Of a stretch of 40,286 nucleotides of DNA, positions 1 through 40,286 are shown in pieces. The notes under the pieces were generated by a model. It had not been told where the DNA came from and did not search any database. It was given only the letters and a program-made list of their open reading frames with translations. The translations under genes and the position numbers were made by a program. The stretch is from a virus, in UHGV virus genome UHGV-0218934. One strand, written 5' to 3'. How positions within the stretch are numbered: the stretch's first letter is position 1; each line of letters starts with the position of its first letter.

Positions 1-157
1 GACGTACGGCAACCCGGACAGCCTTGTCAAAATGATGAGCTTTATCATCTGCGACATCGAAGCACGCAAACAGATTCCGGTGCCAGCAACCATCATGGCG
101 ATTATGGCAACCGTCAAGCAGATGAAGAAAGGGGCGGGATACAGTGTCAGGCAGTGA
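1..157 (+). CDS. C-terminal part of a 107-aa early protein spanning the circular junction (joins 40120..40286)
   Basis: Frame from ATG 40120 continues ...AGC GT|G ACG TAC GGC... to TGA 155-157 without a stop. Confidence 0.8.
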   Translation, partial: TYGNPDSLVKMMSFIICDIEARKQIPVPATIMAIMATVKQMKKGAGYSVRQ

Positions 158-395
158 GGTGAGCTTCAGGGGAGCGTATGGATGGAGAGAGTGTCAAGAA
201 CAAAAACAGGCCTCGATGGAGACACTCCATCAAGACCTGCAGGAGATCATTCGTCTGCTTCGGGATATACAACGAAACCAATTTGCGTTTTACGCGGCGG
301 AACATTACCAGATGACGCCACGTGCGGGTGAAGAACTATACAAGCTTGTGTGTAATGGACTAAAACCGTTTGGCTTTGACCCGAAGGGAGACTGA
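144..395 (+). CDS. Hypothetical early protein (start uncertain, possibly ATG 217)
   Basis: ORF in operon orientation; helical METLHQDLQEIIRLLRDIQ segment. Confidence 0.4.
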   Translation: MSGSEVSFRGAYGWRECQEQKQASMETLHQDLQEIIRLLRDIQRNQFAFYAAEHYQMTPRAGEELYKLVCNGLKPFGFDPKGD

Positions 396-502
396 ACCCA
401 CGAAAGAAGAGCAGCTGGTCACTGTACCGTCCAATCTGACGGATGTCAAAGTTTGCGTTGAATGTGACTTTTACGATTGGAAGCTGAGGAGATAGAGACG
501 GC

Positions 503-766
503 ATGAACGATACGCCATATTACAAAGCCCGCTTGCGGGCGGCTGAGAGGGATTTGACTTTCGAGTCCCGGCAGAGTGCTGGGGCCGTCATTGGCATTGG
601 GTCGACACGGCTCTACCAGATTGAGCGCGGCATCCGGTTGCCGCACGAAGATGAGGTCATCGTGATGGCCAAGGAGTATGATGCTCCCGAGCTCATCACG
701 TACTACTGCAAGCACGTATGTGCCATCGGCGCATACTGCAAGTGCGAGAAGGATATCAACGATTGA
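503..766 (+). CDS. XRE-type HTH regulator (candidate CII-like activator)
   Basis: SRQSAGAVIGIGSTRLYQIERGIRLP HTH pattern followed by YDAPEL..YC...CAIG; GAGGAG RBS. Confidence 0.7.
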   Translation: MNDTPYYKARLRAAERDLTFESRQSAGAVIGIGSTRLYQIERGIRLPHEDEVIVMAKEYDAPELITYYCKHVCAIGAYCKCEKDIND

Positions 767-769
767 TTT

Positions 770-812
770 GAGACTGGCAGATGTATCCGCAGGCGGCAAC
801 CTGCAGCCAGTC
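770..812 (+). promoter_or_regulatory. Intergenic RNA hairpin containing an 18-nt segment complementary to the integrase 5' UTR
   Basis: GACTGGC/GCCAGTC outer stem and GCAGG/CCTGC inner stem; 770-787 matches 36805-36822 at 17/18. Confidence 0.5.
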
Positions 813-830
813 AAGAAGGAGGTCAGGATC

Positions 831-995
831 ATGACAATCCACGAGAAGGCTGAGGCCATAAAGAAGAAACTGGCGGCGATGGGCATCACGAACGACGAGG
901 AACTGCAGGAGGCCATCGAGGCGACGCGTCTGGATATCGCGCTCTTCGTCAATAAACCCACTGCCGATGCCGAGTGCAAGGAGGGAATCGCATGA
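831..995 (+). CDS. Small hypothetical protein (54 aa)
   Basis: AAGGAGG RBS before ATG 831; ATGA overlap with the next gene. Confidence 0.75.
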   Translation: MTIHEKAEAIKKKLAAMGITNDEELQEAIEATRLDIALFVNKPTADAECKEGIA

Positions 996-1528
996 GGAAG
1001 CTTCGGAAAATAAAAGTCATGTTCAGTGAGAAAAAGGGAACAAGTTATCATATCGCATGGAAATCGTCTGAGGATGGGGATGTCTGGGAGCGTCACGCAC
1101 TGGAATCAAACGACTATCCAAGACCGGAGTTCAAGCAGGCCATCAGTCGGATGGCATTCATCCTGGTCAATGCTTGCGACATCAAGATGCCGGACAACGA
1201 GATCTTGAGCCGCGTGGACATCACGAGCATTGCCCTGGACGATAAAGACGACAGGAAGGTGACCATCGGTGGAGATGTCCTGCTGATGAACGGCAACAGC
1301 ATCAGGCTGAACGGCCCGCAGCTGTATTGTCGAGAGGATGGCGGCATGTTCGAACGGGCGCTGACCACACTGAAACTGGAGTGCTTCGGCTACATCGACG
1401 GTGATCGCGCTCAAATGCAACTGTTCCGCCAGGGGATGGGTGACGAGAATAACGAAGACGAGGAGGGCAAAGGCCATAATGAAGGAGGTGACAAGCATGA
1501 AACGGTATCGTCGCAGACTGAATCCTAA
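992..1528 (+). CDS. Phage hypothetical protein with putative beta-clamp-binding motif (QMQLF) and acidic tail
   Basis: GGAGGG RBS, ATGA coupling; YIDGDRAQMQLF resembles the QLxLF clamp motif. Confidence 0.75.
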   Translation: MRKLRKIKVMFSEKKGTSYHIAWKSSEDGDVWERHALESNDYPRPEFKQAISRMAFILVNACDIKMPDNEILSRVDITSIALDDKDDRKVTIGGDVLLMNGNSIRLNGPQLYCREDGGMFERALTTLKLECFGYIDGDRAQMQLFRQGMGDENNEDEEGKGHNEGGDKHETVSSQTES

Positions 1529-1610
1529 GATTGTCGATTTCATAAAGTATACGGTTCTGGCCGGCATCATGATTGCAGAAGTCTGGCTGTTTGCCGCGAT
1601 GTTCTGCTGA
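1497..1610 (+). CDS. Small single-pass membrane peptide (37 aa)
   Basis: AAGGAGGTG RBS; MKRYRRRLNPKIVDFIKYTVLAGIMIAEVWLFAAMFC. Confidence 0.7.
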   Translation: MKRYRRRLNPKIVDFIKYTVLAGIMIAEVWLFAAMFC

Positions 1611-1623
1611 GGGAGGTGATGAT

Positions 1624-1743
1624 GTGAAGAACTGGGACTGGCAGGATCACCACCTGCCATACTTTTCTCCCTATGGATGGGCGGTCATCTTTGCGGGCGG
1701 CTTCCTCGTCGGAGCAGCATGCGGGTGGCTTTTATGGCAATAA
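1624..1743 (+). CDS. Small single-pass membrane peptide (39 aa, not in ORF track)
   Basis: GGGAGGTG RBS, GTG start; MKNWDWQDHHLPYFSPYGWAVIFAGGFLVGAACGWLLWQ*. Confidence 0.65.
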   Translation: MKNWDWQDHHLPYFSPYGWAVIFAGGFLVGAACGWLLWQ

Positions 1744-1777
1744 AATAGCCTGCCTTCACGGGCGGTGAAGGCAGGCT
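1738..1777 (-). terminator. Intrinsic terminator (leftward)
   Basis: 13-bp perfect stem 1747-1759/1765-1777 followed on the minus strand by ATTTTATT. Confidence 0.7.
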
Positions 1778-1802
1778 TGGTCATTGGATGACCGTCTGAC
1801 TC
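1738..1802 (-). ncRNA. Putative ~65-nt antisense RNA upstream of rep
   Basis: Bounded by a near-consensus leftward promoter (1809-1837) and a leftward terminator; two hairpins, no ORF. Confidence 0.6.
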
Positions 1803-1808
1803 GACTTC

Positions 1809-1837
1809 ATTATAGCACGGAAGTCTGAGTTTGTCAT
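1809..1837 (-). promoter_or_regulatory. Sigma70/sigmaA promoter (leftward)
   Basis: ATGACA-17 nt-TATAAT with TG extension (TGCTATAAT) on the minus strand. Confidence 0.7.
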
Positions 1838-1920
1838 CCTGTGGCAGTGCTTTTAGCCGGACCCGTTAAGGGTATCCACTCAAGCGGAGAAAATACCATT
1901 GAAGGCAGAGGGCAAGCGGG

Positions 1921-2691
1921 ATGAGCAAGAAAAGTGAGAAGAAGTACATCAGGAAGATCATCGAAGCAGGGAACACTATCGAGGTCATCAACTACATCTC
2001 GGGAAGGATAGGAGCGAGAGGGAATGGCAGAGGGGAGGGAGGGCAGGAGGGTGAGTCGGAGGAGAAGGTGCAGAGGTGGAAGTGGAAGCGGGCGGAGGAC
2101 AAGTGCCGCTGGCTGATCAACCAGAACTTCGGGCCGGGCGACCTGTGGATGCGCTTCGGTTATCCTCGGGGGACTCGGAAGACACCGGCAGAGATACGGG
2201 ATGACATCAAGAAATTCCTCGAGAAGCTGCGGAGGATGTACCGCAGGGCGGGGAAGGAGCTGAAGTACCTGTATACGGTCGGCATCGGCAGCCGTGGAGG
2301 GATTCACTTCCATGCGGTGTTCTCGGCCTTTGACTCAGAGAAGATTGAAGAGCTGTGGCAGGATATCGCGGGGACGGAGCAGGTGCCATACCCGTCAGTC
2401 AATACAAGGCATCTTGACCGGCGCGGGCATTATCCGAGCATCGCGGCCTACATCATCAAGAATGCACGGCAGACATTCGGGACAGAGCGGCAGATTTTCG
2501 GCAAGCGATACTGCGCCAGCCGCAACTTGCAGCCGCCCAAGGTCAGGAAGGTCATCGTTCGTGCTGGGCACTGGCTCAAGAAGCCGAAGCCGAAGAAGGG
2601 ATACTACATCCTGCAGGATTCCGTCCGCCAGGACATCGGGCAGAATGGATTCCCATACCAGAGCTATACCATGGTGCGGCTTCGGATCTAG
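1921..2691 (+). CDS. rep: HUH-endonuclease replication initiator (rolling-circle Rep-like)
   Basis: Motif II GGIHFHAVF, motif III SIAAYIIK, upstream INQNFGPGDLWMRFGY, downstream RYCASRNL; no DnaD/DnaC-type initiator elsewhere. Confidence 0.8.
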   Translation: MSKKSEKKYIRKIIEAGNTIEVINYISGRIGARGNGRGEGGQEGESEEKVQRWKWKRAEDKCRWLINQNFGPGDLWMRFGYPRGTRKTPAEIRDDIKKFLEKLRRMYRRAGKELKYLYTVGIGSRGGIHFHAVFSAFDSEKIEELWQDIAGTEQVPYPSVNTRHLDRRGHYPSIAAYIIKNARQTFGTERQIFGKRYCASRNLQPPKVRKVIVRAGHWLKKPKPKKGYYILQDSVRQDIGQNGFPYQSYTMVRLRI

Positions 2692-2733
2692 GCCGAGCGT
2701 CCGCAAGTAAATCATGCACAGGAGTGTGGATAA

Positions 2734-3252
2734 ATGGAGAGATGGAAAGTGAAACCGGCTGCGTCTTATCGCGGAGCCATGAGCAACGCGCGCGGGCGGC
2801 AGTTCGAAGCTGTGATTGATGCAGGGTGCCGGTACTATCGGATGCATGGCATTGCAAACATCGAGAAGACGCCGGAGCCATTTAGGTGTTTGCACAAGGG
2901 CGCGGGCGGCATTGCCAAGGTGCGGTTCATGAGCCATGCCCAGCCGGACTACAAAGGCGTGCTGAAAGGCGGACGGGCCATCGTATTCGAAGCCAAAATC
3001 ACCGACAAGGACAGGATCATGCAGGACGTCTTGACGCAGAAGCAGGCAGACGAGCTGGATGCCTTCCAGGAGCTTGGCGCAGATTCATTTGTGTGCTGCG
3101 GGATACAGGGACGGTTCTTCATGGTGCCCTATACCGTGTGGAGCAATTTCAAGCTCTTTTTCGGGAGAAAGTACGCGACACCGAAAGACTTGTCACCTTG
3201 GCGCGTCTGCTTCGACGGAGCCGTCAAATTCCTGGATCCGTACAGGAGGTGA
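2734..3252 (+). CDS. recU: Holliday junction resolvase RecU family
   Basis: NARGRQFEAVI..., IEKTPEP, PDYKGVLKGGRAIVFEAK motifs. Confidence 0.9.
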   Translation: MERWKVKPAASYRGAMSNARGRQFEAVIDAGCRYYRMHGIANIEKTPEPFRCLHKGAGGIAKVRFMSHAQPDYKGVLKGGRAIVFEAKITDKDRIMQDVLTQKQADELDAFQELGADSFVCCGIQGRFFMVPYTVWSNFKLFFGRKYATPKDLSPWRVCFDGAVKFLDPYRR

Positions 3253-3256
3253 GGGC

Positions 3257-3496
3257 ATGGCAAAGAGAGAACGCGGTATGGCCATACTGTACCAGACGTA
3301 TGGCCGGGAAGACTACGCGACGTATGCCTGCCCGTACTGCCGTAGATATGTCCACAAGATAAACGGGCGGCACATCTGCGCCCGCTGCGGCAAGCTCGTG
3401 GACTGCAACCGGCTGCATCCGTATACGGGCAGGATTGTCTATGATGGAGGCCGCAGCTGGCTGGATGTGAAACGTGATGAGGAGGAATATCTATGA
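3257..3496 (+). CDS. Small zinc-ribbon protein
   Basis: GGAGGTG RBS; CPYC...CARC. Confidence 0.7.
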   Translation: MAKRERGMAILYQTYGREDYATYACPYCRRYVHKINGRHICARCGKLVDCNRLHPYTGRIVYDGGRSWLDVKRDEEEYL

Positions 3497-4071
3497 GACT
3501 GGCAAGAGCGATGCGGCGGAAAGCCGAGAAGTCAGCAGCCGTCGGCGACCAGCGGGCGGTCAAGACGTATGCCAAGGCGAAGAAAGCCGTGCGCCATGCG
3601 ACGACGCACGAGCTCGTCATGCAGGCGGCAGTGCGCCGCCAGGCTGTAGTGGAGATCATGGCCACGATTGTCGTTGCGATGCACCGCAGCTTCGGCTGGA
3701 GCACGGACCGGCTCCTGCGCCTGCGCAAAAAAATGCGGGTACAGATGGAGTGCCTGAAAGGGCGATACGTGAAGCTCGAAGAGATGGAAGCCATCGTCGA
3801 GAAGGAACTGAATTGGGGCTTCCGCATCGAGAGGGATGACACGTGGGAGATGCGCCGCAGGGTGGAATACCGGACTGTGCGCGTCATGTCGGCCGTATTC
3901 CTCATTGCCCTGCACGACGAATTTGGCTTCGGGCAAAAACGGGCCATGCGTGCTTATAAAGAACTGGCCGACATCTGGACTGCCGTCCATGAAGGCAGCT
4001 TGACCATGGAGGCCGTGTGGAAGGAGCACGATGCGGTCGGCAAGAGCATCGGAGAAGCATTGGCCCTATAA
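3493..4071 (+). CDS. Hypothetical protein with two internal repeats
   Basis: VAMHRSFGWSTDRL and IALHDEFGFGQKRA repeats; ATGA coupling. Confidence 0.75.
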   Translation: MRLARAMRRKAEKSAAVGDQRAVKTYAKAKKAVRHATTHELVMQAAVRRQAVVEIMATIVVAMHRSFGWSTDRLLRLRKKMRVQMECLKGRYVKLEEMEAIVEKELNWGFRIERDDTWEMRRRVEYRTVRVMSAVFLIALHDEFGFGQKRAMRAYKELADIWTAVHEGSLTMEAVWKEHDAVGKSIGEALAL

Positions 4072-4097
4072 CCTATGGCAGAAAAAGGAGAATGACT

Positions 4098-4565
4098 ATG
4101 TCTGACATCGAAAAATACAAAGCGGCCGTCGAGGCCATTGAGAATGAAGACCTGAAACCTGAATCGCCGGAATATGCAATCGCGTGTATCGTCCGGGCTT
4201 GGCTGGACTACCGTCCGGACGAGGCGGCCGAGCGCATATTGGGTGAAGGGCGGCGTATCAAGGGGTGTTATAAATACACACGGAAGCGGGCAGAAAAAAT
4301 CTACCAGATGACTGGCGATTGCTGCGTGGGCGCGTCGGCCGATATGATGCTGACCTGGATCCTTGGCTACTACGGGTACGCGGAAAACGAGGCTCGGGCA
4401 CTCATCGAGGGCGGCCTGATGATGGCAGTCTATCATGCAATGGCCAAGAGCTGGACGCCGTATGGGATGACGAGCAACATGCCGAAAGAAAAAGCGCAAC
4501 CGGCTGCGGACGGCACGCCAGCAAGACCGCTGACCTTTGACGCAGACCTGGAGGAATTGCTATGA
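4098..4565 (+). CDS. PcfK-like protein (family related to AcrIIA9)
   Basis: AERIL..GRRIKGCYKYTRKRAEK...CVGASADMMLTWILGYYG pattern, acidic DLEELL end, directly upstream of PcfJ; AAAGGAG RBS. Confidence 0.65.
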   Translation: MSDIEKYKAAVEAIENEDLKPESPEYAIACIVRAWLDYRPDEAAERILGEGRRIKGCYKYTRKRAEKIYQMTGDCCVGASADMMLTWILGYYGYAENEARALIEGGLMMAVYHAMAKSWTPYGMTSNMPKEKAQPAADGTPARPLTFDADLEELL

Positions 4566-6205
4566 GCAGTCGCATGCCAGAGACGGTGGAAGAAGTGCAA
4601 GCACACTTTCCACAGGATCTCGATGAGGAAGTCGTAGCGCGTATTCGCGAGATCATGCCGCACCATCTATGGGTGTGCAGCGCAGAGGACCGCCATCATG
4701 CATGGTGCGACTCCTGCGGCAACTTCGTCCGGATTGACAGGAGCAGGCATCGCAGGAAGGCGCTCTGTCCGGCCTGTCTGCATGAGGTTGAGGTCATCCA
4801 CACGTGGAGAGGCTGCAAGACACTCAGGGACAGGATGCTGCTCTACATCTACGGCAATTCGGCCATCGATACAGGGATCTTGACGGCGCAGGCCGTGTAC
4901 GTAGAGATGGATTGGGGGATGGCTTATGAAGACGGCGTCATGCCGTGGCAGGTGGAGCCGGACGTATATGTGGACAGCCGCAGTGTATTCGTATATGGCA
5001 AAGGCTCGGCGACAATACGGCCTAAAGACGGCTGTCATGTCTACAACGCGAAGTCGCTCCGATATGAGATGTGCAAGTCTGCCGGGCCGCGCTGGTACGT
5101 CTACATGAACATGGGCTATGCGGGCCTGCCTTTCTACGTTGATACAGACAGCTTGAATGAGGCAGTTGCCGAGACGCCATTCCGATACATCTGGGATGCC
5201 GTGAGTGACGATTTCCTGCAGTGGGGGATGAGAGGCGCCTACCTGCGCTTATTCACACTGGCTGCCCGCTATCCGTTCGCGACAGAATGCCTGGCAAAAC
5301 TCGGCCGGATGACGCGTGACTACCTCTTTGAGTACAGCGAGCAGAACAATCGGTGCGGCCACATCTCCATCAACTGGCGGGGTAAGACGGTGGCAAAGGT
5401 CCTGAGGGGGACGCTCACAAAGGCGGAGAAGAAATGGCTGCGCGAGACGAGCTACAAGAACGTCTTGCTTGTGGGAGCCTGGCAGTATGTACGGCAGAGT
5501 GGATGTCAGAGCATCAGCATGATGGACATGATGCGATACGGCATGGTTTCTGCTGACCTGCTGAGGCGTCTGGCTGCAGTGATAAAGCTGCCGCGCCTCC
5601 TGCGTTACCTCAAGAAGCAGGAAGTGCGCAATGAGGGCAGGAGACTCACAGTGGACTTCTACCGGGATTACATATGGGACTGCCGGCGTCTTGGCGTTGA
5701 CCTCACCAAGAAATCGAACCTCGTGCCGCGCGACCTGCTCGAGATGCATCGCATGTACCATGAACAGGTGGGCGAGATGCTGCGCCTGGAGGAAGAACGC
5801 CGACGCATCGAGCAGGGTGTCCTGAAGCTCAGGCAGGACAGGAGCAAGGAGAAGGCCTGGCAGAAAAGGCGCAAGGCCATCGTCAGGAAGTACAGCTTCG
5901 AGGCGGGCGGCATGACCATCTACGTGCCACAGCACCTCAAGGAGCTGATTACCGAAGGCGCGGCAATGCACAGCTGTGTAGGCGGCTATGTGGACCGCGT
6001 GGCTTCTGGTGGGACTATCGTCGTATTCATCCGCAAGGCAGACGATCTCAAAGAGCGCGTCGGCACGATGGAGATTGCGGCGGACGGTTCCCATATCGTA
6101 CAGGCCAGGGCAAAGTTCAACCGCGACCTGCCGCCCGAGGCGCAGGCATTTGTCGACCAGTTCAATGCAGTCAAGATTGAGAGAAGAGAGAGGGAGAGCG
6201 CATGA
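4562..6205 (+). CDS. PcfJ domain protein
   Basis: N-terminal CDSC/CPAC; C-terminal YRDYIWDC..LG, PRDLLEMH, ELITEGAAMHSCVGGY, IVVFIRK, TMEI, IVQAR. Confidence 0.85.
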   Translation: MSSRMPETVEEVQAHFPQDLDEEVVARIREIMPHHLWVCSAEDRHHAWCDSCGNFVRIDRSRHRRKALCPACLHEVEVIHTWRGCKTLRDRMLLYIYGNSAIDTGILTAQAVYVEMDWGMAYEDGVMPWQVEPDVYVDSRSVFVYGKGSATIRPKDGCHVYNAKSLRYEMCKSAGPRWYVYMNMGYAGLPFYVDTDSLNEAVAETPFRYIWDAVSDDFLQWGMRGAYLRLFTLAARYPFATECLAKLGRMTRDYLFEYSEQNNRCGHISINWRGKTVAKVLRGTLTKAEKKWLRETSYKNVLLVGAWQYVRQSGCQSISMMDMMRYGMVSADLLRRLAAVIKLPRLLRYLKKQEVRNEGRRLTVDFYRDYIWDCRRLGVDLTKKSNLVPRDLLEMHRMYHEQVGEMLRLEEERRRIEQGVLKLRQDRSKEKAWQKRRKAIVRKYSFEAGGMTIYVPQHLKELITEGAAMHSCVGGYVDRVASGGTIVVFIRKADDLKERVGTMEIAADGSHIVQARAKFNRDLPPEAQAFVDQFNAVKIERRERESA

Positions 6206-7188
6206 GTGAAGATGTGAAAGAAATGCGGGAGCAGAAGATGGCCGTACCGATGGCGGGCGGCACCATGCCAAAGGAATCCGACGAGGAGCGCCTGACACGC
6301 CTGGCCGGAGAGATCAATGCCATCAAGGAACAGACGCGGGCGACGGTCCAGAACGCGACGCTCGAGATCGGCCGCCGACTCATCCAGGCCAAGGCAGCCG
6401 TGCCGCATGGCAGCTGGGCGTATTGGCTCAAGACATCGGTCGATTACTCCGAGCGCACGGCGCAGATGCTCATGAGTACCTACGAGCGTTTCGGCAATAC
6501 CCAGCAGAAGCTTTTCGGCGCGAAGATGGACCCAGAAGTCGTCAGTCAGCTGAACCGCTCACAGATGTTCGCGCTGCTGAGCATCAAGTCGGAGGATGAG
6601 TGCGCGGAGTTCATGGAAGAGCACAAGGATGATCTTGTCGACATGAGCAAGCGCGAGCTGGAGAAGGCTATCAAAGAGCGCGATGAGGCTCGGGCAAACC
6701 TCGAGACGTGGCGCAAGAGCAATAAGGAGCTCAGTGACACGGCACAGAGAGTCGTGGCAGAGAAGGAGAAGCTAAAAGAGAAGTTGCGGAAGATGACTGC
6801 TGAGACAAAAGAGACCGAGGGCGAGATGAAGCGCTTACAGGAAGAGATGGATGAGCGGGCGGCGCGCATCGCTGACCTCGAGAAGCACCTGCAGGAGGCA
6901 CAGCGTGCCGATGTTGAAGCCAGCGCTGTAGTAGAGCGCATGCCGGAAGAGGCAGAGCGGGAAATCAAGAGCCTTCGCGCCAAGATTGCCGAGCTGGAGA
7001 AGAAGCAAGGCAGGGAATCTGTCAGCCTCGACTTCAAGCGCCACTTCGAGAACATGAAAGGCGAGTTCAATGCGATGAACGAAGCACTGACATCCATGGA
7101 GCTGGATCAGCGCGAGCGATACCGGGCGGCCATGAAGAAGATGATGGATATGATGTTGCAGATTGTAGATTGTGGGGCGATGGCATGA
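6202..7188 (+). CDS. DUF3102 domain coiled-coil protein
   Basis: LEIGRRLIQAKAAVPHGSWAYWLKTSVDYSERTAQMLM. Confidence 0.85.
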   Translation: MSEDVKEMREQKMAVPMAGGTMPKESDEERLTRLAGEINAIKEQTRATVQNATLEIGRRLIQAKAAVPHGSWAYWLKTSVDYSERTAQMLMSTYERFGNTQQKLFGAKMDPEVVSQLNRSQMFALLSIKSEDECAEFMEEHKDDLVDMSKRELEKAIKERDEARANLETWRKSNKELSDTAQRVVAEKEKLKEKLRKMTAETKETEGEMKRLQEEMDERAARIADLEKHLQEAQRADVEASAVVERMPEEAEREIKSLRAKIAELEKKQGRESVSLDFKRHFENMKGEFNAMNEALTSMELDQRERYRAAMKKMMDMMLQIVDCGAMA

Positions 7189-7538
7189 AGATATATACAG
7201 AGCAAGATTTACCGATGCCGGTCCTGCACGATAAGCATCAGACGTACGACGCGAATACGCTTGTGCGTGTCTGGTTCCAGAAGCTTCAGGAAGAAGTCAT
7301 GGAGGCACACGAGAAGGCTGTTTATCTGCAGCTGGCAGGTGATGACGACGAGGCACGGCGGGATGAGCTGGCGGAGGAGCTAACAGACGTCAAGACGGTC
7401 TGCGAGACATATCTGCATGCACTGGGGTATGACGACCGCGAGCGGGCGGCCATCCAGCGGCGTGTGAATGCGAAGAACAAGCGGCGCGGCTACCTTGTGC
7501 CGATGGAGGCGCAGGCGAAAGGTGGCGATGACCGATGA
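7185..7538 (+). CDS. MazG-like nucleotide pyrophosphohydrolase
   Basis: KLQEEVMEA and LAEELTDV acidic motifs; C-terminal KNKRRGY. Confidence 0.7.
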   Translation: MKIYTEQDLPMPVLHDKHQTYDANTLVRVWFQKLQEEVMEAHEKAVYLQLAGDDDEARRDELAEELTDVKTVCETYLHALGYDDRERAAIQRRVNAKNKRRGYLVPMEAQAKGGDDR

Positions 7539-7792
7539 GCCAGGACACCAAGACAAGGCGGATTGCGGCCACTGTCTGCGAGATGATTGAACGGGACAGG
7601 AAGAATCGAGGCAAGCAGCCCATACTCCTGCCAGTCAAAAAGCGCAGCCGGTGGCAGAGTGGCATCTGCAAGATCTGTGGCGAGTACTTCGATTGCATCA
7701 CGAACGAGCATGCCCATCGCCACGGCTTCAAGAATGCAGATGCGATGGCCAAGAGTGATGCAGTAGATTTTGGGAAGAGGGTAAGAAAATGA
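7535..7792 (+). CDS. Small Cys2His2-type zinc-finger protein
   Basis: CKICGEYFDCITNEHAHRHG. Confidence 0.7.
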   Translation: MSQDTKTRRIAATVCEMIERDRKNRGKQPILLPVKKRSRWQSGICKICGEYFDCITNEHAHRHGFKNADAMAKSDAVDFGKRVRK

Positions 7793-8154
7793 GCTTGGAT
7801 ATCAGAGGCGTATGGAAATATCAGAACCTGCTCAAGGAGTACAGCGAGTTGCAGTCTCGGGCATCGAAAGCGATGCTCAGGAATGGCTTGGAGCGGGACG
7901 CAGCCCATAAGGAGTGTCAGAGATTGGCAATGGAGGTAGACCGGCAGCGCACAGAGAAAAAAGCCGCTCTCGAGGAAATCAAGCGGCTGGAGAAGGAGAT
8001 TGAGAGACTGAAACAGGTCCGGTATCGGTGGGTGAATGGCACATGGTGGCCAGTGGAAGGCACGAATATCTATGACATGATAAAGAAAGTACCATGCGTG
8101 CCGTATGCCATGCGCGTGCTGGCCGAAGAAGATAAACAGGTGCCGGAGATATGA
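7789..8154 (+). CDS. Coiled-coil hypothetical protein
   Basis: ATGA coupling; heptad EEIKRLEKEIERLK. Confidence 0.7.
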   Translation: MSLDIRGVWKYQNLLKEYSELQSRASKAMLRNGLERDAAHKECQRLAMEVDRQRTEKKAALEEIKRLEKEIERLKQVRYRWVNGTWWPVEGTNIYDMIKKVPCVPYAMRVLAEEDKQVPEI

Positions 8155-8178
8155 GAAGAGAATCATGACTTGACTGTG

Positions 8179-8205
8179 GCAGAGAGGCGTGGCCTCTCTG
8201 CTTTT
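8179..8205 (+). terminator. Intrinsic terminator at end of the early operon
   Basis: 10-bp stem GCAGAGAGGC/GCCTCTCTGC + TTTT. Confidence 0.7.
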
Positions 8206-8227
8206 GCATGCTTGTGAGGTGACCAGA

Positions 8228-8635
8228 TTGGCGGCTTGGGACGAAGAGTGGAGTTGGGTACAAGAGAAGATACAGGGTGAACGGAAGATGGCCGAGCACT
8301 ACTTGCTGTGCTATCGGCAAGAGCTTGCACGGTATCAGCAAGAGCAAGAGCAAGAGATGAAGGATTGGCTCAAAGCTGTCGAGATGGTGACGGACAGGGC
8401 AGGAGATCAGAAGTCTACATTCCTGCGTTTGCGAAGAGAAGCATGGCGGAAGCACTTCTACTACAAGGGCAAAGAGACATGGGTGCCGTACGTCCAGCAA
8501 CGGTATGCAAGCTATCAAGCTGAGGCGGGCGGAGAGCGGGCGGCTTGGGTAGGCGCACGGACGCTGCGGTCATGGTGGCACGACCTTGTTCGTGATGTAG
8601 CAGAGATTCATACTATAATAAATAACAAACAATAA
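8228..8635 (+). CDS. RinA/ArpU-like late transcription activator (TTG start)
   Basis: GAGGTG RBS before TTG 8228; WLKAVE and RTLRSWWHDLVRDVA motifs; position immediately before HNH-terS. Confidence 0.6.
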   Translation: MAAWDEEWSWVQEKIQGERKMAEHYLLCYRQELARYQQEQEQEMKDWLKAVEMVTDRAGDQKSTFLRLRREAWRKHFYYKGKETWVPYVQQRYASYQAEAGGERAAWVGARTLRSWWHDLVRDVAEIHTIINNKQ

Positions 8636-8685
8636 TAAACAATCTAGTGCGGCAGCCGTTTTGCTCGATGAATCCGTGGTATAGT
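8621..8685 (+). promoter_or_regulatory. Putative late promoter with activator-binding tandem repeat
   Basis: AATAACAAAC-AATAATAAAC 10-bp tandem (8621-8640); extended -10 TGGTATAGT (8677-8685); no properly spaced -35. Confidence 0.55.
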
Positions 8686-8815
8686 AACGCGTAAGCAAGA
8701 GCGAGGGCGTGCAAGCCAACCCTGCACGCTCATAGCGAGGCTTTCAAGATCCCCCTAGTCATGGCCCGCGAGCATTCATACAAGCGCGCGGGCATCTTTT
8801 AAGGAGTAGTGATTC

Positions 8816-9229
8816 ATGCTGATGAGGATTTGCAGCGCATGCGGGCGGCAGGTGAGAGTAGGAGAGCCGTGCCCATGCCTGAAGGAGCGGCAGAGATCAT
8901 ATGACCGTGACAACCGGAACAAGAAAGCCGCTTCGCTGTATCAATCGAGGCCATGGCAGCTCCTGCAGCTTGCCGTGAAGTCACGTGCTCAGTACATCGA
9001 TGAATACGTCATGTACTACGAGAAGCGCATGACAGCAGGACGCATCGCACACCACATCATACCGGTGGACGAGCGGCCTGACTTGGCGCTCAATCCACAG
9101 AACCTGGTTTACGTGTCGGACAAGACGCATAAACTGATTCATGATGCTTACAAGAAAGGCGGCAAGGAGAAGGCTGCCATGCAGGCGAGACTCGCCAGGA
9201 TCCGCATGAAGAGAACAACAGATGGATAA
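8816..9229 (+). CDS. HNH endonuclease (terminase cofactor, HK97 gp74-like)
   Basis: CSACG...CPC N-terminus; AHHIIPV...LNPQNL...THKLIH; precedes terS. Confidence 0.85.
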   Translation: MLMRICSACGRQVRVGEPCPCLKERQRSYDRDNRNKKAASLYQSRPWQLLQLAVKSRAQYIDEYVMYYEKRMTAGRIAHHIIPVDERPDLALNPQNLVYVSDKTHKLIHDAYKKGGKEKAAMQARLARIRMKRTTDG

Positions 9230-9241
9230 GTTTTCTTTATG

Positions 9242-9295
9242 GGAGGGGGCGGTCGAAAAAGTTTTTTCTATCGCGCATCAGACCGCGCCCCCTCC
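9242..9295. other. Putative cos site region
   Basis: GGAGGGGGCGGTC...GACCGCGCCCCCTCC imperfect inverted repeat flanking an A/T tract between HNH and terS, the usual cos position in HK97-like phages. Confidence 0.6.
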
Positions 9296-9339
9296 TTTTT
9301 CGCGAGAAAATGCCAAAAACCATGAAGGGAGATGAGAAA

Positions 9340-9816
9340 ATGGGACGCCCAAGAAAGGTTGTATCGATGTCAACCGGGAAGATCGGGAAAGCGGCGAGAG
9401 CTGCGAGGAGCGAAGCGGAGAAGCAGATGCACGTCAAATCGGATGCCCTCTCTCCTCCGGACTGGCTGTCGGACCGTGCGGCACTGGAATTTGACCGTGT
9501 CGTGCGGGAATCGGCAGAGCTTGGCATCCTCGACAACCTCGACCTCGCCGTCCTGGCCGTCTATGCGGACAATTTCAGCCGCTATGCGGATGCTGCGACG
9601 CACCTCAACATCCACGGCGCCACGGTCACGACGCAGAACGGCTATGAGACGCCGTCTCCGTGGGTGACGGTGGCCGACCGGGCCGCGAAGAATATCTTCT
9701 CCTGCTCGTCGAAGCTCGGCATGAGCGTGACAGACCGTCTCAAGCTGATTGTGCCGACAAAAGAGGAGAAGTCGGTCAATAAATACATCAAGTTCTTTGG
9801 AAGTGATAAGGGATGA
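9340..9816 (+). CDS. terS: Terminase small subunit (P27 family)
   Basis: MGRPRK...PPDWLSDRA...LDNLDLAVLAVY...KLGMSVTDRLKL. Confidence 0.9.
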   Translation: MGRPRKVVSMSTGKIGKAARAARSEAEKQMHVKSDALSPPDWLSDRAALEFDRVVRESAELGILDNLDLAVLAVYADNFSRYADAATHLNIHGATVTTQNGYETPSPWVTVADRAAKNIFSCSSKLGMSVTDRLKLIVPTKEEKSVNKYIKFFGSDKG

Positions 9817-11558
9817 GAGACCGCACGACGGAATACGCCAAGCTCGTCTTGAGCGGGCAGCGCATCTGCGGGCGGAGTGAAGTGCTGGCCGCTCAGCGCC
9901 ATATCAACGATATGAAAGATAAAGGCACGGAGTGGATCTTTGATGTCAAAGAAGCTGAGCGTCACATCGACATTGCCAACACGCTGACGATTGGCGAAGG
10001 CGAGGCGCATGCACTCCATACGCGCGGCTTCCAGAATTTCATTATCGGTAGCCTCTTCGGCTGGCGCAAAAAGCGCAGCGACATTCGAAGATATCGCGAG
10101 GCATATGTCCAAGTAGGGCGGCAAAATGGCAAGTCATTCCTGGCCGGCACGCTCGCGAACGACTTTGCGACCTTCGGCGGCTATCAGTATGGCAGGATCT
10201 TTTGTACAGCGACGAAACAGGACCAGGCGAATATCGTCTGGGACGAGGTGGCCAAGTTCATCCAGTCGGACAAGGATTTGGCCGAACTGTACAAGATCAA
10301 GACGTACGACCGCACAATCACAAGCAAGGTCACGGGGACGACCATCAAGGCAATCGGAAGAGACACGAAATCCGCAGACGGTTTCCGAACTATCCTTGCT
10401 ATCGTGGATGAGTATCACGCCCATCCGACGAACCAGATGTACAAGCTCATGATGGACGGTCAGGACATGGTCAAGAATGCACTGACCATCGCCATCACGA
10501 CCGCCGGCTTCAACCTCAAGAGCCCGTGCTACGAGCAGTATCAGTTCTGCAAGAAAGTATTGGAAGGCGTCGTGCAGAAAGACAATCTCTTCGTCTACAT
10601 CGCCGAGCTCGACGAAGAGGATGACATCTGGAAGAAAGAGAATTGGGCGAAGGCTAATCCGCTCAAGCTCTTCCTGCCGGATGAAGTCACGCTCGACGAC
10701 GAGAAGTTGGCTGTCGTGGCCAATAAGGCCATCGATGCCAAGGAGAAGCAGGGCGAAGAACTTGTGAACTTCGAGACGAAGACGCTCAACCAGTGGGTGA
10801 CTTACACGGGCGGTGCACTGCTTGATATGGCGGCCTGGCAAGCGGGTGGCAAGCCGTGGACATTGGCAGATATAAAAGGCCGGGAGGGTTATCTCGGCAT
10901 TGATTTGTCGAGCGGCGGCGACCTGACATCTATCAGTATCGTGTTCCCGCTCGGGGATGACAATGTATACATCTGGAGCCACAGCTACATGCCGGAACTG
11001 CGTCTGGCAGAGCACATCAGGAGCGATGATGCGCCGTATGGCGTCTGGAAGAATCAGGGACTCATCACACTGACGAGTGGCATGTATGGCATCAAGACCG
11101 ATTATAAGTACATCATTGCGGACCTCAAGCGCATGATTGACGAGTACGACATCGATATCATCGGCTGTGGCTATGATGCTCACAATGCGGCGGCGTTCCT
11201 GGCCGACCTCGAGGATGTACTGCAGTGCGACCTGACTGAGGTAAAACAGTCGGCGCGCAGCCTCAATGATACGACGAAGGACTTTCAACTCAGCGTCAAG
11301 GCTGGCCAGGTATCTTACGACCAGAACAATGCACTGCTGAGCTGGTCGGCCACCAATGCGATTATCTCGGAGCCGAATTCGTTCGGTGAGATCAAGGTGG
11401 ACAAGATGACGCAGACTGACCGCATCGACCCAATCGACGCTATCATCGATGCCTGGAAGATGTGGTTCCTCTCGAAAGAGAACAACGTGCCGGATGGCGA
11501 AGAGGCCCTGCAGATGTGGCTGGATTCAATGGGAGAAGATGAGAAAGAGGGGAGGTGA
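9813..11558 (+). CDS. terL: Terminase large subunit
   Basis: Walker A VGRQNGKS, Walker B AIVDEYH, ITTAG, nuclease GIDLSSGGDLTS, RIDPIDA. Confidence 0.97.
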   Translation: MRDRTTEYAKLVLSGQRICGRSEVLAAQRHINDMKDKGTEWIFDVKEAERHIDIANTLTIGEGEAHALHTRGFQNFIIGSLFGWRKKRSDIRRYREAYVQVGRQNGKSFLAGTLANDFATFGGYQYGRIFCTATKQDQANIVWDEVAKFIQSDKDLAELYKIKTYDRTITSKVTGTTIKAIGRDTKSADGFRTILAIVDEYHAHPTNQMYKLMMDGQDMVKNALTIAITTAGFNLKSPCYEQYQFCKKVLEGVVQKDNLFVYIAELDEEDDIWKKENWAKANPLKLFLPDEVTLDDEKLAVVANKAIDAKEKQGEELVNFETKTLNQWVTYTGGALLDMAAWQAGGKPWTLADIKGREGYLGIDLSSGGDLTSISIVFPLGDDNVYIWSHSYMPELRLAEHIRSDDAPYGVWKNQGLITLTSGMYGIKTDYKYIIADLKRMIDEYDIDIIGCGYDAHNAAAFLADLEDVLQCDLTEVKQSARSLNDTTKDFQLSVKAGQVSYDQNNALLSWSATNAIISEPNSFGEIKVDKMTQTDRIDPIDAIIDAWKMWFLSKENNVPDGEEALQMWLDSMGEDEKEGR

Positions 11559-11563
11559 AAAGA

Positions 11564-12841
11564 ATGAATCTGTTCGGAAAGGTCAAGCGCTGGATTCACA
11601 ACGATGGCGGCGAGAGTACCGGCATCGTTGTGAGCACCATCAACGAACTATTCTTCGGTGCAGGGAATGCCGAGCTTGGCCCGGACATGTCTGAGATTAC
11701 GTATTTCACCTGCCTGAAGACGCTGGCAGAGGCGCTGGGCAAGATGCCGCTCTACTTGATGGACGAGAAAAAGAATCGAGTCATGCGCCATGAAGTGGTG
11801 CCGTTTATCAGTTTCGAGCCCAATCCGCTCGAGACGCCAATCCAGTTTTTCACCTATCTCGAGTACTGCAGGAATCACTATGGAAACGCGTACGTATTTG
11901 TGATGCGCCATCGAGGTACCTTGCAGGGGCTGTACCCGCTCGATCCACGCATGGTCCAGATCTGGGTCAACAACACGGACGAATTTACGCAGAGGCGATA
12001 CTACTACTGCTATACGGACAGACGCAGCGGGAAAACGTACTGGATTGACCCGGGAGACATGCTCCATGTCAAGTCATGGGTCACAGGCGATGGCGGATAT
12101 GCAGGCAAGAGCGTGCGCGAGATACTGGCGACGAATATGGCGGGTGCAAAGGCCAGCCAGAAGTTCCTGAACAATCTGTATCAGAAAGGCCTCACAGCCA
12201 ATGCAGTCGTCAAGTATGTCGGCGACCTCAGCAAAGAGAAGCAGCGCGTCTTGCTCAAGAAGATTGACGAGCAGGCCCGCGATGACGGCAGGCGCATGAT
12301 TACCCTGCCAATGGGCTACGATATCCAGACGCTCGACCTCAAGCTGACGGATAGCCAGTTCTACGAACTCAAGAAGTACAACGCTCTGCAAGTGGCGGCG
12401 GCCTTCGGCATCCAGCCGAATCAGCTTAACGACTACAGCAAGTCGAGCTATGCGAACAGTGCGATGCAGTCGCTCTCGTTCTATGTGCAGACGTTGCTGC
12501 ACATCATCACGGTCTACGAGCAGGAATTCAACCGCAAGCTGCTGACGCCGGCCGAGCAGTCGCGAGGCCTTGGCTTTAAGTTCAATTTCTGGATGATCCT
12601 GCGAGGTGACCCGACTCAACAGGCGGATGTCCTGCAAAAGATGGTCCAGTCGGCCATCTACAGCCCGAATGAAGCGCGCGGTAAGGTGGATATGCCGCCG
12701 TGTGCGGGCGGTGATGTGCATATTGTCAACGGCTCGTACGTGAAGCTGCAGGATATCGGCCTGGCATATGGCGCGAAGTCCGGTGGAAAAAGTAATGAAA
12801 GCAATGAAGGAGGTGACAGGAATGATTCGAGTAAAAAATAG
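11564..12841 (+). CDS. Portal protein (HK97 family)
   Basis: YGNAYV, LYPLDP, DMLHVK, DSQFYELKKY...VAAAFGI, SPNEAR motifs. Confidence 0.95.
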   Translation: MNLFGKVKRWIHNDGGESTGIVVSTINELFFGAGNAELGPDMSEITYFTCLKTLAEALGKMPLYLMDEKKNRVMRHEVVPFISFEPNPLETPIQFFTYLEYCRNHYGNAYVFVMRHRGTLQGLYPLDPRMVQIWVNNTDEFTQRRYYYCYTDRRSGKTYWIDPGDMLHVKSWVTGDGGYAGKSVREILATNMAGAKASQKFLNNLYQKGLTANAVVKYVGDLSKEKQRVLLKKIDEQARDDGRRMITLPMGYDIQTLDLKLTDSQFYELKKYNALQVAAAFGIQPNQLNDYSKSSYANSAMQSLSFYVQTLLHIITVYEQEFNRKLLTPAEQSRGLGFKFNFWMILRGDPTQQADVLQKMVQSAIYSPNEARGKVDMPPCAGGDVHIVNGSYVKLQDIGLAYGAKSGGKSNESNEGGDRNDSSKK

Positions 12842-13592
12842 CGCAGAAGGTGCGGAAATCAGCATTTCCGGCAATATCGTCGATGACCAGGAAGGGAATA
12901 GCATGGAATGGTGGCGGGGCGAGGGCAACACGGGCGGCTACGAATGGCCGAGCAACATCAAGAAGCAGCTCGATGCTATCGATGACGAGCAGCCTCTCAC
13001 CATCTACATCAATTCAGACGGCGGCTCGGTCGCGGCTGGCGTGGCCATTGCCAACATGGTCGCTCGCCACAAGGGGCCGACGACGGCTGTGGTCGATGGC
13101 TGGGCTTGCTCGGTTGCAACGCAGATCTTCTTTGCAGCCGACACGTGCTGCATACCGTCAAATGCATACCTGATGATCCACAAGCCGTCCTGCGCATTGT
13201 ACGGCGATGCGTCTGACTTGGCGAAAGCCATCGAGATGCTGGATACCATCCAGGATGGTCTGGAGTCCACCTACAATAAGGCAGCCAAGGATGGCGTGAC
13301 GCCGGAGCAGGTGCACGATATGGTAGAGCAGGCAACGTGGCTGACGGGTGAGTCGGCGGCGCAGTACTTCAATGTGGAAGTCACGGAAGCGACGCAGACA
13401 GCGGCCAGCGTCAGCGATGCGTTCCGGGCGGCTGCTGGCAGGTGTAAGGACATCCCGCAGAAAATCAGAGCCCTTCTGGAGCGGAAAGAAGATTGCAGGC
13501 CAGTCCCAGATGATACGGAAGCTGCTGAAGAGGAAAGAAAGACCATGAATATGCAAGTGGCCATCGCCCTTGCGTTGGCGGAAGGAGAATGA
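12822..13592 (+). CDS. ClpP-type head maturation protease
   Basis: IYINSDGGSV, VVDGWACSVAT, YLMIHKP, TWLTG. Confidence 0.93.
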   Translation: MIRVKNSAEGAEISISGNIVDDQEGNSMEWWRGEGNTGGYEWPSNIKKQLDAIDDEQPLTIYINSDGGSVAAGVAIANMVARHKGPTTAVVDGWACSVATQIFFAADTCCIPSNAYLMIHKPSCALYGDASDLAKAIEMLDTIQDGLESTYNKAAKDGVTPEQVHDMVEQATWLTGESAAQYFNVEVTEATQTAASVSDAFRAAAGRCKDIPQKIRALLERKEDCRPVPDDTEAAEEERKTMNMQVAIALALAEGE

Positions 13593-13593
13593 C

Positions 13594-14760
13594 ATGAAGA
13601 AATCTGACCAGCTTAAAAAGACCTATGATGAAATCAAGGCAAAGATCAATGACCTGCAGGAAGCAGGCGAAACGAAAAAAGCGTATGATCTGCTGCCGGA
13701 CCTGAAAAATGCAGAACAAGCCTACAAAGTACAGCTTGAGATGGAGAAAGAGGATCTGGCTGACTTCCTGCCGGCCGCAGCACCGGTGCTGAAGAATGCC
13801 GTTGAAGACAAGGTTATGCGCAACCGCATTTTCAACAAGCTCGTTCTCGGCATCCCGCTCAACGAGCAGGAGCGCGACTTCTACGCGGCGGACAGCACGC
13901 CGGTCCAGCGCGTCGATGATGCTGCCGGTACTCCTGGCCAGGTCGGTGCAACGCCTGCCAAGGGCGGCTACCTCGTACCGGAAGAGCAGATGGCAACGCT
14001 GCGTGAGTACCGCAAGGCCTACACCTCACTGAAGACGCTGGCGCATGTCCAGACGGCCAACAGCACATCCGGCTCGATGCCGACACTCGGAGACGAGAAT
14101 GGTGTACTGACGAACTTTGAAGAAATCACGAACATCAAGCAGTCTGACTTCGATTTCGGCCAGCTGAAGTATGAAATCAAAGACTACGGCGATATCATCC
14201 CTGTGTCGAACCAGCTCCTGCAGGATGCAGATGTCAGCATCCTCGACATCATCGGCCAGCGCTTTGCCAGAAAGTCCATCAACACAGAGAATCAGGAAAT
14301 CCTCGGCCTGCTCGGCGGCCTGAGTTCGGCAGAACTGAAGGATTACAAGTCGCTCATGAAAGCGCTGAACGTTGACCTTGATCCTGCATACTACGCAGGG
14401 GCCCGCATCGTCACGAATCAGGATGGCTTCCAGTGGATGAGCGAGTTGGAAGACAACCAGAAGCGTCCTCTGCTCGTGCCGGATGTGGCAGCACAGGACA
14501 CGTACCGCTTCCGTGGCAAAGAAATCTTCGTGCTCTCGAACACGACGATGGCAACAAAGGAAAGCAAGATTCCGTTCTACATCGGCTCCATCGGCGACTA
14601 TGTGGCCTTCTTCCAGCGCCTTGGCGTCGAGATTGCCGTGTCTCAGGATTTCCTCTTTGACAAGTACGCGACGGCCCTGCGCTGCGTAGAGCGCTTTGGC
14701 GTCGTAGCAGACGATACGGATGCCGTGAAAGCCTACAGCGTCACTGTTACAACGGCATAA
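13594..14760 (+). CDS. Major capsid protein (HK97 fold)
   Basis: N-terminal coiled-coil delta domain; GGYLVPE; IIPVSNQLLQD. Confidence 0.95.
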   Translation: MKKSDQLKKTYDEIKAKINDLQEAGETKKAYDLLPDLKNAEQAYKVQLEMEKEDLADFLPAAAPVLKNAVEDKVMRNRIFNKLVLGIPLNEQERDFYAADSTPVQRVDDAAGTPGQVGATPAKGGYLVPEEQMATLREYRKAYTSLKTLAHVQTANSTSGSMPTLGDENGVLTNFEEITNIKQSDFDFGQLKYEIKDYGDIIPVSNQLLQDADVSILDIIGQRFARKSINTENQEILGLLGGLSSAELKDYKSLMKALNVDLDPAYYAGARIVTNQDGFQWMSELEDNQKRPLLVPDVAAQDTYRFRGKEIFVLSNTTMATKESKIPFYIGSIGDYVAFFQRLGVEIAVSQDFLFDKYATALRCVERFGVVADDTDAVKAYSVTVTTA

Positions 14761-14780
14761 CTCGAATAAGGGGTGATAGT

Positions 14781-15098
14781 ATGGCACTCAGCGTAGCAGA
14801 TATCAAGCTGTATCTCCGTATCGACAACGATGTGGAGGACGCCATGCTGCAGCGTCTGCTTGCACAGGCGGATGCGTATCTTGCCGGTGCTGTAGATGAC
14901 TTTGCTCTGCACTGCAAGACAAAGTCATTTGATCAGCAGGCCGACATCGTGCGGGCGGCCATCGTGGCCGAGATGTACAACAACAGGGACTGCCAGGAAG
15001 AAAAGCACCAGGCATTCCCGTACTTCATCCGCTCGGCCATCGCACAGCTGCAGTACAGCGCAGACGATATAGATGCAGAAGGGAGTGGCGAAGCGTGA
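14781..15098 (+). CDS. Head-tail connector (HK97 gp6-like)
   Basis: IKLYLRIDNDVEDAML; EMYNNR; synteny. Confidence 0.88.
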   Translation: MALSVADIKLYLRIDNDVEDAMLQRLLAQADAYLAGAVDDFALHCKTKSFDQQADIVRAAIVAEMYNNRDCQEEKHQAFPYFIRSAIAQLQYSADDIDAEGSGEA

Positions 15099-15412
15099 TT
15101 ATCACGAGCAGGATGCGCCATCGCATCAACCTGCGTAAGCCAGAGGATACGATGGATGACATCCATGGATACGAGACTTCGTACACGACCGTACAGACCG
15201 TCTGGGCCGAGTTCCTGAAGCCTGGATTTGTCAGCAAGACCGTCCTCGGGGATGCGGCAGCTGTCGAAGTGACGCAGGGCATGCGCATTCGCGCGACGAC
15301 GATTGGCAAAGGCTGGCGTGTGTCGGAAGGAGAGCACGAATATGATGTGCTCCATGTCGATGATACGACGCCAGGCGAGATGATTCTGACAACGACCGAG
15401 GTGCATTCCTGA
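15095..15412 (+). CDS. Head closure protein / adaptor
   Basis: MRHRINL...TVWAE; synteny. Confidence 0.82.
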   Translation: MIITSRMRHRINLRKPEDTMDDIHGYETSYTTVQTVWAEFLKPGFVSKTVLGDAAAVEVTQGMRIRATTIGKGWRVSEGEHEYDVLHVDDTTPGEMILTTTEVHS

Positions 15413-15849
15413 TGAGTACGACATGGATTCATTCGAACCTGCCAGAGCAGGTGCAGAAGGCGGTGAGGGATGTTGACCGTTACGACGAGAAGACAAAGAA
15501 GATGCTGCAGGATGCCATTCGGAGCGGTACGGAAGATACCATGAGGTCGGCCATCCGCCACGTGCATACCAAGAGCGGCAATCTCGTCTCGAAAATCTCA
15601 ATGGACTACAACGAGTCCATCAATACCGGCTACGTGAAATCGAAAGCACATCACTCCTGGTTGGTTGAGCACGGCGCAGGCATTGCCTTTGTGCTGCCGC
15701 GCAAGAAGAAGGCGCTGAAATACGGCGACCGTTTCTTCAAGCTGGCCAAGATACCGCCGCGCAAGCCACATCCATTCATGCAGACGGCGATTGATGAGAC
15801 GGCCCCGAAGATTACGGCGGCCGTAGAGGAGGCGGTCGACCATGATTAA
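15412..15849 (+). CDS. HK97 gp10-like neck protein
   Basis: KSGNL, WLVEHG, KPHPFMQTA. Confidence 0.82.
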   Translation: MSTTWIHSNLPEQVQKAVRDVDRYDEKTKKMLQDAIRSGTEDTMRSAIRHVHTKSGNLVSKISMDYNESINTGYVKSKAHHSWLVEHGAGIAFVLPRKKKALKYGDRFFKLAKIPPRKPHPFMQTAIDETAPKITAAVEEAVDHD

Positions 15850-16243
15850 GCGCAGGATGCCGTTTCAGGCGCTCCAAAAAGCGACGTGTGAGCTTCTGAA
15901 AGCCTATCAGAGCGCGCCGGTCTATGAGTACGTCACGCTGAACACAAAGCCGCCGTACATGACATTCGGTGACATCCACGTTGCAGACGCCGGAACGAAG
16001 GATGCGGCCATCTACACGGTCGAGATGGAGATCTATGCCTACAGCCGGGCTCATACGCGCCGGGAGGTCAATGAGATGATTGACGATGTGGCGACTCTCT
16101 TGTCGTCAGTCGGTGTCGACCTCAATGCGGACGGGTACACCGTCGTGGCTCAGGATATTGCAGACGCTACGACGTCGCCGAGTGAGGTGGAAGGCTACAC
16201 GGGCAGATTGCTCGCCGTTTTTCAGATTCAAGACGATAAATGA
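15842..16243 (+). CDS. Tail completion/terminator protein (DUF3168-like)
   Basis: ALQKA, PVYE, PPYMTFGD; synteny. Confidence 0.78.
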   Translation: MIKRRMPFQALQKATCELLKAYQSAPVYEYVTLNTKPPYMTFGDIHVADAGTKDAAIYTVEMEIYAYSRAHTRREVNEMIDDVATLLSSVGVDLNADGYTVVAQDIADATTSPSEVEGYTGRLLAVFQIQDDK

Positions 16244-16267
16244 TGAATGATATGAGGAGGAATAACT

Positions 16268-16744
16268 ATGGCAATCACAGCAGACAGCCTGCCGGAAAAC
16301 CCGAATAAGACGCAGGCAACCGTTGGCAAGGACTACTTCTTGAAGGTCAATACGGGGACGTACGAATCGCCGACGTGGACGCTCGTAGGCGGCCAGCGCA
16401 ATTCGAAGCTGGGTAAGAAGGCCGACTCGATTGACGTGTCGGACAAGACGACTGGCGGTTGGAGTGCTAAAATGCCAGGCCTGAAGTCCTGGACGATTGA
16501 CCTTTCGGGGCTGGTCATGCTGAATGACGATGGCGTGGACGCACTCAATGCCGCTTTTGACGCAAGCAAGATGGTAGATGTGCGCCTCGAGTATCCGGAC
16601 AAGACGTTCCAGCGCGGCTGGGCGGCCATTACGGAGTTTGACTTGGATAACCCGCACAATGGCGCAGCGACTCTCACGGGCAAATTGGAGGGCAATGGCC
16701 CTCTGAGTGCTCGCGCGAAGGATACCACGAATCCGTCGCACTGA
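16268..16744 (+). CDS. Major tail tube protein (TP901-1 family)
   Basis: VGGQRNSKL, IDVSDK..GGW, PGLKSWTID, LEGNGPL. Confidence 0.92.
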   Translation: MAITADSLPENPNKTQATVGKDYFLKVNTGTYESPTWTLVGGQRNSKLGKKADSIDVSDKTTGGWSAKMPGLKSWTIDLSGLVMLNDDGVDALNAAFDASKMVDVRLEYPDKTFQRGWAAITEFDLDNPHNGAATLTGKLEGNGPLSARAKDTTNPSH

Positions 16745-16804
16745 TAGCAGGTTGAAGAAGAATGACAGGCGGGCGCGTCCAGGCGGCTGCGCCCATATGC
16801 CTGT

Positions 16805-17179
16805 ATGAATATGAGTAAGGAGAACCAAGGATTGAAAAAAGAAACGGTATTTGAGACAACAAATGGGAAGAAACTGCGTTTGTCGCTGAATATCCGCGAC
16901 ATGATGGAGATTGAGAGAGATATTGACTGCTCTCTCTTTGCACTGATGACGGAGGTGGGTATGGGATCCACGCGCAACATGACCGTGCGATTCACAGCGT
17001 CTGTCCTGCGCCATGCCATGCCGAAGGGGACTACAGAAGAAGATGTCGAGAAGCTCATTGAGGAGCACTGCTATGCCGGCGGCACGCTGGATGGCCTGAA
17101 TGCGGTTGCGCTCAACACGCTCTTTGCAACGGGGATGTTCACGCCGGGAAAAGTCGAAGAGGCGGCGGAGGAGAAGTAG
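16805..17179 (+). CDS. Tail assembly chaperone (gpG-like)
   Basis: Lies between tube and tape measure genes; contains slippery G GGA AAA near the 3' end. Confidence 0.85.
   Translation: MNMSKENQGLKKETVFETTNGKKLRLSLNIRDMMEIERDIDCSLFALMTEVGMGSTRNMTVRFTASVLRHAMPKGTTEEDVEKLIEEHCYAGGTLDGLNAVALNTLFATGMFTPGKVEEAAEEK
17146..17152 (+). other. Programmed -1 frameshift heptamer GGGAAAA
   Basis: In-frame X XXY YYZ (ccG GGA AAA); the -1 frame is open into ORF 17203..17505. Confidence 0.85.
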
Positions 17180-17202
17180 CCGTTGCCTCGTTCCGAGAAT
17201 GG

Positions 17203-17505
17203 GTGGAAGCGAGTGAGACGGTCGCATACGGCTATCTCGGTCTGACACCGATGGAGTTCTCGAATCTGCAGGTTGGAGAATTCTACAAGATCCTTGAAGG
17301 GCGGCAATCAGCAGAGAAGCGTCTCGACGAGAAACGGGCCTACTTCCTCTCGTGGCTTGTCAATGTGCAGCTCGAGCACCCTGTCGCGACGGAGGAAATC
17401 CTCATACCGCTCTATCCAGAAGTAAAGGCACAGATGGAAGAGCGCAAGAGGAAACAGCGTGAAGAGGATGAGGCTATCCTGCGCAAAGAGTTTGGATTGG
17501 ACTAA
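17203..17505 (+). CDS. gpT-like C-terminal extension of the tail assembly chaperone (G-T fusion)
   Basis: -1 frame relative to 16805; LGLTPMEFSNLQVGEF; no good RBS of its own. Confidence 0.8.
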   Translation: MEASETVAYGYLGLTPMEFSNLQVGEFYKILEGRQSAEKRLDEKRAYFLSWLVNVQLEHPVATEEILIPLYPEVKAQMEERKRKQREEDEAILRKEFGLD

Positions 17506-17528
17506 AAAAAGACCGCCATCAGGCGGCC
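17504..17528 (-). terminator. Intrinsic terminator for the antisense gene
   Basis: Minus strand GGCCGCC-TGAT-GGCGGTC-TTTTTTT. Confidence 0.75.
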
Positions 17529-17884
17529 TTGTCGGAATCAAGATAAGCTTGCAGGAAGTCTTTGTAGGTTGTCTTATCCGCGACGGCGATAAAGGATCCG
17601 TAATAGCGGATGGTGATGCGGAACGTATAGAGCTGGCGTATTTTTAAGCCGGCGATTGCGGCAAATGCGATAGCGCCGACGAGACTGAAGCAGAGAAAGC
17701 CGAAAACCAGGGCAGGAAGAGCACGCAGCCAGCTGAGCCTGTAGTCAGTGCAATGGGAAATCTCCTGGTAATCCAGGACAGATACCCTGCTGATGGCGAT
17801 GGGCGGATGCCCGTCTGCAATCAGGACATTACCCAAAAGCTTGTAGTCGGGAGAAATATCGCCCGAAATGATACGGAATGACAT
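17519..17884 (-). CDS. Membrane protein moron (candidate superinfection exclusion)
   Basis: Own extended -10, AGGGGTG RBS, ATG 17884, hydrophobic hairpin ALPALVFGFLCFSLVGAIAFAAIAG, own terminator. Confidence 0.75.
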   Translation of the reverse strand: MSFRIISGDISPDYKLLGNVLIADGHPPIAISRVSVLDYQEISHCTDYRLSWLRALPALVFGFLCFSLVGAIAFAAIAGLKIRQLYTFRITIRYYGSFIAVADKTTYKDFLQAYLDSDKAA

Positions 17885-17905
17885 AGTAACCACCCCTTTT
17901 TCTTT

Positions 17906-17914
17906 ATTATATCA
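17906..17914 (-). promoter_or_regulatory. Extended -10 promoter of the moron
   Basis: TGATATAAT on the minus strand. Confidence 0.65.
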
Positions 17915-17941
17915 TGACGGACATGGCAGGAGGCAGAGAAT

Positions 17942-20900
17942 TTGAATAAAATCAGCGATTTGCAGATCCGGATTGGTGCAGATGCCTCCGGCTTGAAGCG
18001 TGAGCTGAATGAGGCACAGACGGCGCTGAAGACGGCGCTGAATACAAAGCCGATAGACGATGCCAGCAATAAGATTGGCGAGATCAGCAAGCAAACTGGC
18101 AACCTGATTGGCAACTTCCAGAAGTTGGCAACCGTAGCCGGTGGAGCTTTTGGCCTGGGTGATCTGATTTCGAGCGCCGTGCAAGCCGGTGATGCGGTCT
18201 ACACACTGTCGAGCCGTCTGGGCATCAGCGCGGGCGAGGCGGGGCAGCTGTCACGTATCTTGAAGCTCACGGGCGGCGATGTCAACTCGGCTGCGACGGC
18301 CATCATGCGCCTCGACAAGTCGTTCACGTCGGCCGGCACGGCTGGAGATAAGGCCAAAACGACATTGGCAAATTACGGCGTCAGCTTGACGGATGCGAGC
18401 GGGAAGCTCCTGCCGCTCAACCAGCAACTGGAAAATCTCGCGACGGGATATAAAGAGGCAAAGCAGAACGGCCAGGAGCAGGCTTTTCTGATGGATACAC
18501 TTGGCGTCAAGGGAATGGCACTTGCCCAAACACTCGACCAGTACACCGAGGCGGCCAAGACGGCCTCGAAGGTGCAGGGCATTGGGCTCGACCCCAAAGA
18601 GATGCATGAACTCAATCAGCAGATGAAGGTCATGCAGATGGAGTCCTCTCAGGTGAAGTTGGCCTTCGTTGCGGCTCTGGCTCCTGTGGCACAGAGTGTT
18701 TTTCCGGAACTCATTAGTGACCTGACCAGTACAGCGAAATTCCTTGCGCAGAATAAGCAGGAAGTCCGTGACATCACCAAAGATGTTGTGACATTCCTGG
18801 CCATCTACAAAAGCATCCAGCTGGCACAGACGGCCGTGAATGGCAGCAAGAGCGTTTTCAAAACGATTTCCAACGCTATGAACGCCGAGAAGATTGCGCA
18901 GGAAAAGGCACAGGCTGAGATCGCAGCCAAGCAGGAAGCGATGATTGCCAAGCAGGTTGCAGTAGTAGAACGCTCTTACGATGCACAGCGCAAAGCAGCT
19001 ATCCGGGCGGCCACGCGTATGAACCTGTCGGCAGAGGAGACGGCCAATCTCATTGCGGAGAAGCTGACAGCCATTGAAATCAAGAGTACAGAGACCGCCG
19101 AGCGCGTTGCCGCGAGAATGCGGGAAGGCTTTGCTGCGGCTGCTCAGGCAGCAGCGTCGTCGACTGGCGAGATGGATGCCGCACTGGCGGGCACTGGAAC
19201 GGCGGCGGAGGCATCTGCGGCGCGTGTAGCAGGCGCATATAAAGCAGAGGCTGATGCTGCACGTATGGCAGGGGACGCGGCTGTGGCGGCAGGTGAGAAA
19301 TCTGTCATAGCCAAGAACGGAGTCACAGGAGCGACAGAAAAAGAGATTCTTGCAGAAAAGTCATTGAACACGGCAGAAGCAACTTCGGGGAATACTGCTA
19401 CAGTTGCGGGTAACAAGAAGGTCGTGGCATCTAATATGGCGACAAATGCCACCAACAGAGAGACTGTCGCAACGAAAGGTCTGACGACTGCTACTGTGGC
19501 ACAGACAGGTGCTGCATCTAGGAGTGCAGCCACAATGGCCGCTGGTGCGGTCACTGCAACGAGCAAGGTGCGCACATTGGCAGGAGCTGTTCTGTCTCTT
19601 GCGAGCAGCTGGTGGGTAGCTGCAGCTGCTTTTGCCGCCTATCAGGGTGCCAAAGCAGCGGAAGCATATGCGGAGAAAAAAGGTCAAGAGACATATGAGC
19701 TGAACGGCGTAACCTACTACCATAATTCGGACGATGGACGATGGTATACGCGAGAGACGAATCCAGACAATATGACCATCGAACCGACAATGGCGGGCGG
19801 CACAGAGAACTATGCAGGTTCTTTTTTGAACACTTTCCTGATGGGCACTCACAGCGATGGGCAGAATATGAAGTCGGTCGGAGATGTAGACATAATCAAG
19901 CAGCTTAATGGTATGCAAGCAGCTAGGTGGCACAACTCTCCTGCTGGAAAAGCAAGCGATGCGGCGAAAGCAGCCGCCGATGAAGCGGTGCGCCTACAGT
20001 CGGGAATAGGCAAAATCGATCTGTCTGACCCAGGCATGGGCATTGCACCTGGCGGAGGCGAATCCGCAGCCGGTGGCGGCTCTACTGCAGAAGAAAAGCC
20101 AGCTACCCCGATGCGCACAAAATATTCCTTCGAAGACGACCCAGAACTCGCACCGTGGGCAAATGAGATTGAATATGCAAGTGCATACCGAGGTTTGGAC
20201 GCCGCATTGCTGGCCGCTGTCATCAAAACAGAATCACACGGGCAGTCGGACATTTGGTCCACTGATCATGCCCACTGGGGTCTCGGCCAGATATCACAAG
20301 ATATAGCGAATGCATATGGAGGTGGCAGAGGATACGGCGAGGGAAGCGACCCGAACGATAACATTATGGCCGCCGCAGGATATCTGCGAGCCTTATTGGA
20401 TCAGTATGACAACAACGTAGAGAGGGCAATCTCAGCGTATAACCTAGGACATGCTGATCCGAGCGCGAACCCGGACTATGTATCGAAGGTTGAAGGATAC
20501 TACAATGCCATCACTACATCTCAAGTACCGCTGGAGGGCGGTGGTGCATCACAACCGCAGACAACGACGGTCGACGTCCCGATTGGCGTGTCGATGTACG
20601 ACAAGGCAGCAGACAACATCGGGCAACAACTAGGCGAAAATACGTGTGCACATTTCGTTTCCTACCTCGCTCAGGGGATAGGTGCAAATACTGGCGTTAT
20701 CAGTGATTTGGTCAAAGATTGGGTTGATACCGCTCAGGAGAATGGTGCATGGGTGGACGCATCGAGCGGCCAGACAGCGCCGAAAGGATCACTTGTTGTC
20801 TGGAGCGATGGCGCGGCTGATAATCCTTGGGCGCATATTGGCATCTCAGATGGTGCTGGCGGCTGGATATCGAGCGACACACATGGCGTAAAGCACTCGA

Positions 20901-22345
20901 CAGGGCTTGATTCGTACTATAGTGGCTACAGATATGCCGGCTATATCGATATGGACAAGCTCACGGGTGGCCAGTCCATCAAGACGACGGTAGATGCCTC
21001 TCAGAAAGCAGCTGAAGAAGCGGCTAAGCGCGTCAAGCAGGCAACAGACGAAGCCAATAAGATGTTGCTGGAGCTGCGTACAGAAAACGCCAAAGAAAGC
21101 GGCTACGCCTATCAGCAGGACTCTGTGAAGCTGATGAGTGATATTGCCGAGAAGGCCGCAAAAATCCGCAAGCTGCAGTCGGAGGGAGCACCGACGACGA
21201 GCATCCAAGCACTCAAGGCGGAGCTTAACGCCTACACTGCCGCAACGACCGAGAAGTTCCGCCAGAAGTGGGCAGACGCCTATGCGGACCTCTACGACGC
21301 ATCACAGACGGCCCTTGCGAAAGTACGCCATGACTATGACAAAGAAGCAGACCTTGAGTACCTGACCACCGTGCGAAAGCTCAACAAAGAGCTTGAGGAG
21401 AAGAAGAAAGCTCTGATGCACGACGAGAATGATGTCGAGACGCGCAAGCTGCTGGAAGATCAGTATTATGCACAGCTGGAAGAGGCCGAAGACAAGCGTC
21501 GGAAAGCTCGCCAAGAAGCCCATGACCAGTACGTGAACTATCTGGTAGAGGAAGGGAACCTTGCCATGCTCGTGCAGTACATGGGCACGTCACAGCGCAA
21601 TGCCAACGGAACCTTATCGAAGTCGGAAGGCGAGAAGCGGGGCGAAGCCTCTCTGAACTTGCAGGGAGAAAAAGCCCTGGCGAAGGAGTACGTGAAGCTC
21701 TGGCAGACGGCCCATGGAAGTATGATGGAGTACATCGCTGACGTATCCGACACCATGTACAGCACAATGGCTGATTCCATGGCGGCGTTTATCAAGGGCA
21801 CAAAGAGTGCGAAGTCAGTGCTGCAAGACTTTGGGAATACTGTCTTGAACATGATGGCCAAGATTGCCGCGCAGAGACTCGTAGCAACGTGGATGAGCAA
21901 CATCCTCGGCGCATTCGGCGGAACTCGAGGCGGCGCATCGGCATGGACATGGGGCGGCGTGACGCACGACAGCAGTTTCGGCGTAAAATCGGCAGCCGAC
22001 CAGTTCATCAGTACCGCACCAACGGCGACGAGCCTGTTCAACGTGCCGAAGTTCGCAACGGGCGGCATTGTCACAGCGCCAACTCTCGCCATGATCGGCG
22101 AAGGCGGCGACCATGAAGCCGTCATCCCACTCAATGACCACAATCTGGCAGCGATGAGCGGCGCTGGTAAAGGTGGAGGCGTCATTGTGAACATCACCAA
22201 TAAATCCAACGCGGACGTCAAGGTCACGAGCAGCAGCTACAACGAAGACATGGGGCGGTATATCCTCGAAGTCGTGGTTGATGGGGCTGTACGTGACCGT
22301 GGCGGGTTTGGTCGAAATCTCAAAGCAGCATTGGGGGCGAAGTAA
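17942..22345 (+). CDS. Tape measure protein with lytic transglycosylase (SLT) and CHAP/NlpC-like domains
   Basis: 1467 aa, Ala-rich, TTG start; AAVIKTES...GLGQI...AISAYNLG (SLT); CAHFVS...AHIGIS (Cys/His amidase); FATGGIV...IGEGG. Confidence 0.93.
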   Translation: MNKISDLQIRIGADASGLKRELNEAQTALKTALNTKPIDDASNKIGEISKQTGNLIGNFQKLATVAGGAFGLGDLISSAVQAGDAVYTLSSRLGISAGEAGQLSRILKLTGGDVNSAATAIMRLDKSFTSAGTAGDKAKTTLANYGVSLTDASGKLLPLNQQLENLATGYKEAKQNGQEQAFLMDTLGVKGMALAQTLDQYTEAAKTASKVQGIGLDPKEMHELNQQMKVMQMESSQVKLAFVAALAPVAQSVFPELISDLTSTAKFLAQNKQEVRDITKDVVTFLAIYKSIQLAQTAVNGSKSVFKTISNAMNAEKIAQEKAQAEIAAKQEAMIAKQVAVVERSYDAQRKAAIRAATRMNLSAEETANLIAEKLTAIEIKSTETAERVAARMREGFAAAAQAAASSTGEMDAALAGTGTAAEASAARVAGAYKAEADAARMAGDAAVAAGEKSVIAKNGVTGATEKEILAEKSLNTAEATSGNTATVAGNKKVVASNMATNATNRETVATKGLTTATVAQTGAASRSAATMAAGAVTATSKVRTLAGAVLSLASSWWVAAAAFAAYQGAKAAEAYAEKKGQETYELNGVTYYHNSDDGRWYTRETNPDNMTIEPTMAGGTENYAGSFLNTFLMGTHSDGQNMKSVGDVDIIKQLNGMQAARWHNSPAGKASDAAKAAADEAVRLQSGIGKIDLSDPGMGIAPGGGESAAGGGSTAEEKPATPMRTKYSFEDDPELAPWANEIEYASAYRGLDAALLAAVIKTESHGQSDIWSTDHAHWGLGQISQDIANAYGGGRGYGEGSDPNDNIMAAAGYLRALLDQYDNNVERAISAYNLGHADPSANPDYVSKVEGYYNAITTSQVPLEGGGASQPQTTTVDVPIGVSMYDKAADNIGQQLGENTCAHFVSYLAQGIGANTGVISDLVKDWVDTAQENGAWVDASSGQTAPKGSLVVWSDGAADNPWAHIGISDGAGGWISSDTHGVKHSTGLDSYYSGYRYAGYIDMDKLTGGQSIKTTVDASQKAAEEAAKRVKQATDEANKMLLELRTENAKESGYAYQQDSVKLMSDIAEKAAKIRKLQSEGAPTTSIQALKAELNAYTAATTEKFRQKWADAYADLYDASQTALAKVRHDYDKEADLEYLTTVRKLNKELEEKKKALMHDENDVETRKLLEDQYYAQLEEAEDKRRKARQEAHDQYVNYLVEEGNLAMLVQYMGTSQRNANGTLSKSEGEKRGEASLNLQGEKALAKEYVKLWQTAHGSMMEYIADVSDTMYSTMADSMAAFIKGTKSAKSVLQDFGNTVLNMMAKIAAQRLVATWMSNILGAFGGTRGGASAWTWGGVTHDSSFGVKSAADQFISTAPTATSLFNVPKFATGGIVTAPTLAMIGEGGDHEAVIPLNDHNLAAMSGAGKGGGVIVNITNKSNADVKVTSSSYNEDMGRYILEVVVDGAVRDRGGFGRNLKAALGAK

Positions 22346-22713
22346 TGGCAGAAAAGTACGTATTCCCGACAATCCAGAAGCCAAAAATCCCGTATGCAAG
22401 CAATGCAGGGGATTCTTATAAAGAAAGCATACAAGATAGTACCATCACGACCACGTCAGATGCGAACTACAAGCACACGCGGCCGCGCACAACGCGTATG
22501 ATTCACAGCTGGACCTACGTGTGGACGGACATGAGCAAGAGCGACTATGCAAAGCTCAAGTCGTTCTGGGAGCAGGTAGGGACATTTCAGAGCTTTGAAT
22601 GGTCGGAGCCGGATACGGAGGAGAAACACATCGTACGCTTCTCAGGGAATTTTGAGTGGCAAGAGAATTATCCAGTCGGCTATCAGGGTAAGCTGACATT
22701 TGAGGAGGTATAA
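22345..22713 (+). CDS. Distal tail protein (lambda gpM-like)
   Basis: ~120 aa after TMP; TRPRTTR, FEWSEP...VRF, TFEEV. Confidence 0.75.
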   Translation: MAEKYVFPTIQKPKIPYASNAGDSYKESIQDSTITTTSDANYKHTRPRTTRMIHSWTYVWTDMSKSDYAKLKSFWEQVGTFQSFEWSEPDTEEKHIVRFSGNFEWQENYPVGYQGKLTFEEV

Positions 22714-22715
22714 GC

Positions 22716-23303
22716 GTGTTCAAATTCTCGCAGATTGCGACGCTGGAAAAGAATAAGCTGAGCACAGATGCGCCATTCCTCATGCTCTTCGAGATAAAAT
22801 CCGATGCACTGGGCGATGGCATCCGCTTGGCACGCAATACAGAAGACATCCAATGGAACGGCAAGATGTGGACGGCGTTTCCAGTAGATGTAGAGCCATA
22901 TGACGAAGATGGCAAGACCTTGCCGGCCTTGAACTTGAAGATATCATCGGGCGGTGGCATCATCACGACGTACCTGCAGCAATATAATGGGCTTGTCGAC
23001 GCAAAGGCCAACATCTACGTCGTACATGCGAAGAATCTGACCAGCAGTGAGCCGGAGATGGAACTCGATTTTGTCATCAATGAGACATCATACGATGAGC
23101 AGTGGATTACATTCACACTCGGGCCTACGTCGGAGATGTCGACACGCTTTCCGCAATGGCGCTATCTTACCGACTTCTGTCCATTTGTCTGTGGCGATGT
23201 GAGGTGTGGCTACAAAGGCAGTGAGACTTGCCGTAACACGCTGCAGACCTGTCTTATCAAGGAACGCTTTGGCGGCGAGCCTGGCATCCAGACGGGAAGG
23301 TGA
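22716..23303 (+). CDS. Tail tip protein (lambda gpL-like / DUF1833)
   Basis: IRLARNTEDIQWNG; C-terminal Cys cluster FCPF...RCGY...TC...C...RFGGEPGI. Confidence 0.8.
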   Translation: MFKFSQIATLEKNKLSTDAPFLMLFEIKSDALGDGIRLARNTEDIQWNGKMWTAFPVDVEPYDEDGKTLPALNLKISSGGGIITTYLQQYNGLVDAKANIYVVHAKNLTSSEPEMELDFVINETSYDEQWITFTLGPTSEMSTRFPQWRYLTDFCPFVCGDVRCGYKGSETCRNTLQTCLIKERFGGEPGIQTGR

Positions 23304-23710
23304 GCAAAATGATGAGTATGGAATACGATGATTTGATTGGCGTGCCGTTTGTGGATGGTGGTAGGACGAAGGACGGACTGGATTGCTGGGGGCTGGCGAT
23401 GATCCTGCTCGGGCGGCAAGGGTATCGTGTACCGGATTACCCGATACAGGCAACTGCCGTGCAAGAGATTGCTGATGTGCTGAAGGACGGTAGCGAATGC
23501 GGAGGCTACGAGCGCCTCAACACGCCAGAATGCGGATGCATTGTACTGTTGCGCTTGAGCATGGACGTATGGGCGAACCATGTCGGCATCTGCATAGGCC
23601 AGGGGCGCTTTATCCATGCGTACAGTAAGACCGGCGTATGCATTGATAGGCTCAGCAGATGGAGGTCCAGGATTGTCGGCTACTATCGGCCTAGGAGATT
23701 GGAATCATGA
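23300..23710 (+). CDS. NlpC/P60 tail assembly peptidase (gpK-like)
   Basis: LIGVPFVDGGR...GLDCWGL, NHVGICIG, FIHA. Confidence 0.88.
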   Translation: MSKMMSMEYDDLIGVPFVDGGRTKDGLDCWGLAMILLGRQGYRVPDYPIQATAVQEIADVLKDGSECGGYERLNTPECGCIVLLRLSMDVWANHVGICIGQGRFIHAYSKTGVCIDRLSRWRSRIVGYYRPRRLES

Positions 23711-26700
23711 TACAGGTTATTACCATCAAAAATCCTTTTGAGAATCGAAGAGAGATACGGGAACTGTATTGGACAGGGAAAGAGCTTACAGCATATGTAG
23801 ACACGGAAGGCATGGATATCTTCATGGATGGCCATATTGTCGACCATCCGGATCGGACAATCCCACCAGACGGAAGCCAGATTATCTGCACACCGCACAT
23901 CGCAGGCAAGGGCTTGAAGCGCATCTTGGGATTCGCAGCCATGATTGCCCTGACTGTATATGCGGGCAATGTCGGCGGTGGCCTTTGGGCGAAAGCGGGC
24001 TCATTTTTTGCAAAAGGCGCAATCGGCGCGACGCTGGCTTCGGGCGCTGTGATGTTTTTGGGTGGCAAGCTCATCAACTCCGTTTTCCCGCAGGATATCA
24101 GCACGCCAAAATGGCAGGATACCGAGAGCAGTCAGTCGTACGGATGGGATCTCCCTACGCCGTCCACGCTGGCCGGGAACTGTGTAGGTGAGACGTACGG
24201 CGAGTGCATCCCCGCAGCACAATTACTGGAGCAGCATGTGGAGACCGTAAACAACAAGCAATACCTGAATCTGCTGTACTGCGGCGGCTATGGGCCGGTT
24301 GATTCTATCGACAAAATCCGTATTGATTATACGGATATCGGTAATTTCACCGGCGTACAGCTGGAAACAAGATTGGGAACGAACGACCAGAAGCCGATTT
24401 CTTTCTTCCACACAACACCACTCGATCAGTCTGTTGGCCTTGAGCTGGATATCGGCTCTCCACTTGTCAGGACGAGTGACAGCTCCTTGGCAAGCTCTCT
24501 TGAGGTTACACTGGAGTGGCCGGCTGGCCTGTACCATATCAACGACGACTCAAACTTCGGCAACGCCACAACAAGGTTCCGCATCGACTATCGGAAAAGT
24601 GGTGCAGACACTTGGACGTTGGACAAAGAATACACGGAGACGGCTGCGACAAATGAAGCTATCCGCAAATCGTACCAGATAAACGGCTTGGAAGAAGGCC
24701 GGTATGACGTCCGCGTCACACTGCTGAGCAAACCGTCGTCAAGCCGCGACCAGGCTATGGTGCAGTGGACCCTACTGACGAGCTACAACAACGGCGTATA
24801 CGCAAGGCCAGGCAAGGTCCTTATAGCAATGCGCATTCTTGCGACAAATCAGCTTTCATCCGGTGTTCCATCTGTGTCGTGGCGGCAGAAGCGGAACACA
24901 GTCTGGGTGTATAACCCGAACCAGTCGGCCTATGAGCAGCAGCCGGCCAACAACCCAATCTGGGCCGCATACGACATTATGCACCAATGCAGACAGCTCA
25001 AGAATGTCAATACAGGCGAGATGGAATTCGTGCATTACGGATGCAGCCATGAAAACCTAGACGCCTACTATGAGCAGTGGAAAGAAGCGGCGGATTACGC
25101 CTTCGAGATGATTATCAACGAAAACGGCGAGAAGGAACATCGCTACGAATTTGATGCGTTCTTTGATACAGCCCAGAAGCGCATCACGGCGGCCCAGAAA
25201 GCTGCTGCTGTTGGACATGCAGTCATCATTGCGCACGGGCGGAACTACGGCATAGTCGTAGACAGACCCGGTCATATCTCACAGATTTTTGGCGAGGGGC
25301 GGACAACTGTGTCTAGCGTGAAGGGATCCTTCACATCAAAGGAAGATCGGGCACGAGCTGTAGATGTGACATACAACGACGAGCACAATGATTTCAAAAA
25401 TACGATGATGACCGTCAGAAGCCCCCTGTATAACAAAGACGCTGGTGTCGATAATACTACCCAGCTGACGCTTTTTGGCGTTAAAAGGAGGTCACAGGCG
25501 TATCGAGAAGCTGTGACCGCACTGGCAACAAGCGAGCGCCAACTCCAATTCGTTGAGCTGCAGACGGATATTGATGGTATTGTAGCGGAGTATGGCGACA
25601 TCGTAGGCTACAATCATGCTGTGAGCAGGATTGGCATTGCGTCGGGAAGACTGGCATCGGCAACGGCATCGAAAGTAGTGCTGGACAAGTCAGTAGATTT
25701 GGACCCGGCAAAGACATATGAGATTTACGTTACCTTGTCGGATGACACGATTGTCAAGCGCAATGTCGCCAGCGTCACGACGGCTGCAAAAACGGCCGAG
25801 CTGACCGTGACGGTACCTTTCGATGATGCCCAGATGCCGGCAAGATTTGACAACTACGCATTCGGAGAGTGCGACAAGTCGATTAAGCCCTTCCGTATCG
25901 TCAGCGCATCTCGTGACGGGGATATGCTTGTCAGCCTAAAGCTGGCAGAATACGATGAGGTGATGTATGCGACAGAGCTTGATTATAGTAAATATCCAGT
26001 TATCGACTACAGCAGCTCGCTGTCTGTAGCGAAAATCACGTCACTGACAGCAAGAGAGCAGTCGCGGACGATTGACCGGACGACTGTGCCGGATGTAGCT
26101 GTCGCTTGGGACCTATCACGCACTGGCACTGCGCCGAGTAGCTACATCGTGCAGATCAAGAGCAGGAACAGCTCCTATGAAGAGCAAGTCAGCACAAAGT
26201 CGACCGCATATACATTCCGTAGCGTACGGGCTGGTGAAGACTATGACATCACCGTCTACTGCATTTACGACGCAGTAACGACAAGCCACGAGACGACGAG
26301 CCTGCACGTCGCGGGCGGGGCTTACTCTGAGAACAATGCCAGCAACCTTATCGTCATGCTCGTGGGGAAAGGATTCAACTTGTCATGGCAAGCGGCAACG
26401 GGGACAACTGTCACCGCGTATAACGTCTACCAGGGTACATATGGCGATAAGTTCGATGCATGCAAGTTAATCAGTGAAAAGCAGAAAGCGGTAGCGTGTT
26501 ATGCACCTGTAAAAGATGCGGGGCAGTATCAGTTCTACGTTGAGAGTATCGATAGAGATGGGAACAGATTCGGGCAAGTGCTGTCGGGCATCGGCACTAT
26601 TGCCGTACCCGGGCGCGTGACAGATGCAGAAGCATATACGATATACCGCAGATACCAGGACGGCTCGACCGGGTATGATATCGTCGTGACCTTCGCACTG

Positions 26701-29151
26701 CCGTCTACACCGAGCGCAAAAGACGTCGAAGTATACTACAAGACGAATCACATCGACATGACAAAAATCAGCGGCCCACTGTCTGAAGAGGTACCTGCAG
26801 ATGAGCTTGGATTTTACGCAGATTGGCGGTATGCGGGAAAGGGATCTAGCCGTGTCGTCATTCCGGCCGCCCAGCTCGGAGATGTCTATAAGCTCAAGCT
26901 GGTAGCGGAAGATGTGAACGGCTTCACGACACCGGACAGCGATGCGACGTACCTAACATTGAAAGTCGAGGAAAAACAGACCGTGCCGAGCACGCCAGCG
27001 GGGCTCAAGAAAGATTTTTCCAAAGAGAACGGCTTCGTTTTCTCGTGGGACGACGTTACCGACTCAGATGTCGATTTTTATGAGCTGCGATACGATCAGA
27101 ATCCTGGAGCCAAGTATAACTTGATAGGGCGTATACAAGGGACGAGGTTGACCGTCGGGCGATTGAAAGCGAGAAGCGCAACAATCTACTTGTACGCCCA
27201 CAATGCGACCAAGAAATACAGTTATCCTGCCAAGCTGAGCTATGATTACCCGAAACTCAGCGCGCCAGCAGGGGTAACAATCGATAAAGCAATTTTGTCC
27301 GTAAGCCTATCTATCCCAGATTTAGCTGTGGGAGCCGATGGCGTGATTTTTCGCATAGAAGACAGAAAAATCGATATCGGGAAGAATACGCATTATGCAT
27401 ATGCGAATGCGCCGGGCATCTATACCGTGTCGGCATGCTACTATGATGTCTTCGGCGAGGGCTACTGGACAGCTGAGTATCAGGCTGTCATCGACCCTTA
27501 TATCAACCCGAAGTATATTGAAGAAGAGAGCATCACGCTCAAAATGGTTGACGATACGATTAAGACAGCCGTCTCCGATGCCCAAGAAGCTATCCCAAGG
27601 ATCGAAATCATAGACGGAAATATCGAGACTATCAACGGGAATATCACCGACTTGCAGAAAGCGGACGGAGAAATCATATCTACTGTAGCGGCAAACAAGC
27701 GGACGTCCGACGAAGCCGACGCCTCGCTTGCGACGCAGATAAAGCAGACAGCCGAGAGCATCACGTCAACCGTAGAGGCTAACAGAAAAGCCCAGGACAA
27801 GAAAAACGGCTCACTTGATACTGACATATCACAGCTCAAGCAGACCGCTGAAAGCATCACAAGTACAGTCCAGGCAAACAAGCGGACATCCGACGAAGCC
27901 GACGCCTCGCTTGCGACGCAGATGAAGCAGACAGCCGAGAGCATCACGACGGTTGTCTCAAATTTGAGCGACGTAGATAAAGCAAAAGCCGTATACTCAG
28001 CCATAGCCCAGCTTGCCGACGCCATCCAGCTGCGCGTTACCGCTAATGATTTGGAGGGACTTGGCAAGAATGGCAAACTGATGTCATACCTGAACATGAC
28101 GCCGACATCGGTCTCGATTTTGAGTAAGCTGCTGCATATCACAGCCGACACGCTTATCGACGGCAATGTCATCACAAACGGCATGATAGAAGCCGGGGCG
28201 ATCACAGCGGATAAGCTCGCGGCGAGTATCATCGAGCTGACAAATAGCCAAGGTATTAAAGGGGGCAGCGTCGTACTTGATACGAGTGGATTGGCGTGTA
28301 CCGATAGTAACGGCATGACGATCCAGTTTGGGCAAGACGGCATGACATCAATGGATAAAAATGGCAATAGGTTCTCCATTCTCGCCCAGTGCATGATGGG
28401 AGTGGCAAAGAATGGTCAATACGTAAAATTTGCAAATCCATGGACAGAATCTCCGACTGTCATTGTCACGCCACAGAATATACAGACAAACAATACTGCA
28501 TACAGTACCTCAACAGTAAGACTGCATTGCTATGCAGATGAGGTGAGTGTAAATGGGTTCAGGATGAGAGCCTATAGCGGTATTGCGAATGGTGCAGGCT
28601 CACTGGTAAAGAATCAAAAATGCGGAACAATGACATGGACAACCTGGCGTTCATACAGTGATTTCAATAATTTAAATCCAATCTTTGGCAGTAAAAGTAT
28701 AAGTTTTAATGTGTCAATGCCAAGTAATGCAGGTTCGGTTGTATTCCACGGAAGACTGCGGACAAATGCTCATTTTAGGGAGCCAGAGTTGAAGATACCA
28801 AATTCGACAAAATATCAAAAGCTGGAAGTGAAGTGTAATGACACGGTTGTATACTCTGATATTCTATGGAATAGCGGTGATGGAAAAGTAGACGTCGCTA
28901 AAAACACAGATACTTACACAACTATCACAAGCAGTAGTATCCCAGTCGTACAGGGAGCCGCACTAGACTGTACACTGACAATTAACCCGTGCGTTTTACA
29001 TCCAGGCGATAGTAATGACGGTATGGATATTGAGTTTATACTTGATTCGATTGACTGCAAAATAGAAGGAGAACAGGTTCTCGACGCCGACGGGACAGGG
29101 GCGTTCTTTGTTGTCAACCGTAGTAACGGATTGTACTCTATTACAGATTAA
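23707..29151 (+). CDS. Central tail fibre / tip attachment protein (gpI-gpJ-like fusion) with FN3-like domains
   Basis: 1814 aa; N-terminal I-like glycine-rich segment; NNPIWAAYDI; FN3-like PSTPAGL...FSWD; coiled-coil repeats; GAITADKL. Confidence 0.9.
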   Translation: MIQVITIKNPFENRREIRELYWTGKELTAYVDTEGMDIFMDGHIVDHPDRTIPPDGSQIICTPHIAGKGLKRILGFAAMIALTVYAGNVGGGLWAKAGSFFAKGAIGATLASGAVMFLGGKLINSVFPQDISTPKWQDTESSQSYGWDLPTPSTLAGNCVGETYGECIPAAQLLEQHVETVNNKQYLNLLYCGGYGPVDSIDKIRIDYTDIGNFTGVQLETRLGTNDQKPISFFHTTPLDQSVGLELDIGSPLVRTSDSSLASSLEVTLEWPAGLYHINDDSNFGNATTRFRIDYRKSGADTWTLDKEYTETAATNEAIRKSYQINGLEEGRYDVRVTLLSKPSSSRDQAMVQWTLLTSYNNGVYARPGKVLIAMRILATNQLSSGVPSVSWRQKRNTVWVYNPNQSAYEQQPANNPIWAAYDIMHQCRQLKNVNTGEMEFVHYGCSHENLDAYYEQWKEAADYAFEMIINENGEKEHRYEFDAFFDTAQKRITAAQKAAAVGHAVIIAHGRNYGIVVDRPGHISQIFGEGRTTVSSVKGSFTSKEDRARAVDVTYNDEHNDFKNTMMTVRSPLYNKDAGVDNTTQLTLFGVKRRSQAYREAVTALATSERQLQFVELQTDIDGIVAEYGDIVGYNHAVSRIGIASGRLASATASKVVLDKSVDLDPAKTYEIYVTLSDDTIVKRNVASVTTAAKTAELTVTVPFDDAQMPARFDNYAFGECDKSIKPFRIVSASRDGDMLVSLKLAEYDEVMYATELDYSKYPVIDYSSSLSVAKITSLTAREQSRTIDRTTVPDVAVAWDLSRTGTAPSSYIVQIKSRNSSYEEQVSTKSTAYTFRSVRAGEDYDITVYCIYDAVTTSHETTSLHVAGGAYSENNASNLIVMLVGKGFNLSWQAATGTTVTAYNVYQGTYGDKFDACKLISEKQKAVACYAPVKDAGQYQFYVESIDRDGNRFGQVLSGIGTIAVPGRVTDAEAYTIYRRYQDGSTGYDIVVTFALPSTPSAKDVEVYYKTNHIDMTKISGPLSEEVPADELGFYADWRYAGKGSSRVVIPAAQLGDVYKLKLVAEDVNGFTTPDSDATYLTLKVEEKQTVPSTPAGLKKDFSKENGFVFSWDDVTDSDVDFYELRYDQNPGAKYNLIGRIQGTRLTVGRLKARSATIYLYAHNATKKYSYPAKLSYDYPKLSAPAGVTIDKAILSVSLSIPDLAVGADGVIFRIEDRKIDIGKNTHYAYANAPGIYTVSACYYDVFGEGYWTAEYQAVIDPYINPKYIEEESITLKMVDDTIKTAVSDAQEAIPRIEIIDGNIETINGNITDLQKADGEIISTVAANKRTSDEADASLATQIKQTAESITSTVEANRKAQDKKNGSLDTDISQLKQTAESITSTVQANKRTSDEADASLATQMKQTAESITTVVSNLSDVDKAKAVYSAIAQLADAIQLRVTANDLEGLGKNGKLMSYLNMTPTSVSILSKLLHITADTLIDGNVITNGMIEAGAITADKLAASIIELTNSQGIKGGSVVLDTSGLACTDSNGMTIQFGQDGMTSMDKNGNRFSILAQCMMGVAKNGQYVKFANPWTESPTVIVTPQNIQTNNTAYSTSTVRLHCYADEVSVNGFRMRAYSGIANGAGSLVKNQKCGTMTWTTWRSYSDFNNLNPIFGSKSISFNVSMPSNAGSVVFHGRLRTNAHFREPELKIPNSTKYQKLEVKCNDTVVYSDILWNSGDGKVDVAKNTDTYTTITSSSIPVVQGAALDCTLTINPCVLHPGDSNDGMDIEFILDSIDCKIEGEQVLDADGTGAFFVVNRSNGLYSITD
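27690..27948 (+). repeat. Internal 76-nt direct repeat in the J coiled-coil
   Basis: 27690-27765 vs 27873-27948, 74/76 identical, offset 183 nt. Confidence 0.9.
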
Positions 29152-29165
29152 GGAGTGTGATATAA

Positions 29166-30992
29166 ATGCTAAATGCGGGATTTCAATATCTTGAACAGCG
29201 TGATGCCAATGATACCATTACAAAAGATGGTGTAGTTGGCAAGAATAGTCCATTTGCTACATCGGACAACAGTGGTATCTACGACATTATCGCGGAGGAT
29301 TTACGGTGGCTCAAAGAGAATGTAGATGATGTAAAAGATACGTCTGATTTGGAAGCCATCAAGCAGTCTGTGACTGACATGTATAACGAGATGAAGAACG
29401 ATAGCTCGTTCGGTGAAGCGGCAGCCAAAGCTCAAGCAGAAGAAGCGAAGAAACAGGCACAGGCCGCATTAGAATCTGCAACCAATGCAAAGACGTATCG
29501 TGATGATGTTGTGGCAAAATCCACGGAAGCCAATGATACCCTTGCAGAGATTAAGAAATACATTGGTAAAGCAGAAAAGCTCGTTGAGTCTAACAAGAAG
29601 CTTGAGCAGTCTAACAAGAAGCTTGAGCAGTCTTTCTCTGATTATGTAACGATGGCATCTAACAAGGCAAAGGTTGCGTCTGATAGTGCCACTAATGCGG
29701 CTACGAGTGAAACCAATGCAAAGACAAGTGAAACCAATGCTAAGACGTCGGAAACCCATGCGGCTGAAAGTGCGGCCAAGGCAGAAGCTTCGATAGAAAA
29801 ACTTGGAACGCATGAAGCTAACGCGGCTACATCTGCTTCTAATGCAAAGGCTAGTGAGACTAATGCTAAGATCTCGGAAACAAACGCATCGAATAGTGCT
29901 AATTTATCTAAGGCATGGGCAGAGTCAAGTGATTCTCCCGATACGATGAATGATACAGATAGTACTACTGGTAAAACACAATCGTCAAAATCATGGGCAT
30001 TATACTCAAAAGACCGTGCTACCAGTGCATATAGCTCTGAAACGAACGCTAAAGCATCTGAGACCGCATCAAAGAACTCTGAAACCAATGCTAAGACAAG
30101 TGAGACCAATGCTGCTGAGTCTGCATCCAACGCAAAAGCATCTGAAATTGCATCGAAAACATCTGAGACCAATGCCGCTGCCAGTGCATCCAGTGCTAAG
30201 ACTTCGGAAGACAATGCAAGTACATCGAAATCCAATGCAAAGAACTCTGAGACCAACGCTAAGTCATACATGGATACAGCAAAGGAATACATGCAGAAAG
30301 CCCAGGAAGCTCTTGCGGCGGCACAGGCGATTCAATCCATTGTCGATACAGCAAAGGCCAATGCAGAGAAATGTCTAGCCGATGTAGAAGCAGTAAAAGA
30401 ATCATTAGCGAAGATGATTACCTATCAGGGTTCTGTCGATAATTACTCTGATTTGCCGACGAATCCGCAGGTTGGTTATTCGTATAATGTAAAGAACGCC
30501 GATAAGACACACGGTGTCAACGCAGGAGATAACCTTGTCTGGAACGGTGAGGACTGGGATAATTTTGGCGGTGCTATAGACATGAGCCTGTTTGCTGAAC
30601 TTGGCAAGGACGTTAAATTCAACACTGTTACGGCAACGACTTTCACGGGTAATTTAAAGGGTAATGCAGACACGGCCACCAAAGCAACACAGGACGCCGA
30701 TGGGAATGTCATTGCAGACACGTATCTCAAGAAAACGGAGCTGTCAGGAAAACAGGATAAGCTTACCTTTGATTCGACTCCTACGGCTAATAGTACAAAC
30801 CCTGTCACTTCTGATGGTATTAAAAAGGCAATTGACGCAAAAACTGCTGACCTTTCTGGCTACCAAACAAAGCTCACCTTTGATACGACTCCTACAGCTA
30901 ATTCCAGTAATCCTGTCACTTCCGATGGCGTTAAGAAATACGTAGACTCTGCCCTAGCGGCTCTCATTAGTGCAGACGATAAGAGTTATTAA
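29166..30992 (+). CDS. Side tail fibre (Stf-like ASETNAK repeats)
   Basis: Many heptad S-E-T-N-A-K repeats; YQGSVDNYSDLPT; duplicated KLTFD(S/T)TPTANS.NPVTSDG. Confidence 0.8.
   Translation: MLNAGFQYLEQRDANDTITKDGVVGKNSPFATSDNSGIYDIIAEDLRWLKENVDDVKDTSDLEAIKQSVTDMYNEMKNDSSFGEAAAKAQAEEAKKQAQAALESATNAKTYRDDVVAKSTEANDTLAEIKKYIGKAEKLVESNKKLEQSNKKLEQSFSDYVTMASNKAKVASDSATNAATSETNAKTSETNAKTSETHAAESAAKAEASIEKLGTHEANAATSASNAKASETNAKISETNASNSANLSKAWAESSDSPDTMNDTDSTTGKTQSSKSWALYSKDRATSAYSSETNAKASETASKNSETNAKTSETNAAESASNAKASEIASKTSETNAAASASSAKTSEDNASTSKSNAKNSETNAKSYMDTAKEYMQKAQEALAAAQAIQSIVDTAKANAEKCLADVEAVKESLAKMITYQGSVDNYSDLPTNPQVGYSYNVKNADKTHGVNAGDNLVWNGEDWDNFGGAIDMSLFAELGKDVKFNTVTATTFTGNLKGNADTATKATQDADGNVIADTYLKKTELSGKQDKLTFDSTPTANSTNPVTSDGIKKAIDAKTADLSGYQTKLTFDTTPTANSSNPVTSDGVKKYVDSALAALISADDKSY
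29587..29633 (+). repeat. Perfect 21-nt tandem duplication (SNKKLEQ x2)
   Basis: AGTCTAACAAGAAGCTTGAGC twice plus AGTCT. Confidence 0.9.
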
Positions 30993-31003
30993 GGAGGTAA
31001 GGT

Positions 31004-32794
31004 ATGAGTAAAGTATTAGTAACAGAGTCATATTTGTCTGACATAAGTAATTCTATACGTGCTAAAACTAAAAGCATTACTAAATATAAGCCTAGCGAAA
31101 TGGCAAAGGCTATTGACTCTATTGCCATGGGAGACCCTGCTATTGTTGTCAACAGTGACTCTGCTTGGAGATATACTGTTACACAAAAAGAGCATGAAAA
31201 TATTACTGTTAGTGTTGGTCATGAGTTAGTTGGAAATAATACATCTGGCTATCAGGCAAAACTCATGTTTACTCCTTCCGTTTCTTCTAATTACGGGTAC
31301 AATGCAGGAACAATAAGGAGAACAGCAGACGAGAAAAACCATATCGCCAATTTTACAGTAGATGACGTTACAGAAGTCGATGGGTTACTCAAGGATGGAT
31401 GGGCTGGTATCTATGCCTTTGCTTTTAGTTCAAATTCTACTTCAGTTTCTCATTATTTTAATGACTATAATAACCATAGCTCTAGTAAGGTTAGTTCAAA
31501 TACAAGCATAGAAAATCTATTAATTCTCGGGTATTATATAGAAGATAGTAAGGGAAATCTGGTTGCAAAGACGCAGAATAACGTAGCGGAATATAACCCG
31601 TCAAGTCAGATATCACTTAAGAAATATCAAAATAAATACGCTACAAGTGTTGGTGATAGTGCGTTTTATAGTTGCTCTGCCTTGACTTCTGTGGATATCC
31701 CTAACGCTACAAGTGTTGGTACTTCTGCGTTTGGTAATTGTTCTGCCTTAACAACTGTAGACTTACTTAACGTCACGAAAATTGGTTATAGTGCATTTAG
31801 TGGTTGCTCTGGTTTAATAACGATAGACTTGCCTAACGCTACAAGTATTGACAATGCCGCGTTTCAGGATTGCTCTGCTTTAACGTCCGTTAATTTTTCT
31901 AATATCGCAACCATTGGTGCCTATGCGTTTCAGCGTGACTATGCACTGAAAACGATTTTTTTACGTTCTAAAACTATGTGTACCTGTGTAGGAGACCCTT
32001 GGGTTAACTCTTCTACAACCATTTATGTTCCTGAGTCTTTGATTAATTCTTACAAAGCGGCGACTTATTGGAGTAGGTATTCAGACAAGTTTAAAACCCT
32101 AGAGAGTATTAAGTTGTCTAAAATCTCTATTATTGGTTCTAGTAAAATCAATACCTATAACGGAAACACAAGAGGCACATATAAAGTCCAGTATAACGAT
32201 GGAGTTGTTTTACCAGAGCAAACGGGTGTAACGTGGTCTATCACTGGCAACGCAACGATATCTAAAGATGGCGTTGTAACGTTGAAAAATGCAAGTGTTG
32301 GAGACAAATTGACCATCACGGCAACCTCTACATATAATACTTCTATATCTGCATCGTTGACCGTATCTATTGTCAATGTTGCAACTAGTATGACAGTTGA
32401 CTTAAATAACGGACAATGGGTAGATTCTGGAACCACTGTTGACGGCCATACAATATATAAATCAGATGCAGGTTCCTATCATGTAAATAGTGGTTCATCT
32501 ACGTGTACAGTAACGGTCAAGGGGTATAATAAGGCAACTGTATATGTTCGTTCTTACGCAGAAGGAAACTATGACTATGTAGATGTTGGCCCTCTGGATG
32601 GTACGGTGACTAGAAGTAACGAGATCGTACCAAGCGTGTTAACCACTAGAGGCAGACAAAGTGCTACACAATATTATTCTCACACGTTTGAAACCGATGA
32701 TGGTAATACACATACTTTCCAAGTGATGTATTCTAAGGACGCTAGCGGCAATAATGATGATGACCGTGGTTATTTCTATGTCGTATGCGAATAA
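31004..32794 (+). CDS. Virion adhesin / receptor-binding protein with BspA-type LRRs and an Ig-like domain
   Basis: N-terminal LSDISNSIRAK...KPSEMAKAI; ~4 repeats NATSVG..AF..CSALTSVDIP; VTWSITGNATISKDGVVT; visibly AT-rich. Confidence 0.8.
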   Translation: MSKVLVTESYLSDISNSIRAKTKSITKYKPSEMAKAIDSIAMGDPAIVVNSDSAWRYTVTQKEHENITVSVGHELVGNNTSGYQAKLMFTPSVSSNYGYNAGTIRRTADEKNHIANFTVDDVTEVDGLLKDGWAGIYAFAFSSNSTSVSHYFNDYNNHSSSKVSSNTSIENLLILGYYIEDSKGNLVAKTQNNVAEYNPSSQISLKKYQNKYATSVGDSAFYSCSALTSVDIPNATSVGTSAFGNCSALTTVDLLNVTKIGYSAFSGCSGLITIDLPNATSIDNAAFQDCSALTSVNFSNIATIGAYAFQRDYALKTIFLRSKTMCTCVGDPWVNSSTTIYVPESLINSYKAATYWSRYSDKFKTLESIKLSKISIIGSSKINTYNGNTRGTYKVQYNDGVVLPEQTGVTWSITGNATISKDGVVTLKNASVGDKLTITATSTYNTSISASLTVSIVNVATSMTVDLNNGQWVDSGTTVDGHTIYKSDAGSYHVNSGSSTCTVTVKGYNKATVYVRSYAEGNYDYVDVGPLDGTVTRSNEIVPSVLTTRGRQSATQYYSHTFETDDGNTHTFQVMYSKDASGNNDDDRGYFYVVCE

Positions 32795-32814
32795 TAGAAA
32801 GTGAGGTAATGATT

Positions 32815-33189
32815 ATGTTTGATATCAAGGAAAATAAGGTGGTCTATCAGTACGATGCTGAGGGTGTGTTGCTCAAGGCCATTGTACTGGACGCCACAGA
32901 CAGAGCAGAGAATGGCGACTGGATTTATCCTACGAGAACAACCCCAGTAGTACCGCCGCTCTCCAAGAAAGGCTATGAGCTGGTATGGAAGAACGGTGCA
33001 TGGCAGTATAGGAAGTATGTGCCAAAGCCACTGAAAACCGAGGAGCAGATTGCAAAAGAAGAGTATGAGTCCATGCAGTCCGAGTGTATCAATAACCTTA
33101 ATGTCGCCATGCTGAGGAACGACGAGAAAGCCGTTGCAAGTGTACGGCAGGATTATGCTGATTTACAAGATTATTATGGTGAGGAGTGA
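32815..33189 (+). CDS. Tail fibre assembly-like protein
   Basis: VYQYD...WIYPTRTTPVVPP...GYELVW...W resembles the Tfa N-terminus. Confidence 0.6.
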   Translation: MFDIKENKVVYQYDAEGVLLKAIVLDATDRAENGDWIYPTRTTPVVPPLSKKGYELVWKNGAWQYRKYVPKPLKTEEQIAKEEYESMQSECINNLNVAMLRNDEKAVASVRQDYADLQDYYGEE

Positions 33190-33194
33190 TTTGA

Positions 33195-33380
33195 ATGGCT
33201 AGAAAGAAATTTGTATTACCAAAGCGTTGCCCGTACTGCGCACATAAACTTCGTGCGGATGGTACGTGCCAGAATCCAGAGTGTGTTATTGGATATGTAC
33301 CAGAGAGAAATGAGACAAAAGCCGATGAGGCGGCAGCCTCGGCAAATGCGGGAAGCAGAGCGACGGAGGGCAGAGCATGA
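33195..33380 (+). CDS. Small zinc-finger protein
   Basis: RCPYCAHKLRADGTCQNPEC; GAGGAGTG RBS. Confidence 0.65.
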   Translation: MARKKFVLPKRCPYCAHKLRADGTCQNPECVIGYVPERNETKADEAAASANAGSRATEGRA

Positions 33381-33583
33381 CTTTTGGAGATGCGCTTGAG
33401 CGGATGAAGGCAGGGCGAAAGATGACACGCGAAGGCTGGGTTTGCCGTGATGTCATCTATGCAAAGTACACGCGCGAGGGAATACGAGCATATCTTGTCG
33501 TACAATCAATAGATTGTGAGCCGATGCCGTACACCGCGACGGACGCTGATATCTTTGCCGACGACTGGGAGGCGGTGCCGTGA
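33377..33583 (+). CDS. tad2: DUF2829 / Thoeris anti-defence Tad2 family protein
   Basis: MTFGDALERMKAGRKMTREGW...PYTATDADIFADDWE signature. Confidence 0.8.
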   Translation: MTFGDALERMKAGRKMTREGWVCRDVIYAKYTREGIRAYLVVQSIDCEPMPYTATDADIFADDWEAVP

Positions 33584-33822
33584 ATATCTTGGAAAGACTG
33601 ACAAAAATCGAAACGCAGATTGACAGCCTTGTCAACTCCGTACAAGAGCTCAAGGAGAAAATTGACGTCATGACGCCGGATGTCGTGTCAGCACTCGACT
33701 CGACAAGGTCGGCACATCACAGAATCGACGAATTTAAAAGAGACGTCTGTTGGACGATCGGCATGAGTACAACGCTTGTTGGCATCTTTGCGAGCGTCTT
33801 GACCTGGGCACTCGGGAGGTGA
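33580..33822 (+). CDS. Holin-associated XhlA-like protein
   Basis: ERLTKIETQID coiled-coil, SAHHRIDE, C-terminal TM. Confidence 0.75.
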   Translation: MNILERLTKIETQIDSLVNSVQELKEKIDVMTPDVVSALDSTRSAHHRIDEFKRDVCWTIGMSTTLVGIFASVLTWALGR

Positions 33823-33827
33823 TACGT

Positions 33828-34010
33828 ATGCGCACGTATACGATCAGCACTGACATGATTGTTGGTGCAGGCCTTGTCATAGCCCTGCTGCTATCAATCG
33901 GTATGGGCGGTAGCTGGGAATTGCAGACTAGCCTTGCAAGCGGCCTCACAGGGTACCTGGGCCGCTCTGCTGTAGAGCGAATTAATGACAGGAAGGATGA
34001 TTTGAAATGA
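33828..34010 (+). CDS. Holin (small, 2 hydrophobic segments)
   Basis: GGGAGGTG RBS; IVGAGLVIALLLSIG / LASGLTGYLG; charged tail; overlaps amidase start. Confidence 0.7.
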   Translation: MRTYTISTDMIVGAGLVIALLLSIGMGGSWELQTSLASGLTGYLGRSAVERINDRKDDLK

Positions 34011-34561
34011 AAGTATTTTTGAATCCAGGACATGCGCCAGATGGTATTCCAGATACGGGGGCAAAAAACGCGGAGACTGGTCTGCGCGAATGCGATGTTG
34101 CGAAACACATCGCGGATCTTGTCGAAAAGTATCTCACAGCGGCTGGCGTGGAAGTCGTCGGGAATATCCAGTCGGACAATCTTTTCTACGATTCGGACTA
34201 TCCACAGCCCTGCGTCTGCGCCGAAGCGAATGCCAGTGGGGCAGACATCTTTGTGTCTATCCACTGCAACGCATTTGACGGGGTGGCGCACGGTACAGAG
34301 ACATTCGCTTACGCTCCGGGCGGCGAAGGTGAGAAACTGGCCGAGTGCATCAACAACCAGATTGTCGCCTCGCTCGGTACACTGGACCGTGGCGTGAAAT
34401 TCCGCGACGACTACATTGTGCTCAAGCATACTGACATGACTGCGGTACTTGTCGAGACAGCTTTTATCGACAGCTATATCGACGAGCCGCTGTTAAGAAC
34501 AAAGCAGGATGATTTTGCGCGGGCCATCGCTCGCGGCATCACAGACTATGAGATTTTGTGA
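34007..34561 (+). CDS. Endolysin, N-acetylmuramoyl-L-alanine amidase (Amidase_3), catalytic domain only
   Basis: FLNPGH, E, FVSIHCNA, AVLVETAFID. Confidence 0.93.
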   Translation: MKVFLNPGHAPDGIPDTGAKNAETGLRECDVAKHIADLVEKYLTAAGVEVVGNIQSDNLFYDSDYPQPCVCAEANASGADIFVSIHCNAFDGVAHGTETFAYAPGGEGEKLAECINNQIVASLGTLDRGVKFRDDYIVLKHTDMTAVLVETAFIDSYIDEPLLRTKQDDFARAIARGITDYEIL

Positions 34562-34567
34562 GAAAGG

Positions 34568-34879
34568 ATGATTGAAATGAGTACGTGGACTGATATGCGG
34601 GACAAAGCGCTCGAAGCAATGAAAGAGGGTGCTCTCGATGTCGTAGAAGAGACAAAGCAGAAATTCATCGACAACTTCATCGAGGCTGGCATGCCTGCAA
34701 TTAAGGCATACGCAGAGCTCTTCTCTGCAACCGTGCAGGAACAGGCGAAAAATGAGACAGGTTGGGTGAAGATTCGCGACATGTTTGTTATCCCGCTCGC
34801 TGTAAAGGCGGCACTTGGCGTCGGTAGCGGCGTGCTTAGTATGGTACGAGGCAAGACAAGCACGGTGACAACGGCGTAA
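34568..34879 (+). CDS. Hypothetical amphipathic lysis-module protein
   Basis: Last gene of the late operon; amphipathic helices, hydrophobic/basic C-terminus. Confidence 0.7.
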   Translation: MIEMSTWTDMRDKALEAMKEGALDVVEETKQKFIDNFIEAGMPAIKAYAELFSATVQEQAKNETGWVKIRDMFVIPLAVKAALGVGSGVLSMVRGKTSTVTTA

Positions 34880-34905
34880 ACACTATATAATAGTAGACAG
34901 TAGTA

Positions 34906-34955
34906 TGCTTAGCTCAATAATACATTGGGGATGCAATGTTTATCTCAGTCAAGCA
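34906..34955. other. Putative attP for the serine integrase
   Basis: 50-bp imperfect inverted repeat TGCTT...ACATTG-GGGATG-CAATGT...AAGCA (15/22 arm matches), central GA at 34930-34931, between lysis genes and integrase. Confidence 0.75.
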
Positions 34956-35046
34956 ACCCGACGCCGAGCGCGATAAGGAAGTCGCTGAACTTGAGGAGCT
35001 TGACAAGAAGCGTCTCGCAGAAGAAGCTACCAAAGAAAATAAGTAA
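34936..35046 (+). CDS. 36-aa charged ORF starting inside the attP right arm (possible replacement 3' end of host target gene)
   Basis: MFISVKQPDAERDKEVAELEELDKKRLAEEATKENK* ending just before a terminator. Confidence 0.45.
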   Translation: MFISVKQPDAERDKEVAELEELDKKRLAEEATKENK

Positions 35047-35083
35047 ACGAAAGGCCTTCCTCATGGTGGGGGAAGGCTCTTTT
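35047..35083. terminator. Bidirectional intrinsic terminator
   Basis: GAAAG-GCCTTCCTCA-TGG-TGGGGGAAGGC-TCTTTT between convergent units. Confidence 0.7.
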
Positions 35084-35087
35084 GTGT

Positions 35088-36785
35088 TTATGATTTGTAG
35101 CGGAAGGTATGGACCTGGCCGTTCGTGAATTCTATCTGCGTGACATGGCCATCGAGCACGACGATCTGCTTGATGATAGTGTTGACGAAGTTCTTGAGCT
35201 CGAGGTTGCCGACGTGCATGGCGAGCTCGGGAAAGTCGATGCCGCCGCGCGTCATGGCAGACTGGAAGAGGAGGTGAGCGGCTTTGCGCAGGAAGTCCTC
35301 ATCGGTCAGTGAGCTGGCGAAGACGGAGGGCTGTTGCTCCTTCTCGAGTTCGTCCTGCAGACGGGAAATATTGTCTTGCAGGTGGCGCTTCTCTCGCAAG
35401 AAGTCAGCCTGGGGCATTTCATCCTCGGCATAGAGGAAGAGGTGCATGAGACGCGACAATGCACGGCGATTCTTTTCAAGCTCTGCCTGCAGGGTGCTCT
35501 TGCGGGTCTGCTCTGCGCTGCCATCGCGCTGCTCATCGGCCGGATGATATTCTGCCGTGCCAGCATGACTGCCGAGCAGAGCGGCTCGGACGTGGCGAAG
35601 CGTGTCATCTGACAGCAAGGCCCCGCGGAAGACATCGCCCTGCAGCAAGAAGCGCTGGATGCGTGCCTTGGACCATTGCGGGCGAAATGCATCGCGCAGG
35701 CGGATCACATTGCTGATGTAGTTGAAGGCGAAGCTGCCGATGCGGATGTCGTTGACGTATCGGTTTTTGCACATGCCCTTCTGACGGCGGCCGCCACAGT
35801 TGTACATAGAGGGTTGGTAGCCGGACGCGCGGATACGGTCGAGTGATGCGATATAGTTGCTCCCGCAGACGCCGCAGCGTATCAGCCCGGCAAAGACGTG
35901 TATGCGCTTCCTCTGCACATGCGTGGCCTTGCCGTGATGGCGGCGGTTCTTCGTCAACCAAAAGTCAATCTGCTGGCAGTCTGCTTCGGAGAAAAGAGGC
36001 GGGTGGTGCTTCGCACACAGGATCCAGTCTTGCTGCCCCTTAAAGCTGAAGGTCGTGTCTGACTCGTCACGGTAGTTGTAGCGATAGGTGCCTCGATAGA
36101 AGGGGCTGCGCAGGATGATGGCCACGGTGGCTGGCGTCCATGCATAGCCGCGACGCGTGCGCCTGCCTGCCTCGTTGAGCAGGCGGGCCGTGTAGGTGAG
36201 GGAATGCGTGCGCAGGTAGGTATCCTTGAGCTCGAGCGCAACCTTGGCCTCATCGTCGCGAATCGAGAAGGAATCCGTCTCGCGGTCGTAGGCGTAGGCA
36301 AAAGGCACGCGGCCGCCATTCCACTTTCCTTCTGCGGCCCTGGCGTTCATGGTCGAGGATACGCGCTCGCTCGTCATATTGCGCTCGAGTTCGGCGAAGA
36401 CGAGGATGATCTTGAGCATGGCCTCGCCCATCGCAGTGGAGGTGTCGAACTGCTCGTTCTTGCTGACAAAAGTCACGCCGAGCTTCTTGCACCGCGCGTA
36501 CATCGTCGCAAAATCGAGCAGATTGCGGCTGATGCGGTCTATCTTCCAGACAAGCACGTGAGAAAATTCGCCGGCCTCGATGCGCTCCATCATGTCCTGG
36601 AAGGCTGGACGGTCCGTATTCTTGCCCGAGTAGCCGGCATCCTCGAAGACCTCATAATCCTCGATACCCAAGGCGTACCTGGCATAGTTTATCATGTCCT
36701 GCCTCTGCATCGGCAGGGAATCCTTGTCCACTTGGTGCAGCGTGGACACGCGGCAGTAGATTGCCGCTTTCTGTGCTCTTGGCAT
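35088..36785 (-). CDS. int: Large serine recombinase (integrase)
   Basis: AAIYCRVST catalytic Ser, DRISRN, FAELER, recombinase domain, zinc ribbon CGVCG...YNC...C, coiled coil. Confidence 0.97.
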   Translation of the reverse strand: MPRAQKAAIYCRVSTLHQVDKDSLPMQRQDMINYARYALGIEDYEVFEDAGYSGKNTDRPAFQDMMERIEAGEFSHVLVWKIDRISRNLLDFATMYARCKKLGVTFVSKNEQFDTSTAMGEAMLKIILVFAELERNMTSERVSSTMNARAAEGKWNGGRVPFAYAYDRETDSFSIRDDEAKVALELKDTYLRTHSLTYTARLLNEAGRRTRRGYAWTPATVAIILRSPFYRGTYRYNYRDESDTTFSFKGQQDWILCAKHHPPLFSEADCQQIDFWLTKNRRHHGKATHVQRKRIHVFAGLIRCGVCGSNYIASLDRIRASGYQPSMYNCGGRRQKGMCKNRYVNDIRIGSFAFNYISNVIRLRDAFRPQWSKARIQRFLLQGDVFRGALLSDDTLRHVRAALLGSHAGTAEYHPADEQRDGSAEQTRKSTLQAELEKNRRALSRLMHLFLYAEDEMPQADFLREKRHLQDNISRLQDELEKEQQPSVFASSLTDEDFLRKAAHLLFQSAMTRGGIDFPELAMHVGNLELKNFVNTIIKQIVVLDGHVTQIEFTNGQVHTFRYKS

Positions 36786-36829
36786 AGAGCTCTGCCTCCT
36801 CTCGGAGACCGGCAGATGTATCTATGCTC

Positions 36830-36870
36830 ATTGTAGCAGGAGAGCGGGCGGCCATGCGCACGCCGATGCG
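36830..36870 (-). promoter_or_regulatory. Integrase promoter (PI-like): extended -10 plus upstream activator box
   Basis: Minus strand CGCATCGGCG-22 nt-TGCTACAAT; same motif pair at 40063-40102. Confidence 0.6.
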
Positions 36871-36889
36871 TGCGTCAAAACGAAACCGA

Positions 36890-36918
36890 TTGCGGATTCT
36901 GATAATCCGTAGTATAAT
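36890..36918 (+). promoter_or_regulatory. Rightward promoter with embedded palindromic operator
   Basis: TTGCGG-17 nt-TATAAT; CGGATT-N5-AATCCG dyad at 36893-36909. Confidence 0.7.
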
Positions 36919-36923
36919 ATGGC

Positions 36924-37040
36924 ATCAAGTTATTCACTGGTCACTGGCGCGGCCATGGTAGTCCACAGCTGCCAGAATCTGGTGCCAGGGTCGTACCACC
37001 AACGGCACAGAAAAAGCCCGCGCTCTGGCGGGCTTTTCTT
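36924..37040 (+). ncRNA. Putative ~115-nt structured sRNA / attenuator leader
   Basis: Between promoter and strong terminator; nested stems 36944-50/36982-88 and 36956-62/36968-74. Confidence 0.6.
37009..37040 (+). terminator. Intrinsic terminator (likely bidirectional)
   Basis: AAAAGCCCGC/GCGGGCTTTT stem + CTT. Confidence 0.8.
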
Positions 37041-37063
37041 GTATCATAAAGGAGGTGCGGAGC

Positions 37064-37303
37064 ATGAATGAGCGTCTAAATAGCAATCAGGCCATGGCAA
37101 TCATACCCAAGCGGATGTTGGCCTTACTCAAGGTGCTACAGGGAGAGGACAGTGCAAGGCTAGGCCGGTTATTGCGGCTTGAGCCGAGGGACAGTGAAAT
37201 TCGTCAGGCATATCAAAAAATCGACTACGCTATTGCAGAGGCCATTGTCGAAGAGTCTAAAGCATTAGCTGCTGCTTTACAAAAGCAACGCCAAGCTCTT
37301 TGA
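37064..37303 (+). CDS. Hypothetical 79-aa helical protein behind the attenuator
   Basis: AAAGGAGG RBS; overlaps the convergent DUF2513 gene by 47 nt. Confidence 0.55.
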   Translation: MNERLNSNQAMAIIPKRMLALLKVLQGEDSARLGRLLRLEPRDSEIRQAYQKIDYAIAEAIVEESKALAAALQKQRQAL

Positions 37304-37619
37304 CGATATCAAGAGAGACCTGCCCTCCAAAGGGGATGAGTTTATCCTTGACTTTCGCCCATATGGCTTTATCTCGGACTGCGTCAAGATAGTCATGACC
37401 AGCAAATGTCATGCGCTCGACGAGGAAATCGTCGCCGAGTTTTGTGGATGTGTCCAGTGCTTGAATCAGACCAGCATCGTTTAGAAGCTTCAGATGATAG
37501 ACAATTTTGTCTAAGTCGCCACAAACACCAAGAAAATCTTCAGATTGAAGATATAAGTCGGATGGCGCAGCTTCAATCACCATAAGCATGTCGCGTATCA
37601 AATCTAAATCGCGTTTCAT
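37257..37619 (-). CDS. DUF2513 domain protein
   Basis: MKRDLDLIRDMLMVIE...YHLKLLNDAGLI...MTFAGHDYLDAVRD..IW. Confidence 0.85.
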   Translation of the reverse strand: MKRDLDLIRDMLMVIEAAPSDLYLQSEDFLGVCGDLDKIVYHLKLLNDAGLIQALDTSTKLGDDFLVERMTFAGHDYLDAVRDKAIWAKVKDKLIPFGGQVSLDIVKELGVAFVKQQLML

Positions 37620-37636
37620 AGTATCCTTCCTTTCCT

Positions 37637-37660
37637 GGCCGCCTTCGGGCGGCCTTTTTT
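37637..37660 (+). terminator. Rightward intrinsic terminator inside the leftward accessory operon
   Basis: GGCCGCC-TTCG-GGCGGCC-TTTTTT. Confidence 0.75.
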
Positions 37661-37674
37661 GCCGGAGGTAGAGA

Positions 37675-38223
37675 TCAACTGATAAAGCGGGCAATGCTCA
37701 TATCAATATCTGGCTGTCGGTAGTCGGGTGAGACGATGGACCATTTGCGGGCAACGATGTCGATGTAATGCGAGAAAGTATCTTCTCGTAGGAGAAACCA
37801 GTATTCCGGACGGCCTTGAGATACGGCAATCAACGCTCCGGCGGAGTCGTAGTAGTAAATGTAGCGATAGTGCTGGTAATAATGGTACTCGTCGACATTG
37901 TTGTCATGCATCACGACGGAGGCGTAGAGGATGACTTCCTCTTTCAGGTCGCTGAAATCTTGCAGTGGGTGATTGTGAGAGGCGATACGAATCTGCTTCT
38001 GGCGAGTTTCCTCATCGGCGTAGACCTCTTTGATCGTATAAAATTCGATACCCTGGCCATTCAGTAAGCAGGTCTTGGTATTCAGATAGTAGCTTGTTGT
38101 ATTAGTGGAGTATACCCAAGCCCATGGCGAAGCAGATGCAAGAGCGGCCCCGTGGAGGGATGCGCATAGGAACAACAATAGGAAGAGTGTATGTTTTGTT
38201 ATTGAAAAGCAATCAAGAAGCAT
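37675..38223 (-). CDS. Secreted/periplasmic accessory protein
   Basis: Signal-peptide-like N-terminus ending ALASA; WVYSTNTTSYYLN and YYYDSAG beta-rich pattern. Confidence 0.7.
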   Translation of the reverse strand: MLLDCFSITKHTLFLLLFLCASLHGAALASASPWAWVYSTNTTSYYLNTKTCLLNGQGIEFYTIKEVYADEETRQKQIRIASHNHPLQDFSDLKEEVILYASVVMHDNNVDEYHYYQHYRYIYYYDSAGALIAVSQGRPEYWFLLREDTFSHYIDIVARKWSIVSPDYRQPDIDMSIARFIS

Positions 38224-38253
38224 AGAATCACACCACCTAAAAAGCCAACCAGA

Positions 38254-39234
38254 TTACTTTACATAATCGCGTAACATATCGTAGAAAGTATCTTCACTTA
38301 AAATATGAAGATCCTGGCCTTTTAAAATGAGATTTTCAGCCTTTTTCATTTTCGTACTTTTTCCACCTTTTACATTTGGACTGTCTTTTAAACTCCCTAT
38401 GACTAGAAAATTAGTTTTCATAGTTACGTTATTTTCGCAAAAACCACCAATATTGCAAACAATCTGTGCAGCATCTTTTCTGGTATAGCGCTCCAGCTTT
38501 CCGGTGAAAACAACATTTTTATGGAAAAGAGGATTGGATGGATCATTTAGTGATACATCACCGGCTAGCTTTCTTAGGTCAACAGTTTTTGTTTTATAGG
38601 TAGATAGATCAATCCTTCTCTTTACGGATTCTTCTTGTAAGCAGGATAGTAATTTTTGAGTCGCTTCACAATCGCTTAATGCGCGATGATAGTCATTCTC
38701 TATCGAATATAATTTACACAAATCAAATAAACGATGATGGGGGAGTTCTGGTAAAACGATTCTTGCAATTCGCATCGTATCAACAAAGTCGTTTTGAAAA
38801 GGGATATTTAAAGATTTCAAGAAGTTATCATATAGAAAGTTTATATCAAAGTTAACGTTATGCCCTACAATAACAGACTGACCGATAAAACCATATAGTT
38901 TTTTTGCAATATCGTCGAAGGTAGGAGCATCTTTTAGCATATCATCTGTAATACCAGTGAGTTTCGTAATAAAGCTATCTACATAATGGCGGCTGCCATC
39001 AAAATATTCAAGCAGAGGAGGTTTAACATATGTGTGAAATGTATTTACGATTTCGCCGTCATTGATATGCATGCAAGCAATTTCTATAATATTATCAAAA
39101 TGAGCATCTAATCCTGTCGTTTCTAAATCTAGAACAACGTATTCTGAAGGAACAGATAAAATAGATTTACCTTTTTCGCGCTTGATAGGTGTTTCATCCA
39201 AGATGCTTGGCGAACCAATAGATATAGTAACCAT
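38254..39234 (-). CDS. DEDDh 3'-5' exonuclease (DNA Pol III epsilon-like) with C-terminal BRCT domain
   Basis: VLDLETTG, GHNVNFD, HRALSD; BRCT VVFTGKLE..TRKDA...GG...TNFLVIG. Confidence 0.9.
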   Translation of the reverse strand: MVTISIGSPSILDETPIKREKGKSILSVPSEYVVLDLETTGLDAHFDNIIEIACMHINDGEIVNTFHTYVKPPLLEYFDGSRHYVDSFITKLTGITDDMLKDAPTFDDIAKKLYGFIGQSVIVGHNVNFDINFLYDNFLKSLNIPFQNDFVDTMRIARIVLPELPHHRLFDLCKLYSIENDYHRALSDCEATQKLLSCLQEESVKRRIDLSTYKTKTVDLRKLAGDVSLNDPSNPLFHKNVVFTGKLERYTRKDAAQIVCNIGGFCENNVTMKTNFLVIGSLKDSPNVKGGKSTKMKKAENLILKGQDLHILSEDTFYDMLRDYVK

Positions 39235-39265
39235 GGTTTATTCCTCCTAGTCAGTCTATAATTAC

Positions 39266-39290
39266 GGCCGCTTTTTGGGCGGTCTTTTTT
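39266..39290 (+). terminator. Rightward terminator-like hairpin
   Basis: GGCCGC-TTTTTGG-GCGGTC-TTTTTT. Confidence 0.55.
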
Positions 39291-39317
39291 GTTGCCAGAA
39301 TCTGGGGTCGGTGTAGA

Positions 39318-39689
39318 TCACGTTGCCGTGTCTTCGGCCTTGGGTTTGTCGTTGTTGTAACAGGTGTCGAGGACGGCATCGACGGCTGCGCGACTGTTGG
39401 GTGTCAGGATGTGATACTTGCGCAGGAGATCTTGATCCTGAGATGAAATCTCAGAATCGGATGCAAGGGCGGCAACGGTTTTGCTAGACGATTTGGTATA
39501 CTCAAGTAAATAATCTGTACTTACTTGAAAATATTTCGCAATATTACATAGAGTATCATAGTCGGGTGTGGCCTTGCCCACTTCCCACTTGCCTACGGCT
39601 TGCTGAGTGACGCCTAGGATTTCAGCGAGGGTAGCCTGAGAAATATGATGGTTAGACCGCAATGATTTTAGGCGAGATGAAAAAGACAT
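39318..39689 (-). CDS. cI: CI-like XRE repressor
   Basis: ISQATLAEILGVTQQAVGKWEVGKATPD HTH; divergent from cro; AGGAGGTG RBS; no S24 peptidase domain. Confidence 0.88.
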   Translation of the reverse strand: MSFSSRLKSLRSNHHISQATLAEILGVTQQAVGKWEVGKATPDYDTLCNIAKYFQVSTDYLLEYTKSSSKTVAALASDSEISSQDQDLLRKYHILTPNSRAAVDAVLDTCYNNDKPKAEDTAT

Positions 39690-39715
39690 AGTATACACCT
39701 CCTATTATATAGAAT

Positions 39716-39811
39716 ACAATTTTTAGTTGTTAATATGAAACGAAAAAATGTTGTTAGTTGTCATTGACGACAACCGTTTGGTGTTATATAATATAGACAA
39801 CGAAAGGTTGT
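39716..39811. promoter_or_regulatory. Switch operators ACAAC-N5-GTTGT (three copies)
   Basis: ACAATTTTTAGTTGT 39716-30; ACAACCGTTTGGTGT 39770-84; ACAACGAAAGGTTGT 39797-811. Confidence 0.8.
39764..39792 (+). promoter_or_regulatory. Early lytic promoter (PR-like)
   Basis: TTGACG-17 nt-TATAAT with an operator filling the spacer. Confidence 0.85.
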
Positions 39812-39826
39812 AGAGGTGGTGAAATC

Positions 39827-40042
39827 ATGAAAAGAGAAAAGCTAATCGAGTACCGAGGGAAGAACTCCCAGGCCTATATGGCGAAGAGGTACGGAGTAAC
39901 ACAGCAGGCTTGGTGTAAGTGGGAACAGGGAGAAAGTAAACCTGGCGTCGTTATCATGAAAAAGATAGAAGCGGATAGTGGCATCCCCATGGAAGCTATT
40001 TTTTTTGATGTTTTTAACAACCAAAAGAAGTTAAAAGCTTAA
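39827..40042 (+). CDS. cro: Cro-like HTH protein
   Basis: SQAYMAKRYGVTQQAWCKWEQGESKP; recognition helix VTQQA shared with CI. Confidence 0.88.
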   Translation: MKREKLIEYRGKNSQAYMAKRYGVTQQAWCKWEQGESKPGVVIMKKIEADSGIPMEAIFFDVFNNQKKLKA

Positions 40043-40062
40043 GAAGACAACCATTTACCTAT

Positions 40063-40102
40063 ATTGTAGCAGTATTTACCGGCGCACGGCTTCGCCGATG
40101 CG
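40063..40102 (-). promoter_or_regulatory. Leftward promoter antisense to cro (PRE-like)
   Basis: Minus strand CGCATCGGCG-21 nt-TGCTACAAT, pointing through cro toward cI. Confidence 0.6.
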
Positions 40103-40119
40103 CGGATAAGGAGGAAGAC

Positions 40120-40286
40120 ATGAAGAAGATCAACAGAAAGATGCAGACCTGCAAAGCTGTTGCAGATGGGGCCAGCGAGGTATTGGACGGCCTCGCCAAG
40201 CAGGGAACCATTGATAGCTACATTGTCAGCTGCTGTATCACCGCTCCTACGGCGGACGGCGGTACGGACTACGACTCGGGCAGCGT
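40120..40286 (+). CDS. N-terminal part of the 107-aa junction-spanning early protein
   Basis: AAGGAGG RBS; open to the window end; completes at 157. Confidence 0.8.
   Translation, partial: MKKINRKMQTCKAVADGASEVLDGLAKQGTIDSYIVSCCITAPTADGGTDYDSGS

Follow-up and report, generated by a model that had tools for sequence, protein, structure and literature searches.

Gene content of the phage genome

The DNA analysed here, a stretch of 40,286 nucleotides from the virus genome UHGV-0218934 (hereafter the window), has the appearance of a temperate phage genome that is circularly permuted, since an ORF starting at 40120 runs over the end of the window into positions 1-165. It carries a cI-like repressor gene (39318-39698, - strand) and a cro-like gene (39827-40042, + strand), and its early, structural and lysis genes all lie on the + strand. 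The integrase gene (int; 35088-36785, - strand) encodes a large serine integrase of 565 aa with Resolvase, Recombinase and Zn_ribbon_recom domains (phrog_95). A hairpin followed by a T run (37010-37038, - strand), terminator-like when read from the sequence and folded although absent from the listing of the terminator scan, parts the cI-side genes from the int promoter. Close relatives of the window occur in Selenomonas, Mitsuokella and related genomes and the host of the phage is therefore presumably a Selenomonadaceae bacterium.

Two small genes of the early region are relevant to what follows. The first (503-766, + strand) encodes an HTH-like regulator of 87 aa (phrog_6499, transcriptional regulator, E 7e-20) which is a candidate CII-like activator. 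The second (831-995, + strand) is a 54-aa ORF predicted to encode the recombination directionality factor (RDF) of the integrase. Between them lies a segment, here called the trigger (770-787, + strand), that is complementary to the predicted 5' end of the int mRNA in the window and in each related phage having both sites (16/16 pairs). Of phrog_6499 (157 positions), the HTH regulator covers the N-terminal half only and, in outgroup loci, an RDF-like gene is found directly 3' of a gene whose C-terminus suggests a longer HTH form; the trigger would then occupy the place of the missing C-terminal half of the HTH gene.

Integrase promoter and leader

The int promoter is predicted from an extended -10 element, TGCTACAAT (36830-36838, - strand), that sets the transcription start at 36823. 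TACAAT occurs at a fixed spacing in 18 of 20 leaders, mostly with the TG extension, the exceptions being L121 (TATACT) and L120, which has neither a -10 element nor the conserved upstream box. This box, CGCATCGGCG (36861-36870, - strand), is a candidate activator site found as such or as a variant in 19/20 leaders, 21-22 nt ahead of the -10 element. A second copy of box and -10 element is located at 40063-40102 (- strand; box at 40093-40102), where it is directed antisense into cro towards cI. Besides the window, 10 of 22 related loci have this copy, some of the 22 stopping short of cro; it was not found in type B loci or in L120 (sequence types are described below). By analogy, the pair formed by these elements at int and antisense after cro would resemble pI and pRE of lambda.

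With a start at 36823, the site matching the early operon would make up the first 19 bases of the int mRNA. The predicted start is thus located upstream of 36805, at the beginning of the match, as the earlier sequence-only reading of this DNA requires. In the mRNA, this 5' end (36805-36822, - strand) comprises a toehold and the 5' arm of hairpin 1, GUCUCC-GAGA-GGAGGC (36794-36809, - strand), which buries the int Shine-Dalgarno (SD; 36795-36799). That fold had been proposed before and the burial of the SD holds, but it is only one of two near-equal folds, both of which bury the SD. The proposal was also incomplete in describing the SD hairpin alone, a second hairpin, GCUCU-AUGCCA-AGAGC (36775-36790, - strand), being found here with the int start codon in its loop. 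As for the 5' toehold, it is free as claimed in folds extending to about +25 but is partly paired in longer ones; for the predicted start site, opening it would cost 5.6 kcal/mol in the window, 1.4-5.6 in type A and 0.2-0.6 in types B and C.

Several features indicate that the leader behaves as an RNA, namely the loop of hairpin 1, which has four different sequences in relatives that are all GNRA (GAGA, GAAA, GGAA, GCAA), and the both-side changes of hairpin 2. The latter is 100% paired in 10 distinct leaders, with both-side changes at 3 of its 5 pairs and none of 500 shuffles scoring as high, counts that are inflated by the relatedness of the sequences. These changes extend over untranslated and coding sequence and so point to selection on RNA structure. 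L120, in which the stem of hairpin 1 is longer by two U-A pairs, and L121, in which a U-G pair is changed to C-G and the loop has six bases, were both misaligned in the covariation alignment; read by hand, their hairpin 1 is fully paired. Folding z-scores of the leaders are modest (-0.7 to -2.5), and the predicted SD opening energy in the 16 isolated leaders ranges from 5.0 to 13.7 kcal/mol.

A complementary site in the early operon

The 18-mers at 770-787 and 36805-36822 are 17/18 identical, as reported in the sequence-only reading, and their sole difference, a leader G facing a U of the early RNA, does give a G-U pair. Relative to transcription the two sites have opposite orientations, the early one being on the + strand and that of the int leader on the - strand. 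No third copy with up to 3 mismatches was found in the window, including the cI/cro promoters, and Rfam gave no match at gathering score in the window. Taken genome-wide, a 17/18 match was rejected as stand-alone evidence. Two sets of 15 Markov genomes contain 1.8 and 2.1 such pairs per genome, located anywhere, that is ca. 2 per genome by chance, and the window itself has 17, of which 5 lie outside the tail repeats (the match itself and 4 others). A match to the 60 nt preceding int was obtained in 1/40 Markov genomes. Because a 17/18 pair is ordinary in a genome of this kind, the significance of the match rests on its relatives. An attachment-site reading of the match was also discarded: several prophage records stop a few bases past the int stop codon, a position that assigns att to the 3' end of int.

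The trigger covers GUCUC of the hairpin 1 5' arm in 16/16 phages and is followed just 3' by a hairpin, GCAGG-CGGCAA-CCTGC (789-804, + strand), whose 5 pairs are kept in 13/13 aligned sequences, one of them (L120) with a both-side change. A larger hairpin, 770-812, had been described with an unpaired seed. The seed is indeed open (0.6 kcal/mol), but of this structure only the inner 789-804 hairpin is conserved; the outer stem (772-812) is absent from the consensus and was dropped as a conserved feature. The idea of an early trigger RNA needs a similar adjustment: the complement does belong to the early operon, but it is carried in the leader of the small RDF ORF and not by a free-standing RNA. 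Neither a dedicated sRNA gene for the trigger nor a promoter-like site ahead of 770 was found, and the scan lists no + strand terminator-like site between cro and 770.

Insertions in two relatives bear on the position of the trigger. In L093, 570 nt are inserted between the trigger and the HTH gene, so that a tie to the HTH gene alone can be dismissed. In L008, an insertion of 570 nt separates the trigger from the RDF ORF, with loss of the 789-804 hairpin. Since the trigger survives insertions on either side, it appears to need the early operon but adjacency to neither gene, a placement that is as expected for an element acting in trans.

Conservation and co-change of the two sites

Related loci were gathered by integrase, HTH protein, small ORF and DNA-pattern searches. 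Both sites are present in 16 phages, the window and 15 related prophages (L001-L008, with L087 for L004, L118-L120, L128, L214, L215 and L315). Other loci were set aside for one of the two sites, either because they have no leader (L009/L088) or because they end short of the trigger (L213, L216, L217), and L125 and L151, in which int is broken, and L121, a 3-kb contig, were left out as uninformative. In L125 (1002-2214) and L151 (10001-10237) internally deleted integrase remnants are found with an intact leader, and these genomes show no RDF or trigger match.

Complementarity extends over 15-19 bases in all 16 phages, with 7 perfect pairs, 6 having one G-U and 3 having a mismatch (A-C in L005, C-U in L215, and near the end in L120). 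Ten phages, designated type A, have sites resembling those of the window. In the five type B loci, whose integrase is ca. 66% identical, both sites lack one base and have another changed. Type C is represented by L120 (integrase 61% identical), in which a pyrimidine-rich toehold unlike that of type A is mirrored by a purine-rich trigger. The match is thus retained in 15/15 relatives having both sites, as the sequence-only reading would predict, and co-changes in two lineages. By its sequence record it is a real, conserved and co-varying feature, the co-change amounting to two independent lineage events and not to sixteen. These data also make it barely credible that chance or a neutral duplication produced the match. 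The chance frequencies given above speak for such an origin, whereas retention over up to ca. 40% integrase divergence with both sites changing together speaks against it.

Co-change alone would fit a shared binding site as well as RNA pairing. Events that G-U pairing can tolerate and events that it cannot occur in about equal number (ca. 3 to 3), so that wobble bias does not help to decide, and in L215 the trigger has the type B base while the leader lacks the matching change. In four further relatives, represented by contigs, the sole trigger differences among those listed are 773 A>G and 775 T>C. Both copies might be DNA operators, or RNA sites, of one protein, such as a repressor that binds between +2 and +19 of the int promoter and also ahead of the RDF gene. 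A site just downstream of the int start would suit a repressor, the 18-mer contains a weak dyad (GAGAC-N8-GTATC), and autoregulation of an integrase by Int or RDF is documented in KplE1 (PMC2951348; this and the other published sources are cited for the accessible parts of their text). Yet the site exists in two copies only and is missing from the cI/cro promoters, its central 8 bases are no less tightly matched and co-changing than its arms, and half of it is replaced in L120 while the HTH and RDF homologues persist. Moreover, its position is that of the anti-SD arm in a conserved RNA hairpin, within a leader having compensatory RNA pairs, and no promoter-like site was found ahead of the early copy. 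We regard the operator explanation as distinctly improbable.

Outside this clade the arrangement is different. Across 55 leader clusters, the best antisense site falls at the RDF leader in 4/4 clade clusters and in 0/46 outgroup clusters with an RDF ORF. Outgroup integrases (ca. 39-50% identical) often have a terminator-like hairpin ahead of the SD instead, which suggests that the pairing device is lineage-specific. DNA-pattern scans revealed no new lineage, 9 of 19 hits of one scan belonging to the family of the window and the 10 new hits examined from another having neither int nor RDF. A leader of the window type was found in none of 221 genomes of the Megasphaera order, and three genomes (G002, G003, G004) have the leader while the trigger and RDF are absent. 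In six outgroup loci (L035, L069, L075, L076, L078, L079) arrays of short GGACAGTCC-like repeats are located 5' of int and are suggestive of protein-binding sites.

Predicted effect of pairing

Co-folding of the two segments predicts that pairing opens the int SD in all 16 pairs, as had been anticipated, the opening energy dropping by at least 3 kcal/mol in each (mean 10.9 to 3.3; 10.0 to 4.8 kcal/mol in the window). The RDF SD shifts by 2 kcal/mol or more in only 5/15 pairs, all of type B and towards a more open state, and is unchanged in the window (5.3 before and after). Because the int SD opens throughout and the RDF SD mostly stays as it is, the conserved consequence of pairing in these models would be activation of int translation. 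Over the region from SD to AUG, ca. 10 kcal/mol of structure is left after binding, owing to hairpin 2.

Net binding energies range from -9.7 to -21.9 kcal/mol across the 16 pairs. Type B leaders bind the early RNA of their own type at -11.3 to -13.5 and that of type A at -0.6 to -8.8 kcal/mol, while for the L120 leader the values are -19.3 with its own early RNA and no better than -8.6 with those of other phages. The L120 early RNA is in turn bound by type A leaders at -9.9 to -13.3 kcal/mol, which matches some cognate pairs.

A putative recombination directionality factor

A profile built from the gathered integrase loci found a homologue of the ORF at 831-995, on the strand opposite to int, in 131 of 137 int loci having at least 7 kb upstream. 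When folded with integrase residues 130-565, the ORF product gave a complex score of 0.79, the best control giving 0.01; the mark used is reached by 116/157 solved and 2/215 mismatched pairs and serves here only as a rough guide. At least 94% of contacts are shared between runs, with a pLDDT of at least 73 for the partner. Predicted contacts involve integrase residues 357-364, 399-414, 487-512 and 536-557 which, with domain limits read from the sequence, places them just past the coiled coil and in C-terminal strands, at the modelled DBD2/coiled-coil junction. Solved integrase-RDF complexes exist, and the passing score may for this reason partly reflect likeness to known complexes. Overall, the models indicate that the ORF likely encodes the RDF of the integrase.

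The product resembles the known RDFs of large serine integrases in being a small early phage protein with predicted binding at the DBD2/coiled-coil junction, the region at which such RDFs have been predicted (PMC12286644, PMC11795197), and predictions of this kind were verified for 6/9 integrases (PMC12286644). It differs from them in having no Pfam, PHROG or PDB family match; Atlas gave none either. Its motifs are also absent from the text of the supplement of Shin et al., a statement that covers this text and not the pictured alignments.

More broadly, the ORF belongs to an unannotated family of ca. 50 aa with the motif GI.TD.EL...lDI.lFV, other members of which occur in L010-L079 and L208-L291. 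The family travels with a serine-integrase clade across Clostridia, Bacilli, Erysipelotrichia and Negativicutes, and its members are candidate RDFs. The integrase of Faecalibacterium phage FP_Brigit, 45% identical to that of the window, is among the gut Firmicutes integrases for which this family is nominated.

A differently built pair in Megasphaera prophages

Two Megasphaera prophages, L132 and L133, whose integrase is 36% identical to that of the window, have a different leader in which a stem buries both SD and AUG. This leader pairs over ca. 33 bases with an early intergenic site (9944-10003, + strand, with about 6235-6272, - strand, in L132; the same in L133) at -46.5 and -48.5 kcal/mol, with a z of about -6 and a next best site at -31 to -34. 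The early site is the RBS of a 28-aa ORF which is the best hit of the RDF profile among 1230 frames, a weak hit (E 0.008 and 0.003) limited to an 11-residue motif. Upon pairing, the opening energy of int is predicted to fall from 15.5 to 2.8 and from 15.0 to 5.8, while the duplex covers SD and AUG of the small ORF, whose opening energy would rise from 7.8 to 10.1 and from 4.2 to 10.4. Since L132 and L133 are close relatives, this case is suggestive only. The Megasphaera-type pair was matched in only 2 of 39 genomes of that family, and no viral relatives of it were found. The sequence CGGCAACC is found in the leader loop of L132 and L133 and again in that of the 789-804 hairpin of the window. 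In L132 and L133, the promoter region resembles a second copy of the RBS region arranged in tandem.

These prophages bear on the direction in which pairing acts. It might act mainly, or also, on the early mRNA, the 5' end of a CII-like-activated int transcript reducing the output of RDF, either by covering a ribosome standby site or through cleavage of the duplex, and thereby favouring integration. Such an effect would account for how integration is reached; it agrees with the Megasphaera duplex lying over SD and AUG of the small ORF with a raised opening energy, and with the box and -10 element shared by int and the region after cro, reminiscent of lambda pI and pRE (PMC5300877). In the clade of the window, however, the trigger ends ca. 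28 nt ahead of the RDF SD, whose opening is unchanged or, in type B, made easier, and L008 has kept its trigger at 570 nt from the RDF gene. We consider this reading unlikely.

A model for the control of integrase synthesis

Together, these data are best read, and with good probability, as mRNA-mRNA activation of serine-integrase translation. As far as sequence comparison goes, the proposal that an early trigger opens the int RBS is supported: neither loss of the match in close relatives nor a predicted transcription start downstream of it, two of the findings named as speaking against it, was observed. The int mRNA would start at the 18-nt match and fold with its ribosome-binding site shut. 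A segment of the early lytic transcript, 5' of the likely RDF gene, would pair in trans with this 5' end, nucleating on the unpaired 5' bases and then invading the anti-SD arm so that the SD is freed. In a lysogen, with the early operon silenced by CI, such int mRNA as is made would remain folded shut, keeping Int low; translation of Int would be confined to the time when the cro-led early operon is transcribed, that is upon infection or induction. Synthesis of Int and RDF would in this way be coupled even though their genes are 4 kb apart on opposite strands. More tentatively, the int promoter may also need the CII-like activator, which would make a two-input gate.

The appearance of Int together with the RDF suits excision and does not by itself explain integration. 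Decay of the RDF after repression, or a reciprocal arm of the switch, are candidate ways in which integration could win. Extending the second of these, Negativicutes prophages may possess a reciprocal switch between int leader and RDF leader that turns Int on, and RDF down if int mRNA is in excess upon CII-like activation, and that arose at least two times in different designs, with a 5' toehold in phages of Selenomonadaceae and, in those of Megasphaera, a loop-and-arm duplex over the RBS of the small ORF. This wider scheme is tentative and, on balance, doubtful. Returning to translational activation, the trigger is likely an RNA key that, in these gut and rumen phages, switches on the integrase together with its predicted excision partner. 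If so, the RDF-bearing early message itself licenses integrase translation, and engineered toehold switches have a natural equivalent, already diverged into at least three sequence types. The RDF family nominated here for a large group of gut Firmicutes integrases would be useful for reversible genome-editing tools.

Relation to known systems

Anti-antisense activation by a trans-acting RNA is known for RNAIII and hla. DsrA and rpoS provide another such case (PMC6537650). As in both, the leader of the window would fold on itself to hide the SD and the trans RNA would pair with the anti-SD arm; in the models the SD is paired within the leader and the trans RNA complements this arm, leaving out the SD itself, which is the arrangement of anti-antisense control. 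Unlike in these systems, activation would come from an intergenic stretch within a polycistronic phage mRNA and be directed at a phage integrase, through a near-perfect duplex of 17-19 bp at the extreme 5' end of the target.

In the original toehold-switch design, the RBS is unpaired in a loop and the AUG lies in a stem bulge. The leader of the window does not have this layout, its SD being in the stem of the GNRA-capped hairpin 1 and its AUG in the loop of hairpin 2. The mechanism would be an anti-antisense opening from a 5' toehold, which works like the toehold switch named in the sequence-only reading and departs from its canonical layout. What would be shared with synthetic toehold switches is a predicted 5' single-stranded toehold, the RBS-hiding hairpin and strand displacement by the trigger, but the device is natural and its toehold is ca. 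7-12 nt long vs. 14 (PMC9071393). The nearest prophage case in the sources covered is that of Salmonella prophage Gifsy-1, where IsrK likewise is a prophage RNA that binds in trans to a translationally inactive prophage transcript and activates it; it is however a short isoform from the locus of its own target and leads to AntQ, whereas trigger and target are here in separate operons and the target is int (PMC4825925).

Control of lambda int involves CII-activated pI and pRE, xis-int coupling and sib retroregulation (PMC5300877). The window phage would be similar to lambda in that Int supply is tied to the developmental decision and to the directionality factor, and a candidate promoter box recurs at int and on the strand opposite to cro. 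In lambda, int and xis are coupled in cis by sharing a transcript, and mRNA decay is controlled as well (PMC5300877); here a serine integrase and its predicted RDF, encoded on opposite strands, would be coupled via RNA-RNA pairing. The integrase controls described in the accessible text of PMC2951348, PMC5300877 and PMC7397523 are transcriptional or act via protein or mRNA decay, and no RNA-pairing activation of an integrase was found in the part of the open-access literature covered. In phages with serine integrases, the timing of Int and RDF is poorly described because both genes are often unlinked.

Other features of the genome

A terminator-like hairpin with a T run (36750-36767, + strand) is located antisense to int, inside its first codons, and could stop antisense transcription short of the leader or be due to chance. 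A gene for a DEDD/RNase T-type exonuclease (38254-39234, - strand) is found in AT-rich DNA directly downstream of cI and is likely expressed in the lysogen. The early region also contains two strong antisense sigma70-like promoters (- strand), each followed by a terminator-like hairpin (449-421 and 240-206; 1837-1809 and 1777-1747), which are possibly units for short antisense RNAs or morons. Finally, late genes of the tail region contain coding repeats of 21 nt and 66 nt at 29477-30247 and 31638-31901, the latter of which look like leucine-rich-repeat units.
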